Shown: piece after piece, positions 1 through 64,000 of the stretch
Position numbering within the stretch: the first letter of the stretch is position 1
How the letters are laid out: each line of letters starts with the position of its first letter
Source of the DNA: an uncultured Prevotella sp.
GTDB taxonomy: Bacteria; Bacteroidota; Bacteroidia; Bacteroidales; Bacteroidaceae
NCBI GenBank assembly: GCA_900541335.1
Contig: UQJC01000004.1
Span: forward strand, 3,808 to 67,807
DNA: 64,000 nucleotides
Direction: 5' to 3'
Position numbers and translations under genes: made by a program
Notes under the pieces: model-generated
What the model was told of the DNA's origin: nothing
Database searches by the model: none
The model's input: only the letters and a program-made list of their open reading frames with translations

Positions 1-607
1 AGGTGTTTTGGTGAGCCTGCAAGCACAGGCCTTCGCTTACTTACAGAAATTGGACAGCGGCCACTATACGATGGACGACCTGCTCGAAATGTTGCAATTC
101 GTTCAGAAGAAACTCTTTACGAAGAATCCCGAAACGAAGTTGCTGGAAGATACCGAGTTGGCCATCTACCTGCGCAAGAAGTTGAACCGTCCGATGCGTG
201 TTTGCGGTATGGTGCGCAACGTCGGAGAGCCCGGTGGCGGTCCGTTCTTAGCTTATAATACGGACGGAACCATCTCCCTCCAGATTTTGGAGAGCTCGCA
301 GATTGATATGGCTGATGCCGAGAAGAAGGCGATGTTTGAAAAGGGCACGCACTTCAATCCGGTCGACTTGGTATGTGCCATCAAGGACTACCAGGGCCAT
401 GCCTTCCACTTGCCCGACTATGTTGACCCGAAGACGGGCTTCATCTCACACAAGAGCAAGGACGGTAAGGAACTGAAGGCACTCGAACTTCCCGGCTTGT
501 GGAACGGTGCGATGAGCGACTGGTCTACCGTGTTTGTGGAAGTTCCCTTGGAAACTTTCAATCCGGTCAAGACGGTCAACGACCTCTACCGTGAACAGCA
601 TCAGTAA
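1..607 (+). CDS. Conserved hypothetical protein, C-terminal fragment (5' end outside window), possibly DUF4301-like
   Basis: ORF is open to the window edge in frame 2, has coding-like composition and is conserved-looking (motif NVGEPGGGPF). The true N-terminus is upstream of the window. Confidence 0.5.
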   Translation, partial: GVLVSLQAQAFAYLQKLDSGHYTMDDLLEMLQFVQKKLFTKNPETKLLEDTELAIYLRKKLNRPMRVCGMVRNVGEPGGGPFLAYNTDGTISLQILESSQIDMADAEKKAMFEKGTHFNPVDLVCAIKDYQGHAFHLPDYVDPKTGFISHKSKDGKELKALELPGLWNGAMSDWSTVFVEVPLETFNPVKTVNDLYREQHQ

Positions 608-787
608 GACTTAAATCTCGGGGCGCACCCTTGTGGTACGCCCCGTACAGCCAGAAGAGTTTAGCAGCGAAAGCGCAGGATAAGGACGAAAAGGGGGCAA
701 ACACCCCGTCGCACCTCCCTCCTCCCCGCTCCTGCTAAACTCTTCGTTACGAACAATAACTCATTCATCGACTCCCCCTTCTGCCCC

Positions 788-1345
788 ATGCAACAGTCTA
801 TTCCCCTTACTCCGCTCAGCCTCTTCCTCACCTTTCTCAAGGCGGGAGGCCTCACCTTAGGCGATGGTTACGCCACGATTCACCCCGTGCGACGCGCATT
901 GGTGGAGAAATACGGATGGACGGACGAGGAAAGTTTTACGAACGACCTTGCCACGGTTCAGGCGATGCCGGGCATCTTCAACATCAACCTCGCCACCTAC
1001 CTGGGGAAACAGCTTTTGGGCTGGAAAGGCTCGTTGGCCGCTTTGGCGGGCATGGTGTTGCCGCCCTTTGTGTTGCTCCTTCTCTTTGCAACCTTCTATA
1101 ATAACTTGCGCGAATGGGCCTTCTTCCGGTCGTTTCTGATGGGAGCGCGTCCCGCCATCATCGCCTTGTTGGTGCTTTCGTGCATTCAGGTTGGCAAGAA
1201 GTCGGGCGTCACGTTGAGCACGGTTTGGATTCCCGTACTGGCAGCCATCTTGATTGGACTCTTAGGCGTTTCGCCTACCTACATCATCCTGGGACTCGCC
1301 ACACTGGGCGTGCTCTATGGCGTCATTGTGTTGAGCAAAGAATAA
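788..1345 (+). CDS. Chromate transporter (CHR family) half-size subunit 1
   Basis: 185-aa polytopic membrane protein with CHR-family motifs (FLKAGGLTLGDGYATI, NINLATYLG). It is paired with a second half-size CHR gene downstream. Confidence 0.75.
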   Translation: MQQSIPLTPLSLFLTFLKAGGLTLGDGYATIHPVRRALVEKYGWTDEESFTNDLATVQAMPGIFNINLATYLGKQLLGWKGSLAALAGMVLPPFVLLLLFATFYNNLREWAFFRSFLMGARPAIIALLVLSCIQVGKKSGVTLSTVWIPVLAAILIGLLGVSPTYIILGLATLGVLYGVIVLSKE

Positions 1346-1566
1346 CCAGGAAAGAAGCTGATTGGGGCAACTCATTCACGAGTTACAGTTGACCATTCGC
1401 TCAGCAAAGCTGTCCGTTGGGTCACCCTGCCTGTCAACAAGCTTTCGACCAAAGACCGAGCGCATTTAGCTGAACCTGACCAGCCTCGCATCCCTCTACT
1501 CCACCCCTTCAAGCGTCCTGCTAAGTAAAAGAACCTCCCTCTCCCATAACCTAACGTAGCAAACCC

Positions 1567-2139
1567 ATGCTCATCTACCTCTTTCTCTTCTTAAGTTTCA
1601 CCCAAATGGGCTTATTCGGTTTAGGCGGCAGCCTGGGCACACAGGCCCTGCTGGAACACGACCTCATCACCCTGCATAAATGGTTGACACCTGCCCAAAT
1701 GGCAGACTTGATGGTGTTTTGCCGTGTGCTCCCGGGCGGAACGGGTATCAACGCCGCTACGCTAACCGGCTATTTGGCAGCAGCCAGCCGTATGGGCTTC
1801 TGGGGATGCACGCTTGCCTCGCTCATCAGCCTGGTCAGCCTCGCGCTACCCTCGGCACTGTGGACGTACCTCTTCAGCCTATGGCAGAAGAACCAGTCGT
1901 ACAAGCATTTGTTAGACTGCGCCCTGGTGTTGCTCCGTCCGCTCGTCCCGGGCTTGATAGCTGCCGCAGCGATTTTACTAATGCGTCCCGACACGATGGG
2001 TAGCCCCGCACTGAACCCTTGGCAATTTGGTGTCAGCATCTTCCTTTTCGTTGCCACCCTGATTGGCACTTTGCTTTACCGCTTCAACGGCGGCTTTATG
2101 ATCATACTGGCAGGCATTGCCGGCTGGATATTATTCTAA
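1567..2139 (+). CDS. Chromate transporter (CHR family) half-size subunit 2
   Basis: 190-aa hydrophobic protein with a CHR-like GLFGLGGSLG motif, as in short-chain CHR pairs. An alternative start at 1606 is possible. Confidence 0.7.
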   Translation: MLIYLFLFLSFTQMGLFGLGGSLGTQALLEHDLITLHKWLTPAQMADLMVFCRVLPGGTGINAATLTGYLAAASRMGFWGCTLASLISLVSLALPSALWTYLFSLWQKNQSYKHLLDCALVLLRPLVPGLIAAAAILLMRPDTMGSPALNPWQFGVSIFLFVATLIGTLLYRFNGGFMIILAGIAGWILF

Positions 2140-2627
2140 ACACGGGCAGTTGTCCGGCTTCGTTACAGAGCAAGCGGTCTGAAAGGCATAGCCGATGACT
2201 CAGCCTGCTGTTTTCACCGCTTGGCTCCTTTCATTTCCCACAGAACAGAACAGAAAAAAACGTCGGCTCGCTTAGCCGATGCCAGAAGCAACCGAATAAT
2301 TGCCACATAGATGTAACAGCCTTCACCACAGGACGACAAAAAAAGGCATTCATTCGTACTTATTCGGAAAGCAAGGGCTTTATTCAGAATATAAGGCGTA
2401 ATTTTGCAATCGAAAATAGGTCAAAATCCCTATTTCTGCCATTCATCAGAAGAGTGATTAACTTTCGTAACATGTTAAGGAAGTTGTTCGCTTAACTTAA
2501 GGCAGTGGTCACTACCTGTTTTCATCCCTCCATTTTACAATCTATCATCTGCGTTTTTCCGCTAAGTCTGTCTGGATGCGAATTTGAACGACTTAACGGA
2601 AATCTTTTCATTCATCATCTGGTTTAA

Positions 2628-4022
2628 ATGAGCTTCAATCTTCCCAAGACAGACAAAAAACGTGTAGTCATCGTAGGCGGCGGTTTCGGCGGTTTGAAAC
2701 TGGCAAACAAACTCCGCAAGAGTAACTTCCAGGTCGTATTGATCGACCGTAACAACTACCACCAGTTTCCTCCACTGATTTACCAGATAGCTTCAGCCGG
2801 TATCGAACCGAGTTCCATCTCATTCCCCTTCCGTAAAATCTTCCAAAAACGTAAGAACTTCTTCTTCCGTATGGCGGAGGTGCGTTCTATCTTCCCTGAA
2901 CACAAGATTATTCAGACTTCTATCGGTAAGGTGAAGTATGACTACCTCGTTCTGGCAGCGGGTGCAACTACCAACTTCTTTGGCAACAAGAACGTGGAGA
3001 ACGAAGCAATGCCCATGAAGAATGTGAGCGAAGCCATGGGCTTGCGTAATGCCTTGTTGGACAACTTCGAACGTGCACTGACCTGTGCGACAGACGTTGA
3101 ACGCCAGGAGTTGCTTAACATTGTAATCGTGGGTGGTGGTGCCACGGGTGTAGAAATTGCGGGTGCACTGAGTGAAATGAAGAACTTCGTGTTGCCGAAG
3201 GACTATCCCGACCTTCCGACCTCTCTCATGCACATTTATCTCGTAGAAGCGGGTCCCCGACTCCTTCCTGCCATGAGTCCGGAATCGAGCACTAAGGTGG
3301 AACAGTACCTCCGCACGATGGGTGTCAACGTGTTGCTCAATAAGATGGTAACCGACTACAAGGATCACCACGTGATGCTCAAGGACGGAAGCTCTATCGC
3401 AACGCGTACCTTTATCTGGGTGAGTGGTATCGCCGCTCAACCGGTAGGTAACTTGGATCCTTCGCACTTGGGCCGTGGTCGCCGCATCATTGTCGACGCA
3501 TTTAACCAGGTGAAGGGACTTGACGGTGTGTTCTCTATCGGTGACCAGTGCATTATGCCTGAAGGCGATGAGAATTGGAACGGCGGTCACCCGCAGTTGG
3601 CACAGGTCGCTATTCAGCAAGGAAAGCAACTGGCCAAGAACCTCAAGCGTCTGGAGGAAGGCAAGGAGATGAAACCCTTCCACTACAAGAACCTCGGTAC
3701 GATGGCCACCGTGGGACGTAACCGCGCTGTCACCGAATTCTCGAAGATGAAGTTTGGCGGCTTCTTTGCCTGGGTACTGTGGTTGGTGGTTCACCTGCGC
3801 TCTATCCTCGGTGTGCGCAACAAGATGATTGTGCTCTTCAACTGGCTTTGGAACTACGTTTCCTATTCACAGTCTCTGCGCATGATTATCTATGCCAAGA
3901 AGGCGAAGGAGGTAATTGAGCGCGAACAGCGACTCGCTTCGACCCACTGGGGTACGGACCTGCTGAGCGAAGGTTCAGAGGATACCTCCAATAACCAATC
4001 AGCGGACAAGAAAGCACAATAA
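2628..4022 (+). CDS. ndh: Type II NADH:quinone oxidoreductase (NDH-2), FAD-dependent pyridine nucleotide-disulfide oxidoreductase
   Basis: N-terminal Rossmann motif VVIVGGGFGGLKLA and a second dinucleotide-binding motif IVIVGGGATGVEIAG. 464 aa with a C-terminal amphipathic or membrane-anchoring region. Confidence 0.85.
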   Translation: MSFNLPKTDKKRVVIVGGGFGGLKLANKLRKSNFQVVLIDRNNYHQFPPLIYQIASAGIEPSSISFPFRKIFQKRKNFFFRMAEVRSIFPEHKIIQTSIGKVKYDYLVLAAGATTNFFGNKNVENEAMPMKNVSEAMGLRNALLDNFERALTCATDVERQELLNIVIVGGGATGVEIAGALSEMKNFVLPKDYPDLPTSLMHIYLVEAGPRLLPAMSPESSTKVEQYLRTMGVNVLLNKMVTDYKDHHVMLKDGSSIATRTFIWVSGIAAQPVGNLDPSHLGRGRRIIVDAFNQVKGLDGVFSIGDQCIMPEGDENWNGGHPQLAQVAIQQGKQLAKNLKRLEEGKEMKPFHYKNLGTMATVGRNRAVTEFSKMKFGGFFAWVLWLVVHLRSILGVRNKMIVLFNWLWNYVSYSQSLRMIIYAKKAKEVIEREQRLASTHWGTDLLSEGSEDTSNNQSADKKAQ

Positions 4023-4156
4023 TTGCGACGTAATTGAGTTTAGATAACAAGACCCTGAAAGTGAACAGGTCTCCTAGGGGACTTTCCTTTCAGGGTCTTG
4101 GTCTATTTCAGACGTTACAGCTGCCTTCATATTTATCTTTTACTCATATACTCACT

Positions 4157-4606
4157 ATGATACTCTCAACCCTCGCTCAGAGCCAGCGTATCGAGGCTCT
4201 CCATCCTCGTTTTAAGGCACTCTTTGACTACATCAAAACCCACGACCTCACGAAGGTGCCTGCCGAACGCATTACGCTCGACGGTACAGACCTCTTTATT
4301 AATGTGGCGGATGCTACCCTCGTCGACGCGGCAGATCAGAAGCTCGAAGTTCACCGCGAATACATCGACATTCACTTCCCCTTCAGTGGCGAAGAAACAG
4401 TAGGTTGGACGGCACTCGAAGCTCTTCAAACAGAATCGGAAGCTGCCTTCGACACGGAAAATGACTTTGCACTCTACGCTGAACCCGCCGCTACTTACTT
4501 CACGGCACGTCCGGGCGACTTCTACATCATGTATCCCGAAGACGCACACGCTCCTATCATCGGCAAAGGCACCTTGCGCAAGGCGATTGCGAAGGTGAGA
4601 ATCTAA
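4157..4606 (+). CDS. YhcH/YjgK/YiaL family protein (DUF386, beta-galactosidase beta-subunit-like)
   Basis: 150-aa protein from an internal Met at 4157 (the six-frame ORF begins at 4034). The family-typical size and the C-terminal FYIMYPEDAHAP motif support the call. Confidence 0.6.
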   Translation: MILSTLAQSQRIEALHPRFKALFDYIKTHDLTKVPAERITLDGTDLFINVADATLVDAADQKLEVHREYIDIHFPFSGEETVGWTALEALQTESEAAFDTENDFALYAEPAATYFTARPGDFYIMYPEDAHAPIIGKGTLRKAIAKVRI

Positions 4607-4856
4607 ACGGGTAAGCTGGACGCACAGCATCGAAAGGCTGGGTGCGGACTGACCATGCCTGCCGTAGGGTGGTAAACGGTCTCATGGCCGCTCACACGAT
4701 GTTACTCCCGGACTTAGGTCGTTCAGACGCACAAAACATAGGCTTTCGACATCAGCGACAACAGACAAACAACCCCCGCAAGCTGTACATCAGCCTGCGG
4801 GGGTTGTTTGCTTCTGCCCATACGGGTGCGACCCCAAGGAATTTAGGGTGAGGAAG

Positions 4857-5996
4857 CTACACAAAGGTGAACACTTCGATAGTTGGCCAGGCTCCGAGGC
4901 GGTAAGGCACACTGCCACCGATGCCCGTTGAGACGTAGAGTTGCTGATCGCCCAGATGATAGAGTCCACCCCATTCCGGCATCAGCCATTGAGCTGGCGA
5001 AAACGAACCGATCTGCATTTGCCAGGCGTGGGTATGTCCGGCAAGAGTGAAGGGAATGTTGGTTCTGAAGACCACTTCGCTGCGCCAATGCCAGGGATCG
5101 TGTGTCAGCAGAATGGAACAAGCCTCATCGGGTATTCCCTTCATCGCCTTCTGGAGGTTACCATATTTATAGAAGTATTTACTCCCAATATTCTGAACAC
5201 CTATCACATAAAGGCTGTCATTACCGCGACGAATCACAGCGTGTTCGTCCATCAGCAGTTTCCATCCCATCATGCGCTGCGCCTTGATGATGCGTGAGAG
5301 TTCGCGCTTCTGTTCACCGATCGTCAGCCCCGGATGATACTTGCAATAATCGTGATTGCCTAAAACGGAATAGACACCGTCCTTGGCACGAAGGCGACTC
5401 AGTACGCGAATGAAGGGCCGCAACTCGTCAGAAGACGTGTTGACTAAATCGCCTGTGAAAACAATCAGGTCGGGATGCTCGGCATTGACACTGTCGACCA
5501 GTCGCTCGAGGAAGGAAGCATCCTTGCCGTAAGTACCTACGTGTAAATCGGAAATTTGCACCACGCGGTAATTGCGAAATGCTTCGGGAATGCGCTCTAA
5601 CTTGGCATGCCGACGCACCACTTGCAGATGACGCCAGCCAAAAACGGCACCAAAGAGCTGAATGGCTAACATCACTAAGGCACAAATAATGCCCACCCGC
5701 ACAAAGTTTTGCTGCACGGCGGGCTGATAGGCCGCCACCAACTTGCCTAAGAGGGAAACGAGGATAAAAACCAATTTGGGCACAGCCACACAGATAATCA
5801 ACAGGAAGGTGGCCTGCATCAGCCAGGCAACGCGCACCTGACAAACGAGTAACAACATACACAGCAAGGTGCACATTGTCGGAATAAGTACCAAGAGGGT
5901 TCGCCACACGCTGGGATAAAGGCGCGTATAGTTCCACCAAATTAAACTATCGGGGAGAATAAGAAAAATAACCAGTATAAAGAAGAACTTAAACAT
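4857..5996 (-). CDS. Membrane-anchored calcineurin-like metallophosphoesterase (YkuE-like)
   Basis: Four N-terminal TM helices followed by metallophosphoesterase motifs (ISDLHVG, GDLV, GNHD, GHTHAWQ). Confidence 0.8.
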   Translation of the reverse strand: MFKFFFILVIFLILPDSLIWWNYTRLYPSVWRTLLVLIPTMCTLLCMLLLVCQVRVAWLMQATFLLIICVAVPKLVFILVSLLGKLVAAYQPAVQQNFVRVGIICALVMLAIQLFGAVFGWRHLQVVRRHAKLERIPEAFRNYRVVQISDLHVGTYGKDASFLERLVDSVNAEHPDLIVFTGDLVNTSSDELRPFIRVLSRLRAKDGVYSVLGNHDYCKYHPGLTIGEQKRELSRIIKAQRMMGWKLLMDEHAVIRRGNDSLYVIGVQNIGSKYFYKYGNLQKAMKGIPDEACSILLTHDPWHWRSEVVFRTNIPFTLAGHTHAWQMQIGSFSPAQWLMPEWGGLYHLGDQQLYVSTGIGGSVPYRLGAWPTIEVFTFV

Positions 5997-6249
5997 GGCA
6001 AGTAATCAGATAAAGGCTGAAAGGATGGATGGATAAATAAACTAATCCTGCCGTTCAGGGAACATGGCTGTCGGCACGGCTAACAGTGCAAATATAACGG
6101 AAAAATCCCCTGATTCGTTCAAGGGATCCAACAAAAGATACCCATAGCCCCTGCTTCAGAGGCTATGGGTATCGTATCACGCTGCTTTCTTCATTGCCAG
6201 CCACATCGGCAAGCGAAGAAAGACGATGTATATTCAGCAAAATGCGGGA

Positions 6250-7335
6250 TTAAGCTTCGGAACGTTCGGGAGAAGCATCCAGCGGGTGCGCATCGAGGTG
6301 GAGTGCATCCTGTTGTTGTTCCTGCCACTTCTCGCGGGCAAATTCCTGCATGTCGGTCACCTTGTCTTTCTCATCGACAATCTCTGTACCGAGCATGGTT
6401 TCGATGACATCCTCCATGGTAACGATACCTCGGAAGCAACCGTACTCGTCGATGATAATAGAGATGTGTTCCTTCTTGGCGAGCAACTTCTCCCAGATGT
6501 TTGACACGGGTTCATTCTCGGAGAAGGTCAATACCGGACGTACAATGTCCGAAAGACGGTTGTCAAACTTATCCTCCGTCAATTTTTCGAGAATCGTCTG
6601 ACGTAACACATAGCCTCGGATGTAGTCATCATTCTCCTCATTATAAACGGGGATACGGGAATACGTGCGGTAAGCATCGTTCTGGTAAAATTCGCGGAGG
6701 GTCATGCTCTCCTCAGCCATTTCGACTACCGAGCTAGGGGTCATGATGTCGCGTGCCTTGACATCGTCCAACTTGAGAAGGTTTTGAATCATGCGATTCT
6801 CCTTCTTCTCGAAGACGCCCTCTTCAGCACCAACCGTAACCATGGCCGAAACTTCCTCGCGGCTTACGGAAAGCACCTGTTTCTTCTTTGAAAAGACACG
6901 GGTAATAACTTCCGACATCAGCACAAAGGGATAAGTAAGGATGACCAACACGTGAATCACGCGCGCGGCAGGTATCGCAAGCCCGCGCCAATACGAAGCA
7001 CCGATGGTCTTAGGGAGAATCTCGGAGAGAACAAGTATCAACATCGTGAGGACTGCCGAAGTAATGGCAAAGTAAGCCTCACCAAACACCTTCTCACTCT
7101 GTACACCGACACCGGTTGCACCCACTGTGTGGGCAATCGTATTAAGCGAGAGGATGGCAGAAATAGGTTTGTCAATGTTCTGCTTGTACTTTTTCAGGAG
7201 GGGAGCTCCAGAACGTCCTTCCTTCTCAAGCATCGAAACGAAGGACATCGGAACTGAAAGTAACACCGCTTCAAGAACGGAACAAAGAAAAGAAATACCT
7301 AATGCGGTAAATAGAAAGAGGAGTAGTAGCCCCAT
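6250..7335 (-). CDS. HlyC/CorC (CNNM) family transporter: DUF21 + tandem CBS + CorC_HlyC domains
   Basis: TM-rich DUF21 N-terminus, CBS pair and a C-terminal transporter-associated domain. The start was chosen at the internal Met (MGLLLLFLF). The ORF extends to 7500, but that N-terminal extension is Cys-rich and atypical. Confidence 0.75.
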   Translation of the reverse strand: MGLLLLFLFTALGISFLCSVLEAVLLSVPMSFVSMLEKEGRSGAPLLKKYKQNIDKPISAILSLNTIAHTVGATGVGVQSEKVFGEAYFAITSAVLTMLILVLSEILPKTIGASYWRGLAIPAARVIHVLVILTYPFVLMSEVITRVFSKKKQVLSVSREEVSAMVTVGAEEGVFEKKENRMIQNLLKLDDVKARDIMTPSSVVEMAEESMTLREFYQNDAYRTYSRIPVYNEENDDYIRGYVLRQTILEKLTEDKFDNRLSDIVRPVLTFSENEPVSNIWEKLLAKKEHISIIIDEYGCFRGIVTMEDVIETMLGTEIVDEKDKVTDMQEFAREKWQEQQQDALHLDAHPLDASPERSEA

Positions 7336-7958
7336 AGAGTGTGGAATTAGTTCAACAAATGCCCTGTCCCACGTTGTAAATGTGTTTGCGGAACCCTTTC
7401 CATCCTCGCAGGCACGTTGGAAGTGAAAAGGAGTATCGCAGGGAGCGGTATAGGGGTGTCTAACCACGCAAACACCGCATTTTTTCGATTTTGAGCGCAA
7501 AAGTACACAAAAAACGGCTGATTCTCGGGTCAGAAAGCCAAGAAAGTGCCCCCTTCACAAAAGCTTATTCGCTTGATGCCTACGAAGCAATGATATGAAA
7601 CAGTTGCACTGCGCGTGGCAAAGTAGCGAACACCTTACTACAGAATTCATATCCACGACGAACGACTGATTAAGGCTTAGCGACCAGGGAACTTGTTAAA
7701 GCTTATACAAATAAAAAGGCTAAACAGAGTAATTTCTATCTTTGCGAACTTAAATGATCGCACGACGACGTTCCTTTCTTTTTGATATTCTCTATCCCAC
7801 CATCTACCCACACGATGTGTGACACGAGGAATCGAAGCTTACGCTGTCCCTGCCCGTTGTACCATAAGCTAAAGAAACGGCTTGTACTTTGGGGCGTTCT
7901 GTAACGAGGTGGCACACTCATGCCAACTTGGCCAACCTCATACTCCAAGCATTCTCAC

Positions 7959-8010
7959 AGCACTTTTAGCCAAATCACCCACTGACTAAAAGTGCTTTTT
8001 ATTATCACTC
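7959..8010 (+). promoter_or_regulatory. Terminator-like hairpin (11-bp stem AGCACTTTTAG/CTAAAAGTGCT, 16-nt loop, U-tract) in the 5' leader 27 nt before the protease start codon; possible attenuator
   Basis: Inverted repeat at 7959-7969 and 7986-7996, followed by a T-rich tract running into the ATG at 8023. A TAnnTTTG-like -7 box (TATCTTTG) lies at 7737-7744. Confidence 0.3.
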
Positions 8011-8022
8011 TATTTTTTTACT

Positions 8023-11000
8023 ATGAAGTTCAACTTACTCGTAGGCCTGTGCTTGCCCCTGGGTGCATCGGCACAGACCGCTGACCCGCTGTCTGCAATC
8101 GACAATGCGGGAAACCGTTGCGAAGTAGTCATTCCACCGGGCTATGACACTCCCTCGCAACAACCATTCTCTATCCATCCGTTGGGTGAACCTTCGCGCT
8201 TTCCGTTACCCGAAACGAACAAACAAATCTTTGACAATGGCTATGAATATGTATACCGTCTTGCGCTTTGTGTGAGTCCGGAATACGTTAATGGCACATA
8301 TGGCGGTGACTTGACGAAAGTGCGCCAATGGGTCAGGGAGATTGGTGAATACCTCAACATGGTTTACCAACGCGACTTGGGCATCCGCTTTATTGTCATC
8401 GAAGACGACAAGTTGTTATTGACAGACTCCCCCAACTATCCCATTGAAGACAGCTATGGCACTAAAATTATCAACGAAAAGATTGGTACTGAAGCCTACG
8501 ACTGTGGCATTCTGATTCGCCCGACACACAACGGGCTGTCGGGGCGTACCCTTTTGGGTGGCGTCTACCAGTCCTATAATAAGGGTAACGCTATGGCCAA
8601 TAGCGACATGGGCACCATTGCCCACGAATTGGGTCATCTGTTCGGTGCCAAACATACGCACCAAAAGAACGATGCACTCTGTACCGAACCTGGCTATGGG
8701 CAATCCATCATGTCGTATGGCGAGCCACGCAATGCATTTGCCCTTTCGAGTGTACTGGCCATTCGTTCCCGCTTAAAATCGCAGTGTTACTATACCAGTT
8801 CAGACCGCAATCCCAACGAGATTGAAGGTGGAATACCCGAACCTGACGCGAACATTCCTTATGTAGTAAAAAGCACGTATACGAAACCAGTGCTTGACCG
8901 CCGTCAACTGCGTTCGAACTATACCATCCCCGAAGGCACAAATTTCCAGTTCTATATCCCGACTTCCAATACCTCCGCTACGTTCACATACGGAGCTCAA
9001 ACCTATGATCCAGGTGTCTACGGTTACCAAACCAATGCCCTCCAGCCGACTTACAACCTCGGGAAACATCCCTGCGTCATGTTCCAGCCGTATTATGACG
9101 AAGGGCATAACAACGAAGGCAAGACCGATGCCGTTTTGGTACCCTACTCTGATGCATTCCGTGCCGGCCGCTATCAGTTCTTGTTAGCAGCCGCCGACCA
9201 TGGCCGTTACGACATCGAACCGGTCTATCTACACATCGTCAAGGGCAAGCCCTTTAAGATGAAAACGGACATTAAGATGGACCAATTTCAGGGCAAGCCG
9301 CTAAGTCTCTCCTGGGAACCCTGTCAGGAACTTTACGGAACCGACAGCAAGGTTCGCATCCTGCTTTCCGATGACTTTGGTCAGACCTATAAATATGTAC
9401 TCGATGACAATGTACCCAATACGGGCAGTTGGAATGGGTATTGGCCGTATGTAACCATTGAAAAAACCGGTTATCGCAACTTTAGTCAGCCCATACGTGG
9501 TGGTGTCATCAAGATTGAAGTGAAGGACGAAGCGGCCTACTGCGTTTCAAAAGAGTTGCCTGCCTATTTGAATCCCAACATCACCTATGTAGGCGGTTTC
9601 TTACTGGGTGACCGCAGCACGTACGTACGCTTCAAGGACGGACCACAACCTTACCTCGAAGTAAGTGACGAGAGCCAAGTGCCTGCCCTCAGCGATCTGC
9701 AGGCTTACCACAAGAACGATACGGGTAAGACTGTTTGGGCGAAGGGCGAGGAAACCCGCGATGGCCATGTGATACGCCGCCGCTGGACAGCTTCCATCAA
9801 CGGTACTTCGAGTACTTACACCCAACTGATTGTCATCCAAGATGAAAGTCTGTTGGAACGCAAGGGACTTGAAAATCGTGCAGACGAACTTCGCCCTCAG
9901 GCCCTGGATCTCTATCGAAACAAGGGTGCCATGGGGTATCCAAAGACTGATTTGCCCGAGATGCAGGCTTTCCTAAAGGCTTATCAGGCTGTCTTTAACA
10001 CCGAAGGCAAGGTGCAGCCCGATGCGACAGACGAAAAACTCCAGCAACTGGGGCAGTCACTGATCGAACTTGCCGCCATCGGTGATGACCAAGTGGTACG
10101 TCCCGCTTCGAAGGGATATTATCGCCTGCGCAATTACCAAGACCTCTACGGCCGTGCTGCTTATTACTACTTGAAACAAGGTACCGATGCGCAAACACCC
10201 GACATTTTCACTCCTCAAGCCGAAGAAGCTACGCTGTGGCGGTGTATGGAAAGTGAAGGGAAGTTTACCTTCGTGGCTGAAGACGGCCGCAAACTATACA
10301 TCGAACAACTCATCAACCCGGGATACCGCGAAACGCTCCGACTCGATCGCGGTTACACGTGGGGAGCCTTTACGCTGGTAGACGAAACGGGAGCTTGCGG
10401 CCAGTTAAGCCAGAACGGCAATTGGGTTACGCGCAACGAGAACTATGCTTCCGACCCTCAGGGCTACCGCACGAACCGCAACAGTTTGGTATCGACCGAC
10501 TTCCAGTGGCTGAGTGTTCCTGCGGTTGAAGCAAGCACCTCTGCCGGCAAGGGGGTGTGGAATATTCTCACCGACCCGCAACGCCTCACGCTCAACGATG
10601 CTTACACCCACCTGCATGTAGGTAACTCTGTCTCGGTAAAGCAGCTGCAACTCACGCGCACCTTTGCCGACACCGAATGGCAACCGCTATACCTACCCTT
10701 TACCACCAAGGTTCAAGAGTGGATGAAACATTGTGAGGTGGCGCAAATAGACGGTCTCGCCTGGCAGGGGAACCACGCTACGGGAACACCCGCCCAAACG
10801 GTATTGGAATGGGTGAAAGTGACGGAGGGAACCTTACGGGCAAATCAACCCTACCTCATCCGTGCGAAGCAAGCTGGCACATTTACGTTCGACTTCTCTC
10901 CCACAACCGTTGAGCCTACGCTTGCATCGCGCATCGACTTGTCCCAACCTCAGGTCAAGGCTTCCCTCAACGGCAACTACGAAGTATTAACGGGTGAACA

Positions 11001-11811
11001 ATTAGCCAATCAAGGAGGCTACACACTGCAAGCAGGTCAACTCGTCCGTTGTTCGTCACAGGGAGCCTCGCTCAGCTCGATGCGTTGGTTCCTTGCCCTT
11101 ACCTCACAAGGAAGCTCTACACTTCCCCAGGTAATTCGCTTGGTCGAAAAGGGACAGGCTGCGATTGGCAACCTATCTATCCGAACGAACGAAGGCTACG
11201 CCACGCTATTCCATCCCACAGCCTACGTCATGCCTCAAGGCGTTACAGGATATGCCGTAACCCAGGCTGATGCTGCACACGGCACACTGACATTGACCCC
11301 AGCTTACCGCGCAGGAGAGACCGTTCCGGCCGCTACTCCCCTGTTAGTCAAGGGAGCACGCCGCGACTATTTGCTCTTTGCCCCGACAGGCGACCAACCT
11401 ATCGGTCCCAATCCGCCGGCAGACAACCTGCTCCTTGGCAGTAACGAAGAAGGACTGACAGAAGCCCCCGAAGGTGGCGATACCTCCAGCTATCGTTTCT
11501 ACAAGCTCTACTACTCCTCGGTTGACACGGGAATCCCCACGTTGGGATTCTACTGGGGAAGCCCAGATGGAGGACCGTTTACGAACCAGGCGGGAAAAGC
11601 CTATTTAGCCCTGCCTGCCGATGTGGCAGCACAGGTGAGAGGTTTCTCGCTCACGAATGACCCGCAAACGGGATGTATCCTTCCGACCCAATCAAGCGAG
11701 GGCACTCCGGTAGTTTACACGCTGACGGGCATTCGCCTCTACCCCACGGCTCAACGTCCGCTTTCACCGGGCGTATACATCATCAACGGCCAAAAGGTCT
11801 TGATAAAGTAA
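8023..11811 (+). CDS. T9SS-secreted zinc metalloprotease (metzincin, HExxHxxGxxH + Met-turn) with large uncharacterised C-terminal region and Por/T9SS C-terminal sorting domain
   Basis: Signal peptide MKFNLLVGLCLPLGASAQ. Catalytic motif HELGHLFGAKHTH followed by SIMSY. The final ~70 aa (…YTLTGIRLYPT…GVYIINGQKVLIK) match a T9SS CTD. 1262 aa. Confidence 0.8.
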   Translation: MKFNLLVGLCLPLGASAQTADPLSAIDNAGNRCEVVIPPGYDTPSQQPFSIHPLGEPSRFPLPETNKQIFDNGYEYVYRLALCVSPEYVNGTYGGDLTKVRQWVREIGEYLNMVYQRDLGIRFIVIEDDKLLLTDSPNYPIEDSYGTKIINEKIGTEAYDCGILIRPTHNGLSGRTLLGGVYQSYNKGNAMANSDMGTIAHELGHLFGAKHTHQKNDALCTEPGYGQSIMSYGEPRNAFALSSVLAIRSRLKSQCYYTSSDRNPNEIEGGIPEPDANIPYVVKSTYTKPVLDRRQLRSNYTIPEGTNFQFYIPTSNTSATFTYGAQTYDPGVYGYQTNALQPTYNLGKHPCVMFQPYYDEGHNNEGKTDAVLVPYSDAFRAGRYQFLLAAADHGRYDIEPVYLHIVKGKPFKMKTDIKMDQFQGKPLSLSWEPCQELYGTDSKVRILLSDDFGQTYKYVLDDNVPNTGSWNGYWPYVTIEKTGYRNFSQPIRGGVIKIEVKDEAAYCVSKELPAYLNPNITYVGGFLLGDRSTYVRFKDGPQPYLEVSDESQVPALSDLQAYHKNDTGKTVWAKGEETRDGHVIRRRWTASINGTSSTYTQLIVIQDESLLERKGLENRADELRPQALDLYRNKGAMGYPKTDLPEMQAFLKAYQAVFNTEGKVQPDATDEKLQQLGQSLIELAAIGDDQVVRPASKGYYRLRNYQDLYGRAAYYYLKQGTDAQTPDIFTPQAEEATLWRCMESEGKFTFVAEDGRKLYIEQLINPGYRETLRLDRGYTWGAFTLVDETGACGQLSQNGNWVTRNENYASDPQGYRTNRNSLVSTDFQWLSVPAVEASTSAGKGVWNILTDPQRLTLNDAYTHLHVGNSVSVKQLQLTRTFADTEWQPLYLPFTTKVQEWMKHCEVAQIDGLAWQGNHATGTPAQTVLEWVKVTEGTLRANQPYLIRAKQAGTFTFDFSPTTVEPTLASRIDLSQPQVKASLNGNYEVLTGEQLANQGGYTLQAGQLVRCSSQGASLSSMRWFLALTSQGSSTLPQVIRLVEKGQAAIGNLSIRTNEGYATLFHPTAYVMPQGVTGYAVTQADAAHGTLTLTPAYRAGETVPAATPLLVKGARRDYLLFAPTGDQPIGPNPPADNLLLGSNEEGLTEAPEGGDTSSYRFYKLYYSSVDTGIPTLGFYWGSPDGGPFTNQAGKAYLALPADVAAQVRGFSLTNDPQTGCILPTQSSEGTPVVYTLTGIRLYPTAQRPLSPGVYIINGQKVLIK

Positions 11812-11821
11812 ACGACAAACA

Positions 11822-11866
11822 AAACCTCCAACGCTTGGGTATAAGCGTTGGAGGTTATTTGCTTTT
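11822..11866 (+). terminator. Rho-independent terminator after protease gene
   Basis: 14-bp perfect stem AACCTCCAACGCTT/AAGCGTTGGAGGTT followed by a T-rich tract. Confidence 0.6.
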
Positions 11867-11889
11867 TCTAAGGACGAACCACTGTCATC

Positions 11890-11937
11890 AAAAAAATGTT
11901 CCCGAAGGGTACAACCACCTTCGGGAACATTTTTTTA
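11890..11937. terminator. Bidirectional rho-independent terminator between convergent genes
   Basis: A7 run, a 12-bp stem TGTTCCCGAAGG/CCTTCGGGAACA, then a T7 run. Functional in both orientations. Confidence 0.7.
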
Positions 11938-12093
11938 TGCTGTAAAAACGATGCGTGCCGGTTTGGCTTCACCGTCAACAAACTCACCCCTCGCTGAGGG
12001 CACCAGGAGCAAACCGCTGTGCTACCGTTGGGGGGCACCATCCCGTCTCCCGACGATAACAGAGAGTTCTGATGGGGGAAAAGCCGAGCCTAT

Positions 12094-14172
12094 TTACTTT
12101 CGGACACTGGTCAAATAGTCTGCAAACTGCTCACGGGTACCGTTGAATACATTGATGTCGACTTCGCCGTGAATGCCCCGTACGCGACCATAGGGAGTCA
12201 GTTGCCAATGCAGCAGGCGCACGTAGGGTTTGAACTCGCCGTAACGCGCAATCCACACATCATACTTCTGCAGGGCTGCCGGAGCCTGTGGCAAATGGTG
12301 GTTGACAAAGTTCTGACCGACATAAAGCACCGGCCGCTTGCCGCATCGCTTTTCGACCGTACGGAGCCACACCAAAACCTGCGCGAACATCACACTGTCG
12401 CCACCGGCACAGCGAATCTGATAGTCGGTAGGCTCTAAATCGAGCACGGGAGGCAGGTCGTGCGGCCGGACAGACGACCGGCGAAGGAAATGAGCCGCTT
12501 GTTGTGCCCCGCTGCTGGTCAAACTAAAGAAATGATAAGTTCCCACCGGAATGGCATGACGACGTACTTGACGAAGATCGGTGGCATAATAGGGGTTGAG
12601 CACCGTACGTCCCTCAGTTGACTTGATATAGACGAAGGAAACGGGGTAATCTACGTTTCCCTGCACTCGACGCCCTGCGCCGAGACTGGTGATGCGCAAC
12701 CGCTCCCAGTCAATGGCGTATTTCTTCTTGCCCTTACCGTGCTGGTAACGTGAAATGTCGATACCATAGATGCGATCGGCAGTATAGACCATGCGTTCAC
12801 CACGAAACTTCCCGTGTCGCCAGTCACCACAACGTACCAATTGACCGGGACGGGCACTAAATCCGTGTCCACTGCGTTGCCCATCCTTCCACGCACCTGC
12901 ATAATGCTCCTTCCAAGGTTTCGTTTCGACTCCCAGACCTGAAGGTTGGTAACGGGCATTAAATTCTCCTCGGTACGATGCCTGCCGCGTGAGGCGTACA
13001 CCCGTTACCAGGGTATCGGCCTGCCATTCTCCTTCATAAACCGTGTCGCCCGGAGCGTAAAGTCTGCCCCACCCCTGTCGCAAAGGACGCTGACCTGTAG
13101 CGTGGACAACCTGCCCCTCGTAAAGAAGGCTGTCAACCGTCAGCATGCGTTGTACACTGAAAGCAGAACGAGGTCTGCGCGGCGTTGCAGAACGTAACCA
13201 ACCTTGAAGCCAGGCACACACGTTGCGTGCGGCCCATACAGGAAGGGGGTGAACATCGTAAACCAAACGGGCTATCCGATGCCCGTCAATCCGTTGACCC
13301 CCGCCTTGAAGTCCGCATAGCTGCCCCGAAGCATTCACCCAGGCACCTCCCTCGGTAGCGGGATAAGCTGTTTCGGTAGCCTTCAACACCTGAGGTTGTG
13401 CGGTGGCAGTCGGACCGCCAAAGTCCTGGTATGCGTAGAGTTGGGGGTTGCCTACGTAGGTCGGTAATCGGTAAATGGTAAAACGACTGCTTCCAGCGGG
13501 CAAAGTTGCACCATCTAACTGTAATAGAAGCATGCCATCGCGCCTAACGACACGGTGTGCGCTACACAGGGTATCGTGAGCGGCGGGACGCACACGAACC
13601 CAACTGCGCAAGTAAGCTTCGCGCGAGGGTTGCTGCAATCCTTGCTGGACACGGCGATACAAACTGTCAAGTTGTCGAAGTTCACGACCGATACGCTCGC
13701 GATAAGCCATAACTTCGTTGTACCCATCGTCGACCACAGAGTGACGACGGGCGTACTCATCGAGCGACTGGCGCACAGCACGGTGGTGTTGGCGTGCTTC
13801 AATCAAGAAGCTGTCGGCGACAGAGAGTCTACGCCGTACGTCAGCCCCAGCAAGCGTATCGGGAACACGGCCTACCAAACTATCGGTTGTCAACAAATGG
13901 CCCTCGCGACTGATAAACACAGCGGTAAGGTCCACCCGCGTCACGACACTGTCGGGATGGAGCGAAACGGGATAGAAACAATCGCTGCCCAAGGGAAAAT
14001 AAAGGGTGTCGCCCTTGGCCAGGGGCAGGACATAATAACTGGTTGCCTCGACACGGCAGAGGCTGTCGAGGCGGGTCTGTCGGCGGTTGGGAACAAAAGC
14101 CCACAGCAGGCCTGCCAAAAGCAGAACCGCTGTGGGAATCAGAATTTTAATCGAAATGTTGTGTCTGTTCAT
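12094..14172 (-). CDS. GH25-family muramidase (lysozyme) with N-terminal signal-anchor, central MORN-like repeats and C-terminal GH25 catalytic domain
   Basis: C-terminal motifs YGIDISRYQ…IDW, FVYIKSTEG, GTYHF, LDLE and DINVFNG match GH25. MORN-like YEGEW/YRGEF/G.G repeats lie in the middle. N-terminal hydrophobic anchor. Confidence 0.75.
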   Translation of the reverse strand: MNRHNISIKILIPTAVLLLAGLLWAFVPNRRQTRLDSLCRVEATSYYVLPLAKGDTLYFPLGSDCFYPVSLHPDSVVTRVDLTAVFISREGHLLTTDSLVGRVPDTLAGADVRRRLSVADSFLIEARQHHRAVRQSLDEYARRHSVVDDGYNEVMAYRERIGRELRQLDSLYRRVQQGLQQPSREAYLRSWVRVRPAAHDTLCSAHRVVRRDGMLLLQLDGATLPAGSSRFTIYRLPTYVGNPQLYAYQDFGGPTATAQPQVLKATETAYPATEGGAWVNASGQLCGLQGGGQRIDGHRIARLVYDVHPLPVWAARNVCAWLQGWLRSATPRRPRSAFSVQRMLTVDSLLYEGQVVHATGQRPLRQGWGRLYAPGDTVYEGEWQADTLVTGVRLTRQASYRGEFNARYQPSGLGVETKPWKEHYAGAWKDGQRSGHGFSARPGQLVRCGDWRHGKFRGERMVYTADRIYGIDISRYQHGKGKKKYAIDWERLRITSLGAGRRVQGNVDYPVSFVYIKSTEGRTVLNPYYATDLRQVRRHAIPVGTYHFFSLTSSGAQQAAHFLRRSSVRPHDLPPVLDLEPTDYQIRCAGGDSVMFAQVLVWLRTVEKRCGKRPVLYVGQNFVNHHLPQAPAALQKYDVWIARYGEFKPYVRLLHWQLTPYGRVRGIHGEVDINVFNGTREQFADYLTSVRK

Positions 14173-14310
14173 GAAGAAGACCTTTTAGGCTGGTTCTATT
14201 AATTATCTGTTATAAGTGGAAGGTTGAAGAGTTTCTGTAGCAAGGTCCTTGACTTGACGAATAAACATTAAACTCCTGAACTCCTAAACTATAATTGATA
14301 GAACACCCCT

Positions 14311-16800
14311 TTACATACCACTGGGAGCACCTCCCTGTTCGTTACCTTGTCCACCCGTACTCTTCACATCGGTATTTTCGATGGAACGTACCACCTTACG
14401 CACCGAGGCTTTGAGGTCGCCGAGGCGGTAACGGATGCCGATGGAGAAGGTGCCTTGTTTCATGCTCGAACGCGTAATCATACGGTATTGTTCCGTTTGG
14501 GTGATGTTCGTGTAATGCACACGCTTCGGCAGGAAACCACCCGCTCCGAGCGAAACGGTCAGGCGGTCGTCTTTGAGAAAACCGCGGCTGAGGTTGAGGT
14601 GGTAAAAATAGTAACTGGGACTCTTCCCTTCGAGCGAAACAGATTTGCTGCCGCCTCCACCAAAGAGGCTGAACTTGAGTTTCCAAGGCAAAGTCTGCGT
14701 GACACCACCGTAGCCGTTGGCAGCAAAACCCCAATTGTGTTGGCGAAGCTGGCGCACACGGTAGTCTGAATAGCTGCCGCTGGCGTTGACAAAGATGGAA
14801 GTAGTCTTGCCTACAGTCCAGTTGAGGTAAGCGTTGAGGTTCCACACTTTCTCATGCAGGAACTCGCCGTAGGTGGAGTGCAACAGGCCGTCCTTCAGAA
14901 AAGTATAGTCGGTCATGCCGTTGTTGCCAAACGAATAGTTCAGGCTGAGGTTGAGCGAGAGTTTCGGACCAAACGTGTTGTAAGCCAACTCGAACTGGTG
15001 ACTCTGGGCACTCGTCAGGTTGGGATTACCATAGCTGACGTTACCGGGCGAACTGTAATCGGCATAAGGCGAAAGCATGTCGATGGAGGGACGGGCAATG
15101 CGGAGGTTGTAACCCAATTTGAGCATTTGCGTAGTCGTCAGGCTGTAAGCCATGCTCAAGGAGGGCACCCAGTCACTCAAGTGCGAGCTAAACGAAGGAC
15201 GTTTGCCGTCGGGGTAGGTAGCTCGATAATGATAATACTCGTAACGGCAACCTGCCAACATCGACCAGGACTTGAGTTTAAGCTTGTATTCCGCGTAAGC
15301 AGCTCCGATGTCACCGCGATGGCGGAAGCGGAGGCTCTGCGCTTCGTTGCGAACGAACTCCTCCTCACTTCCAGCCTTGCGACTCCACTCCGTGTTGTCG
15401 CTCTGATTGAGTCGGCTGATGTATTTTGCTCCGACCGACAGGGTATGCAACTTGCCCAAGGGGGTAGTAAAGTCGAGTTGCACGGTATGCTCGTTGTTGA
15501 GCTGGTCTGGGTCGGTACGGCGGTCAAGGAGTTCAAGGGTTTGAGGCACCTGTACGAGGTCAGAATAAATGCCCTGCGTCTGGTTGTTCGTGGGGTTATG
15601 GCCAAAACGATAAGAGAACGTCAGATTACAATCCTCGGCAAAGGTGTGTTGGAAGTCTGCCGAGGCGTTGAGATTGGTGGAACGCATCTTGCCCTTGTTC
15701 CACTGGTGGTAAGAGTAGACGGGATTCCACTCACGGTCGCTCATCCGGAAGTCTACATCGGCATCGTAGTCCACCTTCCAGCCAAAAAGCCCGACGGAGA
15801 CACTGAGCAAGTCCTTGGGCGAAAATTCATAGCTGGCATCGAGGTTGCCATGTTGAAAGAAACTCTTGTTCGTTTGCGAATTGGCTGTCGTAAACCAGTG
15901 ATTGACATCCTCGTCAAAGGCTTCGCGCTCTCCTGTGGAGTATGACGCAGGCTGTTTTTGGAGTCCGGCACCATAATAAGCCGAAAGGGTTAACTTGCCC
16001 AATTGAGCCATGCCAAAGAAACCGGCATTGCCACCTCGGTTGCTGAAGGTGAGACTCGGGGTCACCACGTAACCCGAAGTTGTCACCTGGCTTTCGGTCA
16101 CAATGTTGAGCACACCTGCCACTCCCTCTGCATCATACTTTGCGCCTGGGTTGGTGATCACTTCCACCTTCTTGATGGTCGAGGCGGGAAAGCTTTTGAG
16201 CACTTCCTTCGGGTTGGAAGTCATCATCTTATTGGGCTTACCGTTGACGTACACCGCAAAACTGTTGCTGCCGTTGACCTTGATATTGTCTTCACCATCC
16301 ACCGTAACCATAGGCACCTTGCGCAACATTTCGAGCGTCGTGTTGGTTTGGGCTTCGGGGTCATCGGCCATGGAGTACGTGAGTTTGTCAATCTCAGCAC
16401 GAACCAACGGCTTTTGCGCCGTCACGGTGGCCGTAGCGAGTGTATTGCTCAGCTCTTTCAGATAGAGCGTGTCGAGTTTAACCACCGATTTTCCCTCCGT
16501 GAGCGTCACTTCGCGGCGCAAAGGTTGCATACCGATAACTATTGCTTCGAGGGTAAAAGTTCCGTGTCGCGGTACGGGAAGGCTGAATTGTCCGTTAGCT
16601 TGGGTCGTAGCCACACGCAACGGCTTTCCCTTTACTCCTTTTTCCATCAAGCGAAGCGTGGCAAAGGCTTGCGGTTCGTGGGTAGCTGAGTCGCAAAGTA
16701 TGCCCTCAACGCGCAACTTGGCGGACTGGGCATAAACAGTTACAGATGTTGCAAGCAGAGCTGCCGTCAGGCTGACCAGTCTGCATACAGTATGTTTCAT
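14311..16800 (-). CDS. Outer-membrane beta-barrel / TonB-dependent-receptor-like protein with N-terminal carboxypeptidase-regulatory-like domain
   Basis: Signal peptide and a CarbopepD_reg-like N-domain (LRVEGILCDSAT…). Long beta-strand-rich region ending in an aromatic C-terminal residue pattern. 829 aa. Confidence 0.7.
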   Translation of the reverse strand: MKHTVCRLVSLTAALLATSVTVYAQSAKLRVEGILCDSATHEPQAFATLRLMEKGVKGKPLRVATTQANGQFSLPVPRHGTFTLEAIVIGMQPLRREVTLTEGKSVVKLDTLYLKELSNTLATATVTAQKPLVRAEIDKLTYSMADDPEAQTNTTLEMLRKVPMVTVDGEDNIKVNGSNSFAVYVNGKPNKMMTSNPKEVLKSFPASTIKKVEVITNPGAKYDAEGVAGVLNIVTESQVTTSGYVVTPSLTFSNRGGNAGFFGMAQLGKLTLSAYYGAGLQKQPASYSTGEREAFDEDVNHWFTTANSQTNKSFFQHGNLDASYEFSPKDLLSVSVGLFGWKVDYDADVDFRMSDREWNPVYSYHQWNKGKMRSTNLNASADFQHTFAEDCNLTFSYRFGHNPTNNQTQGIYSDLVQVPQTLELLDRRTDPDQLNNEHTVQLDFTTPLGKLHTLSVGAKYISRLNQSDNTEWSRKAGSEEEFVRNEAQSLRFRHRGDIGAAYAEYKLKLKSWSMLAGCRYEYYHYRATYPDGKRPSFSSHLSDWVPSLSMAYSLTTTQMLKLGYNLRIARPSIDMLSPYADYSSPGNVSYGNPNLTSAQSHQFELAYNTFGPKLSLNLSLNYSFGNNGMTDYTFLKDGLLHSTYGEFLHEKVWNLNAYLNWTVGKTTSIFVNASGSYSDYRVRQLRQHNWGFAANGYGGVTQTLPWKLKFSLFGGGGSKSVSLEGKSPSYYFYHLNLSRGFLKDDRLTVSLGAGGFLPKRVHYTNITQTEQYRMITRSSMKQGTFSIGIRYRLGDLKASVRKVVRSIENTDVKSTGGQGNEQGGAPSGM

Positions 16801-16998
16801 TGGGCTTTGTGTTTAGTTGGGGGCAAAAGTACAATTTATAAGGGAAAATAAGGAGAAGAAAAAGTGAGAAACCCCACACAAAAATGAGAAGGAAAGCGGA
16901 TGAAGAGGTGAAACAATTTCACACACTTCGAAGGAACTCTAAAGACGGGATGTTTCAGCTGGATCCAAACGATGAAAACTGCAAGAAGGAGAATAAAA

Positions 16999-17160
16999 CG
17001 ATTTCCCAACGGCTTGGGAAACTGTTTTAAGGAGCTAGAAGGGTTTCCCAACGGCTTGGGAAACTGTTTTAAGGAGCTAGAAGGGTTTCCAAACAGCTTG
17101 GGAAACCGTTTTAGGGAGCTAGAAGGGTTTCCAAACAACTTGGGAAACCGTTTTAGGAGG
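16999..17160. repeat. Tandem array A: ~4 x 42-bp direct repeats each containing palindrome GTTTCCCAA-cggc-TTGGGAAAC
   Basis: Units at 16999, 17042, 17084 and 17126. The last unit is truncated or diverged. Units 1-2 are identical. Confidence 0.9.
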
Positions 17161-17524
17161 ATTGTAGGGTGTCAAAAGGTAAATGGAGCTACCTGAACAG
17201 GATTTAGCAGACACGAAATCACGTAACGCCCCCTTACTCTATCGTTTATCGAACATTAAGAGCCACTGGTTCGGCTACTTCAAACAGCATGCTGACGGTC
17301 AAAAAACAATGCGCTATAGCCCAATGTCCAACTCTGGAGACCAATCATCAGGGATTCAAAAGACTGTCATATAAACGGCGGCATACGCAAAGAATAAACC
17401 ATGAACCTTGTAGAAGCACATTTCCTCAAAAAAAGAATGGGGCTGCTTAGCTCTTGTATATCAATTAAAAACTCAACTTTTCTCACCACATCGAACATAA
17501 TGATTTAAAAAAATCGCTCAGACA

Positions 17525-17556
17525 TTTGGTCAGTTCTGAGGAATGCACTACTTTTG
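17525..17556 (+). promoter_or_regulatory. Candidate Bacteroidetes sigma-AB promoter for tRNA (-33 TTTG, -7 TACTTTTG)
   Basis: TTTG at 17525-17528 and TAnnTTTG match at 17549-17556, with about 20 nt spacing, roughly 40 nt upstream of the tRNA 5' end. Confidence 0.45.
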
Positions 17557-17597
17557 CACTCGCAAACGGGAAACAACAACACCGCAAGCAAGAAAAT

Positions 17598-17671
17598 GGC
17601 GCGATAGCTCAGCTGGTTAGAGCGCATGATTCATAATCATGAGGTCCCCAGTTCAATCCTGGGTCGCGCTA
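17598..17671 (+). tRNA. tRNA with CAT anticodon (elongator tRNA-Met or lysidine-modified tRNA-Ile2)
   Basis: Manual cloverleaf fold: acceptor GGCGCGA/TCGCGCT, D stem GCTC/GAGC, anticodon stem CATGA/TCATG with loop TTCATAA, T stem CCCAG/CTGGG with loop TTCAATC, discriminator A. No encoded CCA. Confidence 0.85.
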
Positions 17672-17675
17672 CAAA

Positions 17676-17713
17676 AGGCAGTGACAACTTAAAGGTTGTC
17701 ACTGCCTTTTTTC
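17676..17713 (+). terminator. Rho-independent terminator after tRNA
   Basis: 13-bp perfect stem AGGCAGTGACAAC/GTTGTCACTGCCT followed by T6. Confidence 0.8.
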
Positions 17714-18170
17714 TTTCATCCCATTCTTATATGATTTCGAATAGGCGGTGGCTCTACGCTTACCAATCGGTAGGAGTAGCAAGTTACAAAATGTAGCTTA
17801 CCCGACAGAATCGGAGGAACAGGAATATACCGTAGGGAATCAGCCTCCCTAACTTTATCGAATCACCTGTATCCACTTCACTCCATTTACATACAAAATA
17901 ATTAGCCAAGCAAAGCCTTCCATGAAACAATGCTGCTTCATGGAAGGCTTTGCTTGGCTCTGATATGATTATCCCAACCGAGTGTCGCAAGCTAAGGCTG
18001 TGTGCTACCTTATTTCTCAAGGGGATGCCTCACCCTGGCTGCAGTATCACTAGGTTAACATACCCATGAAGGACTACGTCAGGAGGACGAACCAAGGATG
18101 AAAGGTAACACTGCCCCACGCCAAAGCGAGAACTCAATAGAAACCAGTGATTAAAGCCTGGTCCCCCCCT

Positions 18171-19310
18171 TTAAACTTTCAAATAGATGCCCTTGCGGTG
18201 CATTGCACGAAGGATGAGGAAGATAATCAAGACCTGGGCACAGGTAAGAATGAAGGGATAGTAAGTCGGAAAATGGTGTTGAAGACCATAAAGGACGGAA
18301 TGGGCTACTCCCCGAAAGTTGACGACTTCGCTCAACAGGTATGCGGTGATGGAATTCATGCCATAGACTTTGAGAAAGTCAAGGAAGATATGCCAATGGA
18401 GGACGTCATAAACGTAATAGAAAAGTCCCATAAGCAGAAAGCAAAGGCCGCTGCTGAACAATACCATTGAGGAGGTCCACAAGGGCTTGATGATGGGGAG
18501 ATAGTTGCTCCACAACCATCCCAACAAGACGAAAGCGGTGCCAAGGACGAGATAAAGGGTCAAACGGGGTAAACGGGCTTCGCGCGCAATGCGACCCGCC
18601 AACATCCCACTGAGGGCGGTGACACCAAAGGTGAGACTACTGAGAATCCACGTGTAGTGATACCAGGGGGCGAAGTGTACCTGACCTGCCGCATCTACGG
18701 TAGCCGCGTCACGGTAACGCCCCAGAACGGTACGGTCTATCCATTCGGCAAGATTGCCCGTGGGCGTGTAGTTACCTCCGCCATAACCGTCAACGGTGAT
18801 GAATTCCATCGCTCCCCAATAGGCAAGAAGCAAAAGTACTGCCGAGATGATTTGTACCCGCCAGCCGCTGAACATATAGAAGAGGGAGGCTATGAAGTAA
18901 CCGGCGGCTATGGACTGCAGGGTATTGGAATAGAGATAAACGCGGGTCGCATCGAGCCCCAGCAAATTGCCCTGAACAACCATGCCAAGTAACCACAGCA
19001 ACAATACACGGCGAAACAGACGCATGAAAAAGGGCAGGTATTTGCCTTCACGCTTCATGCGGGCTAAGGCAAAAGGAATGGAAACTCCCGACATGAAGAC
19101 GAAGAGCGGCATGATGAGGTCCCAGGGACTGAAGCCTTCCCAGTCTTTGTGGGTAAAGATTTCGCGCAACCAACTGAGGGAAGTGTCGCCCGAGGCATCG
19201 AGGTAATGGAGCACCAGCGGTCCGAGAGCGACCAAAACAAAGAGGTCGAAACCACGCAACGCATCGAGGGAAGCCAGACGAGAAGAGGTGGAAGGAGTGG
19301 ATTTCTTCAT
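18171..19310 (-). CDS. DUF5009/DUF1624 acyltransferase-family membrane protein (heparan-alpha-glucosaminide N-acetyltransferase-like)
   Basis: Polytopic membrane protein. The start was chosen at internal MKKSTPS (19310). The LDALRGFDLF motif is typical of HGSNAT-like acyltransferase_3 proteins. Confidence 0.6.
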   Translation of the reverse strand: MKKSTPSTSSRLASLDALRGFDLFVLVALGPLVLHYLDASGDTSLSWLREIFTHKDWEGFSPWDLIMPLFVFMSGVSIPFALARMKREGKYLPFFMRLFRRVLLLWLLGMVVQGNLLGLDATRVYLYSNTLQSIAAGYFIASLFYMFSGWRVQIISAVLLLLAYWGAMEFITVDGYGGGNYTPTGNLAEWIDRTVLGRYRDAATVDAAGQVHFAPWYHYTWILSSLTFGVTALSGMLAGRIAREARLPRLTLYLVLGTAFVLLGWLWSNYLPIIKPLWTSSMVLFSSGLCFLLMGLFYYVYDVLHWHIFLDFLKVYGMNSITAYLLSEVVNFRGVAHSVLYGLQHHFPTYYPFILTCAQVLIIFLILRAMHRKGIYLKV

Positions 19311-19482
19311 GGACAAGCAAGAAAATAGATGGAACAATACGGAAAAGCCGGAACAGAGAGCAACTTGAAGTTTTCTCTGTTCCGGCTGAATGTGACAGGA
19401 CAAGAATGTCATGCGAGGGGGCAGAACAAACATCAGCCTATGCCGGAACGCCTTCGCATCTCCTGTCAACCCGACAAAACGC

Positions 19483-20193
19483 TTAGGCGTGAACGTAGGT
19501 ACCAATGTTTTCGCCCGACAATACTTTCTTCAGATTGCCGACAACGTCCATATTGAAGACGTAGATGGGCAAAGCATTCTCACGACACATGGCGGTGGCA
19601 GTAATGTCCATCACCTTGAGGCCACGGGAAATGACTTCGTCGTAAGTAATGTCATCGAACTTGGTGGCAGTGGGGTCTTTCTCGGGGTCGGCCGTATACA
19701 CACCATCCACGCGAGTACCCTTGAGCATCACGTCGGCCTCAATCTCGATGCCACGGAGCGAAGAACCGGTGTCGGTCGTGAAATAAGGATTGCCCGTACC
19801 GCCGCTCATGATGGCCACTTCGCCGCGTTCCATCGCTTCGATGGCTTTCCACTTGCTGTAAAACTCACCGATGGGTTCCATGCGGATAGCAGTGAAAACA
19901 TGAGACTTGACGCCGATGGCACCTAAGGCTGAGCTGAGTGCGAGGGAGTTGATGACAGTGGCACACATGCCCATCTGGTCACCCTTGACCCGATCAAAAC
20001 CTTTGCCTGCACCACTCAATCCACGGAAGATGTTGCCCCCGCCAATAACGATGCCAATCTGGATGCCCATCTCCAGAGCTTCCTTGATTTGTGCCGCATA
20101 CTCATTGAGACGCTTCACGTCGATGCCGTAACCTTGTTCGCCCATGAGGCTTTCGCCGCTGAGCTTTAACAGGATGCGCTTAAACTTTGCCAT
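19483..20193 (-). CDS. pyrH: UMP kinase
   Basis: Translation from MAKFKRILLKLSGESL. The glycine-rich loop VIGGGNIFRG and overall amino-acid kinase fold motifs are present. 236 aa from the internal start at 20193. Confidence 0.9.
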   Translation of the reverse strand: MAKFKRILLKLSGESLMGEQGYGIDVKRLNEYAAQIKEALEMGIQIGIVIGGGNIFRGLSGAGKGFDRVKGDQMGMCATVINSLALSSALGAIGVKSHVFTAIRMEPIGEFYSKWKAIEAMERGEVAIMSGGTGNPYFTTDTGSSLRGIEIEADVMLKGTRVDGVYTADPEKDPTATKFDDITYDEVISRGLKVMDITATAMCRENALPIYVFNMDVVGNLKKVLSGENIGTYVHA

Positions 20194-20252
20194 ATTGATA
20201 TTGTATTGATTTGGAGTTTGTTGGAATGTACGGTCGCAAATGTACGCTTTTT

Positions 20253-21560
20253 TCATTGATTGTGATGAGCCACGGTCTGCTTTACTTTGGGATAGTAGAG
20301 AGCTTGCACCAAGCTTCGACAGCCCAGATAGGTAAGAAACGCCAACCACAAGGAGGTGTTGGCAGGGGGCAACAGGGCGTAAAGGCCGAAAAAGAGAAGG
20401 GTGGCAAGCACCATGGTGAGCAACATGTAGCGCGTTGAGGTGGTGCCAATGTATAGTCCGTCGTAGAGAAAGGCGGCAAAGCCTATAAAAGGCATGGCAC
20501 AAATGAGGCTGAGGTGGTGACTTGCCTGGGCTATGACGGAAACTTCGTCGGTCAACAACCGGAGTAACACGGAACCGCCGAAACCGTAGCCAAGGGTGAA
20601 GAGCAAGGCAAGGGCACTGCCCCAAAGCAGAAGGGAACGGTGAAGGCGGGCAAAACGAAGGGTGTCACGCGCTCCGTAATAACGTCCACCCAGTGCTTCG
20701 CCGGCATAAGCAAAACCATCCATGATGTAGGAGAAGAGAAGAAAGAATTGCATCAGCAGGGTATTGGCGGACAGGGTTAATTCGCCTTGTGCCGAACCGA
20801 ACGAAGTGAAGCTGACGGTGACGGCGATGAGACAAAGGGTGCGCAGAAAGATGTCGCGGTTGACTTGAAAAAAGGCGACAAAGGAGGCACGGTCGCGCAA
20901 CAAGGTACGCCAGGTATGAAGCGTGGGTTCGGGGCGTTCGAAGCGAGTGCGCCACAGCCAAAGGGCGAGCAGTAAACCTGCGTACTGTGCCAACAGGGTG
21001 CCGAGGGCTACGCCTTCGACCTTCCAACCGAGTACACAGACTAAAAAGAGGGAGGCAAGGATGTTGACGACGTTTTGCACAATGGCGATGAGCATAGGCA
21101 ACTTGGCTCGCTGCATTCCCAAGAACCAACCGACTAGGCTATAAAGACCAAGAACGGCTGGGGCTCCCCAAATGAGGATGCGAAAGTAGGTAGCAGCGAG
21201 TTGACGCACTTCGGGCTCGGCTGGAACGAAACAAAAGACGGTATGAAGGATGGGGACTTGAAGTACCCACAACAGTAAGGAGAAAGCACCACCCACCAAA
21301 AGGGAACGACCTAACAATCGATGGGAGGCAAGGACATCACCGGCTCCGTAGGTCTGTGCGGTAAGCCCACCCGTTCCCATACGCAGAAAACCAAAGAGCC
21401 AATAGACCATATTGAAAATCATGCCGCCCAAGGCTATGGCTGCAATGTAGGCAGGGGAACCCAAATGGCCTACAATGGCGGTATCAACCAGTGCGAGCAG
21501 GGGAACGGTTATGTTGGAAACGATGCTGGGGAGGGCTATCTGAAGGATAGAACGGTGCAT
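20253..21560 (-). CDS. MATE family efflux transporter
   Basis: 12-TM protein with the MATE N-terminal signature (ILQIALPSIVSNITVPLLALVDTAIVGHLG). Start at MHRSIL. Confidence 0.8.
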   Translation of the reverse strand: MHRSILQIALPSIVSNITVPLLALVDTAIVGHLGSPAYIAAIALGGMIFNMVYWLFGFLRMGTGGLTAQTYGAGDVLASHRLLGRSLLVGGAFSLLLWVLQVPILHTVFCFVPAEPEVRQLAATYFRILIWGAPAVLGLYSLVGWFLGMQRAKLPMLIAIVQNVVNILASLFLVCVLGWKVEGVALGTLLAQYAGLLLALWLWRTRFERPEPTLHTWRTLLRDRASFVAFFQVNRDIFLRTLCLIAVTVSFTSFGSAQGELTLSANTLLMQFFLLFSYIMDGFAYAGEALGGRYYGARDTLRFARLHRSLLLWGSALALLFTLGYGFGGSVLLRLLTDEVSVIAQASHHLSLICAMPFIGFAAFLYDGLYIGTTSTRYMLLTMVLATLLFFGLYALLPPANTSLWLAFLTYLGCRSLVQALYYPKVKQTVAHHNQ

Positions 21561-21596
21561 GGAGTTGAGACGTTGGAATGAGAGAGGCAAAGGGGA

Positions 21597-22685
21597 TTAT
21601 TGTAAGTATTCGACTTCCTTGAAATAGTATGAACGGATATTTTGACCGATATCGCGCAACAATAGCTGGCCATCGGGACGAACATCGTAAATCTCGGCAT
21701 GGAATTCTCCTTGAGCATCGCGATAAGGATGGAAACCTTGACGGCGATAGAGCTTTTGATAATAGGCTTCCTGAATGAATTCGGCCTTACCCGAAGCCAA
21801 AAGGGAGGTGTTTTTAACCCATGCTTGCAACAGATTGCGCAACACAGCAGAACGATCGACTTCCCGACCCTTCACCTTGTATAACGAGATGGGATTGGGC
21901 GCATCGCTGTGAAATTCCCGCTGGTTGACATTGATGCCGACACCAACCAAGACCTCGGTCACTTCGGAGCCACAGATTTGGGTTTCGAGCAGGAGGCCGG
22001 CTATCTTCATCGGACCGTAATAGATGTCGTTGGGCCACTTGATTTGGATATCGGAACCGCCATAACGGCTGAGAGCCTGGGCTACCGAAAGGGCAAGGGC
22101 CTCGGAGAGCAAGAAGGAATGGGAGGCGGAAACACCACGAACAGGGGTTCGGAAACTAAAGAGTAAATTCTGTCCGACGGCTGACTCCCAATGATTGCCA
22201 CGCTGACCATAACCGGCCGTTTGGAAATCGGCAGTCACCAAATGGCCGCTGACTCCCTCAGCAAGAGGTTGGGAACGCAGGTAACTGAGGGTGGAATCGA
22301 CCTCGGGTAAATGTTCATGGGTCCAACCGTCGGGAAGATCGGGGAAATAGTAGAGAGTCTTCTTCGGGAGTTTGCAACGAATCTCGTCATAAGCATGGTC
22401 GATGAGCGAATACAGAAGCTCATCGGGCAAAGTATACTGAAAGACGACATCGTTCCAATAGCGTTTGTTCCAATGCCAGGCTCCTGTTATCGAGGCATAG
22501 CGTTCACGGAGTTCAAGCGCGTAGTCGGAATTACACTTGAGGGTGATGCGGTCGGGTTTGCCAAGATTGATGGCGGCAAAGATTTTGTCGAAGAAGCGAA
22601 ACACGAGGGTTTCTTCGTCAAAGGGGAAGTCTTCGGTCACCAGGGGCTTGGACAGGCAATAGGTGCGTAATGTTTCAATATCCAT
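21597..22685 (-). CDS. birA: Fusion protein: N-terminal MmcQ/YjbR-family domain + biotin--[acetyl-CoA-carboxylase] ligase (BirA catalytic domain)
   Basis: Residues 1-~115 resemble MmcQ/YjbR (…YCLSKPLVTEDFPFDE…WHWNKRYWN…LIDHAYDEI…KLPKK). The remainder has BirA motifs (TADFQTAGYGQRGNHWES, KWPNDIY, KIAGLLLE). It is a single uninterrupted ORF. Confidence 0.7.
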   Translation of the reverse strand: MDIETLRTYCLSKPLVTEDFPFDEETLVFRFFDKIFAAINLGKPDRITLKCNSDYALELRERYASITGAWHWNKRYWNDVVFQYTLPDELLYSLIDHAYDEIRCKLPKKTLYYFPDLPDGWTHEHLPEVDSTLSYLRSQPLAEGVSGHLVTADFQTAGYGQRGNHWESAVGQNLLFSFRTPVRGVSASHSFLLSEALALSVAQALSRYGGSDIQIKWPNDIYYGPMKIAGLLLETQICGSEVTEVLVGVGINVNQREFHSDAPNPISLYKVKGREVDRSAVLRNLLQAWVKNTSLLASGKAEFIQEAYYQKLYRRQGFHPYRDAQGEFHAEIYDVRPDGQLLLRDIGQNIRSYYFKEVEYLQ

Positions 22686-22699
22686 CGTCAGAGAAAAAA

Positions 22700-22745
22700 G
22701 TAAAAGAGAGGAAGGAAGGGCAAAGAAGCCTTTCCTTCCTACAAT
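22700..22745 (-). terminator. Probable terminator downstream of yraN (minus strand)
   Basis: Imperfect hairpin AGGAAGGAAGGG…TTTCCTTCCT. A T-rich tract follows on the minus strand. Confidence 0.35.
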
Positions 22746-22875
22746 AAGTAAAATGGTAACGATTCATGCGCCATGAAAGCGTGGTGGGGGAAACCGTTGA
22801 AGTTTGGAGTTCCTGCGGCAGAAACCAACCATTGAGCTTCTCAACGCTTGAATCGGCATTTTTAAAGTGAGGCTC

Positions 22876-23244
22876 TCAATAGTCACGCTCGGTGAACGCT
22901 GCGGGATAGTGTTTAAGCTCAAAGGATTGGGCTGAACCGACAATCGTCACAAGGTCGTAACGGAAGGGGAAGTCCCACAAACGATATTCATAGAGAAACT
23001 CGTGGGCAGCAGCAATCATGTTTTCTCTTTTGCTGCGGTTAAGGGCTTCGGCAGCCGGAGCAAAGTCTTCGTTCGAACGAGTCTTGACCTCAACAAAGAC
23101 GGTTTCGCCCCAGCGAGTAGCAATGATGTCGAGTTCGAGGTGGGATTTGCGCCAATTGGTTTGCAATATCTGGTAACCGTGCTCCAGAAGGTAGAGCTGG
23201 GCTTGCCTCTCGCCCCAGGCACCCAAATCGTTGTGTTCCGCCAT
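22876..23244 (-). CDS. yraN: YraN family (UPF0102) endonuclease
   Basis: 122 aa. GE…YL…GY…NWR…ELDII… matches the UPF0102 family. It is 3 nt downstream of tadA. Confidence 0.8.
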   Translation of the reverse strand: MAEHNDLGAWGERQAQLYLLEHGYQILQTNWRKSHLELDIIATRWGETVFVEVKTRSNEDFAPAAEALNRSKRENMIAAAHEFLYEYRLWDFPFRYDLVTIVGSAQSFELKHYPAAFTERDY

Positions 23245-23247
23245 CTG

Positions 23248-23682
23248 TTACCCTCGTTTTTTCTTGAAGAAGTCCTTCATGAGGGCTGCACATTCCGCTT
23301 CGAGTACTCCACTGACCACTTCGGTCTTAGGATGAAGAGCCTGAGGAGCAAAGCGGGCAAAGCCGCGCTTCACATCGGGAGCTCCGTAAACTACACGCCC
23401 CATTTGGGACCAACCGATAGCCCCGGCACACATGATGCAAGGCTCAACGGTGACGTAGAGGGTGCAGACATCCAGGTATTTCCCGTTGAGGGTATCGGCG
23501 GCTGCGGTGATGGCCTGCATTTCTGCGTGGGCCGTCACGTCGTGCAAGGTTTCGGTCAGATTGTGTGCCCGCGCAATAATGCGATCGCGACACACAATAA
23601 CTGCACCTACGGGAACTTCGTCTTTGTCAAAAGCGATACGTGCCTGTTCGAGGGCGCGCTGCATGTAATATTCATCAGTCAT
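23248..23682 (-). CDS. tadA: tRNA-specific adenosine deaminase
   Basis: CDA zinc motifs HAEMQAI and PCIMCAGA. 144 aa. Confidence 0.9.
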   Translation of the reverse strand: MTDEYYMQRALEQARIAFDKDEVPVGAVIVCRDRIIARAHNLTETLHDVTAHAEMQAITAAADTLNGKYLDVCTLYVTVEPCIMCAGAIGWSQMGRVVYGAPDVKRGFARFAPQALHPKTEVVSGVLEAECAALMKDFFKKKRG

Positions 23683-23753
23683 AACAAGGAGACAGGAGAA
23701 AAGGAGATGTAGAACAACGGAGACGGAGGAAATAAGAACTTAAAAAGGACAAT

Positions 23754-25874
23754 TTAGGAAGGAAGCAACTTGAGAGCTACACGTCCGCGCTCGTCATCAA
23801 TGTCGAGCACACGCACCATAACCTGTTGCTGAATGTGGACAATCTCAGCCGGGTCTTTGACATAATGGTCGGCCATTTGGGAAACGTGAATGAGCCCCTT
23901 GACCTTGATGCCCATGTCGACAAAACAACCGAACTTGGTGATATTGGTCACGATGCCGGGTACTTCCATGCCTTCGCGCAGGTCGTCTAACGTATGGAGA
24001 TTCTCCGCAAAGCTGAAGACTTCGGCCTTACCGCGCGGGTCGCGTCCGGGTTTAGCCAACTCAGCCATGATATCGGTCAGAGTGGGCAGTCCGACTTCTT
24101 TGTCACAATAACGCTGAAGGTCAATCTTCTGGCGCATCTCCTGGGAATCAATCAAAGTCTGTACGTCACAGCCCGCATCCTTTGCCATACGTTCGACAAG
24201 CGCGTAACGCTCGGGATGAACTGCGGTATTGTCCAAGGGATGGGCGGCACCAGGAATGCGAAGGAAACCGGCACACTGTTCGAAGGCCTTGGCTCCCAAA
24301 CGGGGCACTTTGAGCAATTGTTTGCGCGAAGCAAAGGCTCCGTTTTCGGCACGGAAGTCGACTATATTTTGAGCCAGAGCTGGTCCCAGTCCTGAAACGT
24401 AAGTCAGCAAATGCTTGGAAGCTGTGTTAAGGTTGACACCCACGGTATTGACACAACTTTCGACGGTGAGATCGAGCGACTTCTTGAGTTCAGCTTGGTC
24501 GACATCGTGTTGGTACTGCCCTACCCCGATGGCCTTCGGGTCGATTTTGACCAATTCGGCCAGTGGGTCAGCCAAACGACGACCAATGCTGACAGCTCCG
24601 CGCACGGTCACATCGTAATCGGGAAATTCTTCGCGGGCTAACTTCGATGCTGAATAGACGGAGGCACCGTCTTCGCTGACCAGGAAGACATCTACGTTTT
24701 TCAAATGAAGGGATTTGACGAGTTCTTCCGTTTCACGGCCTGCCGTACCGTTACCGATGGCAACGGCTTCGATATGATATTGTTCGACCAGACTGTTGAG
24801 CTTGAATCCGGCGCGGGCATACTGGCTCTGGGGCGGATGAGGAAAGATGGTTTCGTTGTGCAACAAATTTCCCTGGGCATCGAGGCACACGACCTTACAA
24901 CCCGTACGGAAACCGGGGTCTATGCCCATGATGCGCTTTTCACCCAATGGAGCCGCAAGCAATAACTGCTTCAGGTTGTCGGCAAAAACACGGATAGCTT
25001 CTTCGTCGGCCTTGCCCTTGGAAGAACCGGAAAACTCTGTCTCAATGCTAGGCTTGAGCAAACGCTTGTAAGCATCGGCAACGGCCATTTCGACTTGACG
25101 GGCGGCAGGGGTACCGGGTTTTACATAGGGACGTTCCACGCGCTGCAAACAATCGTCTTCGTCGGCTGGCACGATGGTGACACGCAGGTAGCCTTCGGCT
25201 TCACCGCGACGCATGGCCAACAGGCGGTGGGAGGTGCAACGGCGTAAGGGTTCTTCCCAATCGAAGTAATCACGATACTTACCAGCCTCAACTTCCTTTG
25301 ACTTGACTACCTTGGAACGGATGAGGGCGGTACGTTCAAAGGAACGGCGAACCGTCTGGCGGCTACGTTCGTCTTCATTGATTTGCTCGGCCAAAATGTC
25401 ACGCGCTCCCTGCAAGGCATCGTCGACACTGCTGACTTCACCCTTGACAAACTTGACTGCAAGCTTTTCGGGGTCTTGATGGGGTTGCATCAGGAGGGTT
25501 AAGGCGAGCGGCTCCAAGCCACGCTTACGAGCCACTTCGGCGCGAGTCTTGCGCTTGGGCTTAAAGGGCAGATAGAGGTCCTCTAGAACTGTGGCATCCC
25601 AGCAGTCGGCGATGCGCAGACGCAAGTCGTCGGTCAGCTTGCCTTGCTCTTCAATGGTCTGAAGGATGTAATCGCGTCGGTGAACAAGTTCTTCGAGGCG
25701 GGCATGTTCCTCCTTGACTTGGGAAACCTGCACTTCGTTTAAGCCACCTGTAGCTTCCTTACGATAACGGCTGACAAAGGGAATGGTAGCGCCAGTTGTG
25801 AGCAACTGAACGGTATTCTCAACTTGCTTCGCACGCAAATTGAGTTTTTTGGCAATGAGATCGATTATTTTCAT
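23754..25874 (-). CDS. tex: Tex-like transcription accessory protein (HhH, YqgF/RNase H-like, S1 domains)
   Basis: 706 aa. The N-terminus MKIIDLIAKKLNLRAKQVENTVQLL…PFVSRYRKE is canonical Tex. C-terminal S1 domain. Confidence 0.9.
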   Translation of the reverse strand: MKIIDLIAKKLNLRAKQVENTVQLLTTGATIPFVSRYRKEATGGLNEVQVSQVKEEHARLEELVHRRDYILQTIEEQGKLTDDLRLRIADCWDATVLEDLYLPFKPKRKTRAEVARKRGLEPLALTLLMQPHQDPEKLAVKFVKGEVSSVDDALQGARDILAEQINEDERSRQTVRRSFERTALIRSKVVKSKEVEAGKYRDYFDWEEPLRRCTSHRLLAMRRGEAEGYLRVTIVPADEDDCLQRVERPYVKPGTPAARQVEMAVADAYKRLLKPSIETEFSGSSKGKADEEAIRVFADNLKQLLLAAPLGEKRIMGIDPGFRTGCKVVCLDAQGNLLHNETIFPHPPQSQYARAGFKLNSLVEQYHIEAVAIGNGTAGRETEELVKSLHLKNVDVFLVSEDGASVYSASKLAREEFPDYDVTVRGAVSIGRRLADPLAELVKIDPKAIGVGQYQHDVDQAELKKSLDLTVESCVNTVGVNLNTASKHLLTYVSGLGPALAQNIVDFRAENGAFASRKQLLKVPRLGAKAFEQCAGFLRIPGAAHPLDNTAVHPERYALVERMAKDAGCDVQTLIDSQEMRQKIDLQRYCDKEVGLPTLTDIMAELAKPGRDPRGKAEVFSFAENLHTLDDLREGMEVPGIVTNITKFGCFVDMGIKVKGLIHVSQMADHYVKDPAEIVHIQQQVMVRVLDIDDERGRVALKLLPS

Positions 25875-26201
25875 CGAGAGAAATGATTGGAAAAAGATAG
25901 GATGCTGAAAACAACAAGGGCAAAGGACTTATCGTCGCATGAACACAACGCAATAAAGAAGCCCAATGCCGTCTGAGCAGGCAAATGTAACCAAACTCAC
26001 CCGAATAAGCCCGACGGGGATTCTAATAATCGCATGAAGCGAGAGTGATAGGTCGATTTTACAACTGACGGACGACATTTTGTAAGCAAAACACAATAAA
26101 TCTTAGGATGGAAAAGGGCATTGAACTAACCTTATGCTATTCGCTGGAAAAATTGTACTTTCGCCCCCCGAATAAAAACAAGTTCTATAAATATTCGCTC
26201 T

Positions 26202-26486
26202 ATGTTTACTGTCGTATTCATTGCCGCCGCAGGTATTGCGACGGGTTACGTATTGCGCCGCCTCAAGTGGTTGCATCACGTCAACACCACTATCACCCTC
26301 ACCATTTGCTTTATGCTCTTTGTGTTGGGACTTTCTGTGGGCGAGAACCGTCAGATAGTGCAAAATCTATGGCACTTTGGCGGTCAAGCCATCATTATTA
26401 GCTTCGCAAGCATTATGGGTAGTCTGCTCGGAGCCTGGATTGTGTACCGCCTGCTTAACTCAAAGAACAAGGAGGTAAAGGAATGA
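26202..26486 (+). CDS. LysO-family (DUF340) membrane protein, small subunit
   Basis: 94-aa membrane protein with 3 TM helices. Its stop overlaps the next DUF340 gene (ATGA). Confidence 0.65.
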   Translation: MFTVVFIAAAGIATGYVLRRLKWLHHVNTTITLTICFMLFVLGLSVGENRQIVQNLWHFGGQAIIISFASIMGSLLGAWIVYRLLNSKNKEVKE

Positions 26487-27103
26487 AGCAAAGTCTCTTT
26501 GTCGTCATGATGTTTGTCGTAGGCTGTGTGGTTGGTGCCTGGTTCGAACTCGACTGGGAGCTTCACGATGTGTCCATGTACATTCTCTACGTGCTGATGT
26601 TCCAAGTTGGTATCAGTGTGGGATGTAGCGACAATCTGAAGGCGGTGTTGAGCCATTGCCGGCCCAAAATGTTGCTTCTCCCGTTGGCTACAGTCACGGG
26701 CACACTTATTTTCGCTGCCCTCATCAGTTTCGTACTGGCACGTTGGAACGTATTCGACTGCATGGCTGTGGGAAGTGGTCTGGGTTACTACTCACTCTCG
26801 TCTATCCTGATTACGCAACTCAAGATGGACACGCTGGGCGAACAATTAGCCACGGAGTTGGGTGCCATTGCCTTGCTTGCCAACATCTGCCGCGAATTGT
26901 TAGCTTTGACGCTGGCTCCGTTCTTCCGCCGCCATTTCGGTCCGTATGCACCGATTTCGGCTGCCGGAGTAACCAGCATCGATGTGGCACTGCCTGCCAT
27001 TGCCCGCTACTCAGGCAAGGAGTTTGTACCGATAGCTATCTTCCATGGTATGTTGCTCGACCTGAGTGTCCCCCTCATTCTTCCGTTCCTCTGCGAATTT
27101 TAA
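26483..27103 (+). CDS. LysO-family (DUF340) membrane protein, large subunit (putative lysine exporter)
   Basis: 206-aa polytopic membrane protein. A split DUF340 pair is typical of Bacteroidetes. Confidence 0.65.
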   Translation: MKQSLFVVMMFVVGCVVGAWFELDWELHDVSMYILYVLMFQVGISVGCSDNLKAVLSHCRPKMLLLPLATVTGTLIFAALISFVLARWNVFDCMAVGSGLGYYSLSSILITQLKMDTLGEQLATELGAIALLANICRELLALTLAPFFRRHFGPYAPISAAGVTSIDVALPAIARYSGKEFVPIAIFHGMLLDLSVPLILPFLCEF

Positions 27104-27164
27104 CCAACGAGGAGCCCCTCCTTCTCTCTGGAGAGGACTACTCCATTCACTGACATTCTCCTAA

Positions 27165-27217
27165 ACGATTTCGCCGTTGCTGGGCTTCATTCCCCAGCAA
27201 CGGCGATTTGCTTTTGA
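27165..27217 (+). terminator. Rho-independent terminator after DUF340 pair
   Basis: 13-bp stem CGCCGTTGCTGGG/CCCAGCAACGGCG followed by ATTTGCTTTTG. Confidence 0.6.
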
Positions 27218-27443
27218 AAAGCTTCCTTCGAATATGATGGCAACATGCAAGCCTCATCCTAACCTCACCCCTATCTTGGTAGCACCATACAGCCCCATAG
27301 AGCGACATCGTAACAAGAGGCACATCCTGATGGATGACCATACCTGCAGCTGTTGAGCTTTGGCACAAAAAGAAGACCGTCCACCTACTCCCTACAGGAA
27401 TAGGCGAACGGTCTTTTATACTAAATCAAGGTGTCTGAACAGC

Positions 27444-28631
27444 TTACTTCAGCTTGCTGACAGCTTCCTTGATGCGGCGAAGTGCCTCTACGATGTTTTC
27501 ATCGCTGGTAGCATAGCTCATACGGAAACATTCGGGGGAACCGAAAGCGTCACCACCTACCGTAGCTACATGGCCAACCTCCAACAGATAGAGGGCGAAG
27601 TCCATGGAATTGTTGATGGTACGGGTACCGTCGGTCTTACCAAAGTAATAGCTGCACTTGGGGAAGAGATAGAAGGCACCGTGCGGGTCATTTACTTCGA
27701 AGCCCGGTACTTCCTTAGCAAGCTTGACAATGAGTTCCTTGCGACGCTCAAAAGCCTGGCGCATGGTTTCTACACACTCCTGAGGACCAGCAAAGGCCTC
27801 GGTAGCAGCTACCTGACTTACAGAGCAAGGACCACTGGTGTACTGACCCTGCAACTTATTGCAAGCCTTGGCAATGGCAACGGGGGCGGCAATGAAGCCA
27901 ATACGCCAACCAGTCATGGCATAGGCCTTAGACACGCCATTGATGACAACTGTACGTTCCTTCATACCTTCGCAAGAAGCAATCGAAGCGTGTGCACCTA
28001 CGTAGTTGATGTGCTCGTAGATTTCGTCACTGAGAATAATCACCTGTTCGTGCTTGCGGAGTACGGCAGCCAGTGCTTCGAGTTCAGCTGCACTGTAAAC
28101 CGACCCCGTCGGATTGCTCGGCGAGCAAAGGATAAGGGCTTTGGTCTTGGGCGTAATGGCAGCTTCAAGCTGTTCGGGGGTGATTTTGAAGTCCTGCTCA
28201 ATTCCGGCTTCTACAATCACAGGCTTACCATCAGCCATCAACACCATTTGGGGATAGCTAACCCAGTAAGGAGCGGGAATAATCACTTCTTCACCGGGTG
28301 AAACGAGGGCCATCAGGGCATTGCAGACACTCTGCTTCGCACCATTGGAACAAACGATTTCATCAACGGCATACTCGAGACCGTTCTCGCGGCGAAGCTT
28401 CTCCACGATAGCCTTGCGCAGGGCGGGATAGCCGGGCACGGGGGAATAGCGAGAATAGTTGTCGTCGACGGCTTTCTTGGCAGCCTCTTTAATGTGGTCG
28501 GGCGTGTTGAAGTCGGGTTCGCCCACAGAGAGGTTGATGATGTCTACGCCCTGTGCTTTGAGTTCGGCACTCTTCTGGGACATAGCGAGCGTGGCTGAGG
28601 GAGCCAGGCGATTTACGAGAGATGAAAGCAT
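27444..28631 (-). CDS. Class I PLP-dependent aminotransferase (aspartate aminotransferase-like)
   Basis: 395 aa. The N-terminal motifs INLSVGEPDF and NYSRYSPVPG and a PLP-lysine region are present. AspC/AspB-like. Confidence 0.85.
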   Translation of the reverse strand: MLSSLVNRLAPSATLAMSQKSAELKAQGVDIINLSVGEPDFNTPDHIKEAAKKAVDDNYSRYSPVPGYPALRKAIVEKLRRENGLEYAVDEIVCSNGAKQSVCNALMALVSPGEEVIIPAPYWVSYPQMVLMADGKPVIVEAGIEQDFKITPEQLEAAITPKTKALILCSPSNPTGSVYSAAELEALAAVLRKHEQVIILSDEIYEHINYVGAHASIASCEGMKERTVVINGVSKAYAMTGWRIGFIAAPVAIAKACNKLQGQYTSGPCSVSQVAATEAFAGPQECVETMRQAFERRKELIVKLAKEVPGFEVNDPHGAFYLFPKCSYYFGKTDGTRTINNSMDFALYLLEVGHVATVGGDAFGSPECFRMSYATSDENIVEALRRIKEAVSKLK

Positions 28632-28711
28632 AAATGTTTAGTTTGTTAGTAAGACCGGCACCCGAGGACTAAGTTTCCCTGGTGCGCACCGTGTACCGAC
28701 CTTGAGGTTGT

Positions 28712-29428
28712 TTATTCATTACGATTACCGAAAATGCGGAGGAGGTAGAGGAAGAGGTTGATGAAGTCAAGGTAAAGTGACAAACTGCACAGAAGGGCAA
28801 TCTTCAACACATTGCTATCCCCCATATGTTCACTCTGTTGGAGGATTTCCTTCATCTTTTGCGTGTCGTAAGCAGTCAAACCACAGAAGATGAACACGCC
28901 GATGTAAGTCAAAGCCCAACCGATGATGGAGCTGGCAACGAAAATATTGACTAAGGTGGCAATAATCAAACCGACTAAAGCCATCATCAAGAATCGTCCC
29001 CAACTTGAAAGGTCACGCTTTATAAACAGACCGACCAAACTCATGGCCCCAAAAGTGCCTGCAGTGACAAAGAAGGTCGAAGCGATGCTTTCTGCTGTAT
29101 AGGCAAGCAACACGACCGAGAGCGTGGCACCGTTGAGAATGGAATAAAGAGCAAAGAGAATGCCAGCCATGGGGAAGGACATCTTCAGAATGCGGGCTGA
29201 AAGAAACATCACTACGGCAAGCTCGCCGATGATGAGTCCCCAGAATACAATAGGATTGCCAACAATCGAAAACAATAAGGACTCATTGCGCGCCACATAA
29301 AGGGCAGTGAGACCAGTCATGGCCAATGCAAGAGTCATCCAAAGATAGACCTTGGATATCAAAGCTGGAAAAGCGGTGACAGAACGACGCTCATCAACGC
29401 TGGGATCATAACCATAAATGTTTGACAT
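28712..29428 (-). CDS. Bax inhibitor-1/YccA family membrane protein
   Basis: 238 aa with 7 TM helices. BI-1 family N-terminal and C-terminal patterns. Confidence 0.75.
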   Translation of the reverse strand: MSNIYGYDPSVDERRSVTAFPALISKVYLWMTLALAMTGLTALYVARNESLLFSIVGNPIVFWGLIIGELAVVMFLSARILKMSFPMAGILFALYSILNGATLSVVLLAYTAESIASTFFVTAGTFGAMSLVGLFIKRDLSSWGRFLMMALVGLIIATLVNIFVASSIIGWALTYIGVFIFCGLTAYDTQKMKEILQQSEHMGDSNVLKIALLCSLSLYLDFINLFLYLLRIFGNRNE

Positions 29429-29530
29429 AGGAATATGTGATTAAGTGGGTTAATAATCGCGAGGGTTGTCGGGCATAACAGGATGATTACCTATACCCCA
29501 ACAATACCCGCCCCGAATGCAAAAGAAGTA

Positions 29531-30739
29531 CTAAAGGTGCAAAGTATGTCCCATGCGCACCTTTTTCGTAGTCAGATAGCGTTCGTTATAGGGATTAGGC
29601 GTAACCTCAATGGGTACGTTCTCTGTAATCTCTAAACCGTAAGCTTCCAGACCAACACGCTTGACAGGATTGTTGGTAAGCAAGCGCATCTGGTGTACAC
29701 CGAGCAAACCAAGAATCTGCGCCCCTACGCCATAATCGCGTTCGTCGGGATCATAGCCCAAATGAACATTGGCATCTACCGTATCGTAGCCTTCTTCTTG
29801 AAGTTTGTAAGCGGCAATCTTCGCCATCAGCCCAATGCCACGACCTTCTTGATTGAGGTAGAGGATAACACCCTTTCCTTCCTTCTCAATCATCTGCATT
29901 GCCTTGTGAAGCTGTTCACCACAATCGCAACGCTCAGAACCGAAGATGTCACCCGTCATACACGAAGAATGTACACGCACCAGGATGGGTTCGTCTTCCT
30001 TCCATTCACCCTTGATGAGAGCAACATGTTCAAGACGATTACTCTTCTGACGGAAGGGAATGAGGCGGAAATGTCCATAAGCCGTAGGCATATCGACTTC
30101 TTCACCTTGCTCTACCAGGCACTCATTCTTCAAGCGATAAGCAATGAGGTCTTTGATGGTAATGATATGCAAACCTTCACGCTGGGCAAATTCCTGCAGC
30201 TGAGGCATGCGTGCCATGGTGCCGTCTTCGTTGAGAATCTCTATGAGACAGGCTGCTGGTTGCATACCAGCCAAACGTGCCAAGTCAATTGATGCTTCAG
30301 TATGTCCGGCGCGGGCAAGCACACCACGATCTTGGGCGTAAAGCGGATTGATGTGTCCGGGACGACCGAAACTCTCGGGACGACTTTCGGGATTAGCCAA
30401 AGCACGGATGGTAGCGGCACGATCGTGACAACTTACACCTGTGGAGCAACCTTCGAGCAAGTCGACCGTCACAGTAAAGGGAGTACCCAGCATACTTGTA
30501 TTGTCCTGCACCTGATGCTGGAGTCGGAGTTGATTACAACGTTCGATGGTAATAGGGGCACAGAGTACACCGCGACCGTGGCTCAACATATAGTTTACAT
30601 GTTCGGGCGTAACAAGTTCGGCAGCCATGATAAGGTCACCTTCGTTTTCGCGGTCTTCATCGTCAACTACGATGACGAACTTGCCTTCTTTAAAGTCTTG
30701 TATAGCCTCTTCGATGGAGGCGAGCTTGAATGTATCCAT
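29531..30739 (-). CDS. ribBA: Bifunctional 3,4-dihydroxy-2-butanone-4-phosphate synthase / GTP cyclohydrolase II
   Basis: DHBP synthase motif [11 protein letters not shown] in the N-terminal half. GTP cyclohydrolase II motifs (Cys triad CDCG, RGIG) in the C-terminal half. Start at internal MDTFKL (the ORF extends to 30817). Confidence 0.9.
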
Positions 30740-30847
30740 TGATGGGTTTGATATGATTATGGGTAGAATGGGATTGTATGATGTTTCAAAAATCGAATGA
30801 GTTGCCAAATCGTACAAGATAACATCCGAAACGAATGGCTATTGCCC

Positions 30848-33058
30848 TTAACGAACGGGCAACATGGGCGATGGGCTACGAAAATCGGACGGACTGTTCC
30901 CTTTACCTGAGGCAGAATCACCGGGACGATTGGCTTGCTCAGTCTGTGCCTTTGCACGCTGATGCTTTTGACGCTTCCAGCCATTCCAAACGATGGTGGC
31001 AAGCAAGGCCAAGAAGAGAACGACTACAGCTCCTTTTACGACACGCCTCATGCGTTTACGGAATCTACGAGAAGCAAGCTGTTCAGCATCGGGAGCCATA
31101 CCGTCATTTACTTCTTCTCTTCGTCCCGAAATCACTTGATCTAGCTGGTCACAGGTGCGAACGGTGATGCGCAAATCGCGCAACAAGCGCAAGCGGAACC
31201 GCCAAATGCGGAACCAAAGTATCAGCCCTAAGGGGAAGAATATACCAGCTAAGACATTGGCCCGATGGCTGTGGAAGGGGGAAGTATGAGCTGCGGCATA
31301 AATCGAGGGGAACTCATTAAGCAACGCAAGCACTTTGGAATCTCGACTATTCGACAATTCTTCAACCAGTGATTCGATGCGATCACGAATTTGCTTGGCA
31401 GCTTCGTCTTGTTCGTAACGGAAGAAAGTCTGCACATAATTGGGAGCACGAAGCAATTGTTTGCGCTGATTATATGCCCGGCAATCTTCACGCAATGCAT
31501 CTAACCAACCTGGTACAAGGTCCATGCGAGGATCTTCGATGATGACTTCTTTACGTACAAGGTGTCGTTTGGTACGAATACCCAACCAACGGAACAGCAA
31601 GGAACGGTAAGCGTCTAGATTGAAAACTACGGAATCGCGATTGGCCTTGTAGGTAATGAATATACCGAACGGAGCAATGACGAGCGTACTAATCCACATA
31701 CCCAAAGCCATGTTGATACTGCCGTCACGCGCCATCTTCATACTAGACGTGTTGATAATGTACCAGAAAATGAAGATAGCTACGGAGATTACGGTAGGCA
31801 TACCCAAACCACCCTTACGGATAATCGCTCCCAACGGAGCACCAACAAAGAAGAAGATGATGCAAGCCAAGGAGAGTGTCATTTTCTGATGCCATTCAAC
31901 CCAGTGGCGACGGATGTTGTAATCGCCATCGCTAACCACCATGGTTTTCCATTCCAAATCAGACTGCATGGAACGAACTGTCGAGCGCGCCAGCTGTCGC
32001 GCATTTTCCATTTCTATGTTTGAAGCATTGGCCTCGATGCTAGCCACTGTGGGAATCTTCGTTACCTGACCGGACGACTTGCGTTTCACCTTGCCTTGCA
32101 AGATAGCAGCCAGCTGCAACGAATCGGCACGGCGCAACGAACGAATGCGGTAATAGCTGCGATTCAAATCAGCATAATAGGCACGTCCAACGGAGTCGAG
32201 TTCATGTTCCATGGAGTCTACACTATGCTCAATCTGCTTCATGTTCTTCGCCTGCGGCATGCCAGTGAGCAACTCCTTGTCCATGAGATTAAAGTTGCTG
32301 TCGAAATCAATGAGCAGTTGCTTATAATTGAACGTTTCGCGGTCGTAAGGTTCACCGTTGTTATTCGACAACATGTTCGCACCGCCATCGGACTGCAAAG
32401 CTTGAAATTGCTCCCCATTCCATAGGTCTAGCTTCAAGTGCAACTTATCTGCTGTCATTTCCAAACGGGCAGAATCGGCCAGCACAATTTGCGCTTTCTC
32501 AAAACCCTGATCGGTCTTATAGATAATGGTCTGGTAGAGCATGCCCGTTTCGGCATTTTTCTTCTGCACAAAGAGATTGATGTTAGGCACTCCGTTATAA
32601 AACACCCCTTCAGGTATTTCAACCGCAGGCGACTGCTGTTTCATACTGAAAAGCAAGGTACGTAGATTGACCTGCGCCTCGGTAGAGGTGCTGTTCTGAA
32701 AATAAAAAGAAACACCCGTCATCAACAAAGCAACAATACCCAGTGGACGCATGATGCGTAACAGGGATACACCTGCCGCCTTCGTAGCAGTAAGTTCAAA
32801 CGACTCACCGAAGTTACCAAATGTAATGAGTGAAGCTAAAAGAATCGCCAAGGGAAGTGCCTGCGGTACCAAAGTCAGTCCCATGTACCAAAAGAACTGG
32901 GCAAGAATCTCCATGGAGAGACCCTTGCCTATCAATTCGTCCACGTAACGCCACGTGAACTGCATCATAAAAACGAACTGACAGATAAAAAAAGCTCCTA
33001 CGAAGATGAGTAGGAATTTTTGCAGGATATAGCGATCTAATTTCTTGATTCCAAGCAT
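30848..33058 (-). CDS. LptF/LptG (YjgP/YjgQ) family permease with ~250-aa C-terminal extension
   Basis: N-terminus MLGIKKLDRYILQKF… matches YjgP/YjgQ. 3+3 TM helices flank a periplasmic domain. Beyond ~aa 480 there is an extra Arg-rich region with 2 predicted TM helices. Confidence 0.75.
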   Translation of the reverse strand: MLGIKKLDRYILQKFLLIFVGAFFICQFVFMMQFTWRYVDELIGKGLSMEILAQFFWYMGLTLVPQALPLAILLASLITFGNFGESFELTATKAAGVSLLRIMRPLGIVALLMTGVSFYFQNSTSTEAQVNLRTLLFSMKQQSPAVEIPEGVFYNGVPNINLFVQKKNAETGMLYQTIIYKTDQGFEKAQIVLADSARLEMTADKLHLKLDLWNGEQFQALQSDGGANMLSNNNGEPYDRETFNYKQLLIDFDSNFNLMDKELLTGMPQAKNMKQIEHSVDSMEHELDSVGRAYYADLNRSYYRIRSLRRADSLQLAAILQGKVKRKSSGQVTKIPTVASIEANASNIEMENARQLARSTVRSMQSDLEWKTMVVSDGDYNIRRHWVEWHQKMTLSLACIIFFFVGAPLGAIIRKGGLGMPTVISVAIFIFWYIINTSSMKMARDGSINMALGMWISTLVIAPFGIFITYKANRDSVVFNLDAYRSLLFRWLGIRTKRHLVRKEVIIEDPRMDLVPGWLDALREDCRAYNQRKQLLRAPNYVQTFFRYEQDEAAKQIRDRIESLVEELSNSRDSKVLALLNEFPSIYAAAHTSPFHSHRANVLAGIFFPLGLILWFRIWRFRLRLLRDLRITVRTCDQLDQVISGRREEVNDGMAPDAEQLASRRFRKRMRRVVKGAVVVLFLALLATIVWNGWKRQKHQRAKAQTEQANRPGDSASGKGNSPSDFRSPSPMLPVR

Positions 33059-33272
33059 AGGGATTGTACGGGGTACGGTGTCATTCTGTCACGAAACAGC
33101 CCGTACCATTTAGCAATTCGGGGCAAATGTACAATATTTTTTTTGCGTGACCTTTCCAGTTTGCGGGTTTTTAGGAACACCTGAAGAGGGCACGTTAGTT
33201 CGACTGTATGCAATGAAAAATGGAGAAAATGAAGAGTTCGGATGTTTCTCTTCAATTTCTCCACTTACGCAA

Positions 33273-34511
33273 TTATGATCCTTGCGTGGCTTTCTGAAGT
33301 TTTTCCTTTCGTTCGCGCCAACTGTCTAACACGCGGCGACGGGACTGAAGGATGCTGGTACGATAGACTACACAAGTAGTAAAGCAATACACAACCGCTT
33401 GTACCCAAAGCATATTCCAATCGGAACGTACTTCAACCAAATGCGCTCCCATATTATTGATGGCTACAAATCCATGAATGCCGAACGTGGAAGGAAAAAG
33501 GTAACTAATGGTCTTCCAAACAGGAGGAACGGCACTACCTGGCCAAGAAAGTCCGGAAATGAAGAGCAAGGGCACAGAGGTAAAGACTATGAGCACTATG
33601 CACATTTCACGATGGCGAACGAAGCCACTCACGGTCATGGCAAAGAATATACAAGCCAATAGGAAGGGAACTATGAACAGGGCGATTTCCCACGGATTAC
33701 CTATCTGATTTAAACTAAACAGATGGGGTACGACACCCAGCACATAAACACTCAAAGGAATATAGATGAGCAAATAGGCAAACGATTTACTCCAAACAAT
33801 GCGCAACAAACCTGTATGACGGCGATCGACGGGAACTAAATAGCGAAATCTGTTTTGCTCACGAGCTGTACCTGCAGCCATACCGACTCCTAACAGCAGG
33901 GTTTGTTGAAGGATGAGAATCAATACAGCAGGAATCAAAAAAGTGGCAAACCCGTTCTGTGGATTATAGAGTGACACTTCTTCGTAGGCTATGGGATGTT
34001 CTGCCACTAAGTCTTGTTCAGCTGTTGTACCGCCTGCCCGCTTCACCTTGATTTGGGCATTCATAGCGAGGCTTACATTCGTATTGGCAGTCAGGACACT
34101 CTTGTAATAAAGTAATCCGCTCATGTCGGCATAGGCACTGACGTTGACTTGTTCCCCGCGTGCCAAACGACGGCTAAAATCACGCGGCACATAAACGGCA
34201 CCGTATGCCTCGCGGTCGCGAATCAGTCGCCTTGCCTCGGTCATATTGGCACAATAGGAGATAATCTTCACGTCGGGAGTGGCATCTAGTTTACGCAAGT
34301 AAGCACGACTCTGTGCCGAACGGCAGTCGTCAACCACTGCCACTGGAACTTTGCGCACTACCTCGTTAGTGTAGATGAAAGTATAGAGCAACGGATAGCC
34401 CAACGGCACAAGAAAAAAGAAGATGAGCACACCTGCATCTTTAAAGATGGTGCGCAACTCTTCACGGAACAAATAGTTCCAATCGGAAAGGGCTTGGGAC
34501 CAGTAGGACAT
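33273..34511 (-). CDS. ABC-2 family transporter permease (YhhJ-like), efflux locus
   Basis: 412 aa with a large N-terminal extracytoplasmic domain and C-terminal 6 TM helices. It is one of two paralogs. Confidence 0.75.
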   Translation of the reverse strand: MSYWSQALSDWNYLFREELRTIFKDAGVLIFFFLVPLGYPLLYTFIYTNEVVRKVPVAVVDDCRSAQSRAYLRKLDATPDVKIISYCANMTEARRLIRDREAYGAVYVPRDFSRRLARGEQVNVSAYADMSGLLYYKSVLTANTNVSLAMNAQIKVKRAGGTTAEQDLVAEHPIAYEEVSLYNPQNGFATFLIPAVLILILQQTLLLGVGMAAGTAREQNRFRYLVPVDRRHTGLLRIVWSKSFAYLLIYIPLSVYVLGVVPHLFSLNQIGNPWEIALFIVPFLLACIFFAMTVSGFVRHREMCIVLIVFTSVPLLFISGLSWPGSAVPPVWKTISYLFPSTFGIHGFVAINNMGAHLVEVRSDWNMLWVQAVVYCFTTCVVYRTSILQSRRRVLDSWRERKEKLQKATQGS

Positions 34512-34616
34512 ATGAGATAGTTAGAAATAGTGAGGATAAAGAGGAAGGAGAACTGCGACGACTGGAATGCCTGTGCATGGGAATTGGGAAAATTATGAGA
34601 CCACCAGCCACAAACC

Positions 34617-35768
34617 TTAGGGTTCGTAGCGATAAGTCGTCAAAACCTTTTTCAACCGTCCCATACAGGGCCAAGGCAACAAGGCAAATGCCAGAAGGGC
34701 GAGCACATAGGGCCAAGCGTTGGCAAGGGGATAACCGTCAAGGGCACTATTGACATAGAGCAGGAAGTAATGACGCAAGGGAAAGAGATTGGACAATCCC
34801 TGCAACACGGGGTGCATGGCCATCACGGGGAAAGACATTCCCGAAATGCTAAAGGAGATGACTCCCCAAAGCGATGCAAACGAAAGGCTCAAACGTAAGG
34901 TTGGTAGCATGGTGAACATAAACACACCCAACCCTTGACAGGCGAGTACATAGAGTGCCATAATCGCCCACATCCGGGGAATGCCGCAATGGCACGGGAA
35001 ATGGAGATAACCATACAGATAAAGCACATAGAGGGTTCCGGTCAGCAGAAAGATGGTAAGTTGGGGTACCAACTTACCTGTTACAGCAGCAATCACCGAA
35101 CCTCCAGCTTGTGTCATCAACTCATCGGCCGTACCAAACTTCAACTCTGTGCCGAGACTGTAGACGGTAATCATAAAAATAAAGATACCGAGCATACCAG
35201 GTATAATGACATTCGACAAGTAGATGTTGTAATTCAGCCAGGGATTGTGCACAGCGTGCATATCGATGACAATTGGTTGAAGATAAGCCATTGCCTGCCG
35301 TTCGGTAGCTCCTTTGGCATAAAGCACCGTGCGCGAGGCTGCTCCCGAAGCCAATTCAGACATGGTACGCATGTCACGATAAAGTAGCGAACCAGCCACG
35401 AGATAGGAATTGTTCGTATAGAACGACACGGTTGGCATACGCTGTAACTGAGCCTCACGGGTTGTTCCTTGTGGTATGTAATAAAACCCGTAGATTTCGC
35501 CCCGCTGCATAGCACGTCGCGCATCGGTTACCTGAGGATATTCCTGCACAATACGCGACATCTGGAAGGCATCGAGGTTACGTGCCAGGTTTCGGGTAGT
35601 CGAAGTATGATCTTCGTCTACCAAGCCCATCGGCAAATTTTCGGGCAAACCTCTCGACATCAAGGTCGTGAAGAACAGGTAACAGAATATCGGCGCAAGC
35701 ACCATGCAAAACCAGTAAAGGGGATGCTGGGCCAGACGTCGAAGTTCACGAATAAAAATAGAGAACAT
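34617..35768 (-). CDS. ABC-2 family transporter permease (YhhJ-like), efflux locus
   Basis: Paralogous to the downstream permease. Start at internal MFSIFIRELRR. Confidence 0.75.
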   Translation of the reverse strand: MFSIFIRELRRLAQHPLYWFCMVLAPIFCYLFFTTLMSRGLPENLPMGLVDEDHTSTTRNLARNLDAFQMSRIVQEYPQVTDARRAMQRGEIYGFYYIPQGTTREAQLQRMPTVSFYTNNSYLVAGSLLYRDMRTMSELASGAASRTVLYAKGATERQAMAYLQPIVIDMHAVHNPWLNYNIYLSNVIIPGMLGIFIFMITVYSLGTELKFGTADELMTQAGGSVIAAVTGKLVPQLTIFLLTGTLYVLYLYGYLHFPCHCGIPRMWAIMALYVLACQGLGVFMFTMLPTLRLSLSFASLWGVISFSISGMSFPVMAMHPVLQGLSNLFPLRHYFLLYVNSALDGYPLANAWPYVLALLAFALLPWPCMGRLKKVLTTYRYEP

Positions 35769-35963
35769 AGGATAAGAATCAAACGGGAGAGGGGGATGAA
35801 AGAATGAGAAGATGAGTTGAGGGGTGATGGAGTTGAGATAAATAGGTATCAACATACCTCGAAAGAACAATACAAAAACACTCAATCGACATGAAAGGAT
35901 ATACTGACATGAAGTGATGATCCGCGACTTAAGCCGACAAAAGTTTGTTCCACTCCCCCTATC

Positions 35964-36947
35964 CTACTGCTCGAGCAGGACACTCATGCCTGGGCGCAAA
36001 CCTTCGACCGCCTTTACAGGTGAAGCCTTAACCTCGAAGGTTTTCATATCAAATTGTCCCGTTGTCTTCGTTGCTTTCCAAGCAGCATACGAGCCCAAGT
36101 CGCGGAGGAAGTAAACACGGAGTTCTACGGGCTTGTTGCCAAGGGCGGGAATGACAGCTTTGACCGTACCGTTCATCTTGAACAACGACAGATGATCTTC
36201 GCGCACATTGAAGCTTACCCACATTTCGTCCATCAAGGCTACATTCATAATGGGAGCTCCCGTACCAACCAATTCACCAATTTGAGGAAATATTTCAGTC
36301 ACCTCTCCGTCTGCCGAAGCGGTCAGCACGGTTTCACGCAAGTAAGCACCCACTTCGTCGATAGCTCCCTGCGCCTGCGACACGAGAGCGGCAGCAGCTT
36401 GCTTATCTTCTCGCTGTGCTCCGTTCTTTGCCATGTCATATTGCGATTTGGCAGCACGTTCGGTAGCAATTGCGGCATCGCGCTGAGCAGTTACTTCGTC
36501 GAGTTTTTGGGCTGTCATAACTCCCTGGTCGTAGAGACGCTTTACGCGATTGTAAGACTTTTCGGCAATCTGTACACCGGCACGCGCCTTTTGCCACATT
36601 TCGTAAGCACCAGCTATCTGCTCGCTACGGGCCCCCTTCTCAGCCTTGCGGTTTTGGGCGGCAGCAGCTTGTTCGACAGCGCGTGCCTGCTTGAGTTTTG
36701 CATTCACTTCGGGAGCTTCCAAAATAGCGAGCGTATCGCCAGCTTTCACTTGGTCGCCTTCCTTCACTAAATAGCGAAGCACACGACCAGGCACTTTACT
36801 AGAAACACGGTATTCGTTGACATCGGCTTGTCCTTGTATGGTGTCCTTTTCATCACTAAAAGCATACAGACTACCGATTATTACTAAGATAATGACACCT
36901 GCAAGAATAAAGATAGCAGGCAAAAGATTAGGTTTCTGACGACTCAT
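35964..36947 (-). CDS. HlyD-family membrane fusion protein
   Basis: N-terminal TM anchor, biotinyl/lipoyl-like and coiled-coil regions, beta-barrel C-terminus. Confidence 0.85.
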   Translation of the reverse strand: MSRQKPNLLPAIFILAGVIILVIIGSLYAFSDEKDTIQGQADVNEYRVSSKVPGRVLRYLVKEGDQVKAGDTLAILEAPEVNAKLKQARAVEQAAAAQNRKAEKGARSEQIAGAYEMWQKARAGVQIAEKSYNRVKRLYDQGVMTAQKLDEVTAQRDAAIATERAAKSQYDMAKNGAQREDKQAAAALVSQAQGAIDEVGAYLRETVLTASADGEVTEIFPQIGELVGTGAPIMNVALMDEMWVSFNVREDHLSLFKMNGTVKAVIPALGNKPVELRVYFLRDLGSYAAWKATKTTGQFDMKTFEVKASPVKAVEGLRPGMSVLLEQ

Positions 36948-36998
36948 AATAGAGGAGATTGAGAGGTTGAAAGTTTAACTATACCGAACGATGACGTT

Positions 36999-38471
36999 CT
37001 ATCTTTGACCGATGGCCTTGCGGTACGCGGCACGCGTAATCTTCGTGTCGATCTGCGAATCGATTTTGTCGCTATGTGCCTGAAGCCATGCGGTTTGTGC
37101 CTGAAGCAAGTCGGTCGTATTGATGACACCTTCGTGAAAGCCCACCTGAGCCACACGAAGATTTTCTTCAGCCTTGTCCAGGCTCTTGAGGCTCAACGCG
37201 AGTTTGCGGTCGGCTTCGTTCACCCGAAAGGCTTCCTGCGTCACTTGCAGTTCAATCTTTTCACGAGCTTCTTCTGACTGAAGGGAAGCCATCATCGCTT
37301 CGGTCTTGGCTGAACGCACTTTGTAACGCGTTTCACCCCAGTTCCACACGGGAACTTTCAACAAGATGCCCACGCTCCAAGTTCCGCGAAACTTCTTTTC
37401 AAAGCTGTTGAATACATTCGGATTGGAAATGGCATAACCACCTGTCAAAGCTAACTGAGGTAAATGAGCTGAACGCTCTACGCGTGCTTTCTCGGTATAA
37501 ATCTGCTGCGCCAATTGCAACTGACGAAGCTCGGGACGCAGTGCATAAGCTTGACTGATTCCGTCCTGTACATTGACCGTAGCTTCAGATTGAACTGAAA
37601 GGTTTTCGCTTGCCTCGTCTGCTAAGATTGGACGATTGGTCAACGGAATACCACACAATTGACAAAGGAGCATACGCGAAAGGGTAAGTCCATCGTCGAC
37701 CTTAGTCAAGGTCATTTCAGCTTCATTAAGTTTTACGCTCACCGCCAGTCCGTTACTGCGGGTAGCCACACCTTCGTCAATCATCTTGACCATATCGGAA
37801 TCAAGTCGAGCCAACATGTCACGATAGCCTACAGCCAAACGGCGTTTGTTGACCAACGAAACGACTTGCCAATAGGCTTTCTCCACATCAAGCATCAAAG
37901 CCTGCTGACTGGCATCAAGGCGGTCGGCTGCAAGTTGCTTCTGATACTGCGTGATACGTTCGTAAGCTTTGATTTTTCCACCCATATAGAGGGGTTGGGT
38001 TAACAGGATGGCACCTGCGGTCATATTTCGGTTATCGGTATGCAAGGCATCTATTAGTCCTTGACCAAGGGCATTGCCCATTTGTCCGATTTGGGGTATC
38101 AAGCCTGAAAATCCTTGTACCAAAGGTGCGAGTTCAGGGTGTTGTGTAACCAATTGTTGAGCCATCTGCTGGAAACCATTCGAAGCAGTCGTTCCCAAAC
38201 TACCGAGCATCTTCTTTTGGTCTTTGCTTAAAAGGGAAACTTGGTCTCCGGTACGCATATAACCAGCTGTCAAAGATATTTTAGGGAAATAATTCGTGCG
38301 AGCCGCCTTACGATCCCACTCGCTCTTCTCTACACTCAAACGAGCGGCAGCAAGTTCTTTATTATTTTGCAAGGCGAGTGCGCGACAACTGTCAAGCGAC
38401 AGCGAGGTCTGCGCAGAAGCGCTAATGCCTGCCCAGGCAAGCAATAGGCAAAGGGTATATTTTTTCTTCAT
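36999..38471 (-). CDS. TolC-family outer membrane efflux protein
   Basis: Signal peptide and tandem OEP repeats. 490 aa. First gene of the tolC-hlyD-ABC2-ABC2 operon. Confidence 0.85.
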   Translation of the reverse strand: MKKKYTLCLLLAWAGISASAQTSLSLDSCRALALQNNKELAAARLSVEKSEWDRKAARTNYFPKISLTAGYMRTGDQVSLLSKDQKKMLGSLGTTASNGFQQMAQQLVTQHPELAPLVQGFSGLIPQIGQMGNALGQGLIDALHTDNRNMTAGAILLTQPLYMGGKIKAYERITQYQKQLAADRLDASQQALMLDVEKAYWQVVSLVNKRRLAVGYRDMLARLDSDMVKMIDEGVATRSNGLAVSVKLNEAEMTLTKVDDGLTLSRMLLCQLCGIPLTNRPILADEASENLSVQSEATVNVQDGISQAYALRPELRQLQLAQQIYTEKARVERSAHLPQLALTGGYAISNPNVFNSFEKKFRGTWSVGILLKVPVWNWGETRYKVRSAKTEAMMASLQSEEAREKIELQVTQEAFRVNEADRKLALSLKSLDKAEENLRVAQVGFHEGVINTTDLLQAQTAWLQAHSDKIDSQIDTKITRAAYRKAIGQR

Positions 38472-38683
38472 ACGTTTCAGTTAGGAGATACCTACGCGAC
38501 AAAAATACCGCTTTTCCCTTAGGTCAGCTGAATTTGGCTCCATGGAAGGGCAAGAAAAGGGAAAAATGGAACAGAAACGCGAGAAAAAGGTTGGCTTACA
38601 TCCCAATCAAACGGGTAGACACTCTGGCAACGCGCCCCTGTCGATATGACAAAAGGGCTGAAACAATAGAAAAGGACTTGTTT

Positions 38684-38852
38684 CAAGGATAAAAATTGTC
38701 AGATGGAAGGAAGAAGGACAATTTTCAAGGATAAAAATTGTCAGATGGGAGGAAGAAGGACAATTTTCAAGGATGAAAAATGTCAAATGGGAGGAAGAAG
38801 GACAATTTTCAAGGATGAAAAATGTCAGATGGAGGGAAGAAGGACAATTTTT
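38684..38852. repeat. Tandem array B: 4 x 42-bp direct repeats, each with 9-bp inverted arms AAAATTGTC/GACAATTTT around a 16-nt homopurine spacer
   Basis: Units at 38684, 38726, 38768 and 38810 with a few substitutions. About 210-380 bp upstream of the tolC start. Confidence 0.9.
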
Positions 38853-38914
38853 CTGCCACAGGAGGGGGTGACAGCAGAAGAGGGAAAGGCTGGAGCAGAA
38901 TGACAAAACAGGAA

Positions 38915-38962
38915 GCAACACCCAAAAGAAACCGTCCAAGGCGCAGGAAGCACCTTGGACGG
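38915..38962 (-). terminator. Rho-independent terminator after ackA (minus strand)
   Basis: 10-bp stem CCGTCCAAGG/CCTTGGACGG, with a T-rich tract on the minus strand. Confidence 0.65.
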
Positions 38963-39021
38963 CTGTATGTTCATGCTATTGCATGAGAATGGAAAAGAAT
39001 GGTTTGTAATCAACGAACGAA

Positions 39022-40212
39022 TTACTTAATCAAATCGAGCGTATCGCTGGCGATAAGCAATTCTTCATCGGTCGGAACAACAACCACTTTCACTTTACTA
39101 TCGGGCGTAGAGATGATTTCTTCTTCGCCACAGTTCTTGCGGTTCTTTTCTTGATCAAGCTTAATGCCCATAAACTCGAGATCTTCGGTTGCACCCTTAC
39201 GCACATCCCACTGGTGTTCACCGACACCAGCCGTGAAGACTACGATATCTACCCCACCCATCACGGCTGCATAGGCACCGATGTACTTCTTAATGCGGTA
39301 ATCGTACATTTCCATAGCAAGCTTAGCGCGTTCGTTACCGGCAGCAATTCCAGCTTCTACCTCACGGATGTCGCTAGAAATACCTGAGATACCGAGTACA
39401 CCGCTCTGCTTGTTGAGCAGGTCGCTCATTTCGTCGGCATTGAGACCTTCCTTCTTCATGATGCTGAGCACTGCAGAGGGATCTACGTCACCTGAACGCG
39501 TACCCATCATGAGACCTTCGAGCGGGGTCAGACCCATTGACGTATCAACACATTCGCCATACTTCACAGCAGAAACAGAAGCACCGTTACCGATGTGGCA
39601 AGTGACGATGCGCACATCCTTCGGATTCACGCCGAGTACTTCGCAAACGCGAGCGGTTACGAAGCGGTGGCTCGTACCGTGAGCACCCCAACGACGTACG
39701 TTGTTCTCCTCATAATACTTATAGGGAACGGCATACATGTATGCCTTAGCAGGCATCGTCTGATGGAAAGCTGTGTCGAATACAAATACCTGGGGAAGCT
39801 CGGGCAACATCTTCTTGACTGCCACATAACCCTTGAGGTGAGCTTCAGAATGAAGGGGAGCAAGTTCCATGTACTGCTTCCACTCTTCGAGCATCTGGTC
39901 TGTTACAACCTGGCTCTTGGTGAAGCGACCACCAGCCACGATACGGTGACCAGCTGCGCTAATTTCATCGAGGCTCTGAATAGCTCCGTATTCAGGATGA
40001 AGGAGCGTATCAAACATCAGCTTAATACCTTCCGTGTGGGTGGGACAAGCTGATTCGATGATTTTCGTTTCACCATTGATTTTAGTCTTGAGGAAAGAAC
40101 CTTCAAGACCGATTTTTTCAATACCACCTGCAGCCAATACGCTCTTGTCGTCCATTTCATAGAGTTTGTACTTGATGGAAGAGCTACCACAGTTGATGAC
40201 GAGAATTTTCAT
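39022..40212 (-). CDS. ackA: Acetate kinase
   Basis: N-terminal MKILVINCGSSSIKYKLY signature. 396 aa. Confidence 0.92.
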   Translation of the reverse strand: MKILVINCGSSSIKYKLYEMDDKSVLAAGGIEKIGLEGSFLKTKINGETKIIESACPTHTEGIKLMFDTLLHPEYGAIQSLDEISAAGHRIVAGGRFTKSQVVTDQMLEEWKQYMELAPLHSEAHLKGYVAVKKMLPELPQVFVFDTAFHQTMPAKAYMYAVPYKYYEENNVRRWGAHGTSHRFVTARVCEVLGVNPKDVRIVTCHIGNGASVSAVKYGECVDTSMGLTPLEGLMMGTRSGDVDPSAVLSIMKKEGLNADEMSDLLNKQSGVLGISGISSDIREVEAGIAAGNERAKLAMEMYDYRIKKYIGAYAAVMGGVDIVVFTAGVGEHQWDVRKGATEDLEFMGIKLDQEKNRKNCGEEEIISTPDSKVKVVVVPTDEELLIASDTLDLIK

Positions 40213-40295
40213 TGGGATAAAGAAATGTATATGTGTATTGAGGGAGTTTAAGAGGAGATAGAAATCATAACGCGGAAAGGCGTTAGAGCCTTTAC

Positions 40296-41315
40296 TTAGG
40301 CGTTTTCTTCTTCCTTAGCGGCAATGGCCTGGTTGGCTGTGATGGCAATCATCTTGTAGATGTCATCGATAGAGCAACCGCGTGAAAGGTCGTTGACGGG
40401 ACGAGCGATACCCTGGAGAATAGGACCTACAGCAGTAGCATGACCCAGACGCTGTACAAGCTTGTAACCGATGTTACCCACTTCGAGACTCGGAACTACG
40501 AGGACGTTGGCCTTACCTGCGATGGGGCTACCCGGTGCCTTGGAACTACCTACAGAAGGAACGAGAGCCGCATCAGCCTGAAGTTCACCATCGATAAGCA
40601 GGTTGGGCTTCATTTCCTTTGCAATCTGAAGAGCCTCTACCACCTTGTCTACTACTTCGTGCTTAGCAGAACCCTTGGTTGAGAAACTCAACATAGCCAC
40701 GCGCGGTTCGATACCAGCCACAGCCTTGGCTGTCTGAGCGGTACAAACGGCAATCTGTGCGAGTTGGTTAGCATCGGGAACGGGAGTTACAGCAACATCA
40801 CCCATCACGAGCACACCGTTATCACCACATTCGGGAGCGTGCGTCAACAGCAACATGGCACCGCTCACGCAAGTAATGCCGGGAGCAGTCTTGATAATCT
40901 GCAAAGCAGGACGAAGTACGTCACCCGTCGTATTGCGTGCACCTGCCAACTGGCCGTCAGCATCGCCACTCTTAATGATCATGCAACCGTAATAAAGGGG
41001 ATCCTCCACCTTCTTGCGAGCTTCCTCAATGGTCATGCCCTTCTTCTTACGAAGTTCGGCGAGAAGTTGTGCATATTCTTCCTTCTTCGGGCTGTTGACG
41101 GGGTCGATGATCGTAGCACGGTCAATGTTACCCAAGCCCCATTCCTTCGCCTTAGCGTGGATTTCATCCACATTGCCGAGGAGAATCAGGTCGGCCACAC
41201 CGTCGGTCAGAATTTGGTTGGCTGCCTTCAATGTACGCTCTTCTGTACCTTCGGGAAGTACAATACGCTGCTTGTTCGCCTTTGCGCGGGAAATGAGTTG
41301 TTCAATGAGTTCCAT
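40296..41315 (-). CDS. pta: Phosphate acetyltransferase
   Basis: 339 aa matching the PTA/PTB family (…IVLPEGTEERTLKAA…). Immediately upstream of ackA. Confidence 0.9.
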   Translation of the reverse strand: MELIEQLISRAKANKQRIVLPEGTEERTLKAANQILTDGVADLILLGNVDEIHAKAKEWGLGNIDRATIIDPVNSPKKEEYAQLLAELRKKKGMTIEEARKKVEDPLYYGCMIIKSGDADGQLAGARNTTGDVLRPALQIIKTAPGITCVSGAMLLLTHAPECGDNGVLVMGDVAVTPVPDANQLAQIAVCTAQTAKAVAGIEPRVAMLSFSTKGSAKHEVVDKVVEALQIAKEMKPNLLIDGELQADAALVPSVGSSKAPGSPIAGKANVLVVPSLEVGNIGYKLVQRLGHATAVGPILQGIARPVNDLSRGCSIDDIYKMIAITANQAIAAKEEENA

Positions 41316-41627
41316 TATGTAGATTAAAAATTTAGGAAGGCTGACGTAACGCGTACATCAGCCTCGAAGAGTTATGAATAAACGAGTGAATTGAAAAATA
41401 GAGCGTTCAAAGACCGATCCATACCCCGCTCAAGCCCCAACAGACTTAAGTATGTGTAGTGGGTATGAAGGCGATAGACAAAAGAAAAAAAGAATTTGTC
41501 CACTCCATTTTGTTAACGCATTGCAAAAGTACAGATTAAATCAACGCGAAACCTTAGGAATTTGAGAAAATGTCAAACGGAGGTAGACTTCTCCCCTATC
41601 CTTCGCATTATCCAAACTATTCACTTT

Positions 41628-41678
41628 GCACAAAAAATCGGCTCTCCCGTTGTTCTTTCCAAACAACAGCAGAGCCGA
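41628..41678 (-). terminator. Terminator downstream of nuoN (end of nuo operon)
   Basis: Imperfect ~16-bp hairpin CGGCTCTCCCGTTGTT…AACAACAGCAGAGCCG, with a T-run on the minus strand. Confidence 0.55.
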
Positions 41679-41708
41679 AATGAGAATTAGCCTGTTTCCG
41701 TTCAGCGA

Positions 41709-43157
41709 TTAAAGACCATAACTGAACGCGTCAATATAGCTATAGAATACGCCACCCAAGCCGAGCACGAGTACACCGAGTGTACAGAGTGCCAAAGCGA
41801 GACGGCTGTAACCATCACTCTTGAATGTCGCAATCGGACTTTCGTTGGGCTTAATGTACATAGCCTTTACAATCAACAGATAGTAGTAAAGCGAAATCAC
41901 GGTGTTGACTAAGGCGATGAATACCAACAGGTGGTAACCTGCGTGGAAAGCGGCCATAAAGACGAAGAACTTGGAGAAGAATCCTGCGAAGGGCGGGATA
42001 CCTGCCAAAGAGAAGAGGCAGAGCGTCATGAGGAACGCAAGCTTCGGATTCGTCTGGTAAAGACCATCGTAATCGCTGATGTTAATCTTACCACTGTTTT
42101 CTTCAATGCTGGTCATCACTGCGAAAGCACCGAGGTTAGATACCATGTAGACCAAGAGATAGAACACAAGTGCGGTCATGCCCTGAGCCGTACCATCCAT
42201 CACTGCCAGTACAAGGTAACCTGCCTGCGAAATAGCTGAGAAGGCCATGAATCGCTTGAGGTTGTTCTGACGAATGGCAAAGAGATTGGCAATGGTAATC
42301 GAAGCTACAATAATCCAGAACATCGCGGTATTCCAGCTTTCGAACAATGTGCTAACACTAAACACCTTGACGAGTACAGTGAGCAACACGAATGCTGCAG
42401 CACCCTTTGAAATCACGCTGAGGTAACCCGTTACTACGGTCGGTGCACCTTCGTAGGTGTCAGCTGTCCAGAGGTGGAAGGGAACGAGCGAGATTTTGAA
42501 ACCCATACCGGTGATGAAGAGCAACATGCCAAAGATGGTAAAGAGAGAGCCATCGAGCAATACGCCTACTTCACTGAAGTAAAGGGTACCCGTAGCACCA
42601 TAGATGAGTGAAATGCCATAGAGCAAGAGGGCGCTGGAGAAAAGAGCGAGCAAGATGAACTTAGCACCTGCTTCGGCACTTTCGAAACGCTTCTTGTCGT
42701 AAGCTACCAAGGCGGTCATGGGCACGGATGCCAACTCCAAGCCGATGAAGAACATCAAGAAGTGACCGCTGGAAATCATGAAGTACATACCCAAGAGGGT
42801 GAAGAGTACCAACATATAGAACTCACCTTGCTTGACAAGGTTCTCCTCGCGGCTCAGCCATTTGTGAGCCATGAGGAAGACAACGAGCGTACCTACGTTG
42901 AGCACCGACTTGAGGATGGTCATCATCGGGGTGTACTGATACATGCCACCAAAGGCTTCGGTAGCCTCAGCAGTGCAACAGGGCAGAAAGTTGAGCGCGG
43001 TGTGTGCTGCAAGCAACACTACAGGCAGGCAAGTATTGTAAACGCCCTTCCCGCTCTTTTTATCAGGACACATAAAGAGGTCGGCTACAAACAGGATGAG
43101 AATCACTGCCAGCAGAGACAACTCTTCGTGCATATATAAGAATTGCGAATAATCCAT
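41709..43157 (-). CDS. nuoN: NADH-quinone oxidoreductase subunit N
   Basis: 482-aa antiporter-like subunit. Last gene of the nuo cluster. Confidence 0.85.
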
Positions 43158-43178
43158 TTTGTCTGTATTTATTGGAGA

Positions 43179-44711
43179 TTAAAGGAAGGGATTGCAAGAA
43201 GATACGGTTACGGCTGCCGAATGGATGTGATCAACGATGGGTGCTACACCCGTCGTAATCATGTCGCTTACCCAGAACGGAGCCATACCCAAACCAGCTA
43301 CAGCCAGGATGAGGCAGATTACAGAGAAGCGCTCGTCCCAAGTAGCATCGGTCAACTTGAGATGGTGTTCGTTAGTGCAAGTACCATAAAGAATCTTACC
43401 AACCACACGCAAGATGTAGACTGCGGTAATCACGATGGATGAGCAGGCTGCAATCGTCAACACGCGGTGGAAGGTGTCCGCATTCTGGAACGAACCCACG
43501 AAGATGGTCATCTCGGCAATGAAACCAGAGAAACCAGGAAGACCTAAGTTAGCCAAACCAGCGAGAATGTAACCTACAGAAAGGAAGGGCATAATGCGCA
43601 TCAATCCGTTGAGTTCGCGAATGTCACGCGTATGCGTACGACCGTAAATCATACCGATGAGGGCAAAGAAGAGGGCCGTCATCAAACCGTGGCTCAACAT
43701 CTGCAACACGGCACCCGTGCAAGAAGTTTGGTTGAGCATGAGGATGGCGAAGAGTACGAGACCACAGTGTGACACAGAACTGTAAGCATTGATGTACTTC
43801 AAGTCGGTCTGTACGCAAGCAGAGAATGCACCATAAACCACAGAAATACCCGTGAGGATGAGGAAAATCCATCCTAACTCATTGGCAGCCTCGGGCATAA
43901 GGTACATAGCGATGCGGAAGCAACCATAACCACCGAGCTTCATCAACACACCGGCGTGAAGCATGGATACGGCAGTAGGAGCTGAAGCGTGACCGTCAGG
44001 GCTCCAAGTATGGAAGGGGAAGAGCGCACCGAGCACACCGAAACCGATAAAGGTCAAGGGGAACCAAATGCACTGCTGTACGAAGTCAATGGCATGAGCC
44101 CCTCCAGTGTGGTTGGCAATCTCAACGATGTTCATCGTGTTACCACCTGCACCATAGAAGATACCGAAGATACCGCACATCAAGAAAGCGGAACCACCCA
44201 TCAACATGAGGGTCAGCTTCATGGCGGCATATTCCTTCTTACCGCTACCCCATACACCGATGAGGAGGTACATCGGAATCAAAGCTACCTCGTAGAACAT
44301 GAACATGGCGAACATGTCGACGGAGATAAAGAAACCAAATACACCGAGACTCAACAGGGTAAACCAAAGGAAGTATTCCTTGGTCAGGGGCTTTAACTGC
44401 CAGGAGGCGAAGGTTCCGGTGAAAACGATGACAGCCGAAAGCAACAACATCGCTACCGAAATACCATCGACACCTACCGAATATTTAATGTGAAGAGGTT
44501 CGATCCAATTGACCGAAGCCGTGTAGAGCATTTCCTCCGTAGCTCCGGCCGCACGGTCACCGATGAAGGTCACGGTCAGATAGGCGGCAAGAACGAGCAA
44601 AGCTGTACTACCAGCGACCATTACCGCACGGACACCCTTCACGTCACGAGCCAACCACAGGCCAAGCAACATGACCAAAGGAATGACTACAAATAATGAT
44701 AAGAAATTCAT
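43179..44711 (-). CDS. nuoM: NADH-quinone oxidoreductase subunit M
   Basis: 510-aa antiporter-like subunit. Confidence 0.85.
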   Translation of the reverse strand: MNFLSLFVVIPLVMLLGLWLARDVKGVRAVMVAGSTALLVLAAYLTVTFIGDRAAGATEEMLYTASVNWIEPLHIKYSVGVDGISVAMLLLSAVIVFTGTFASWQLKPLTKEYFLWFTLLSLGVFGFFISVDMFAMFMFYEVALIPMYLLIGVWGSGKKEYAAMKLTLMLMGGSAFLMCGIFGIFYGAGGNTMNIVEIANHTGGAHAIDFVQQCIWFPLTFIGFGVLGALFPFHTWSPDGHASAPTAVSMLHAGVLMKLGGYGCFRIAMYLMPEAANELGWIFLILTGISVVYGAFSACVQTDLKYINAYSSVSHCGLVLFAILMLNQTSCTGAVLQMLSHGLMTALFFALIGMIYGRTHTRDIRELNGLMRIMPFLSVGYILAGLANLGLPGFSGFIAEMTIFVGSFQNADTFHRVLTIAACSSIVITAVYILRVVGKILYGTCTNEHHLKLTDATWDERFSVICLILAVAGLGMAPFWVSDMITTGVAPIVDHIHSAAVTVSSCNPFL

Positions 44712-44738
44712 TGTCGTAAATTGTGTTTCTGTTTGGGA

Positions 44739-46640
44739 TTATGCTAACGCCATGATCAACAACAAAACAAGCGTGCCGAGCAGGAAGACGAAAGCGTACT
44801 TCTGAACTGAACCGCTCTGAAGACCGCGGATGCGGAAGCTCAGGGCATTGGTGCCCCAGGCGAGGAAGTCGAAGAATCCATCCACAATGTGACGGTCGAA
44901 CCAGGCAATGGGCTTCGAAACATGAGCGAAGATGATGCGGTGAGTAATGTACTGGTAAACCTCATCAAGATAGAAGCGCTTGTAGGCCCAACGATGGAGC
45001 GAACTGAACTTCTCGGCCAGGGCATCGGCCTTGGGCTGACGAGAACCAATGTACATATAAGTAGCAAGGAAAATAGAAGCTACGGCAATGACAATTGACG
45101 TTCCAGCTACATTCCAGTCGAGGTGGATGTCATAAAGCTGACCATCAGCACTTACGAAATGACCGAAGGGAATGAAACCAGCTACGCAGGTTACTACAGC
45201 AAGGAACATGAGGGGGAAGGTCATCGTCAGCGGTGCTTCGTGAGGCGTATGCTTCGCATGAAGCTCTACATTCTCTGTTCCCCAGAAAATGCCGTAATAG
45301 AGACGGAACATGTAGAATGCGGTCATAGCGGCAATCGCTGTCATAATCCAACCCATGGCAGGCATGTAAGCAAAGGCTGCCGTGAGGATTTCGTCCTTAG
45401 AGAAGAAACCTGAGAAGGGAGGAATACCTGAAATAGCCAGACAGGCAATGAGGAACGTAATGTGCGTGATGGGCATGTACTTACGCAAACCGCCCATGGC
45501 TGACATTTCGTTGCTGTGTACAGCATGAATGATACAACCGGCACCCAAGAAGAGCAATGCCTTGAACATAGCGTGGGTAAAGAGGTGGAACATGGAAGCC
45601 ATGTAACCCAATGAACCTACGTGTTCGTGACCGGTAGCATACTCGGTGCAAACACCGAGGGATACCATCATGAAGGCAATCTGAGAAATCGTAGAGAAAG
45701 CAAGTACACGCTTGATGTCGCTCTGGCAGCAAGCAACTGCAGCTGCATAGAAGGCAGTGAAGGCACCTACCCAAGCTACAATGTGGAGCGTATCGGGTGC
45801 GTACTGAATCCACAAGGGGAAGAGGCGGGCAATCTGGAACACACCAGCAACGACCATGGTTGCGGCGTGAATCAAAGCAGATACCGGCGTAGGACCTTCC
45901 ATGGCATCGGGCAACCAAATGTGAAGGGGGAACATGGCACTCTTACCAGCACCACCAATGAACATCAAGAACAAGGCGGTGGGGAGCATCATGGCACCTT
46001 CAGCAAATCCTGCCTGGTTAAACTCAAAGCCAAAGGAATGGCAATAGTAACCGTAAATCAGGATACCAATCAAGAAGAACATATCGGCAAAACGAGTGAC
46101 GATGAATGCCTTCTTGGAAGCGGCGATGGCTGCGGGTGAGGTGTAGTAGAAACCAATCAAGAGGTAGGAAGATACACCCACCAATTCCCAGAACATATAC
46201 ATCTGGAAAATATTGGTTGCCACAACCAAACCGAGCATTGACATGGTGAAGAGGCTAAGGAAAGCGTAATAACGCTGGAAGCCGCGCTCACCGTGCATGT
46301 AACCGAATGAATAAATGTGGACCATGAGCGACACGGTGGAGATGACAATGAGCATCATCACCGAAATGGGATCGAGCATAATACCCATGTCGAAGCTCAG
46401 TCCTTTAACAAAGAAGGGCAACCACTGGATGTTGTAAGGAACAAGCGTGGGGAGTGCCCCGTCTACGCGAGCGGTATTGAAGAAATACTCGTAAGCCGTG
46501 AAGTACGACAAAGCCGTCACCACGAGCAGTACGGCAGTACCTGTCAAGCCCGCTGCTTTATGGCTGAACCATTTTCCGAATACTCCGAGGAGGAGAAACG
46601 AGATGAATGGCAGCAAAAGAATGAGAATTGTTGATTCCAT
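44739..46640 (-). CDS. nuoL: NADH-quinone oxidoreductase subunit L
   Basis: 633-aa antiporter-like subunit with a long C-terminal extension. Confidence 0.85.
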   Translation of the reverse strand: MESTILILLLPFISFLLLGVFGKWFSHKAAGLTGTAVLLVVTALSYFTAYEYFFNTARVDGALPTLVPYNIQWLPFFVKGLSFDMGIMLDPISVMMLIVISTVSLMVHIYSFGYMHGERGFQRYYAFLSLFTMSMLGLVVATNIFQMYMFWELVGVSSYLLIGFYYTSPAAIAASKKAFIVTRFADMFFLIGILIYGYYCHSFGFEFNQAGFAEGAMMLPTALFLMFIGGAGKSAMFPLHIWLPDAMEGPTPVSALIHAATMVVAGVFQIARLFPLWIQYAPDTLHIVAWVGAFTAFYAAAVACCQSDIKRVLAFSTISQIAFMMVSLGVCTEYATGHEHVGSLGYMASMFHLFTHAMFKALLFLGAGCIIHAVHSNEMSAMGGLRKYMPITHITFLIACLAISGIPPFSGFFSKDEILTAAFAYMPAMGWIMTAIAAMTAFYMFRLYYGIFWGTENVELHAKHTPHEAPLTMTFPLMFLAVVTCVAGFIPFGHFVSADGQLYDIHLDWNVAGTSIVIAVASIFLATYMYIGSRQPKADALAEKFSSLHRWAYKRFYLDEVYQYITHRIIFAHVSKPIAWFDRHIVDGFFDFLAWGTNALSFRIRGLQSGSVQKYAFVFLLGTLVLLLIMALA

Positions 46641-46666
46641 TAGTTGTGATGTTTACAGACTTTTTT

Positions 46667-46975
46667 CTACCACTTCATCTTTTCAAGCTCATCTGCCTGG
46701 ATGTTTTTCACCATACGGTAGATGTTAATCATGATGGCTATAGCAATGGCACTTTCTGCAGCCGAAATAGCGATGGAGAAGAGTGCGAAGAAATAGCCTT
46801 CATTGCCTTCAGGATAAAGCATGCGGTTGAATACTGCAAAATTGAGATCGGTAGCATTGAGCATCAATTCGACCGACAAAAGAATGGCCAGGGTGCTGCG
46901 GCGCGTCAGAAATCCGAAAACGCCGGCAAACATCATGACGGCTGAAATGATAAGAAGATATTCCAGTTGAATCAT
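46667..46975 (-). CDS. nuoK: NADH-quinone oxidoreductase subunit K
   Basis: 102 aa with 3 TM helices. Position is conserved between nuoJ and nuoL. Confidence 0.85.
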   Translation of the reverse strand: MIQLEYLLIISAVMMFAGVFGFLTRRSTLAILLSVELMLNATDLNFAVFNRMLYPEGNEGYFFALFSIAISAAESAIAIAIMINIYRMVKNIQADELEKMKW

Positions 46976-46989
46976 AACGTAGATTTGTT

Positions 46990-47532
46990 TTAGCGTTTAC
47001 GGGCAATCAGCAATGCACCTACGATACAAGCCAAAAGCAATACACTGACAGCCTCGAAAGGAAGCAGGTAGCCATTGTCGCCCGTAGAAAGCATGTTGTT
47101 ACCAATAGATTGGATAGAAGTAACTGCGCTGGCAGTCTCGCTGGGAGCTGTAAGCACTTGTGATTTGAAATTGTGGGTCAACACCACACCAAGGAAGGAA
47201 CAGAAACCAACCAATGCGAGGAGGAAGCCCCAAGAGGCATCTTTTACCTTACGCTTGAAGGTCTCTTCCTTAGCACCCTCCGTCAACAAAATGGAGAATA
47301 CGTACAGCACAATGATGCCGCCCGCATAGACCATGACTTGCACAGAACCGAGGAAGGTGTAGCCCATCAGAAAATACATACCAGCCGTGCCTAACAACAC
47401 GAACAGCAGGTATGTGGCAGCACGCACAATGCTCTTGGTCATCACTGTCGCGAAGGACGAGAAGATGATCAGTACTGCCAAAACGACGAACATGATATTT
47501 TGTGAATCCATGAATCTTGTTTGATGTATCAA
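46990..47532 (-). CDS. nuoJ: NADH-quinone oxidoreductase subunit J
   Basis: 180-aa membrane subunit. Confidence 0.8.
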   Translation of the reverse strand: MIHQTRFMDSQNIMFVVLAVLIIFSSFATVMTKSIVRAATYLLFVLLGTAGMYFLMGYTFLGSVQVMVYAGGIIVLYVFSILLTEGAKEETFKRKVKDASWGFLLALVGFCSFLGVVLTHNFKSQVLTAPSETASAVTSIQSIGNNMLSTGDNGYLLPFEAVSVLLLACIVGALLIARKR

Positions 47533-47997
47533 TTACTTTTCTTGAACCTTTGAACCCTCGTGATTCAATACCTTAACGAGCTTTGAACGGTCGAATACTG
47601 CGTTCTCATAACTCTGGTCAAAGGTAATTGCATCGTGGGGACAGGCACGGGTGCAAAGCTGGCAGAACATACAAGAACCAAGGTCGTACTCGTACTTAAC
47701 GAGACGCTTCTTTTTCTTGCCGTCCTCAGTTTCATAAAACTCGCTCGTTACCTTGATACTGCCATTGGGGCAAGCCATCTGACAGAGGCCGCAACCCACA
47801 CATTTGTGCTCATTCTGCTCGTTGTGGAGCATTGTGAGCGAACCGCGAAAACGATCAAACATAACATTGGTCGCACGGTTCTCAGGGTATTGTTCGGTAA
47901 TCTTGGGGGTGAAAAACTCGCGCATCGTGGTCTTCAAACCGGTGCCGAGGCTTTTCAATCCACCGACGATTCCGCCGATATAACTTTTTTCTTCCAT
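47533..47997 (-). CDS. nuoI: NADH-quinone oxidoreductase subunit I (2x[4Fe-4S] ferredoxin)
   Basis: Two CxxCxxCxxxCP motifs (CVGCGLCQMACP and CMFCQLCTRACP). Confidence 0.9.
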   Translation of the reverse strand: MEEKSYIGGIVGGLKSLGTGLKTTMREFFTPKITEQYPENRATNVMFDRFRGSLTMLHNEQNEHKCVGCGLCQMACPNGSIKVTSEFYETEDGKKKKRLVKYEYDLGSCMFCQLCTRACPHDAITFDQSYENAVFDRSKLVKVLNHEGSKVQEK

Positions 47998-48141
47998 GAG
48001 TGGAGATTCATTTAAGTTTAAAAGTTTAGATAAGAAGTTTGGGAGTTCAGAGGCCGATGAACTTTCAGCGTTTGTCGGTCAATCCCTAACAGACAAGTCC
48101 ATCCACGTAAACTCTTCAACTCATAAACTTTTCAACTTTGA
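47998..48141 (-). other. nuoH-nuoI intercistronic region containing complementary AT-rich motif pair (AAGTTTAAAAGTTTA … TAAACTTTTCAACTT)
   Basis: The motifs at 48012-48027 and 48124-48139 are near reverse complements (about 14 of 15). They could pair across ~95 nt of mRNA. Confidence 0.5.
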
Positions 48142-49227
48142 TTAGAAATGCCATCCCATAGCGACGCAGAGTGCCATGAGGACAAGGTTTACCATGCTGA
48201 AGGGAACGAGATACTTCCATTCGAGGGAAAGAATCTGGTCAATACGCAGACGCGGGAAGGTCCAACGCAACCACATCAACAGAAAGACTACAAAGAAGGT
48301 CTTGCCAAGGAACCAAACCGCTCCAGGAATGAGGTCCATCACACCGTTGAAAGCGTCGAGACCATAAATGTGCAAGGGAGCCCAGCCACCGAGGAAGATG
48401 GTAGAAGCCATACCGGCACAGATGAAGAGGTTCAAGTACTCTGCCAAGTAGTAGTAACCGAAGTGCATACCAGAATATTCGGTATGATAACCTGCGGTCA
48501 ACTCACTCTCACACTCGGGCAAGTCGAACGGACCACGGTTACACTCTGCATTACCTGCTACCAAATAGATAAAGAAGGCAATGACTGCAGGAATGTGACC
48601 ACGAACGATGTTCCAACCGTTTACGTACTGGTCCTGGCAGATTTCGCTGAAGGACATGGTACCGGTCAAGCAGATCATGGCGAGCATGGTCATACCGATA
48701 GAGAGCTCATAACTGATAATCTGAGCACCACTTCGCATGGCACCAATGAGTGAATACTTATTGTTACTACTCCAACCGGCAAGCAGAATACCTACCACAC
48801 CGATAGAAGAAATAGCAAGGAAGAAGAATACGCCGACATTGAAGTCAATGATGTGCGCACCCATATTCCAGGGCAGACAAGCGAAAGTAACCATTGAGGC
48901 TGTCACAACCAGGAACGGAGCGAGGTTGTGCAGGAAAAGGTCACTCTGTCGCATACTGATAATCTCCTTGGTCAGCATCTTGAATACGTCGCTGAATACC
49001 TGGAGAAGTCCCCACTTACCTACACGCATCGGGCCTAAGCGGCACTGAAAGGCTGCGCAGACCTTGCGTTCCATATAGATAAGGGCGATAGCAAACACGG
49101 CATACAACGTGATGATGACCAATGCCACGAGAATACTCTCCGTCAAGATTGCACCCCACTCGGCAAAGCCACACGTCTGCATGAGAAAGCCATGAAGCCA
49201 GTTTGTTACTATTGAGAAATCAAACAT
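48142..49227 (-). CDS. nuoH: NADH-quinone oxidoreductase subunit H
   Basis: 361 aa with 8 TM helices and a NuoH/ND1 signature. Confidence 0.9.
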   Translation of the reverse strand: MFDFSIVTNWLHGFLMQTCGFAEWGAILTESILVALVIITLYAVFAIALIYMERKVCAAFQCRLGPMRVGKWGLLQVFSDVFKMLTKEIISMRQSDLFLHNLAPFLVVTASMVTFACLPWNMGAHIIDFNVGVFFFLAISSIGVVGILLAGWSSNNKYSLIGAMRSGAQIISYELSIGMTMLAMICLTGTMSFSEICQDQYVNGWNIVRGHIPAVIAFFIYLVAGNAECNRGPFDLPECESELTAGYHTEYSGMHFGYYYLAEYLNLFICAGMASTIFLGGWAPLHIYGLDAFNGVMDLIPGAVWFLGKTFFVVFLLMWLRWTFPRLRIDQILSLEWKYLVPFSMVNLVLMALCVAMGWHF

Positions 49228-49447
49228 GAGATTTAAATATTGAGTTTCGAAGTTTATGAGTTTAAAAGTTTATGAGATTGCCCATAAGGAAACCTTGTAG
49301 TTAGACACTAAAGACCTTGTGATTAAATTCACGGGCACGTTGCCATACTTGGAGTTTTTCAAAAGAAAAGACAGGAGCTTCCATGAAACAAACTTGACAA
49401 ACGTATCCTCTTAACTTTTAAACCTTCAACTTTTCAACTTAAAAGAT
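49228..49447 (-). other. nuoCD-nuoH intercistronic region with perfect 12-bp complementary motif pair (AGTTTAAAAGTT … AACTTTTAAACT)
   Basis: The motifs at ~49259-49270 and ~49410-49421 are exact reverse complements enclosing ~140 nt. The same motif family recurs in the nuoH-nuoI gap. Confidence 0.5.
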
Positions 49448-51145
49448 TTATCTATCAATGTCGGGAACTACGTAATCGACTGTACCGCCAATGGTAATTA
49501 AGTCCGCCAACATATTATTGCGGCAAGCTGTATCCATGACAGCTACGAGGGGAAGACCCGTAGAGCGGTAGTGCAAACGATAGGGAGACTTGTCACCCTT
49601 GCTCTCGATAAACACACCGATACGGCCACGGCTACCCTCAACTTCGCTGAAGAACGTACCAACGGGAAGCTTGATAATGGGCTTCATCTTTTCCTGGAAG
49701 TTGCCTTCGGGAATGTTGTCGATGAGTTGCTCGATAATGTTCAAGCTTTCAAGAATTTCGTCGAGACGAATCATGTAACGAGCGAAAGAATCTCCTTCGG
49801 TACGAATCACTTCATTGAATTGCACACGGTCATAAGCAGCATAAGGACGAAGCTTACGGAGGTCATTGTGCCAACCGGAAGCACGACCCGTACCACCAGT
49901 ACAGCCGAATGAAATCACCTGCTCCTTCGTCAGCACACCCACACCCTTTGAACGGTTCTGGAAAATCACATTACCCGTAAAGATGTCATGGTATTCCTGA
50001 ATATTCTTACGCATATAAGGAATAAACTCCTTCACGCGCTTCACGAAGTTGGGATGAATGTCAGCCATCACACCGCCAATCGTGTTGTAGTTCAGAATAA
50101 GACGGCCACCACAAGTTTCTTCAAAGATGTCGAGAATCTTCTCACGGTCACGGAAGGCATAAAGGAATGCTGTCGTTGCACCGAGGTCCTGACACAAACA
50201 GCCGAAGAAGAGAATGTGTGAGTCAATACGTTGCAACTCGTCCATAATGGTACGAATTACCTGTACGCGGTCACTTACTTCTACACCCATCGCCTGTTCA
50301 ATACACATACAAAGCGCGTGGCGATTCTGCATCGCACCCAGATAGTCCAAACGGTCAGTCAAAGCCAACGTCTGCGGATAGGTCATGTGCTCGCTAATCT
50401 TCTCCACGCCACGGTGAATGTAACCGAGTACGGGATCAATCTTGCGAATCATTTCACCTTCGAGTGCCACACGGAAGTGAAGTACACCGTGGGTAGAAGG
50501 GTGCTGCGGACCAATATTCACTACGTAGTCATCGGGCTGGAAGATGGCATGTTCCACCTTTTCTACCTTGCCGTCAGCCTGAAGCACATATTCGTGCGTC
50601 ACGTCGCTAAGCGGTTCGTTGGTCATACGAAGCGGATTGTTCTTTTCCGTTTCGTCATCCTTACGGAAGGGATAACCCACCCAGTCTTCACGCATGAAGA
50701 GACGGCGCATGTCGGGATGGCCTGTAAAGACAATGCCATAGAAGTCATAGACCTCACGCTCGTACGTATTAGCAATGTCCCAAAGGTTGCTTACCGAAGG
50801 AAGCATGGGGTTTTCGCGGTCAGTCGTCACACACTTCACACAGGCTTGCTTACCTGTAGCAGTTGATTCTACTTGATAGACCACACCGAGACCCTCTTCC
50901 ATCCAGTCTACACCTGTCAAGTTGAGCAGGAGATCCATACCTTCCTGATCGTGCAGGCGCTTCATTTCCGCATAAAGTTCAGCGGGAGCAACGGTCTTAG
51001 GCTTCAGTTCATTGACTGCCGGCTTAGCGGGAGCAGCAGGAGCGGCGGGACGTGCTGCCGGCTTAGCGGCAGGTTGTGCTTGGGGAGCAGCAGCCGTTGC
51101 AGGCTTAGCTTCCACGTTTGCTTGAGATTTCAATTCTTCGCTCAT
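49448..51145 (-). CDS. nuoCD: NADH-quinone oxidoreductase fused subunit C/D with Ala/Pro-rich N-terminal extension
   Basis: 565 aa. The 30-kDa NuoC region is followed by the 49-kDa NuoD region. The N-terminal ~50 aa are AAAPQAQPAAKPAARPAAPAAPAKPA. The start overlaps the nuoB stop (ATGA). Confidence 0.85.
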   Translation of the reverse strand: MSEELKSQANVEAKPATAAAPQAQPAAKPAARPAAPAAPAKPAVNELKPKTVAPAELYAEMKRLHDQEGMDLLLNLTGVDWMEEGLGVVYQVESTATGKQACVKCVTTDRENPMLPSVSNLWDIANTYEREVYDFYGIVFTGHPDMRRLFMREDWVGYPFRKDDETEKNNPLRMTNEPLSDVTHEYVLQADGKVEKVEHAIFQPDDYVVNIGPQHPSTHGVLHFRVALEGEMIRKIDPVLGYIHRGVEKISEHMTYPQTLALTDRLDYLGAMQNRHALCMCIEQAMGVEVSDRVQVIRTIMDELQRIDSHILFFGCLCQDLGATTAFLYAFRDREKILDIFEETCGGRLILNYNTIGGVMADIHPNFVKRVKEFIPYMRKNIQEYHDIFTGNVIFQNRSKGVGVLTKEQVISFGCTGGTGRASGWHNDLRKLRPYAAYDRVQFNEVIRTEGDSFARYMIRLDEILESLNIIEQLIDNIPEGNFQEKMKPIIKLPVGTFFSEVEGSRGRIGVFIESKGDKSPYRLHYRSTGLPLVAVMDTACRNNMLADLITIGGTVDYVVPDIDR

Positions 51146-51777
51146 GCCATTTCCTCCTGATTATAGATTTGTTCTTCCTTAACTCCAGCTGCATCACGGT
51201 AAGGATCCTTCTCCTTGCGGTTGGTTGTACCGAAGAAGTTTTCAACCTTAACAATACGTTGCAACTGCATCATACCGTAGAGGAATGATTCCGGACGCGG
51301 GGGGCAACCGGGCACATACACATCCACAGGGATAATTTTGTCCACACCATTGACTACATGGTATGACTTATTGAACGGTCCACCCGAAATCGAGCAACCA
51401 CCAATAGCAACCACGTACTTCGGGTCGGCCATCTGGTCATACAGACGGCGGAGCACCGGAGCCATCTTGGTCGTAATCGTACCACAAACCAAGATTACGT
51501 CGGCCTGGCGGGGACTGTTACGCGTTACTTCAAAACCGAAACGGGCAATGTCATAACGGGCAGCACACACCGCCATAAACTCAATACCACAGCAACTGGT
51601 TGCAAAGGTCAAAGGCCACAGAGAGTTAGAGCGTCCCCAGTCAATAAGGTCGTCTAACTTGCGCACAATGACGTTGGCTCCGCCAGCGTTCAGTTCTTCA
51701 ACGAGCTTCTCGTAAGTCTCGTTGTCCTTAAATTCCTCATAAGGAATCGACTTGATGTTTGCTCTCTTTACTGCCAT
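51142..51777 (-). CDS. nuoB: NADH-quinone oxidoreductase subunit B
   Basis: 211 aa with Fe-S cluster N2 Cys ligands (CCGIE…, GCPP). Confidence 0.9.
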   Translation of the reverse strand: MAVKRANIKSIPYEEFKDNETYEKLVEELNAGGANVIVRKLDDLIDWGRSNSLWPLTFATSCCGIEFMAVCAARYDIARFGFEVTRNSPRQADVILVCGTITTKMAPVLRRLYDQMADPKYVVAIGGCSISGGPFNKSYHVVNGVDKIIPVDVYVPGCPPRPESFLYGMMQLQRIVKVENFFGTTNRKEKDPYRDAAGVKEEQIYNQEEMA

Positions 51778-52118
51778 TTCAACGCTCCTTTCCTCCAGGC
51801 ATAAGCCAAGCCCAGAACTAAAATGAACAAGAAGAAGAGCACGCTAAACAGACCGGCAGGTCCGAGTGAGCGCATCACGACGGCCCAAGGAAACAGGAAC
51901 ATCGTTTCAACATCGAACATCAGGAAGAGAATGGCGAACAGATAATAACCTACTCGGAACTGCATCCAGGAGCGTCCACGCGTAGGCACACCACATTCAT
52001 AAGCCTCCTCCTTCTGTGCGTTGTAGCTACGCGGCGAAATCAGCTTGGCCAACACCGTCACGACGCCTACGAACGCCAACCCTGTCAACAATGCTGTGAC
52101 AAATAAGGTAAAGTTCAT
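51768..52118 (-). CDS. nuoA: NADH-quinone oxidoreductase subunit A
   Basis: 116 aa with 3 TM helices. First gene of the operon and overlaps nuoB by 10 nt. Confidence 0.85.
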   Translation of the reverse strand: MNFTLFVTALLTGLAFVGVVTVLAKLISPRSYNAQKEEAYECGVPTRGRSWMQFRVGYYLFAILFLMFDVETMFLFPWAVVMRSLGPAGLFSVLFFLFILVLGLAYAWRKGALKWQ

Positions 52119-52411
52119 AGCTCTTTAAATGTTATAGTTAATATGTAATGATTGGAATAATACACAGAAGACTAAAAACAACGAACACAAAGACTTCTAC
52201 GCTTTAAGACGAAAAAAGCCGCACAGCGAGGGATAGGGCACCCTGCGTGCGGACATAAAAAATCAGCGTACGGACGCACTCGTCCGCCGCTTTCAATCGA
52301 TTTTTACCAGTTAAGCCTGCCATCAAGCAAGCGTTCACATAGCAGCCCTTATTCACGTTGTTTTCGTCTTTGGGTTGCAAAGTTACGAACCCTCGCTTAA
52401 TGAGCAAAGTT

Positions 52412-52455
52412 TTCGGAAACTAAATAGGCTCACCCTACATGATTGGGTGAGCCTA
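52412..52455 (-). terminator. Rho-independent terminator after T9SS cargo gene (minus strand)
   Basis: 11-bp stem TAGGCTCACCC/GGGTGAGCCTA, with ATTTAGTTT on the minus strand. Confidence 0.6.
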
Positions 52456-52478
52456 ATGATGGATAACAAACCACAAAG

Positions 52479-54254
52479 TTACTTCACGTGCTTTTGCACG
52501 GTAGTACCTTGCGCGGTTACTACTTTTTCGAGATAAACTCCCGTTGCGGGTCGTTCAATGCGGAGTCCTTGCAGGTTGTAATAAGTACGACTTATCACGT
52601 TCATTCCGACATTCGTCCCAGCCGTTATGCCCGTTTGCTGCTGATGGACTGCGGCCTGACTGGCATTGAGTATCTCCAGCTTCTGTCCTCCCTGATCGGT
52701 CGGACTGTTTACAAAGGCTACCGCCTTCAAGTGTTCGAGATTCCAATGTGCCGGCAGGTCGATGGCAAACGTCCGGGTAAAGGTATTACCTTCCCAAGTG
52801 ATTTCGTCTCCTAAGATTGAAGTGAGCGACTGGCGGTAAACGTGGTTATGTATCTTTTCTCCAGAACCTAACTGTGGCCGCAGGGTCGTTACACTGTCTT
52901 CTACAAATTGAACGGTCAGTCGGGCTTCGGGAAAAAGTTGACTACAAAGATTGGTCCGTTCGCCACGCACTGTGAGGACGCATTGGCGCGTATCGGTTTG
53001 AAGTTGCGTCTCCAAGTCCAGCTTAACAAATGCGGGTTGCTTCGTACAAAACTGGAAGTCGGCTTCACTACTGTAGACCGTCGTACCTGGAATAATCGGA
53101 TTATTTTCGTCCAGGCTGTTCGTTACAACTCGGCGGTCGTAAGTCAATCGGGGTGAAGCGGTGACGTTGAGCAACAGGCGCAATTCTTCAGAATCATTTA
53201 CGGTAAGTTCGTCCGTACCAAAACCTACATGATGAATCACCCAAACCGTTTCGGGCTTCTTCTTTATCAGCTCTTTGTTGATAAACCCATGAACGGGCGG
53301 ACAATTGGGACAAACCAGGGTCGAGAAATGCTCTATCAGCGTCTGACGTGGATAACTCTCTTGGTAAGCGACTAAGGTTGTGCGCAAGGTGTCGTTAACG
53401 GTCACACCGTTATGGGAATCAATCCAAAGTTTAACCTCATTGACTCCTTCATGACATGCCGTAGTAGGGAGATCAAATGTACAAGTCACCGTTTCGCCAG
53501 CTGCCACCTTCCCTTGGGTTTCCACTACCTGAGGGTTATCCGCCTGTCCCTCTACGACCCAACTGTAATGTACTGCGGGCAGGGCGGCTTCACTCATTCC
53601 GAAGTTGCTGAGGGTAAAGGTCATGGGAGCGAACTCTCCTATTGGGTAATAGGCTCCTGCATGGTGAAAGGAAGCGAGTGCCAAATCTTCAGTAACAATT
53701 TCACCGTTGACTTCAACCTCAGCCTGCAAACAGAGTGGACCGTAGCCGTACTGACTGCCTACCATCCAATCGATGCCATTCGACTTGCTATAAAAACCTT
53801 CAGGATGCGGATTACCCTCGCAAAGCAATCCTTTGCCCGCAGGCAGATAGCCCGTATACATAATGACTAACTGGTCACCCGTGATAATGTAGGGCATCGT
53901 TAGATCAACTTCCTTCCAACCGCGTTCGGTCGTTCCCGGCACATCGGTATAGGTACCCTCGATACTGGGGCCATCTAATTCGTGGCGCAACATGACATGT
54001 ATCATGGACAACCCTTCTTCAGTTGCCAAACGCACCTTACGGATGGTGCCGCCTTTCAACAGTTTCATGCGCGATTCGGGGATGACAATGCCCGCCGAAA
54101 ACAGGCAGTCGTAGCTCACATTAAGTACCGCAGTTTGTACTTGATCGCTTATTTCGTCGGGACAGTAACCCAAACGATAAGTAGTTTGTGCAAAAGCCCC
54201 CAAGAGGCTAAAACAAGCCACCAACAAAGTCAATAGTCTTGTTGCTGAATTCAT
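52479..54254 (-). CDS. T9SS C-terminal-sorting-domain protein with thioredoxin-like CxxC (CPNC) region; Omp28-like/uncharacterised
   Basis: Signal peptide MNSATRLLTLLVACFSLLGAFAQ (start chosen at 54254). CPNCP motif. C-terminal …YYNLQGLRIERPATGVYLEKVV…VQKHVK matches a T9SS CTD. Confidence 0.7.
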   Translation of the reverse strand: MNSATRLLTLLVACFSLLGAFAQTTYRLGYCPDEISDQVQTAVLNVSYDCLFSAGIVIPESRMKLLKGGTIRKVRLATEEGLSMIHVMLRHELDGPSIEGTYTDVPGTTERGWKEVDLTMPYIITGDQLVIMYTGYLPAGKGLLCEGNPHPEGFYSKSNGIDWMVGSQYGYGPLCLQAEVEVNGEIVTEDLALASFHHAGAYYPIGEFAPMTFTLSNFGMSEAALPAVHYSWVVEGQADNPQVVETQGKVAAGETVTCTFDLPTTACHEGVNEVKLWIDSHNGVTVNDTLRTTLVAYQESYPRQTLIEHFSTLVCPNCPPVHGFINKELIKKKPETVWVIHHVGFGTDELTVNDSEELRLLLNVTASPRLTYDRRVVTNSLDENNPIIPGTTVYSSEADFQFCTKQPAFVKLDLETQLQTDTRQCVLTVRGERTNLCSQLFPEARLTVQFVEDSVTTLRPQLGSGEKIHNHVYRQSLTSILGDEITWEGNTFTRTFAIDLPAHWNLEHLKAVAFVNSPTDQGGQKLEILNASQAAVHQQQTGITAGTNVGMNVISRTYYNLQGLRIERPATGVYLEKVVTAQGTTVQKHVK

Positions 54255-54475
54255 CATAGGATTTATGGAAACGTTTAATGAGATGTTTTGAAGCGTACAA
54301 AAATACATATTCACGCTATTTCCGTCTGTTTCCCTTCACGTAAAGCTTGTCAAACGAAAGCACAGACAGCAAGCAAACTCGCTGATTGATTGCAGTAAAT
54401 CGTATCCCTCAATCGAAAATGTACACCCATTAGTAGCACAAAGCCATCCCCAAACAAGAAAAGTCTTACAGAGCC

Positions 54476-54546
54476 CTGCAAAAAAAATTCCGTTCGGAAA
54501 TCCACTTTCACACAATAGTAAGAGGGGCTTCCCGAACGGAATTTTA
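54476..54546 (-). terminator. Terminator after NatAB-like ABC operon (long-loop hairpin flanked by A- and T-runs)
   Basis: Arms AAAATTCCGTTCGG / CCGAACGGAATTTT separated by a ~30-nt loop. A T8 run follows on the minus strand. Confidence 0.5.
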
Positions 54547-54574
54547 TGGGTGATACCATTTGCAACGGCTACCG

Positions 54575-55903
54575 TTATTTATAGCGCAACCATTTCAACA
54601 TTTCCTTTACGCTGGGTTTCTTTCCGTACATGAGGATACCGACACGATAAATGCGGGCACTGAACCACACAAAGGCCAGGGCGGTCGCGTAGAGGAGGAC
54701 TAACGAAAGGATTTCCTGCCAAAGAGGGACGCTGAAGGGCACACGCACCATCATGACAATGGGAGAAGTCAAGGGGAACATGGATGCCCAAAAGGCAAGG
54801 GGTCCGTTGGTATTGTTGACGGAACCCATAGCGGCATACAAACCGAATATCATTATCAGTACAACGGGCATGACAAATTGTGAGGAATCTTCCTGCTCAT
54901 TGACAGAAGCACCCACAGCGGCAAAGAAGGAGGCGTAAAGCAAATAGCCCCCGATGAAATAAAGAACGAAGAGCACACCCATTTCTATGAAGGGAAGATT
55001 GAACAGGGTGACGAGCAATTCGCCTGCTTCGCCGGCACTGGCCAGGGCTGCGGGATCCATGGCTCCACTCACTCCCCCCATTGGGGTTGAAAGGGAGGCC
55101 TGCTGAGCCTCAGCCATCGACACGCCGAACAGCATGCCGGCTCCCAACAAGATAAATACCAGCATCAAGCCCCATATAGCAAGTTGCACAAAACCCACCA
55201 AAGCGATACCGACGATTTTACCCATCATCAATTGGAATGGCTTGACGCTCGACACCATCAGTTCGACAATGCGATTGGTTTTCTCTTCCAATACACTCGA
55301 CATCACCATGCCTCCATAGGTCATTACAAACATATAAATCAAGAAGGTGGTGATGAAGCCGGCTGCCATGGCGATTCCGCTGTTCGAAAAGCTTTCACCG
55401 CCTTCGGCATTGCGCTTGACGGTCGACACACTGATTTCGGACTGTACGTCTTCGATGATTTGCTCGATGCCGGCTATACCCGTTGCGGTCAACTTGTCTT
55501 TACGTACCTGTTCGTTGAGTACATTTTCGATATAGGAAAGCAGTCCGATAGATACTTCTTTATTGGAATAGATGGTCACAGCCTTAGGGTGTTTGACCAA
55601 ATCACCGCCAATCTTTACGACTGCCTCGTAATGGGTCGTGTCGGAATAGTAAGCGGGGTCGTCGGGGTTGGTCACTGGCACAAAGCGGTAATTGGCATCG
55701 TCGCGCAACAGGCCGACATAACGTCCCGTCACGTCACACACGGCTACAGCTTTCTGCTCATCATCCTCAATCGATGCCAACCACACGGGTACAAAGACCA
55801 AAGCGGCAAAGATAAAGGGCATGAGTATGGTGAGAAGTATAAACGATTTCTTCTTGACGCGCGTCAGAAACTCACGTTTGATTATTAGTAATGTCTTTGA
55901 CAT
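54575..55903 (-). CDS. ABC-2 type transporter permease (NatB-like) with large extracytoplasmic domain
   Basis: 442 aa. One N-terminal TM helix, a large loop, and 5 C-terminal TM helices. Confidence 0.75.
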   Translation of the reverse strand: MSKTLLIIKREFLTRVKKKSFILLTILMPFIFAALVFVPVWLASIEDDEQKAVAVCDVTGRYVGLLRDDANYRFVPVTNPDDPAYYSDTTHYEAVVKIGGDLVKHPKAVTIYSNKEVSIGLLSYIENVLNEQVRKDKLTATGIAGIEQIIEDVQSEISVSTVKRNAEGGESFSNSGIAMAAGFITTFLIYMFVMTYGGMVMSSVLEEKTNRIVELMVSSVKPFQLMMGKIVGIALVGFVQLAIWGLMLVFILLGAGMLFGVSMAEAQQASLSTPMGGVSGAMDPAALASAGEAGELLVTLFNLPFIEMGVLFVLYFIGGYLLYASFFAAVGASVNEQEDSSQFVMPVVLIMIFGLYAAMGSVNNTNGPLAFWASMFPLTSPIVMMVRVPFSVPLWQEILSLVLLYATALAFVWFSARIYRVGILMYGKKPSVKEMLKWLRYK

Positions 55904-56068
55904 AGGGAGGAAGTTAGAGGTTAGAGGTTAAAGACCACATAATCCGTATAGGGTTAGCGGTGAAAGAATAGAGATTATAAAGTCGGGGGCTTGGGAGTTG
56001 AAAAAATGATTGGACAGTCAAACGCTACCTTTGCACCTTTCGACCTTAGACTCTGAAACGGTTCTACC

Positions 56069-57001
56069 TTACACGGAATGATTGATTACTTGATGATCAC
56101 CAACTACCTGCAAGAAGATTTCCTGCATGGTCGGCATTTTCTCACTGATGGAACGAAGCTCTACAGACGAAGCGACTTGACTGATAAGCTGGGAGTTGGT
56201 CAATGATTCCGCCTTATGAAGAATGTAGGTATGGAGTCCGCCCACTTCCACGTGACTTTGAATGGTAAACACCCCCGGCTGCTCCTGCAATGTGCCGTCT
56301 ACCGTGATGGCTTCATAAAGCCCCGTACGGAAACGGCTCTTGACTTCGGCGACATCGCCCGAAAGCACAACCTGCGAATGATTGATTAGTGCAATCTCAT
56401 CACAAACCTCTTCGACAGAAGCCATATTGTGAGTTGAAAAGATGACGGTATGACCTTTATCACGAAGTTCCAGGATTTCGCGCTTCAACATTTCCGCATT
56501 GACAGGATCGAAACCCGAAAAGGGTTCGTCGAAGATGAGCAAAGGAGGCTCGTGAAGTACGGTAATGATAAACTGCACCTTCTGCTGCATACCCTTGGAG
56601 AGTTCTTCGAGCTTCTTGTCCCACCAGGGCATGATACCGAACTTCGTAAACCAACTGATTAAGCGTTCCTTGGCCTCCTTGTAGCTCAAGCCCTTGAGTT
56701 GCGCGAGATAAATCGCCTGCTCGCCTACTTTCATCTTGCGATAAAGCCCGCGCTCTTCGGGCAGATAGCCTATCTTCATCACGTCCTCTGGAGCAAACGG
56801 ATGCCCGTCAAAGGTTACTTCACCGCTATCGGGAGCTGTGATGCGGTTGATGATACGTATCAAGGTGGTCTTGCCGGCTCCGTTCGGACCAAGCAAACCA
56901 AATACTTTGCCGCGCTTCACCGCGACGCTTACATCGTTGAGTGCCGTATGCTCGGCATAGCGCTTCACTATGTGCGAAGCTTCGAGAAAGTTGTCATTCA
57001 T
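56069..57001 (-). CDS. ABC transporter ATP-binding protein (NatA-like) with C-terminal accessory domain
   Basis: Walker A GPNGAGKTT, signature LSKGMQQK and Walker B LLIFDEP. Start at internal MNDNF. Confidence 0.85.
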   Translation of the reverse strand: MNDNFLEASHIVKRYAEHTALNDVSVAVKRGKVFGLLGPNGAGKTTLIRIINRITAPDSGEVTFDGHPFAPEDVMKIGYLPEERGLYRKMKVGEQAIYLAQLKGLSYKEAKERLISWFTKFGIMPWWDKKLEELSKGMQQKVQFIITVLHEPPLLIFDEPFSGFDPVNAEMLKREILELRDKGHTVIFSTHNMASVEEVCDEIALINHSQVVLSGDVAEVKSRFRTGLYEAITVDGTLQEQPGVFTIQSHVEVGGLHTYILHKAESLTNSQLISQVASSVELRSISEKMPTMQEIFLQVVGDHQVINHSV

Positions 57002-57045
57002 AAGCGAAGATATGGATTGAAAAAGCAAATCTATTAAAGGGTCTA

Positions 57046-57948
57046 TTATTTTACAGGACTTACAGTGTATCCTGCTTTCTTCAGTAAGGCAAGCAAACCG
57101 CGCTCACCGGGTAAATGTGCTACGCCAACTGCCACGAAGGTACTTCCTTGTTTCATGATTGGAGGAAGTCGCTTCGCCCAGTCTGCATTGCGACCGTAAA
57201 TCAATACTTCTTCTTCCTCCGGCGTAGCGTCACACGAATTGTGCATTTTTTCGTTCATCACCTGCTCAACAGCTGCCAGATTCTGTGAATAAAAGGCCGT
57301 AATCAAGCGTTTCGTTATATCATACATATAGGTTTGGTTGTCTACCAAACACATCAGCTGTTCCTTCTGACGTTCAAGCGTCGTGCTGCCATACAATACT
57401 TGGGTTTGGAATTCGAGCGTTTCAAGTCCACCGACCCGCTTACCCTGTTCGGCTGCTGTCTTGAGGAAATAAGCATCGAATTGCTGCTCCATATTAAACC
57501 CCTTCTCTATCTTGATCCCCATCAACAGTTGGAACTGCGCATTGAGGGCGGCCGGTGTCATACGCTTCATGGGTTGCAACATGGGGTTACTGAAGTCCGC
57601 TCCCATCCACTGGGTCATGAACGCATTCAGACGTGCCATCTCGTCAGCACTGAGTACTTGGTCAATTGTCTGTTCGCCAGGCAACATCATGGCCAACTGC
57701 ATACGTTGCACCGCTACCGGGTCGGTCAAGGCATCGTGACTGAGTTCACCATAAACCTGTTCGCAAACTGCAAATGCATCACGCAATCCGGGTACACTGT
57801 CTACAAAGGATTGTTTAGCCAAATGTTGCGTACCCATAATGTAGGACGGCTTCGCCAAGTTCTTCCCTTCTACCTTCCAAAGAAGCTGGGCTGAAGCACT
57901 GCATACAAACAGAACGGAAAGAAAGAGTAAGAAAACACGCTGTTTCAT
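57046..57948 (-). CDS. TraB/GumN family protein (secreted)
   Basis: Signal peptide, then LLWKVEG…SYIMGTQHL and a C-terminal GxxHLxG motif typical of TraB/GumN. Confidence 0.75.
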   Translation of the reverse strand: MKQRVFLLFLSVLFVCSASAQLLWKVEGKNLAKPSYIMGTQHLAKQSFVDSVPGLRDAFAVCEQVYGELSHDALTDPVAVQRMQLAMMLPGEQTIDQVLSADEMARLNAFMTQWMGADFSNPMLQPMKRMTPAALNAQFQLLMGIKIEKGFNMEQQFDAYFLKTAAEQGKRVGGLETLEFQTQVLYGSTTLERQKEQLMCLVDNQTYMYDITKRLITAFYSQNLAAVEQVMNEKMHNSCDATPEEEEVLIYGRNADWAKRLPPIMKQGSTFVAVGVAHLPGERGLLALLKKAGYTVSPVK

Positions 57949-58083
57949 AATGATAGGAGTATTAAGGATAAATAATCGTTTTATTAATAAACCGCTCGCA
58001 AAGTTAGAAAAAGAACTTCAATTCCGAAATAACAAAGAGAACTTTGCAGACAGAAAAACTTCGTATATGAAAAAGAGCGAACC

Positions 58084-58896
58084 CTAAGGCTCGCTCTCTC
58101 CTTCAATATAGTTTTCAAGAAACAGCTGTTCCCCGTCCAATACGGCGTAAGAGAAATGGGTAATCCAATCACCCAAGATGAGCAAACGCGTGGTACGGGA
58201 AAGCATGAGATCTAATTCGATATGACGGTGACCAAACAGGAAGAAGTTGATGTCGGGATGCGTTTGCAGATAATCCTTGGCAAAACGTATCAATTCTTCA
58301 TTCTCCTCTCCCTGGTAAGGCGGCTCCATGCCATTCTCGCGCTTCATGCGCGAACGGCGGGCCCACTCCAAGCCAAACGCTACGCCCCAACGAGGATGGA
58401 GCGAAGCAAACATGCGTTGACACCAACGATTATGAAACAGGGCACGCAGGAACTTAAACTTGCGGTCATCCGTACCCAATCCGTCGCCATGGGCCAAGTA
58501 GAAGGTTTGTCCTTGAATCTCCACAACCTCATTACGACGGTGGACAATCATTCCACATTCCTTTTCGAAGTAATCGCCTTGCCATAGGTCATGATTACCA
58601 TAGAAGTAATGTACTTCTACGCCCAGGTCGGTCAATTCGCTGATTTTACCCAACAAACGTGTGTAGCCCTTGGGAACAACCGTACGATACTCATGCCAAA
58701 AGTCAAAGATGTCGCCCAACAAATAGACAGCCTGTGCTTTATGCTTGATGTGGTCAAGAAAATTGACCAGTCTTCGCTCCTGCGTTCGGGCATGCGGTAT
58801 GGCCAAACTACCCAGGTGGGCATCTGACAAAAAGTAAATCGGTCCGCGACTGCGATCAGCGTCGCGCAACTCGTGAGCGGTAGTAGCTTGTTGCAT
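58084..58896 (-). CDS. lpxH: UDP-2,3-diacylglucosamine diphosphatase-like metallophosphoesterase
   Basis: IYFLSDAHLG, LLGDIFDFW, GNHD and GHRH motifs are characteristic of LpxH. Confidence 0.7.
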   Translation of the reverse strand: MQQATTAHELRDADRSRGPIYFLSDAHLGSLAIPHARTQERRLVNFLDHIKHKAQAVYLLGDIFDFWHEYRTVVPKGYTRLLGKISELTDLGVEVHYFYGNHDLWQGDYFEKECGMIVHRRNEVVEIQGQTFYLAHGDGLGTDDRKFKFLRALFHNRWCQRMFASLHPRWGVAFGLEWARRSRMKRENGMEPPYQGEENEELIRFAKDYLQTHPDINFFLFGHRHIELDLMLSRTTRLLILGDWITHFSYAVLDGEQLFLENYIEGESEP

Positions 58897-58979
58897 AGAG
58901 AGAGTATTGAAGGAGAAGTTCGGATAATGGTGGAATGAATGGATAAAGAGGCAGGTAACCTGTCAGAACAGAACCGTAC

Positions 58980-59300
58980 TTAGAGGAAACCCAATTCCAA
59001 CTTGGCCTCTTCGCTCATCATGTCTTGGTGCCATTCGGGTTCGAACACCAGGTTGACCTTGGCATCCTTCACACCTTCTACACCATCGAGCTTGATACGC
59101 ACATCTTCCACAATAAAGTCGGCTGCGGGACAATTGGGCGCAGTCAACGTCATGTCAACTTCCAACAAACCGTCATCCTGCATTTCTACCCGATAAATCA
59201 AACCGAGATTATAAATGTCAACAGGAATTTCGGGGTCATACACTGTTTTGAGTACTTCAATAATGCGCTCTTCTATCTTCAATTTTTCTTCAGGAGTCAT
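58980..59300 (-). CDS. DUF59/MIP18-family Fe-S cluster assembly protein (SufT-like)
   Basis: 106 aa. The …VYDPEIPVDIYNLGLIY…TLTAPNCP… motif is diagnostic of DUF59. Confidence 0.8.
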   Translation of the reverse strand: MTPEEKLKIEERIIEVLKTVYDPEIPVDIYNLGLIYRVEMQDDGLLEVDMTLTAPNCPAADFIVEDVRIKLDGVEGVKDAKVNLVFEPEWHQDMMSEEAKLELGFL

Positions 59301-59463
59301 CGTTGTTTAGATTTGAATAATTGATTGTTGGGGGAATGGAGTCTGGGATTATAGAGTTAGAAAGTTATAAGAGGATAGAGTGCTCATGTTGCAAATCCTC
59401 ATCCGCCCAAAGTAACTTCATGACCTTATAGTCCCATCGCTGTATAACCTAAAAGCAACTTCA

Positions 59464-60171
59464 CTACAATCTTCCTTCTTCTTGGTAACTATAATACGCG
59501 CCATCCGTCACAATGACATGGTCAAGCAAATGGATGTCCATGGTTTCAGCAGCGTGTTTTACCTTCTCGGTCAGGCTGTCATCCTGCACACTCGGGCGTG
59601 TACTGCCCGAAGGATGATTGTGCATCAAGACTATTTGCGTCGCATTGGCCAAAAGCGCTTCGCGTAAAATCATCCGAACGTCGACTACCGTGCCGGTAAT
59701 GCCGCCGCGACTGATCAGCTTGCTGCCAAGAATGCCTAAACTCTGACTCAGTAAAAGAATATGAGACTCTTCTACAGGAGAGTCACGCACCTTGTCCAAA
59801 AAATAACGGTAAATGTCTGTCGCACTCGTGATGCGCCGTATGTGCGTACTGTCTTCGCGAAGCCTACGTCGGCCTAACTCGCAAGCTGCCAGAACGGTGA
59901 TAGCCTTGGCTGGTCCCATGCCATTATACCGACAGAGGTCCTTGATACTCATCCGTCCCAAGGTAGCTAAACTACCGTCACAATCCTTCATCACACGCTG
60001 CATCAACTGTACCGCATTTTCCTTCGCACTCCCTGATCCAATGAGTATGGCAAGCAACTCACTGACAGAAAGCACATCGGGACCAAGCGACTCAAACTTC
60101 TCACGCGGACGGTCTTCCAAACTCATATCCGTGATGGAAAACTTGACGGGCTGTTTATCGGATGAATTCAT
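59464..60171 (-). CDS. radC: RadC-family JAB/MPN domain protein
   Basis: Helix-hairpin-helix N-region and JAMM motif …HNHPSGSTRPSVQD…. Confidence 0.85.
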   Translation of the reverse strand: MNSSDKQPVKFSITDMSLEDRPREKFESLGPDVLSVSELLAILIGSGSAKENAVQLMQRVMKDCDGSLATLGRMSIKDLCRYNGMGPAKAITVLAACELGRRRLREDSTHIRRITSATDIYRYFLDKVRDSPVEESHILLLSQSLGILGSKLISRGGITGTVVDVRMILREALLANATQIVLMHNHPSGSTRPSVQDDSLTEKVKHAAETMDIHLLDHVIVTDGAYYSYQEEGRL

Positions 60172-60449
60172 AATAGAAGCAGGTTATAAGCAGGTGATGA
60201 AATTAATTAGAACGTTCAGTCACATGGCTTGCACGTATACCCTTACCATCAGATTCATGCACCGCATTTTTGAGAGAACTAAATTTCAACACCGACTTAC
60301 AGCAAAGTTATTGCCTTTTCAGTAGGTGAGCAAAGGTAGCACATCTTACTTAATCATCGGGATTTGCGCTAACCTTTTGTCAAGCTTTCGCATAAAACGG
60401 GTTATATTTGCTGCGTCAATCGAAATTTCCTCATTAAATTCTCCTCTTT

Positions 60450-60536
60450 ATGAAGCTTGTCATCCTATTTGCCCTCGTGGCCATTGTCGCTGTTTTAGGC
60501 GAACGCTACTTCAATCACAAGAATAAGAATAACTAA
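60450..60536 (+). CDS. Possible 28-aa hydrophobic small protein (MKLVILFALVAIVAVLGERYFNHKNKNN)
   Basis: ATG…TAA in an otherwise empty 540-bp intergenic region. Single predicted TM helix with a basic C-tail. No homology support. Confidence 0.25.
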   Translation: MKLVILFALVAIVAVLGERYFNHKNKNN

Positions 60537-60570
60537 CAAAGAAAGCTGTAAAGTAATCTTGACTTCCAAC

Positions 60571-60613
60571 GCATTTGCCCCGCAAACGTCAAACGACATT
60601 TGCGGGGCAAATG
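60571..60613. other. Perfect 15-bp inverted repeat CATTTGCCCCGCAAA-(12 nt)-TTTGCGGGGCAAATG without U-tract
   Basis: Read directly from the sequence. It is strong enough to be a stable RNA hairpin or a protein-binding site. Confidence 0.6.
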
Positions 60614-60712
60614 ATAGAAAGGAAGCATCAGGCCGATAAAATCGGACGACAACTCCTCCCCTACTCCACGAGGTCAAGCAGGATTTCTACCTTTTAGGTT
60701 ACTGCTTCACAC

Positions 60713-61726
60713 CTATTTATAGAAATTCTTCTTGAAGGCTTCAAACTCGCCGCGACCGAGGACACAACGTTCCCACCAGGCACGAACAAAACCCGAACCG
60801 TAGCCCCACAACTGAACGTAGGAGGCTGCGACCGCTAAGATACCTACATACAGGCTCTTTTCTGCACGCGTGGCGTCTGCACAGATAATCAAGGCGAAAA
60901 GCAGGAAGGGCAACAGCAACACCCAGCTATGCGGACATCCCAAACTCCATGCCAAAAGGAAGAGCACAAGGAGCAACGCGCAACCTACAGTAAAGATTGC
61001 CGGCAACAAATGTACCAGCTTCAATGTGCCGGGGTGGCGTTTCATCAAGTTGATGCGAGCGATACCCGAATTGTGTACCTGCTTAAAGAATTTACGCAAA
61101 TCGGTGCGCCGCTTGTGCCACACCCAGGCTTCGGGAAACAGGCGACAACGGTACCCTCCCTTGAAGATGCGGGTGGAGAAATCAATATCTTCACCAAAAC
61201 GCATGGCAGAGAAACCTTCCAAGGCTTGATACACCTCTCGACGGACTCCCATATTAAAGGAACGGGGATAGAACTTATCCATTTTCTTCTTCCCACCGCG
61301 AATACCGCCTGTCGTAAAGAAGGAAGTCATGGCATAGTTGATGGCCTTCTGCATCGGAGTGAAGGAAGCATGCGCCCGGTCGGGACCCCCAAAGGCATCG
61401 GTCGGACGAGCCACGAGGTCGCGCTCGACCGCAGCCACATAGCCTTCAGGCAACACCACATCAGAGTCGAGTATCAACACATACTCTCCCTCCGCGCGAG
61501 CCACACCATAGTTACGCGTCTGTCCTGGACCAGAATTGGCTTTCTGGTAATAACGGACAGCCAAACGGTCCTTATATCGGTCGACCACGTCTTGACAGGG
61601 AATGGACGAACCATCCTCTACAATCACGACTTCAAAGTCGGTACGGGTCTGGTGGGTCAAACTTTCCAGCAATTCGTCGACTTCGTCGGGACGATTGTAT
61701 ACAGGGATTACAAAAGAGAATTTCAT
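60713..61726 (-). CDS. Family 2 glycosyltransferase
   Basis: GT2 N-terminus MKFSFVIPVYNRPDEV…DFEVVIVEDGS…ILDSD (DxD). C-terminal TM helices. Start at the internal Met (the ORF extends to 61954). Confidence 0.8.
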   Translation of the reverse strand: MKFSFVIPVYNRPDEVDELLESLTHQTRTDFEVVIVEDGSSIPCQDVVDRYKDRLAVRYYQKANSGPGQTRNYGVARAEGEYVLILDSDVVLPEGYVAAVERDLVARPTDAFGGPDRAHASFTPMQKAINYAMTSFFTTGGIRGGKKKMDKFYPRSFNMGVRREVYQALEGFSAMRFGEDIDFSTRIFKGGYRCRLFPEAWVWHKRRTDLRKFFKQVHNSGIARINLMKRHPGTLKLVHLLPAIFTVGCALLLVLFLLAWSLGCPHSWVLLLPFLLFALIICADATRAEKSLYVGILAVAASYVQLWGYGSGFVRAWWERCVLGRGEFEAFKKNFYK

Positions 61727-61901
61727 ACGCTTGCAAAAGTAGTAGATGCACCGTGATGCGCAAAACGAAACCACGGATATTCTCCGTTTCATCCAATCTA
61801 CCTGCCCACAAAGGTGCTTTTCGAAACCCCTTCTTTCTGTATTTACTGAAAAAGAAGTACTTTTGCGCCGTAAATCCAAAACATATTCATTAAACATACC
61901 A

Positions 61902-62468
61902 ATGATTAAATCACAAGACATCAAGAAGGGCACCTGCATCCGTTTGGATGGCAAGCTCTACTTCTGCATTGACTTCCTCCACGTAAAGCCCGGTAAGGGT
62001 AACACCATCATGCGTACCACGCTGAAAGATGTTGTAAATGGTCGCGTACTCGAAAAGCGTTTCAACATTGGCGAAGCTCTCGAAGACGTACGTGTAGAAC
62101 GTCGCCCCTACCAGTACCTCTACATGGAAGGCGCGGACTACATCTTCATGAACCAGGAAACGTTCGACCAAGTGCCTATCGGTAAGGACTTGATCACTGG
62201 TGTTGACTACATGAAGGAAGGTGACATCTGCGAAGTAGTAAGCGACGCTTCTACGGAAACGATTCTTTTCGCTGAAATGCCCGTGAAGACTCAATTGCAG
62301 ATTGTTTACACGGAACCGGGCCTCAAGGGTGACACGGCTACCAACGCAACAAAGCCCGCTAAGTTGGAAACGGGTGTTGAAGTTCGTGTGCCTCTCTTCA
62401 TCAACGAAGGCGAAATCATCGAAGTGGATACGCGTGACGGCTCTTACCTCAACCGCGTAAAGGCTTAA
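61902..62468 (+). CDS. efp: Elongation factor P
   Basis: 188 aa from MIKSQDIKKG. The KOW-like N-domain with the conserved KPGKG loop and OB domains are present. Confidence 0.9.
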   Translation: MIKSQDIKKGTCIRLDGKLYFCIDFLHVKPGKGNTIMRTTLKDVVNGRVLEKRFNIGEALEDVRVERRPYQYLYMEGADYIFMNQETFDQVPIGKDLITGVDYMKEGDICEVVSDASTETILFAEMPVKTQLQIVYTEPGLKGDTATNATKPAKLETGVEVRVPLFINEGEIIEVDTRDGSYLNRVKA

Positions 62469-62490
62469 TATAACGATACGCTTAATGAAT

Positions 62491-62529
62491 AAAATCCCCA
62501 TCTGCTCTACGGAGCGGATGGGGATTTTT
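62491..62529 (+). terminator. Rho-independent terminator after efp
   Basis: Stem AAAATCCCCATCTGCTC/GAGCGGATGGGGATTTT (one G·U) followed by a T-rich tract. Confidence 0.7.
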
Positions 62530-62611
62530 ATGTCTTGTGAAAAAGGAAAACGAAAATGGTTGTGCGCTGCAAAATAACTGGCAAGCACACAAGAAACCTG
62601 CTTACCAGGTG

Positions 62612-63350
62612 CGGAATAGCTGTAAAGCTGAATTTTTAGAGGGTTGAACTGTGCGAAACCACGTAAATTCCGCTTTTGCAGCAGTCTGCACTGTGCGAAG
62701 CCACGTAAATTCCGCTTTTGCAGCAGTCCGCACTGTGCGGAACCCTAAAAATTCCGCTTTTGAAACGGTCCGCACTGTGCGAACTCCTAAAAATTCCGCT
62801 TTTGAAACAGTCCGCACTGTGCGAGCCCCTAAAAATTCCGCTTTACAAGGGTTTTTACGTTGCCAACCCCTAAGAAAACCGATTTTGCAACGGCTCGCAC
62901 AGTGCGAACCGCTAAAAATTCCGCTTTGACAACAGTCCGCACGCTGCGAGCCCCTAAAAATTCTGCTTTGACAATAGTCCGCACTATGCGGAACCCTAAA
63001 AATTCCGCTTTTGAAACGGTTCGCACTGTGCGAACTCCTAAAAATTCCGCTTTTGAAACAGTCCGCACTGTTCGAGCCCCTAAAAATTCCGCTTTACAAG
63101 GATCTTCACATTGCCAACCCCTAAGAAAACCGATTTTGCAACGACTCACACAGTGCGAACCGCTAAATATTCTGCTTTGACAACAGTCCGCACGCTGCGG
63201 AACCCTAAAAAATCCGCTTTTATAACAATCCGCATTGTACGGAACACAAAAAAACTCGCTTTTGCGCTGGTTCGCACGGTACGGAGCCTTTCGTTATTCA
63301 CTTTTACGACTGAACGCACCGTGCAAAACACCGCAAAATGCGAGTTTAGA
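62612..63350. repeat. Tandem array C: ~17 x 42-bp direct repeats (consensus CTAAAAATTCCGCTTTTGAAACAGTCCGCACTGTGCGAACTC) with 252-bp (6-unit) higher-order repeat; each unit carries palindrome GTYCGCAC-T-GTGCGRAC
   Basis: Units align by eye across ~740 bp. Units 3-8 (62744-62995) are re-duplicated as units 9-14 (62996-63247). The array decays at both edges. Confidence 0.9.
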
Positions 63351-63487
63351 CTTGAATCGTTTTTAAAGACAGATGTCGATTGAAGGAGAACTGAAGCCCT
63401 ATCCCGACACAAAGCCTCCTCATCGGGTCTTCGCTACAGAATAGAAGTTCTTCGTCCTGCAAGGAGAGGATATAGCCCAACCATCTT

Positions 63488-64000
63488 CTACAACAAGGCA
63501 GGCAACTGGAAGAGTTTCGTTCCGTTAGACCCCTTTATCAAGATGAGCCGTTCGGCGGGTTTTGCTCCACCCGACAGGGCTGTCTTGACGGCTTCCACAT
63601 CGGGAAACCACTGAGCACCTTCACTATAAGGCTGAAATTCTTCACCTACGAACCACACGGCTTCAGCCCCCAAGGAAAGGGCTTGCGCGGCCACCTTTTG
63701 GTGTTCTTCGGCTGAAACGGCCCCCAGTTCGCGCATTTCACCCAAAATCAACATCTTATGCGGATGCGAAATGAGGGCAAAATTGTCAAGTGCCGCCCGC
63801 ATACTGGTCGGATTGGCATTGTAAGCATCGACAATCAACTCGTTGTGAGCCGTACGGAGCAATTCGCTACGATTATTACTTGGCACATAAGCGGCGATAG
63901 CCTGTGCTGCTTGCTCAGGACTTACATCAAAACGCATGCCTACAGCCAGGGCGGCGAGCGCGTTAGTTAAATTGTAGGAGCCTATTAAATGAGTCTGAAC
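63488..64000 (-). CDS. murF: UDP-N-acetylmuramoyl-tripeptide--D-alanyl-D-alanine ligase, C-terminal part (5' end beyond window)
   Basis: The C-terminal Mur-ligase domain motif …LIVDAYNANPTSMRAALDNF… is present. The ORF runs off the window end. Confidence 0.75.
   Translation of the reverse strand, partial: VQTHLIGSYNLTNALAALAVGMRFDVSPEQAAQAIAAYVPSNNRSELLRTAHNELIVDAYNANPTSMRAALDNFALISHPHKMLILGEMRELGAVSAEEHQKVAAQALSLGAEAVWFVGEEFQPYSEGAQWFPDVEAVKTALSGGAKPAERLILIKGSNGTKLFQLPALL

Follow-up and report, generated by a model that had tools for sequence, protein, structure and literature searches.

The sopC centromere of plasmid F comprises twelve tandem units of 43 bp, and SopB binds a short inverted repeat in each. 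The BOX elements of Streptococcus pneumoniae, arranged as boxA–boxB(n)–boxC, carry a 45-bp boxB in variable number together with terminal modules and occur in more than 100 dispersed copies. SSR phase variation, as in the nadA TAAA tract of Neisseria and the 7-bp hmw repeats of Haemophilus, works with units of 1–7 bp, which affect the spacing of the core promoter, sites for regulators or the reading frame. Within the Bacteroidales, the BrickBuilt elements of Porphyromonas gingivalis are made of 23-nt units with a leader and a tail that have inverted ends, and are present in 19 copies per genome (PMC4596501). Finally, M. tuberculosis has promoter tandem repeats with units of 54–58 bp that begin or end only 12–29 bp away from the gene, the promoter being part of the unit; their phase-variable copy number changes promoter output and is hidden by short reads (PMC12817950).

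The array described here resembles each of these systems in part. It lies in a window of 64,000 nucleotides (the whole stretch of DNA that was analysed) from a human-gut Prevotellamassilia sp., a name borne by protein cluster members and by the identical acetate kinase, and proteins identical to those of the window occur on human-gut metagenome contigs. TRF resolves positions 17002–17159 as one tandem array of period 42 (3.8 copies, 94% matches, score 253), and a separate repeat search returns the identical 42-bp register. Taken between flanks that are conserved across strains, this array (array A) occupies 17002–17169, a length of 168 bp or exactly 4 × 42 bp (4.02 units flank to flank). The four 42-bp tandem repeats that the first-pass annotation had described from the letters are thus borne out by both searches, with 4.0 units between the flanks. 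The units abut directly, with no spacers between them, and a 23-nt core pattern sought with at most three mismatches has four matches in the 64-kb window, all of them in array A, where shuffles give an expectation of 0.00. The locus is laid out as follows, with no strand assigned to the units and their flanks:

12094–14172, GH25 muramidase gene, next after the receptor gene (Pfam and synteny)
14311–16800, minus strand, TonB-dependent-receptor-like outer-membrane beta-barrel gene, 829 aa (Pfam CarboxypepD_reg, Plug, TonB_dep_Rec_b-barrel and OMP_b-brl_3)
16824–16831, minus strand, predicted Bacteroidetes −7 box of the receptor gene, TACTTTTG (pattern scan; 24 nt before the ATG, 170 bp from array A)
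16984–17000, receptor-proximal flank, AGAAGGAGAATAAAACG, conserved and an anchor in all strains
17002–17043, array A unit u1
17044–17085, array A unit u2
17086–17127, array A unit u3
17128–17169, array A unit u4, the final 14 bp of which are a degenerate linker copy
17170–17185, tRNA-side flank, TGTCAAAAGGTAAATG, conserved and an anchor in all strains
17549–17556, plus strand, predicted −7 box of tRNA(CAU), TACTTTTG (pattern scan; 42 nt before the tRNA)
17598–17672, plus strand, tRNA-Met(CAT), or tRNA(CAU), divergent from the receptor gene (ARAGORN; Rfam RF00005 at 68 bits)
17673–17710, strong terminator of the tRNA (terminator scan)

With moderate confidence, we read array A as a young, single-locus, hypervariable VNTR whose length is altered by slippage or by unequal recombination; probably near-neutral, it would at most tune the divergent promoters on its two sides. 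Copy number, unit order and distribution bear on this reading.

First, the locus was recovered with identical flanks from many conspecific contigs, and the flank-to-flank distance divided by 42 was always n.02. In these exact 42-bp steps, conspecific genomes range from 2 to 11 units, all copy numbers being taken from assemblies, in which short-read values are possibly collapsed and 10 and 11 are the only long-read values:

2 units, L090
4 units, the window, L001/L092 and L097
6 units, L086 (contig of a JGI metagenome)
7 units, L093, L094 and L095
8 units, L091
10 units, L060 (long-read polished, 2.76–2.78 Mb)
11 units, L061 (long-read polished, 2.76–2.78 Mb)

The premise of the repeat expansion suggested in the first-pass annotation, that copy number varies, therefore holds: instead of being fixed, the array is polymorphic between strains of one species. 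A further contig, L002, begins inside array A and carries at least 7 units, and the short-read contigs L003, L062, L063 and L087 terminate in or at it. Because short-read contigs start or end there, array A is an assembly breakpoint, and it accounts for repeated contig breaks and possible repeat collapse in short-read metagenome assemblies. Intergenic head-to-tail units upstream of a gene, conserved flanks, whole-unit differences between strains and under-reporting by short reads are all common to array A and to the MIRU-VNTR and M. tuberculosis repeats. With head-to-tail units in the 10–100 bp range and whole-unit steps between conserved flanks, array A qualifies as a bacterial VNTR or minisatellite, a kind already known. 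It also offers a verified marker, highly polymorphic, in a human-gut species of Prevotellaceae that is uncultured or little studied.

Second, the order of units differs between alleles. The 69 units of 10 alleles fall into 28 distinct types, with most polymorphism concentrated at four positions. Written with one letter per distinct unit, the maps read abcc, abefgc, mnobiec, pqrbjkqstu and wbbbxyyzAje, and they differ even between alleles of equal length. Both ends are fixed across alleles, the tRNA-side end as a degenerate unit and the receptor-side end as a perfect-palindrome unit, and the interior units form a mosaic. Judged from the allele sequences, fixed ends combined with a mosaic interior are the signature of a minisatellite with intra-array slippage or recombination.

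Reasoning from minisatellite dynamics, we propose that the array arose by tandem duplication of a 42-bp segment that surrounds a weak, terminator-like palindrome, in the spacer of the divergent receptor and tRNA(CAU) promoters, and that it would since have gained, lost and reshuffled units through slipped-strand mispairing and unequal or intra-array recombination, with the unit hairpin probably favouring slippage. The effect would most plausibly be passive: the stretch ahead of the receptor promoter would differ in length and insulation by 84–460 bp, and short-read assemblies break. We infer both the slippage and recombination route and the lack of need for a sequence-specific function, and no result here requires such a function of array A. 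Near-neutrality, which we infer from an absence of signal, has several observations counting against it: array A is present in every conspecific genome seen and is never wholly lost, and, as described below, its receptor-proximal unit almost always keeps a perfect palindrome with a T-run, an ORF on the tRNA strand is open in all alleles, and array B is placed at nearly the same distance from another −7 box.

Third, the array is narrowly distributed. A search of JGI metagenomes with the unit pattern returned two contigs, both of them the array A locus, and the hairpin pattern produced 56 single matches in 185,579 species genomes, in unrelated taxa and in about the number expected by chance, with no array among them. 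The unit pattern had 0 matches in viral contigs, blastn matched the unit to no plasmid or phage, and about 100 kb of conspecific loci held no further copies of the motif. On the sequences searched, the array A unit is private to one locus of one species. The next receptor homologues are only 51–57% identical, and neither an array nor a related hairpin was found upstream of the orthologous receptor genes at L065, L088 and L089. Array and related hairpin are likewise absent from the loci of a sister species (‘Prevotella sp. CAG:891’-like, AckA 93% identical; loci L103–L108), in which the receptor–GH25 pair sits at another genomic place and 21 kb contain 20–22-bp repeats and no 42-bp array. At L064, the tRNA-Met/receptor/GH25 arrangement is kept, and the same spacer holds a different, AT-rich 21-bp palindromic repeat. 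Array A is absent from the receptor loci of the relatives compared and is therefore young, and not a conserved regulatory device of the receptor gene. Searching the literature on Prevotella and Bacteroidales for VNTRs or repeats of 42 bp yielded nothing specific.

The same searches bear on the idea that array A is a dispersed mobile or REP-like element, namely a MITE of the BrickBuilt, BOX or BIME type, or a CRISPR-like array. Intergenic tandem units with hairpins would suit such an element, and BrickBuilt is a precedent within the Bacteroidales (PMC4596501): array A and BrickBuilt have in common the host order, a strictly intergenic location, spacerless tandem units, distances of 49–591 nt from genes and a proposed influence on flanking transcription. 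Unlike BrickBuilt, array A is built of 42-bp hairpin units at one locus, with no leader or tail. The likeness to BOX, a variable number of intergenic units of about 45 bp with hairpin potential, has a similar limit, since array A is unique and lacks terminal modules; MIRUs, too, are a dispersed family, whereas the array A unit occupies one locus. The repeat search found no terminal inverted repeats and no leader or tail modules at array A, the flanks at 16984–17000 and 17170–17185 not being mutually inverted, and neither flank recurs at the two other arrays of the window (arrays B and C, below). Given a single locus in every collection searched, we consider a mobile origin barely credible. A CRISPR array was rejected separately, as the units have no unique spacers.

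Each unit is centred on an inverted repeat, and the repeats differ in quality within the allele of the window (no strand assigned):

16994–17029, palindrome that encloses the core of unit 1, TAAAACGATTTCCCAA-cggc-TTGGGAAACTGTTTTA, at the receptor-proximal boundary (inverted repeat, 16-nt arms, 88% complementary)
17043–17064, hairpin core of unit 2, GTTTCCCAA-cggc-TTGGGAAAC, the sole perfect 9-bp palindrome of this allele
17085–17106, hairpin core of unit 3, GTTTCCAAA-cagc-TTGGGAAAC, with one A·G mismatch
17127–17148, hairpin core of unit 4, GTTTCCAAA-caac-TTGGGAAAC, with one A·G mismatch

A perfect 9-bp inverted repeat with the spacer cggc had been ascribed to every unit, which is true of unit 2 only: the core of unit 1, ATTTCCCAA, is an 8-bp perfect stem within the longer imperfect 16-nt palindrome (16994–17029), and units 3 and 4 are mismatched. 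Among the 69 units of the 10 alleles, the core is perfect in about 30% and imperfect in about 70%. One of the polymorphic positions belongs to the stem: a T/G difference there disrupts pair 7 in 20 of 28 unit types. Among these types, which are very similar to one another, 0 pairs have changed on both sides. Because pair 7 is so often broken and double-sided changes are absent, the hairpin, to judge from the unit types, is a property of the unit that shows no sign of upkeep by selection. DNA folding gives z values of −2.7 to −3.9 for the unit hairpins, and −9.3 kcal/mol (z −3.9) for the boundary palindrome at 16994–17029.

These data weigh on the proposal that array A is a set of operator-like sites, in which the imperfect palindrome TTTCC(C/A)AA-N4-TTGGGAAA would bind a dimeric regulator and the 42-bp spacing would place successive sites on one helix face for cooperative control of the divergent promoters. 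A palindromic footprint of 20–22 bp is typical of helix-turn-helix dimer sites, and successive units are a whole number of helical turns apart. The half-site, however, is asymmetric in the roughly 70% of units with an imperfect palindrome, with no compensatory change, and the number of sites varies 5-fold between strains. Nor does the motif recur in the approximately 100 kb of the species or upstream of orthologues in any relative examined, and no regulator gene adjoins array A or lies within 10 kb of it. The operator-like array put forward in the first-pass annotation is accordingly not upheld, and we regard it as highly improbable.

The anatomy of sopC, with tandem units of about 42–43 bp centred on a short inverted repeat, is strikingly similar to that of array A. 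Unlike sopC, array A is chromosomal, has no parA/parB or sopA/sopB nearby, spans a 5-fold copy-number range, is one of three unrelated arrays in 64 kb and has a core that does not fit the chromosomal parS consensus: that consensus had 0 matches at up to three mismatches, and neither ParA/ParB nor SopA/SopB is among the Pfam families of the flanking genes (~6 kb to GH25/Reprolysin, ~9 kb to Tex, the window’s left end). A parS or centromere function was rejected on these grounds, in spite of the sopC-like units of about 43 bp with an inverted repeat in each.

The −7 promoter consensus of Bacteroides and other Bacteroidetes is TAnnTTTG, and array A falls within the 716-bp spacer that separates the two divergent predicted core promoters. 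Its start would lie 170 bp upstream of the receptor −7 box and its end some 380 bp upstream of the tRNA −7 box, both boxes being predictions. The distances first reported to the two genes were correct, as the array lies 202–369 bp upstream of the receptor ATG at 16800 (minus strand) and ends 429 bp before tRNA(CAU) at 17598–17672. Pattern scanning found no TAnnTTTG box within array A on either strand and none facing it, no sigma-70-like promoter was found in the array, and the promoter-box scan made no upstream transcription unit leading into it evident.

The main alternative to the near-neutral VNTR, possible but unlikely, is a contingency or tuning locus, in which copy number would alter transcription of the receptor–GH25 operon or the tRNA. 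An upstream element would be shifted or multiplied, or the divergent promoters insulated, giving heritable, reversible states. Surface-exposed receptors are typical targets of phase variation, and array A, at 2–11 units highly polymorphic, stands upstream of just such a gene. Array B is equivalently placed before a TolC-family efflux operon (174 bp upstream of the predicted −7 box, compared with 170 bp), and the 54–58-bp phase-variable promoter repeats of M. tuberculosis provide a precedent (PMC12817950). Unlike those repeats, array A contains no promoter motif, and some 170 bp separate it from the predicted −7 box downstream; with no box in the unit and at this distance, it therefore neither duplicates a promoter nor shifts the spacing of core elements. 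Also against a contingency locus, orthologous receptor genes lack any array, and array C, which has the same period and is more variable, lies between convergent genes with no promoter to regulate. If copy number does affect the receptor operon, minisatellite-based expression variation of the kind recently demonstrated in M. tuberculosis would extend to gut Bacteroidales. To our knowledge, phase variation in this order is otherwise known mainly from DNA inversions.

Two more specific geometries were examined and rejected. An SSR-type phase-variation switch resembles array A in having a repeat tract of strain-variable length upstream of a surface-protein gene; the array A unit, at 42 bp, is intergenic and outside core promoter and ORF, the distance being 202 bp to the ATG and 170 bp to the predicted −7 box. 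A promoter tandem repeat is excluded by the lack of a promoter box in the unit, the nearest being that at 16824–16831.

We also considered whether array A is a transcribed element. It could yield a hairpin-array RNA ending at the terminator-like proximal unit and insulating the receptor promoter, or a small protein in which the number of 14-residue repeats (MKTARRRIKRFPNGLGNCFKELEG...) varies. The whole-array RNA folds are far more stable than those of shuffled sequences (z −6.9 and −7.1, one per strand), a stability that is trivial because a palindrome is repeated in tandem. The receptor-proximal unit with its flank fits a simple terminator consensus on both strands, and a perfect palindrome followed by a T-run is kept there almost always across alleles; the internal units have no T-run on the receptor strand. 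The RNA hairpin of the proximal unit reaches −14.5 kcal/mol and those of the internal units −9 to −13 kcal/mol, compared with −26 and −30 kcal/mol for two genuine terminators of the window. The boundary palindrome looks like a bidirectional intrinsic terminator with a weak stem, and it may have been the seed of array A.

One frame is open through array A on each strand. On the tRNA strand, this is an ATG-initiated ORF (16972–17196, plus strand; MKTARRRIKRFPNGLGNCFKELEG...) that is open in all alleles and scales in length with the number of units, which speaks for a repeat protein. Against a protein product, differences between units in the open frame of either strand are synonymous and non-synonymous in a ratio of about 1 to 3, no Pfam family matches the open frames, and gene callers left the tRNA-strand ORF uncalled in the full-length assemblies L001 and L060. 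Array A as coding sequence was rejected on the missing Pfam match and the lack of synonymous bias. Against an RNA product, no TAnnTTTG box faces the array on either strand, and at the gathering threshold Rfam recovers only the tRNA; a sensitive Rfam scan of 16750–17620 adds one chance-level match, which lies outside array A. The array therefore does not belong to a longer annotated ncRNA, an alternative that the first-pass annotation had named, and with unit hairpins much less stable than the real terminators here, we judge a transcribed element very unlikely.

Phased curvature, also suggested for the array, is contradicted by a wedge model in which the ratio of end-to-end distance to contour length is 0.986 for array A against a window mean of 0.950, that is, a straighter predicted path; with model parameters after Bolshoy and Trifonov 1991, these values are only indicative. 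In the same model, one array A unit spans 3.96–3.97 helical turns.

Finally, the window holds two other arrays:

38681–38851, array B, in the interval from the ackA terminator to the predicted −7 box of the TolC-family efflux operon
62648–63264, array C, between the convergent efp and murF genes

Like array A, both have a period of 42 by TRF. As had been noted from the letters, the array A unit is unrelated to theirs: even in the best rotation and strand, 17–18 of 42 positions match, the same as the mean of shuffles, and the units of all three arrays are mutually similar at chance level only. The three arrays have no flanks or leader in common. The unit of each carries its own significant hairpin by DNA folding, and the architectures are a 9-bp stem with a 4-nt loop, a 9-bp stem with an 8-nt loop and a 6-bp stem with a 3-nt loop. 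Simple slippage does not explain why three unrelated arrays have a 42-bp period in common.

A lineage-specific process or constraint that yields hairpin arrays of exactly 42 bp, or four helical turns, whatever their sequence, would offer an explanation, acting through a length-measuring duplication or a phased DNA-binding or nucleoid protein. The only three minisatellites in about 82 kb of the species all have period 42, in unrelated sequences with hairpins of their own and hypervariable copy number; 403 kb of unrelated prokaryotic DNA contain no array with a period above 27; and model twist comes to 3.96–4.02 turns per unit. The cases number only three, however, their hairpin architectures differ, no flank or leader unites them, their units show no 21-bp sub-period, and the sister species has its 20–22-bp repeats instead of a 42-bp array in the 21 kb at hand. 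We know of no candidate protein or mechanism for arrays of fixed 42-bp length, and we hold such a process doubtful. Should the 42-bp period hold across the genome, it would suggest a length-specific mechanism or a phased constraint as yet undescribed in Bacteroidota.

Arrays B and C vary between strains in the same way as array A does, in 42-bp steps. Array B has 2–7 units (4, 6 and 6 in long-read assemblies), and array C has 8.4–26.7 copies (19.1, 20.8 and 26.7 in long-read assemblies), a variability that exceeds that of array A. Together, the three arrays supply three markers within 64 kb for MLVA-style strain tracking.

Array A, the four 42-bp hairpin units (17002-17169) between the minus-strand receptor gene and the tRNA(CAU) gene, is a systematic assembly breakpoint, with five independent short-read metagenome contigs from conspecific genomes ending in or at the array. 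Unit counts for array A taken from short-read assemblies may be collapsed.

Contig ends at array A (contig position)
L002, position 1
L003, position 1
L062, position 1
L063, position 1
L087, position 5811

The window holds two further arrays with the same unit length, whose unit sequences are unrelated to that of array A.

Further arrays in the window
38681-38851, array B, 42-bp minisatellite, 4.1 copies
62648-63264, array C, third 42-bp minisatellite, 14.7 copies

Each array B unit has its own hairpin, GACAATTTT-N8-AAAATTGTC, and the array is situated between the ackA terminator on one side and, on the other, the predicted -7 box (a Bacteroidetes promoter element, TAnnTTTG; 38500-38507) of a TolC-family efflux operon. 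Across strains, array B ranges from 2 to 7 units, read from shifts of -84 to +126 bp in the TolC start codon. Array C, flanked by the convergent genes efp and murF, contains a higher-order repeat of 251 bp in the window and spans 8.4 to 26.7 copies among conspecific genomes, with long-read values of 19.1, 20.8 and 26.7.

The TolC promoter region AAAAATACCGCTTTT (38501-38515) is identical at 14 of 15 nt to array C units, AAAAATTCCGCTTTT, a match (blastn E ~0.04) that is probably due to chance. Arrays A and B each lie ~170 bp upstream of the predicted -7 box of a minus-strand outer-membrane gene, and in both a purine-rich plus-strand linker adjoins the hairpin (AAGGAGCTAGAAGGG, 17030-17043, and GGAAGGAAGAAGGAC, 38705-38720, respectively). 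Because the flanking DNA is similarly purine-rich, the shared linkers may reflect strand composition only.

The tRNA-Met(CAT) gene next to array A is single in the window (17598-17672) and in L092, and forms a tandem pair in four other conspecific contigs, L060 (1667-1949), L061, L091 and L093 (7084-7366), through a 208-bp duplication that includes leader and terminator. In some strains an extra Acyl_transf_3 gene lies between the tRNA and a 379-aa gene, apparently a small insertion/deletion polymorphism located 3′ of the tRNA.

Extra Acyl_transf_3 gene
L061, 374-1288
L091, 6886-7800
L094, 6887-7945
L096, 6887-7801

The order of tRNA-Met, receptor and GH25 muramidase genes is kept in L064, a relative with 54% receptor identity, where the equivalent spacer (3569-3658) holds 4.3 copies of an AT-rich 21-bp unit that differs from that of array A and contains the palindrome TTCAAGTCTTGAA. 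In the sister species (L103-L108; AckA 93% identical), a 21-bp tandem repeat, AACAAGCTCGGAACTAATTTC, lies upstream of ackA (9523-9611) and varies from 2.2 to 4.2 copies across long-read genomes; two-copy repeats of 20 and 22 bp are also present in these loci.

Follow-up and report, generated by a model that had tools for sequence, protein, structure and literature searches.

The 64-kb stretch of DNA analysed here, which we term the window, carries a tandem array of 42-bp units in a 550-bp spacer between two genes of the minus strand. In the sense of transcription, the array is preceded by ackA, which encodes acetate kinase (39022–40212, minus strand; Pfam PF00871, E = 3e-149). This gene is followed by an intrinsic terminator with a 15-pair stem and a T-rich tail (38930–38964, minus strand), recovered by a terminator scan as well as in the form of an inverted repeat. 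On the other side of the array lies the gene for a TolC-family outer membrane efflux protein (OEP; 36999–38471, minus strand; PF02321, E = 1e-46), the first gene of an operon whose order, OEP-HlyD-ABC2-ABC2 with two genes for ABC-2 permeases, is conserved in strains. The genes of the neighbourhood are ackA, pta, nuo and the efflux genes, and none of those adjoining the efflux operon codes for a regulator. An identical AckA protein is titled “acetate kinase [Prevotellamassilia sp.]” at NCBI, where a cluster-mate of the TolC protein, from a MAG, is also labelled “Prevotellamassilia sp.”, and the exact AckA sequence is present on hundreds of gut-metagenome contigs.

The array is located 210–381 bp upstream of the OEP start codon (ATG at 38471, minus strand) and just past the ackA terminator, in keeping with the position given in a first-pass annotation of this DNA. 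The sequence TAnnTTTG is the −7 promoter consensus of Bacteroides and the Bacteroidetes, and read in the sense of the gene, the 550-bp spacer contains a single perfect match to it, TATTTTTG (38500–38507, minus strand), 28 nt before the OEP start codon, compared with 48 matches on both strands of the 64 kb. We regard this site as the candidate promoter box of the OEP operon, which would place the array approximately 175–350 bp upstream of the likely promoter. The array may therefore occupy DNA between the ackA terminator and the promoter that is perhaps little transcribed. A scan for σ70-type promoters, a model unsuited to Bacteroidetes, yielded nothing relevant, and no promoter-like or terminator-like sites bracket the array on either strand except for the upstream ackA terminator.

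Tandem Repeats Finder (TRF), run on the 64-kb window, reported a period of 42 bp at 38681–38851 with 4.1 copies, 94% matches and no indels. TRF, a repeat search, a pattern search and a copy number of two to seven in 17 genomes together support a 42-bp minisatellite at 38675–38852, composed of four units, which start at 38675, 38717, 38759 and 38801, and a closing arm at 38843–38852. On the plus strand, the 42 bp of a unit divide into an imperfect palindrome of 26 bp, GACAATTTT-CAAGGATA-AAAATTGTC, and, after it, a purine-rich unit spacer of 16 nt, AGATGGGAGGAAGAAG. Direct reading confirms that 15 of the 16 spacer bases are purines, as annotated earlier. The inverted arms AAAATTGTC and GACAATTTT alternate at an exact spacing of 42 bp with gaps of 16 or 8 nt depending on the register, and in the repeat search they were able to pair across either segment. 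The four tandem units with alternating inverted arms, which the first-pass annotation had described, are thus recovered by TRF and by the exact spacing. Its 42-bp period and its 16-nt hairpin loop also hold, while the second loop is 8 nt (CAAGGATA, with 9-bp arms) and not 7 nt, and the unit as it was typed sums to only 41 nt. The 9-bp arms that it assigned to the array are perfect in two of the four window units, and the other two read GAAAAATGTC and contain a central mismatch. The 26-nt palindromic core was matched four times in the window and not once in 100 shuffled sequences.

Considering all 67 units found in the natural alleles, every unit is invariant at TGTCCTTCTTCC, CCAT, TGAC and CCTT. 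Likewise, TGTC and GACA, the outer bases of the arms, are preserved in 67 of 67 units, at spacings fixed at 20 and 22 bp. The CCUCC core is polymorphic, being CCTTCC in many units. The invariant parts of the unit could reflect either recent homogenisation or constraint. The purine fraction of the whole 550-bp spacer amounts to 0.66 on the plus strand (0.60 and 0.67 in the two flanks of the array), and since this strand bias is common to array and flanks, purine richness belongs to the entire spacer and not to the repeat alone. On the OEP-proximal side, positions 38630–38674 appear in the direct-repeat listing as a 67% copy. Read in register, they share 17 of 42 identities with the unit (11.7 ± 2.8 in shuffles, P ~0.04), a weak indication of a possible decayed unit. 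Decayed units reaching far into the flanks were rejected, the signal being weak and restricted to one side.

The number of units differs between strains. Strain contigs were defined as those carrying an identical AckA or OEP protein, and in 17 genomes of the species the array comprises 2, 3, 4, 5, 6 or 7 units between identical flanks. The gap from ackA to OEP in the strain contigs measures 466, 507/508, 549/550, 593, 634 or 676 nt, and two further metagenome contigs carry a 4-unit and a 6-unit allele, respectively. A unit-by-unit comparison of the alleles revealed that the first and last units as well as the flanks are fixed, and that changes take place in the interior. Among 28 strain loci, all indels of at least 4 bp relative to the window fall inside the array, the most mutable site nearby. 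Because the alleles differ by whole units on conserved flanks, the array is a true variable-number tandem repeat (VNTR). Alleles with one unit or none were absent from the 17 genomes, all of which retain at least two, and there could thus be a reason for which the array is kept.

Open reading frames cross the array on both strands, 42 being a multiple of three, and their annotated lengths track the copy number. However, a Pfam search of these frames gave no match above threshold and the natural alleles include units of 41 and 43 nt, which indicates that the array is not coding. On these two grounds a protein-coding repeat was rejected. With its non-coding, head-to-tail units present in strain-variable number, the array is a VNTR or minisatellite. 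A CRISPR was rejected as well, since the 16-nt “spacer” is itself part of the repeated unit, whose copies are 94% identical, and the neighbours are the ackA, pta, nuo and efflux genes.

Alternatively, the array might act as an RNA, either in sense orientation by presenting CU-rich tracts (CCUUCUUCCUCCCAU) on tandem hairpins, or in antisense orientation as a GGA sponge. We consider such a function very unlikely. An Rfam search of the array returned no family at gathering score. Under relaxed settings, the full-length ar14 model was matched on the minus strand by the segment 38688–38817, whose three hairpins have loops matching CCUCCUCCC (30.4 bits, E = 4e-4 to 9e-4), and the plus strand weakly matches RsmY with 18.4 bits. 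Neither score comes close to its gathering threshold (58.8 and 57 bits, respectively), and 13.2 bits of the ar14 score are due to composition bias. Both known RNA families were therefore rejected, the relaxed matches reflecting composition and architecture only. Both strands also fold better than shuffled sequences (z = −8.4 and −3.7 on the minus and plus strands, respectively), yet tandem palindromes fold well automatically. In the long-loop register, perfect arms are found in 22 of the 71 hairpins formed by the 17 alleles and a single mismatch in 46, and in the short-loop register perfect arms are found in only 8 of 55. Nearly all non-perfect hairpins have one central mismatch, which in most alleles is a U-U in a 9-bp AU-rich stem, and compensatory double changes in the arms do not occur in any of the 17 alleles. 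Mismatched arms without compensation render a selected RNA or cruciform unlikely. Hence, the geometry of the two hairpin registers noticed in the first-pass annotation is real, but selection for a hairpin or cruciform is not borne out by the arms. Further points against an RNA are the polymorphism of the CCUCC core and the fact that the ackA terminator is the only promoter-like or terminator-like site next to the array. Moreover, the Bacteroidetes make little use of Shine-Dalgarno pairing, and CsrA is not known in this phylum.

The window harbours two more minisatellites with a period of 42 bp, both detected by TRF. One of them (17002–17159) is positioned approximately 200 bp upstream of a gene for a TonB-dependent receptor, recognised by its Pfam families (14311–16800, minus strand). 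It has 4 copies in the window compared with at least 7 in strains, and short-read contigs end inside the array. The other one (62648–63264) lies where the genes for EF-P and a Mur-ligase-family protein converge. Its 14.7 copies include a higher-order repeat of 251 bp, and the number of copies ranges from 8.4 to 22.7 in 16 strain loci. The consensus units of the three window arrays resemble each other no more than shuffled sequences do, and none of the three contains a hidden 21-bp sub-period beyond that of shuffles. A motif common to arrays A and B, CCTTCTnnCTCC, was rejected as a sign of homology, as it occurs at the level expected by chance for CT-rich units. Approximately 17 kb beyond the ends of the window contained no further arrays, and thus all three minisatellites in ~81 kb have the period 42. 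The presence of three unrelated period-42 families in one window, on which the first-pass annotation had based its argument, is therefore confirmed. Unit number varies at all three arrays (from 2 to 7 at the ackA-OEP locus), the opposite of the fixed number that the annotation had listed as evidence against its proposal.

The 42-bp unit of the ackA-OEP array is known from a single locus. Its four copies are the only ones in the window, and a scan of 241 million metagenome records retrieved two contigs, both at the ackA-OEP locus, so that a dispersed or mobile family was rejected. Among the relatives, only two keep ackA next to OEP. Their ackA is 91% identical, and their ackA-OEP spacers are ~290 nt long, AT-rich and devoid of the array. 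The absence of the array from these two relatives, together with the strand bias common to array and flanks, argues for a birth in place in this lineage, and the array appears to be of recent, local origin. It might instead be a minisatellite carried inside a miniature transposable element (MITE) of the BrickBuilt or MITE464/PgRS type that transposed into the spacer, an origin to which the intergenic location and the array-free close relatives would lend themselves, as would the similar unit lengths (22, 23 and 41 nt) in Porphyromonas gingivalis, a member of the same order. We judge this origin highly improbable, since window and metagenome scan yielded the unit at a single locus, the three window arrays lack common sequence, and the purine bias extends into the flanks as expected for local origin. 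A MITE-borne minisatellite with several dispersed copies does not match the single locus and the three unrelated arrays. In addition, a repeat search of 38480–39020 showed no inverted repeats other than the arms of the unit and the ackA terminator, a search that short or degenerate terminal inverted repeats could escape.

To place the period of 42 bp in context, loci from 80 related Bacteroidales species and the window (~0.96 Mb in total) were surveyed with TRF for arrays of at least 2.5 copies. The related loci were obtained from GTDB, belong to Prevotella, Alloprevotella, Prevotellamassilia and Bacteroides, and encode OEP proteins of at most 72% identity. The periods retrieved run from 7 to 15, skip 16–20 altogether and from there on are almost exclusively 21 and 22; a few arrays have periods of 42, 44 or 63–66. 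Of the intergenic arrays, 15 have period 21 and 18 have period 22, whereas each other period between 10 and 27 is represented by at most three. A control of 200 kb from E. coli K-12, processed with the same TRF settings, contained no such array, while ~10 would be expected at the density of the Bacteroidales. The unit sequences in the survey are unrelated, and about one third are strongly palindromic, with 8–10 paired bases compared to ~4–5 in shuffles; the remaining two thirds of the related 21–22-bp arrays are without dyad symmetry. At five loci, two or three different arrays lie side by side. The array at ackA-OEP hence belongs to a Bacteroidales-wide class of intergenic minisatellites, whose units can have any sequence but are nearly always 21–22 bp long or a multiple thereof. 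The earlier view that the 42-bp period is no coincidence is upheld by the three out of three arrays in ~81 kb and by the preference for 21–22 bp in relatives, which is absent from E. coli.

The preferred length is not an artefact of assembly with k = 21, an explanation that was rejected because the copies are imperfect (69–95% matches), and because arrays are found in long-read polished contigs (five loci) and 21–22-bp arrays in isolate genomes of relatives (four loci). Nor are the arrays linked to promoters. They are distributed over tandem, divergent and convergent spacers in the numbers 24, 9 and 2, compared with 23.3, 8.0 and 3.6 expected from spacer length, and an association with promoters was rejected on the basis of this proportionality. 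Considering also that the third window array is located between gene ends, promoter phasing is not the general reason for the period, which weakens a promoter-linked form of the helical phasing put forward earlier.

Two more exact physical models fared no better. According to twist tables, the twist summed per unit is ~717–720 degrees for 21-mers and 748–753 degrees for 22-mers, and no compensating composition is apparent; tuning to exact helical turns was therefore rejected, as the twist does not differ between the two lengths in the manner that exact phasing demands. A4 or T4 tracts are present in 15 of 48 units where 9 are expected (P ~0.01), a weak and not universal signal, and A-tract curvature was rejected as a common feature. 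The sequences thus do not support a precise intrinsic-curvature model for the period.

Two further readings of the ackA-OEP array rely on its dyad symmetry and are best weighed against the survey. According to the first, the array is a non-B DNA switch, in which a cruciform in either register or H-DNA would alter the topology and, as a consequence, transcription. The alternating 9-bp arms and the unit spacer with 15 of 16 purines in the window allele, as well as the strand bias of the whole intergenic spacer, accord with this idea. Yet, most alleles have mismatches in the arms, which are short and rich in AT, and among the related arrays two out of three lack a dyad. Furthermore, H-DNA needs a long mirror-symmetric homopurine tract, and the 16-nt unit spacer is interrupted by a T, leaving AGGAAGAAGGA with 11 nt as the longest mirror-symmetric homopurine run, which is too short. 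The triplex potential ascribed to the unit spacer in the first-pass annotation is accordingly weak and the formation of H-DNA by the array unlikely, and to a non-B switch in general we give next to no credence.

The second reading regards the units as sites for a dimeric DNA-binding protein, an efflux regulator or a nucleoid-associated protein, with the number of units setting its recruitment or titration. TTGTC and GACAA half-sites follow each other every 20–22 bp in alternating orientation on one face of the helix, and their TGTC and GACA bases are invariant in 67 units at fixed spacing. A candidate promoter is found downstream of the array, which keeps at least two units in every genome. 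The strongly palindromic third of the 21–22-bp arrays in relatives also agrees with this proposal. On the other hand, the inner arm positions vary freely and without compensation, no regulator gene adjoins the operon, and the distance of 175–350 bp to the candidate −7 box is far for an operator. Since the arrays of the relatives are unrelated in sequence and two thirds are without dyad, no single protein could account for the class, and the placement of arrays in proportion to spacer length, convergent spacers included, likewise speaks against binding sites. In sum, we deem this reading unlikely.

The account that we prefer for the ackA-OEP array is that of a locus-specific, non-coding VNTR, which belongs to the Bacteroidales class described above and probably does not serve as an RNA gene or as a strongly constrained operator; overall, we hold this account to be likely. 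The view that the array has no strongly constrained function as RNA gene or operator is founded on the lack of constraint on the arms and on the placement of arrays in proportion to spacer length. The array would have originated locally in an uncultured human-gut Prevotellamassilia species, within the 550 bp that separate ackA from the TolC-HlyD-ABC2 operon, at a site past the ackA terminator and before the promoter region. Units of 42 bp are gained and lost as a whole, most likely because replication slips or sister copies exchange unequally. If the efflux operon is affected at all, this would be through the length of DNA upstream of its promoter, which would change in steps of approximately four helical turns.

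A sharp preference for 21–22 or 42 bp is not expected from slippage alone, however, and at the level of the entire class this account is therefore incomplete. As unit length is nearly constant across unrelated sequences, something besides sequence must fix which lengths expand or persist. Two-copy duplications of at least 20 bp have many lengths, with 5 of 13 at 21–22 bp, whereas arrays of at least three copies are concentrated there, albeit in small numbers. This contrast suggests a length filter that works on expansion or retention rather than on the birth of the first duplication. The inference of a shared generating or selecting mechanism, drawn in the first-pass annotation, is a fair one and is tied to a length of about two helical turns. 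As a tentative and somewhat doubtful generalisation, only units of approximately two helical turns (21–22 bp) or multiples thereof (42 in the species studied here; 44, 63 and 66 elsewhere) might expand and persist in Bacteroidales, regardless of their sequence or the orientation of the flanking genes. We found no statement of a general 21–22-bp rule for Bacteroidales in the literature beyond reports on P. gingivalis.

The species studied here has units of 42 bp, compared with 21–22 bp in its relatives, including other Prevotellamassilia (three loci), which hints that the preferred length is able to shift between species. It is also a hint that a trans-acting “ruler”, itself able to evolve, sets the length, and not the geometry of DNA alone. 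Conceivable candidates are a protein that wraps DNA or oligomerises, or some property of replication or repair. In general, the period might be determined by a DNA-binding protein, by the geometry of the helix or by a bias in slippage. If the rule were true, the array upstream of the efflux operon would be a readout of the “ruler” and possibly its scaffold.

As an object the array is ordinary; of more interest is the quantisation of unit length, since quantised lengths of unrelated sequences point to a constraint on the growth of repeats in Bacteroidales. For practical purposes the array represents a strain-typing marker for a common uncultured gut Prevotellamassilia, and it marks a site where short-read assemblies break, as they do inside the array at 17002–17159. 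Should the unit number affect TolC-HlyD-ABC2, it would provide a gut commensal with a heritable and reversible knob for efflux.

Several known systems resemble the array in part. The REP/BIME elements of E. coli also comprise tandem palindromic units, which alternate, are separated by fixed linkers, follow gene ends and vary in copy number. The E. coli control itself contains an array with a period of 98 bp between fre and fadA (27320–27609 of locus L112), which we take to be a BIME. REP sequences, however, constitute one genome-wide family associated with RAYT transposases, while the window arrays are mutually unrelated and have no transposase nearby. As the arrays share no sequence and the palindrome has no other copy in the 64 kb, membership in the REP/BIME group was rejected. 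The ar14 “cuckoo” sRNAs of Alphaproteobacteria (RF02344) and RsmY (RF00195) have in common with the array tandem hairpins that display a CU-rich or GGA-rich motif. In contrast to the array, they occur in another phylum, and the array reaches only about half of their gathering thresholds or less, with weak, mismatched stems and a polymorphic motif.

Iteron and operator arrays are phased by whole helical turns. Like these, the array presents dyad-symmetric sites at an integral helical-turn spacing upstream of a promoter, here a candidate, but unlike these it has no gene for a cognate protein nearby, its site sequence differs between species and its copies vary from 2 to 7. A closer parallel is offered by the MIRU-VNTR loci of Mycobacterium tuberculosis, intergenic VNTRs that are used in MLVA typing. 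They share with the array non-coding head-to-tail units of tens of bp, whole-unit differences between strains, and variable interiors within stable flanks. MIRU units form a dispersed family of related sequences with varied lengths, whereas here each array has its own sequence and the length is 42 bp (21–22 bp in relatives).

Within the same order, P. gingivalis harbours the repeats BrickBuilt, with units of 23 nt, and MITE464/PgRS, with units of 41 nt, both inside MITEs (Klein et al. 2015, PMC4596501), and tandem repeats of 22 nt in strain W83 are among the reports cited in that paper. BrickBuilt occupies 19 loci and has common leader and tail segments as well as IS5-like terminal inverted repeats, whereas the window array is confined to a single locus and no such ends were seen. 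Apart from this, BrickBuilt and MITE464/PgRS are similar to the array in that they are strictly intergenic, vary in copy number between loci and strains and are built from units close to 21–23 or 41–42 nt.

At loci fetched from 80 related Bacteroidales species (L015-L094), intergenic tandem arrays with 2.5 or more copies repeat almost exclusively every 21 or 22 bp, with further periods of 42, 44 and 63-66 bp; the units of these arrays show no sequence relationship to one another and are frequently palindromic. Examples are found at L038 5580-5661, L067 1168-1256, L080 2764-3308 and L091 5484-5730, and at several loci two or three differing arrays adjoin one another. A control of 200 kb from E. 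coli yielded no intergenic tandem array of the 21/22-bp class. In a relative with an OEP (TolC-family outer membrane efflux protein) 63% identical to that of the window, a 22-bp array (L037 1170-1273) is located upstream of the OEP gene. Its unit, GCAGACAATTTTTATTCCCTGC, is similar to CTGACAATTTTTATCCTTG, a minus-strand segment of the unit found in the window's ackA-OEP array.

Repeats also occur within the OEP coding sequence itself, which contains 2.3 copies of a 21-nt repeat (window 37068-37115), and similar two-copy 21-nt repeats are present in the OEP genes of relatives. These coding repeats probably stem from heptad periodicity in the coiled coils of TolC, and not from the process behind the intergenic arrays.

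Besides the ackA-OEP minisatellite (38675-38852), the window harbours two further 42-bp arrays. The second (17002-17159) precedes a TonB-dependent receptor gene by approximately 200 bp. It comprises 4 copies in the window and 7 or more in another strain, and the short-read contigs L097 and L098 both terminate within it. The sequence CCTTCTnnCTCC is common to the ackA-OEP array and the CT-rich sense-strand spacer of the second array, and the array-to-ATG distance is alike for both (approximately 205-213 nt); neither similarity is statistically significant. The third array (62648-63264) is flanked by the EF-P and Mur-ligase-family genes, which converge on it. This array shows a higher-order repeat of 251 bp (six units) and ranges from 8.4 to 22.7 copies among 16 strain loci.

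A scan of GTDB representative genomes did not return the species itself, the best OEP identity being 72%; proteins identical to those of the window occur commonly in ENA metagenome assemblies and are also present in an NCBI MAG. One strain carries a phage-like gene block (L105 10959-20558, from approximately window position 1350 onward), which replaces the second chromate-transporter gene and the sequence after it. Among its genes are one for a reverse transcriptase (PF00078) and one for a GH108 lysozyme, and the block may represent a prophage with a diversity-generating retroelement.

Two Rfam small RNA families aligned to the ackA-OEP array with sub-threshold scores: ar14/cuckoo (RF02344) to 38688-38817 on the minus strand (30.4 bits; gathering threshold 58.8) and RsmY (RF00195) to 38756-38861 on the plus strand (18.4 bits; threshold 57). 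Both families are composed of hairpins in tandem, on which an unpaired motif is repeatedly displayed.

Follow-up and report, generated by a model that had tools for sequence, protein, structure and literature searches.

A strain-variable 42-bp tandem array with satellite-like two-level organization in the efp–murF spacer of a gut Prevotellamassilia species

Results

The efp–murF locus and its surroundings

The 64,000-nucleotide stretch of DNA analyzed here (hereafter the window) comes from a gut Prevotellamassilia species: the elongation factor P (EF-P) that it encodes is identical to a protein labeled "Prevotellamassilia sp." in NCBI, and the identical EF-P was found on 306 contigs, derived for the most part from gut metagenomes. 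As had been predicted from the window, a tandem array (array A) fills the intergenic space between the convergent genes efp and murF (Table 1). The Mur ligase, whose gene runs past the edge of the window, is 437 amino acids long at full length in ten contigs with the identical EF-P (L001–L010). An intrinsic terminator hairpin and a short unique spacer separate efp from the array. The head of the intergenic spacer is identical in the five alleles compared (the window and L001–L004), save for a 2-nt change in L003. The first repeat unit begins at offset 98 in all eight alleles parsed for their start, and the offset of the left anchor is constant in 11 of 11 alleles.

Pfam searches of 43 window ORFs returned either housekeeping-type families, including those of the nuo operon, ackA-pta, ribBA, lptFG, tex and ABC transporters, or no match. 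No ParA/ParB, Rep, integrase, transposase or Cas family was detected among these 43 ORFs, in agreement with the earlier statement that the window holds no parA or parB gene, and no ParA, ParB or KorB was detected among the genes called in the flanking loci either. No GC-skew switch was found within the 64-kb window.

Table 1. Coordinates of the features at the efp–murF locus and of two further 42-bp arrays in the window
Feature	Position	Strand	Description
efp (elongation factor P)	61902–62468	+	Left flank, convergent with murF; Pfam EFP_N/EFP/Elong-fact-P_C on the identical protein of L001–L010
efp intrinsic terminator hairpin	62491–62528	+	17-bp stem, 4-nt loop, T-run; precedes the array
Unique spacer, efp terminator to array	62529–62617		Constant length in 11/11 alleles
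Whole array (A)	62618–63329		17 head-to-tail units (15 x 42 bp, 2 x 41 bp); consensus CCTAAAAATTCCGCTTTTGAAACAGTCCGCACTGTGCGAACC
Edge unit 1	62618–62659		Inverted copy of the A/T segment plus half dyad
Higher-order repeat copy 1	62744–62994		Six units, 251 bp
Odd 41-bp unit	62828–62868		Without dyad; CCTAAAAATTCCGCTTTACAAGGGTTTTTACGTTGCCAACC; shifts every reading frame
Higher-order repeat copy 2	62995–63245		Six units, 251 bp; 229/251 (91%) identical to copy 1
Second odd 41-bp unit	63079–63119		Without dyad
Right-edge units O, P, Q and remnant	63204–63347		Degenerate; nearly invariant across strains
murF 3' end	63488–64000	-	Right flank, past the window edge; Pfam Mur_ligase_C; stop codon 63488–63490
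Array B	17002–17159		About 200 bp upstream of a TonB-dependent receptor gene; 3.7 to at least 7 copies across strains
Array C	38681–38851		About 210 bp upstream of a TolC-like gene; 2.1 to 7.1 copies across strains

Architecture of the array

TRF called a period of 42 at 62648–63264 (14.7 copies, score 366) and, in a second call, a period of 251 (2.4 copies, 87% matches, score 920). By anchoring on the dyad and then chaining units from position 62618, we parsed the array into 17 units; the original prediction of about 17 tandem 42-bp units was therefore right in number, while two of the units proved to be 41 bp long and to lack the dyad. The palindromic core of each 42-bp unit is short (CGCAC-N-GTGCG) and is accompanied by an A5 tract and a CCGCTTT box. 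At up to three mismatches, the window contains 14 matches to the dyad motif and 13 to the A/T segment, compared with 0.20 and 0.26 in shuffled sequence. A single A/T-segment match lies outside the array, and every other dyad or A/T match falls within it.

The dyad had been described as GTYCGCAC-T-GTGCGRAC with a 1-nt center. Its inner part is well kept: among 51 distinct interior units from 11 alleles, 90% of the inner five pairs are Watson-Crick, compared with about 50% of the outer three. The 8-bp arms did not hold up as a general feature, being perfect (8/8 pairs) in one of the 51 units, and the center base is T, A or G. The two-level organization required a similar adjustment. Six consecutive units are reduplicated as a block, as had been proposed, and yet the block length is not the 252 bp originally given. 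Because the identity of 62744–62994 to the downstream block is high at an offset of 251 (229/251) and low at an offset of 252 (90/251), the higher-order period is 251 bp. At the left end of the array, edge unit 1 holds an inverted copy of the A/T segment, making this end a larger palindrome; an inverted-repeat search found its arms at 62621–62655 to be 83–86% complementary to 62813–62847 and 63064–63098. The exclusion of a CRISPR is upheld, since the repeat comprises the entire 42-bp unit, leaving no unique spacers, and no cas family was found in the window. The array is a real, non-coding, satellite-like tandem array with two-level organization.

Variation among strains

The efp–murF spacer measures 1019 bp in the window and from 809 to 1521 bp across the ten identical-EF-P contigs, and the length differences among these alleles, window included, comprise steps of 42, 209 and 251 bp. 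The 11 alleles contain 12, 12, 16, 17, 17, 22, 22, 23, 23, 24 and 29 units, and the order of units is distinct in every one of them. Alleles have their first and last few units in common and differ in the interior by single units and by multi-unit blocks, with about one to four copies of the six-unit block in other strains. Strains have thus gained or lost single 42-bp units and multi-unit blocks of 209 and 251 bp, while the degenerate edge units have stayed fixed. A twelfth copy of the locus, on a JGI contig (97.9% identity over 5 kb), contains about 15 TRF copies. An array of at least 12 units was present in all 12 contigs examined. Three array-bearing contigs are long-read polished assemblies of 1.7–4.6 Mb, and the array is therefore not an assembly artifact.

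The original prediction had offered a recombination hotspot as one alternative and copy-number variation between strains as a way of checking it. Both are borne out by these data, with 11 distinct alleles, each different from the others, ranging from 12 to 29 units between the same flanks. The array displays the hallmarks of a bacterial minisatellite or VNTR, namely a head-to-tail unit of at least 10 bp, copy-number variation at the same locus, and stable degenerate edges around a variable, homogenized interior.

Homologous arrays elsewhere and absence from close relatives

A pattern scan of JGI metagenomes identified homologous 42-bp arrays on three contigs (L021, L022 and L037) of a second gut species, and a protein look-up identified a fourth (L042). 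The unit of this second family, GGTTCTATAAATTCCGCTTTCTTGAGGGTTCGCACAGTGCGA, matches the window consensus at 29 of 42 positions and is present in 6.3 (L021 and L022), 10.5 (L042) and 14.3 (L037) TRF copies. This family is not at the efp–murF locus: on one side it is flanked by an outer-membrane beta-barrel gene (3' end) and on the other by a heavy-metal P-type ATPase gene (5' side). Its right dyad arm is nearly invariant; its left arm is intact in nine of 29 units and otherwise reads TTTGCAC, TTTATAC or TCTGCAC. A third family, on a contig from a further sample (L142), is built of two alternating 42-bp subunits that resemble families 1 and 2. The three families have in common a skeleton consisting of the palindromic core, an A-rich tract and (C/G)CGCTTT. 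The array belongs to a small family of homologous 42-bp arrays, with members in one other gut species and on the third contig.

The array is not conserved 3' of efp in close relatives. No array units were found in the 165 bp available 3' of efp, up to the contig end, in a relative with 95% EF-P identity. The array is absent 3' of efp both in a relative with 93% EF-P identity, which has a channel gene there instead, and in a sister species from the same 90% EF-P cluster, where efp is convergent with a GH20 gene. We also scanned one genome per species (185,579 genomes) for the pattern TTCCGCTTT-N10-CGCACNGTGCG, and obtained eight single matches compared with about four expected by chance. The only one of the eight in the Prevotellaceae (L017) is ordinary non-repeat sequence with no array, and the other seven are in unrelated phyla. 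The species' own representative genome has no match to the pattern, nor did the same scan return any from viral contigs. A literature search found no paper on these repeats.

In one strain of the second species, an island encoding a tyrosine integrase is inserted within a repeat unit. The island also encodes HTH, GerE, AAA_15, a metallo-beta-lactamase-fold/Apyc1-like protein and DUF4494. We considered the array as a phage attachment site and rejected this idea. None of 78 viral-contig loci with relatives of the integrase has the repeat beside it. The closest viral integrase (98% identical) adjoins unrelated sequence that has about 12 bp (TTATTAGTNCCT) in common with the junction, and TTATTAGTNCCT resembles TTTTTAGAACCT of the unit. 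Since the viral relative shares only these 12 or so bp, the array would be at most an incidental secondary attachment site, which is probably what it is in that strain.

Two further 42-bp arrays of unrelated sequence

The window contains two more intergenic arrays with a 42-bp period and a dyad within each unit (arrays B and C; Table 1). A common origin of arrays A, B and C was considered and rejected: their best circular alignments give 16–19 matches out of 42, no better than shuffles. Given that a TAnnTTTG motif sits between array and gene in both cases, arrays B and C lie upstream of promoters. Contigs of the neighboring array stop inside the repeats. No additional tandem repeats were found in about 18 kb of extra flank, and all three intergenic minisatellites in the resulting 82 kb or so have a period of exactly 42 bp.

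DNA curvature and the possibility of a protein-binding array

The original prediction compared the array with sopC and considered a centromere-, iteron- or nucleoid-organizing-like site. In its general form, this interpretation holds that the units are phased binding sites for a DNA-binding protein, whether centromere-like, iteron-like, nucleoid-organizing or anchoring curved DNA, with all dyads on the same helical face. DNA shape is in keeping with it. In a dinucleotide wedge model, the twist of the consensus unit sums to 1440.0 degrees, or 4.000 turns, which confirms the predicted equivalence of 42 bp and four helical turns. The same model makes the array the most curved 168-bp stretch of the window, with an end-to-end/contour ratio of 0.61 compared with a median of 0.96, and 0.5% of shuffled units were equally curved. 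The curvature prediction that had been suggested as a check is thus positive at the level of the model, and AA/TT phasing at 10.5 bp, a parameter-free measure, ranks array A first and array C second in the window. The array DNA is therefore predicted to be strongly and intrinsically curved, because the spacing of its A/T tracts is exactly four helical turns. Array B, however, is straight and family 2 shows no significant curvature, and so curvature is not the common denominator of these arrays.

Sequence conservation points in the same direction, with the 11-bp palindromic core 90% kept in the interior units. The retention of core, A-tract and CGCTTT across three diverged families, of which two are at different loci, could reflect selection for a sequence-specific role such as protein binding, and so could the presence of at least 12 units in each of the 12 contigs. 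Against this stand the free copy number (12 to 29), the single perfect 8-bp dyad among 51 units and the decay of the family 2 left arm in 20 of 29 units. Where the flanking genes are known, in two of the families, the loci differ, and the array is absent 3' of efp in both relatives in which that region is readable. Two further 42-bp VNTRs of unrelated sequence lie nearby, and the 43 window ORFs scanned include no par or rep family or other obvious partner. The array does possess the tandem units with an inverted repeat that a partition centromere would have, but no parA or parB gene was found among the 43 window ORFs scanned or the genes called in the flanking loci. As for an iteron origin, the flanks are efp and murF, and neither a Rep family nor a GC-skew switch was found in the window.

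The specific analogy with a sopC-like centromere, iteron or nucleoid site is consequently unsupported, in view of the lack of par/rep families among the ORFs scanned, the free copy number, the imperfect dyads and the shifting loci. The pattern fits the class of minisatellites rather than one dedicated chromosomal site. We regard a phased protein-binding array as unlikely, and the positive support for a sequence-specific binding role comes down to the conservation of the short skeleton.

The shared period raises a broader possibility. That three arrays of unrelated sequence have the same 42-bp period goes beyond what neutral slippage predicts. Gut Prevotellaceae chromosomes might carry an unrecognized class of phased arrays spanning four helical turns, in which selection, or the generating mechanism, acts on the period rather than the sequence. 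Such a class could owe its existence to a structural role, for instance as curved or cruciform-prone DNA bound by a nucleoid protein, or to a duplication mechanism that measures length. We think it quite unlikely that such a class exists; if it did, it would explain the exact 42 bp both of three unrelated VNTRs and of the homologous arrays in other species, and, were the shared period found genome-wide, this would point to a structural or mechanistic rule so far undescribed.

Predicted RNA folding and the murF 3' end

The array could instead act as RNA, with murF read-through folding into a string of hairpins that terminates transcription or stabilizes the mRNA 3' end, as in REP/BIME elements, or with the units giving rise to a repeated small RNA. 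The minus strand, which murF read-through would transcribe, is predicted to fold far more stably than the plus strand (-296 compared with -209 kcal/mol), and the same holds in all 11 alleles. Dyad mismatches are also skewed (48 compared with 20), most being C:A on the plus strand, equivalent to G.U on the minus strand. No canonical terminator was found between the murF stop codon and the array, and the minus strand contains, within the units, weak terminator-like hairpins with partly U-rich tails, nine in the region compared with 2.3 expected. The array may help to stop murF read-through.

We nevertheless read the folding asymmetry as compositional, because the minus strand of the array is G+T-rich, because the more stable strand is reversed in the homologous family 2, whether judged by unit orientation or by the flanking genes, and because there is no compensatory variation, the stem sequence being the same in all families. 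Family 2 also lacks the terminator-like feature, and arrays B and C show no gene-sense bias. Rfam searches, run with an E-value cutoff on 60000–64000 and with gathering scores on the whole window, returned nothing relevant to the array: the sole match to pass in the window is a tRNA-Met at 17598–17671, and the best match within the array, to MIR4374, scores 32 bits against a threshold of 105. A promoter for a small RNA is not apparent either, as neither strand of the spacer contains the Bacteroidetes-type -7 motif TAnnTTTG. A dedicated role as RNA is in our judgment very unlikely.

Mobile-element and protein-coding readings

Another possibility is a mobile or once-mobile element, MITE-like or REP/BIME-like, that has been carried to different loci and of which the array would be the internal minisatellite. 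The non-orthologous positions of the homologous arrays, efp–murF in one species and outer-membrane-protein/metal-ATPase genes in the other, would be accounted for in this way, as would the inverted unit copy at the left edge, and BrickBuilt provides a precedent in the Bacteroidales (PMC4596501). However, neither the 64-kb window nor about 18 kb of added flanking sequence yielded a second copy, and the motif was confined to one locus in each motif-bearing assembly of the JGI metagenome scan. The scan of 185,579 species genomes likewise gave single chance matches only. The families have no conserved leader or tail in common, BLAST matches being confined to the array itself. The inverted left edge has no matching right end, and we saw neither a target-site duplication nor a transposase gene nor any homology between the flanks of the families. 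A mobile origin is accordingly to be strongly doubted.

The remaining reading takes the array as a protein-coding gene with 14-residue repeats. Forty-two bp correspond to 14 codons, ORFs of 71–106 amino acids stay open on both strands, and a 96-amino-acid ORF was called in one strain. Both strands are open because the palindrome CGCACNGTGCG reads Arg-Thr-Val-Arg either way, and the frame is broken every six units by the 41-bp units. Gene callers passed over the region in nine of ten contigs. A profile search with the translated repeats gave one match in a set of 5.8 billion proteins and 19 among 1.84 billion representatives, and the three matches that were read as DNA (P0135, P0136 and P0139) are ORFs through other tandem arrays. 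With the only convincing matches being ORFs through related or look-alike arrays, the earlier view that the array ORFs are spurious is supported and a coding function can be dismissed.

Discussion

We favor, with moderate confidence, the interpretation that the array is a non-coding, species-restricted, hypervariable palindromic minisatellite (VNTR) in the chromosome of a gut Prevotellamassilia species, which expands and contracts by slippage and unequal exchange at a permissive site between convergent genes. Weighing against this interpretation are the exact 42-bp period common to three unrelated arrays, together with the conserved skeleton and the presence of at least 12 units in all 12 contigs, both of which selection could account for. 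Single-unit changes would arise by slipped-strand mispairing during replication, which the hairpin-forming palindromes probably favor. For changes of whole blocks, we envisage that sister chromosomes undergo unequal homologous exchange in the register of the higher-order repeat. The array would persist by virtue of its position downstream of both convergent genes: given that the efp terminator precedes the array and that the array is located 3' of both genes, we propose that changes in its length cost nothing. Its curvature, its hairpin or cruciform potential and any help it provides against murF read-through are likely side-effects and not a dedicated function.

A minisatellite of this kind matters in several ways. 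The locus is a high-resolution strain marker for an abundant gut Prevotellamassilia species, as the allele differs in every strain examined. The array is also a likely cause of broken or collapsed short-read assemblies, and it yields spurious ORF calls that enter protein databases. Finally, it illustrates that a higher-order, satellite-like organization can arise in a bacterial chromosome.

Several known repeat systems resemble the array in part. The pneumococcal BOX element contains variable numbers of a 45-bp boxB unit and is used for MLVA typing; BOX and the mycobacterial MIRU-VNTR are dispersed families with many loci per genome and one common unit sequence. The array is like both in having intergenic, non-coding tandem units of about 40–55 bp with hairpin potential and strain-variable copy number. 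Unlike them, it has a unit sequence that appears at one locus in each genome, and what the three arrays of the window have in common is their period alone. Conserved ends of the boxA/boxC kind were not found.

The F-plasmid sopC site, with 12 repeats of 43 bp that each contain a 7-bp inverted repeat bound by SopB, has a similar spacing of about four helical turns. It differs in being plasmid-borne, adjacent to sopAB and of defined role, whereas the array is chromosomal, with no par gene in the window, a free copy number, decayed dyads and homologues at other loci. Escherichia coli REP/BIME elements are likewise palindromic units clustered between convergent genes with strain-variable copy number, and they can affect mRNA 3' ends; BIMEs, however, alternate in orientation, are dispersed by the hundreds and are linked to RAYT transposases, whereas the array is almost wholly head-to-tail and apparently confined to a single locus.

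A counterpart within the Bacteroidales is BrickBuilt of Porphyromonas gingivalis, a minisatellite-bearing MITE with a 23-nt unit and with leader and tail segments that have inverted-repeat ends; a genome contains 19 copies of it, and its promoter activity has been measured (PMC4596501). Like the array, it is strictly intergenic and consists of spacer-less tandem units with degenerate flanking segments (PMC4596501), but its 23-nt unit, leader and tail, 19 copies and promoter activity have no counterpart found for the array. Eukaryotic satellites offer a parallel for the two levels of organization, here a 42-bp monomer and a 251-bp block of six monomers that is amplified as a unit; they differ in scale, with one to four blocks in the present case, in organism and in their centromere context. 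The sequence family to which the array belongs is new, its general kind is already known (compare BOX boxB, MIRU, BIME and BrickBuilt), and its higher-order structure is unusually clear.

Arrays with a 42-bp period

The three minisatellites of the window, namely array A between efp and murF and arrays B and C, share a period of 42 bp but not a sequence. In gene-sense orientation, the unit of array B is CCTAAAACAGTTTCCCAAGCCGTTGGGAAACCCTTCTAGCTC, whose palindrome is TTTCCCAA-N4-TTGGGAAA. The array precedes a TonB-dependent receptor gene (14311-16800, minus strand) by approximately 200 bp, is also upstream of the TAnnTTTG motif of that gene, and shares one long intergenic region with a tRNA-Met (CAT) gene, the sole Rfam or ARAGORN match across the window. 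Its copy number among strains ranges from 3.7 to at least 7, and two short-read contigs terminate within it. Array C separates ackA from a TolC-like efflux gene (36999-38471, minus strand) and carries 10-bp inverted arms (GAAAATTGTC...GACAATTTTC) and strongly phased A-tracts, with 2.1-7.1 copies among strains.

Coordinates of arrays and associated features
Feature	Sequence	Position	Source
Array B, intergenic 42-bp tandem array	window	17002-17159	
tRNA-Met (CAT) gene	window	17598-17672	Rfam / ARAGORN
Array C, intergenic 42-bp tandem array	window	38681-38851	
Inverted repeats with 16-bp tandem units (TGAGTTTAAAAGTTTA)	window	48016-48137 and 49243-49423	
Island junction, species 2 (L042/L043)	L043	~10163	

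A 42-bp tandem array of unrelated sequence was also observed in a GC-rich bacterium (GCA_964524885.1; L143, 4020-4300), where it is annotated as a 192-aa protein and its unit contains the perfect palindrome TTCCGAAC-G-GTTCGGAA. This array was retrieved solely through the RTVR (Arg-Thr-Val-Arg) translation of such palindromes; the query thus selected for its period, which does not count as independent evidence.

Spurious ORFs over array A (62618-63329) and arrays B and C have been entered as proteins in public collections, and their length follows the copy number of the repeats. Examples include a 96-aa ORF in L009 (a contig with an identical EF-P), ORFs of 52-108 aa over array C in L044-L053, and two matches to the translated repeats of array A (P0135 and P0136).

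Other repeat elements and an integrase island

In the sister species (L059, L060, L062 and L063, ~3650-3890), we observed a MITE-like insertion 3′ of efp whose presence or absence differs among strains. Its ends are 8-bp tandem repeats (ACGAGTAG/AAACGAGT versus CTTGTTTA), and comparable 8-bp repeats also occur upstream of efp. Within the NADH dehydrogenase operon of the window, the inverted repeats with 16-bp tandem units bracket a nuoH-like gene (48142-49227) and may represent another small repeat element.

In one strain (L042/L043) of species 2, the second gut species with a homologous array, an island encoding a tyrosine integrase and phage-like genes sits within one unit of that array, replacing the outer-membrane-protein gene side that is present in L021, L022 and L037. 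Among viral sequences, the closest relative occupies a different site and has a core of only ~12 bp in common.
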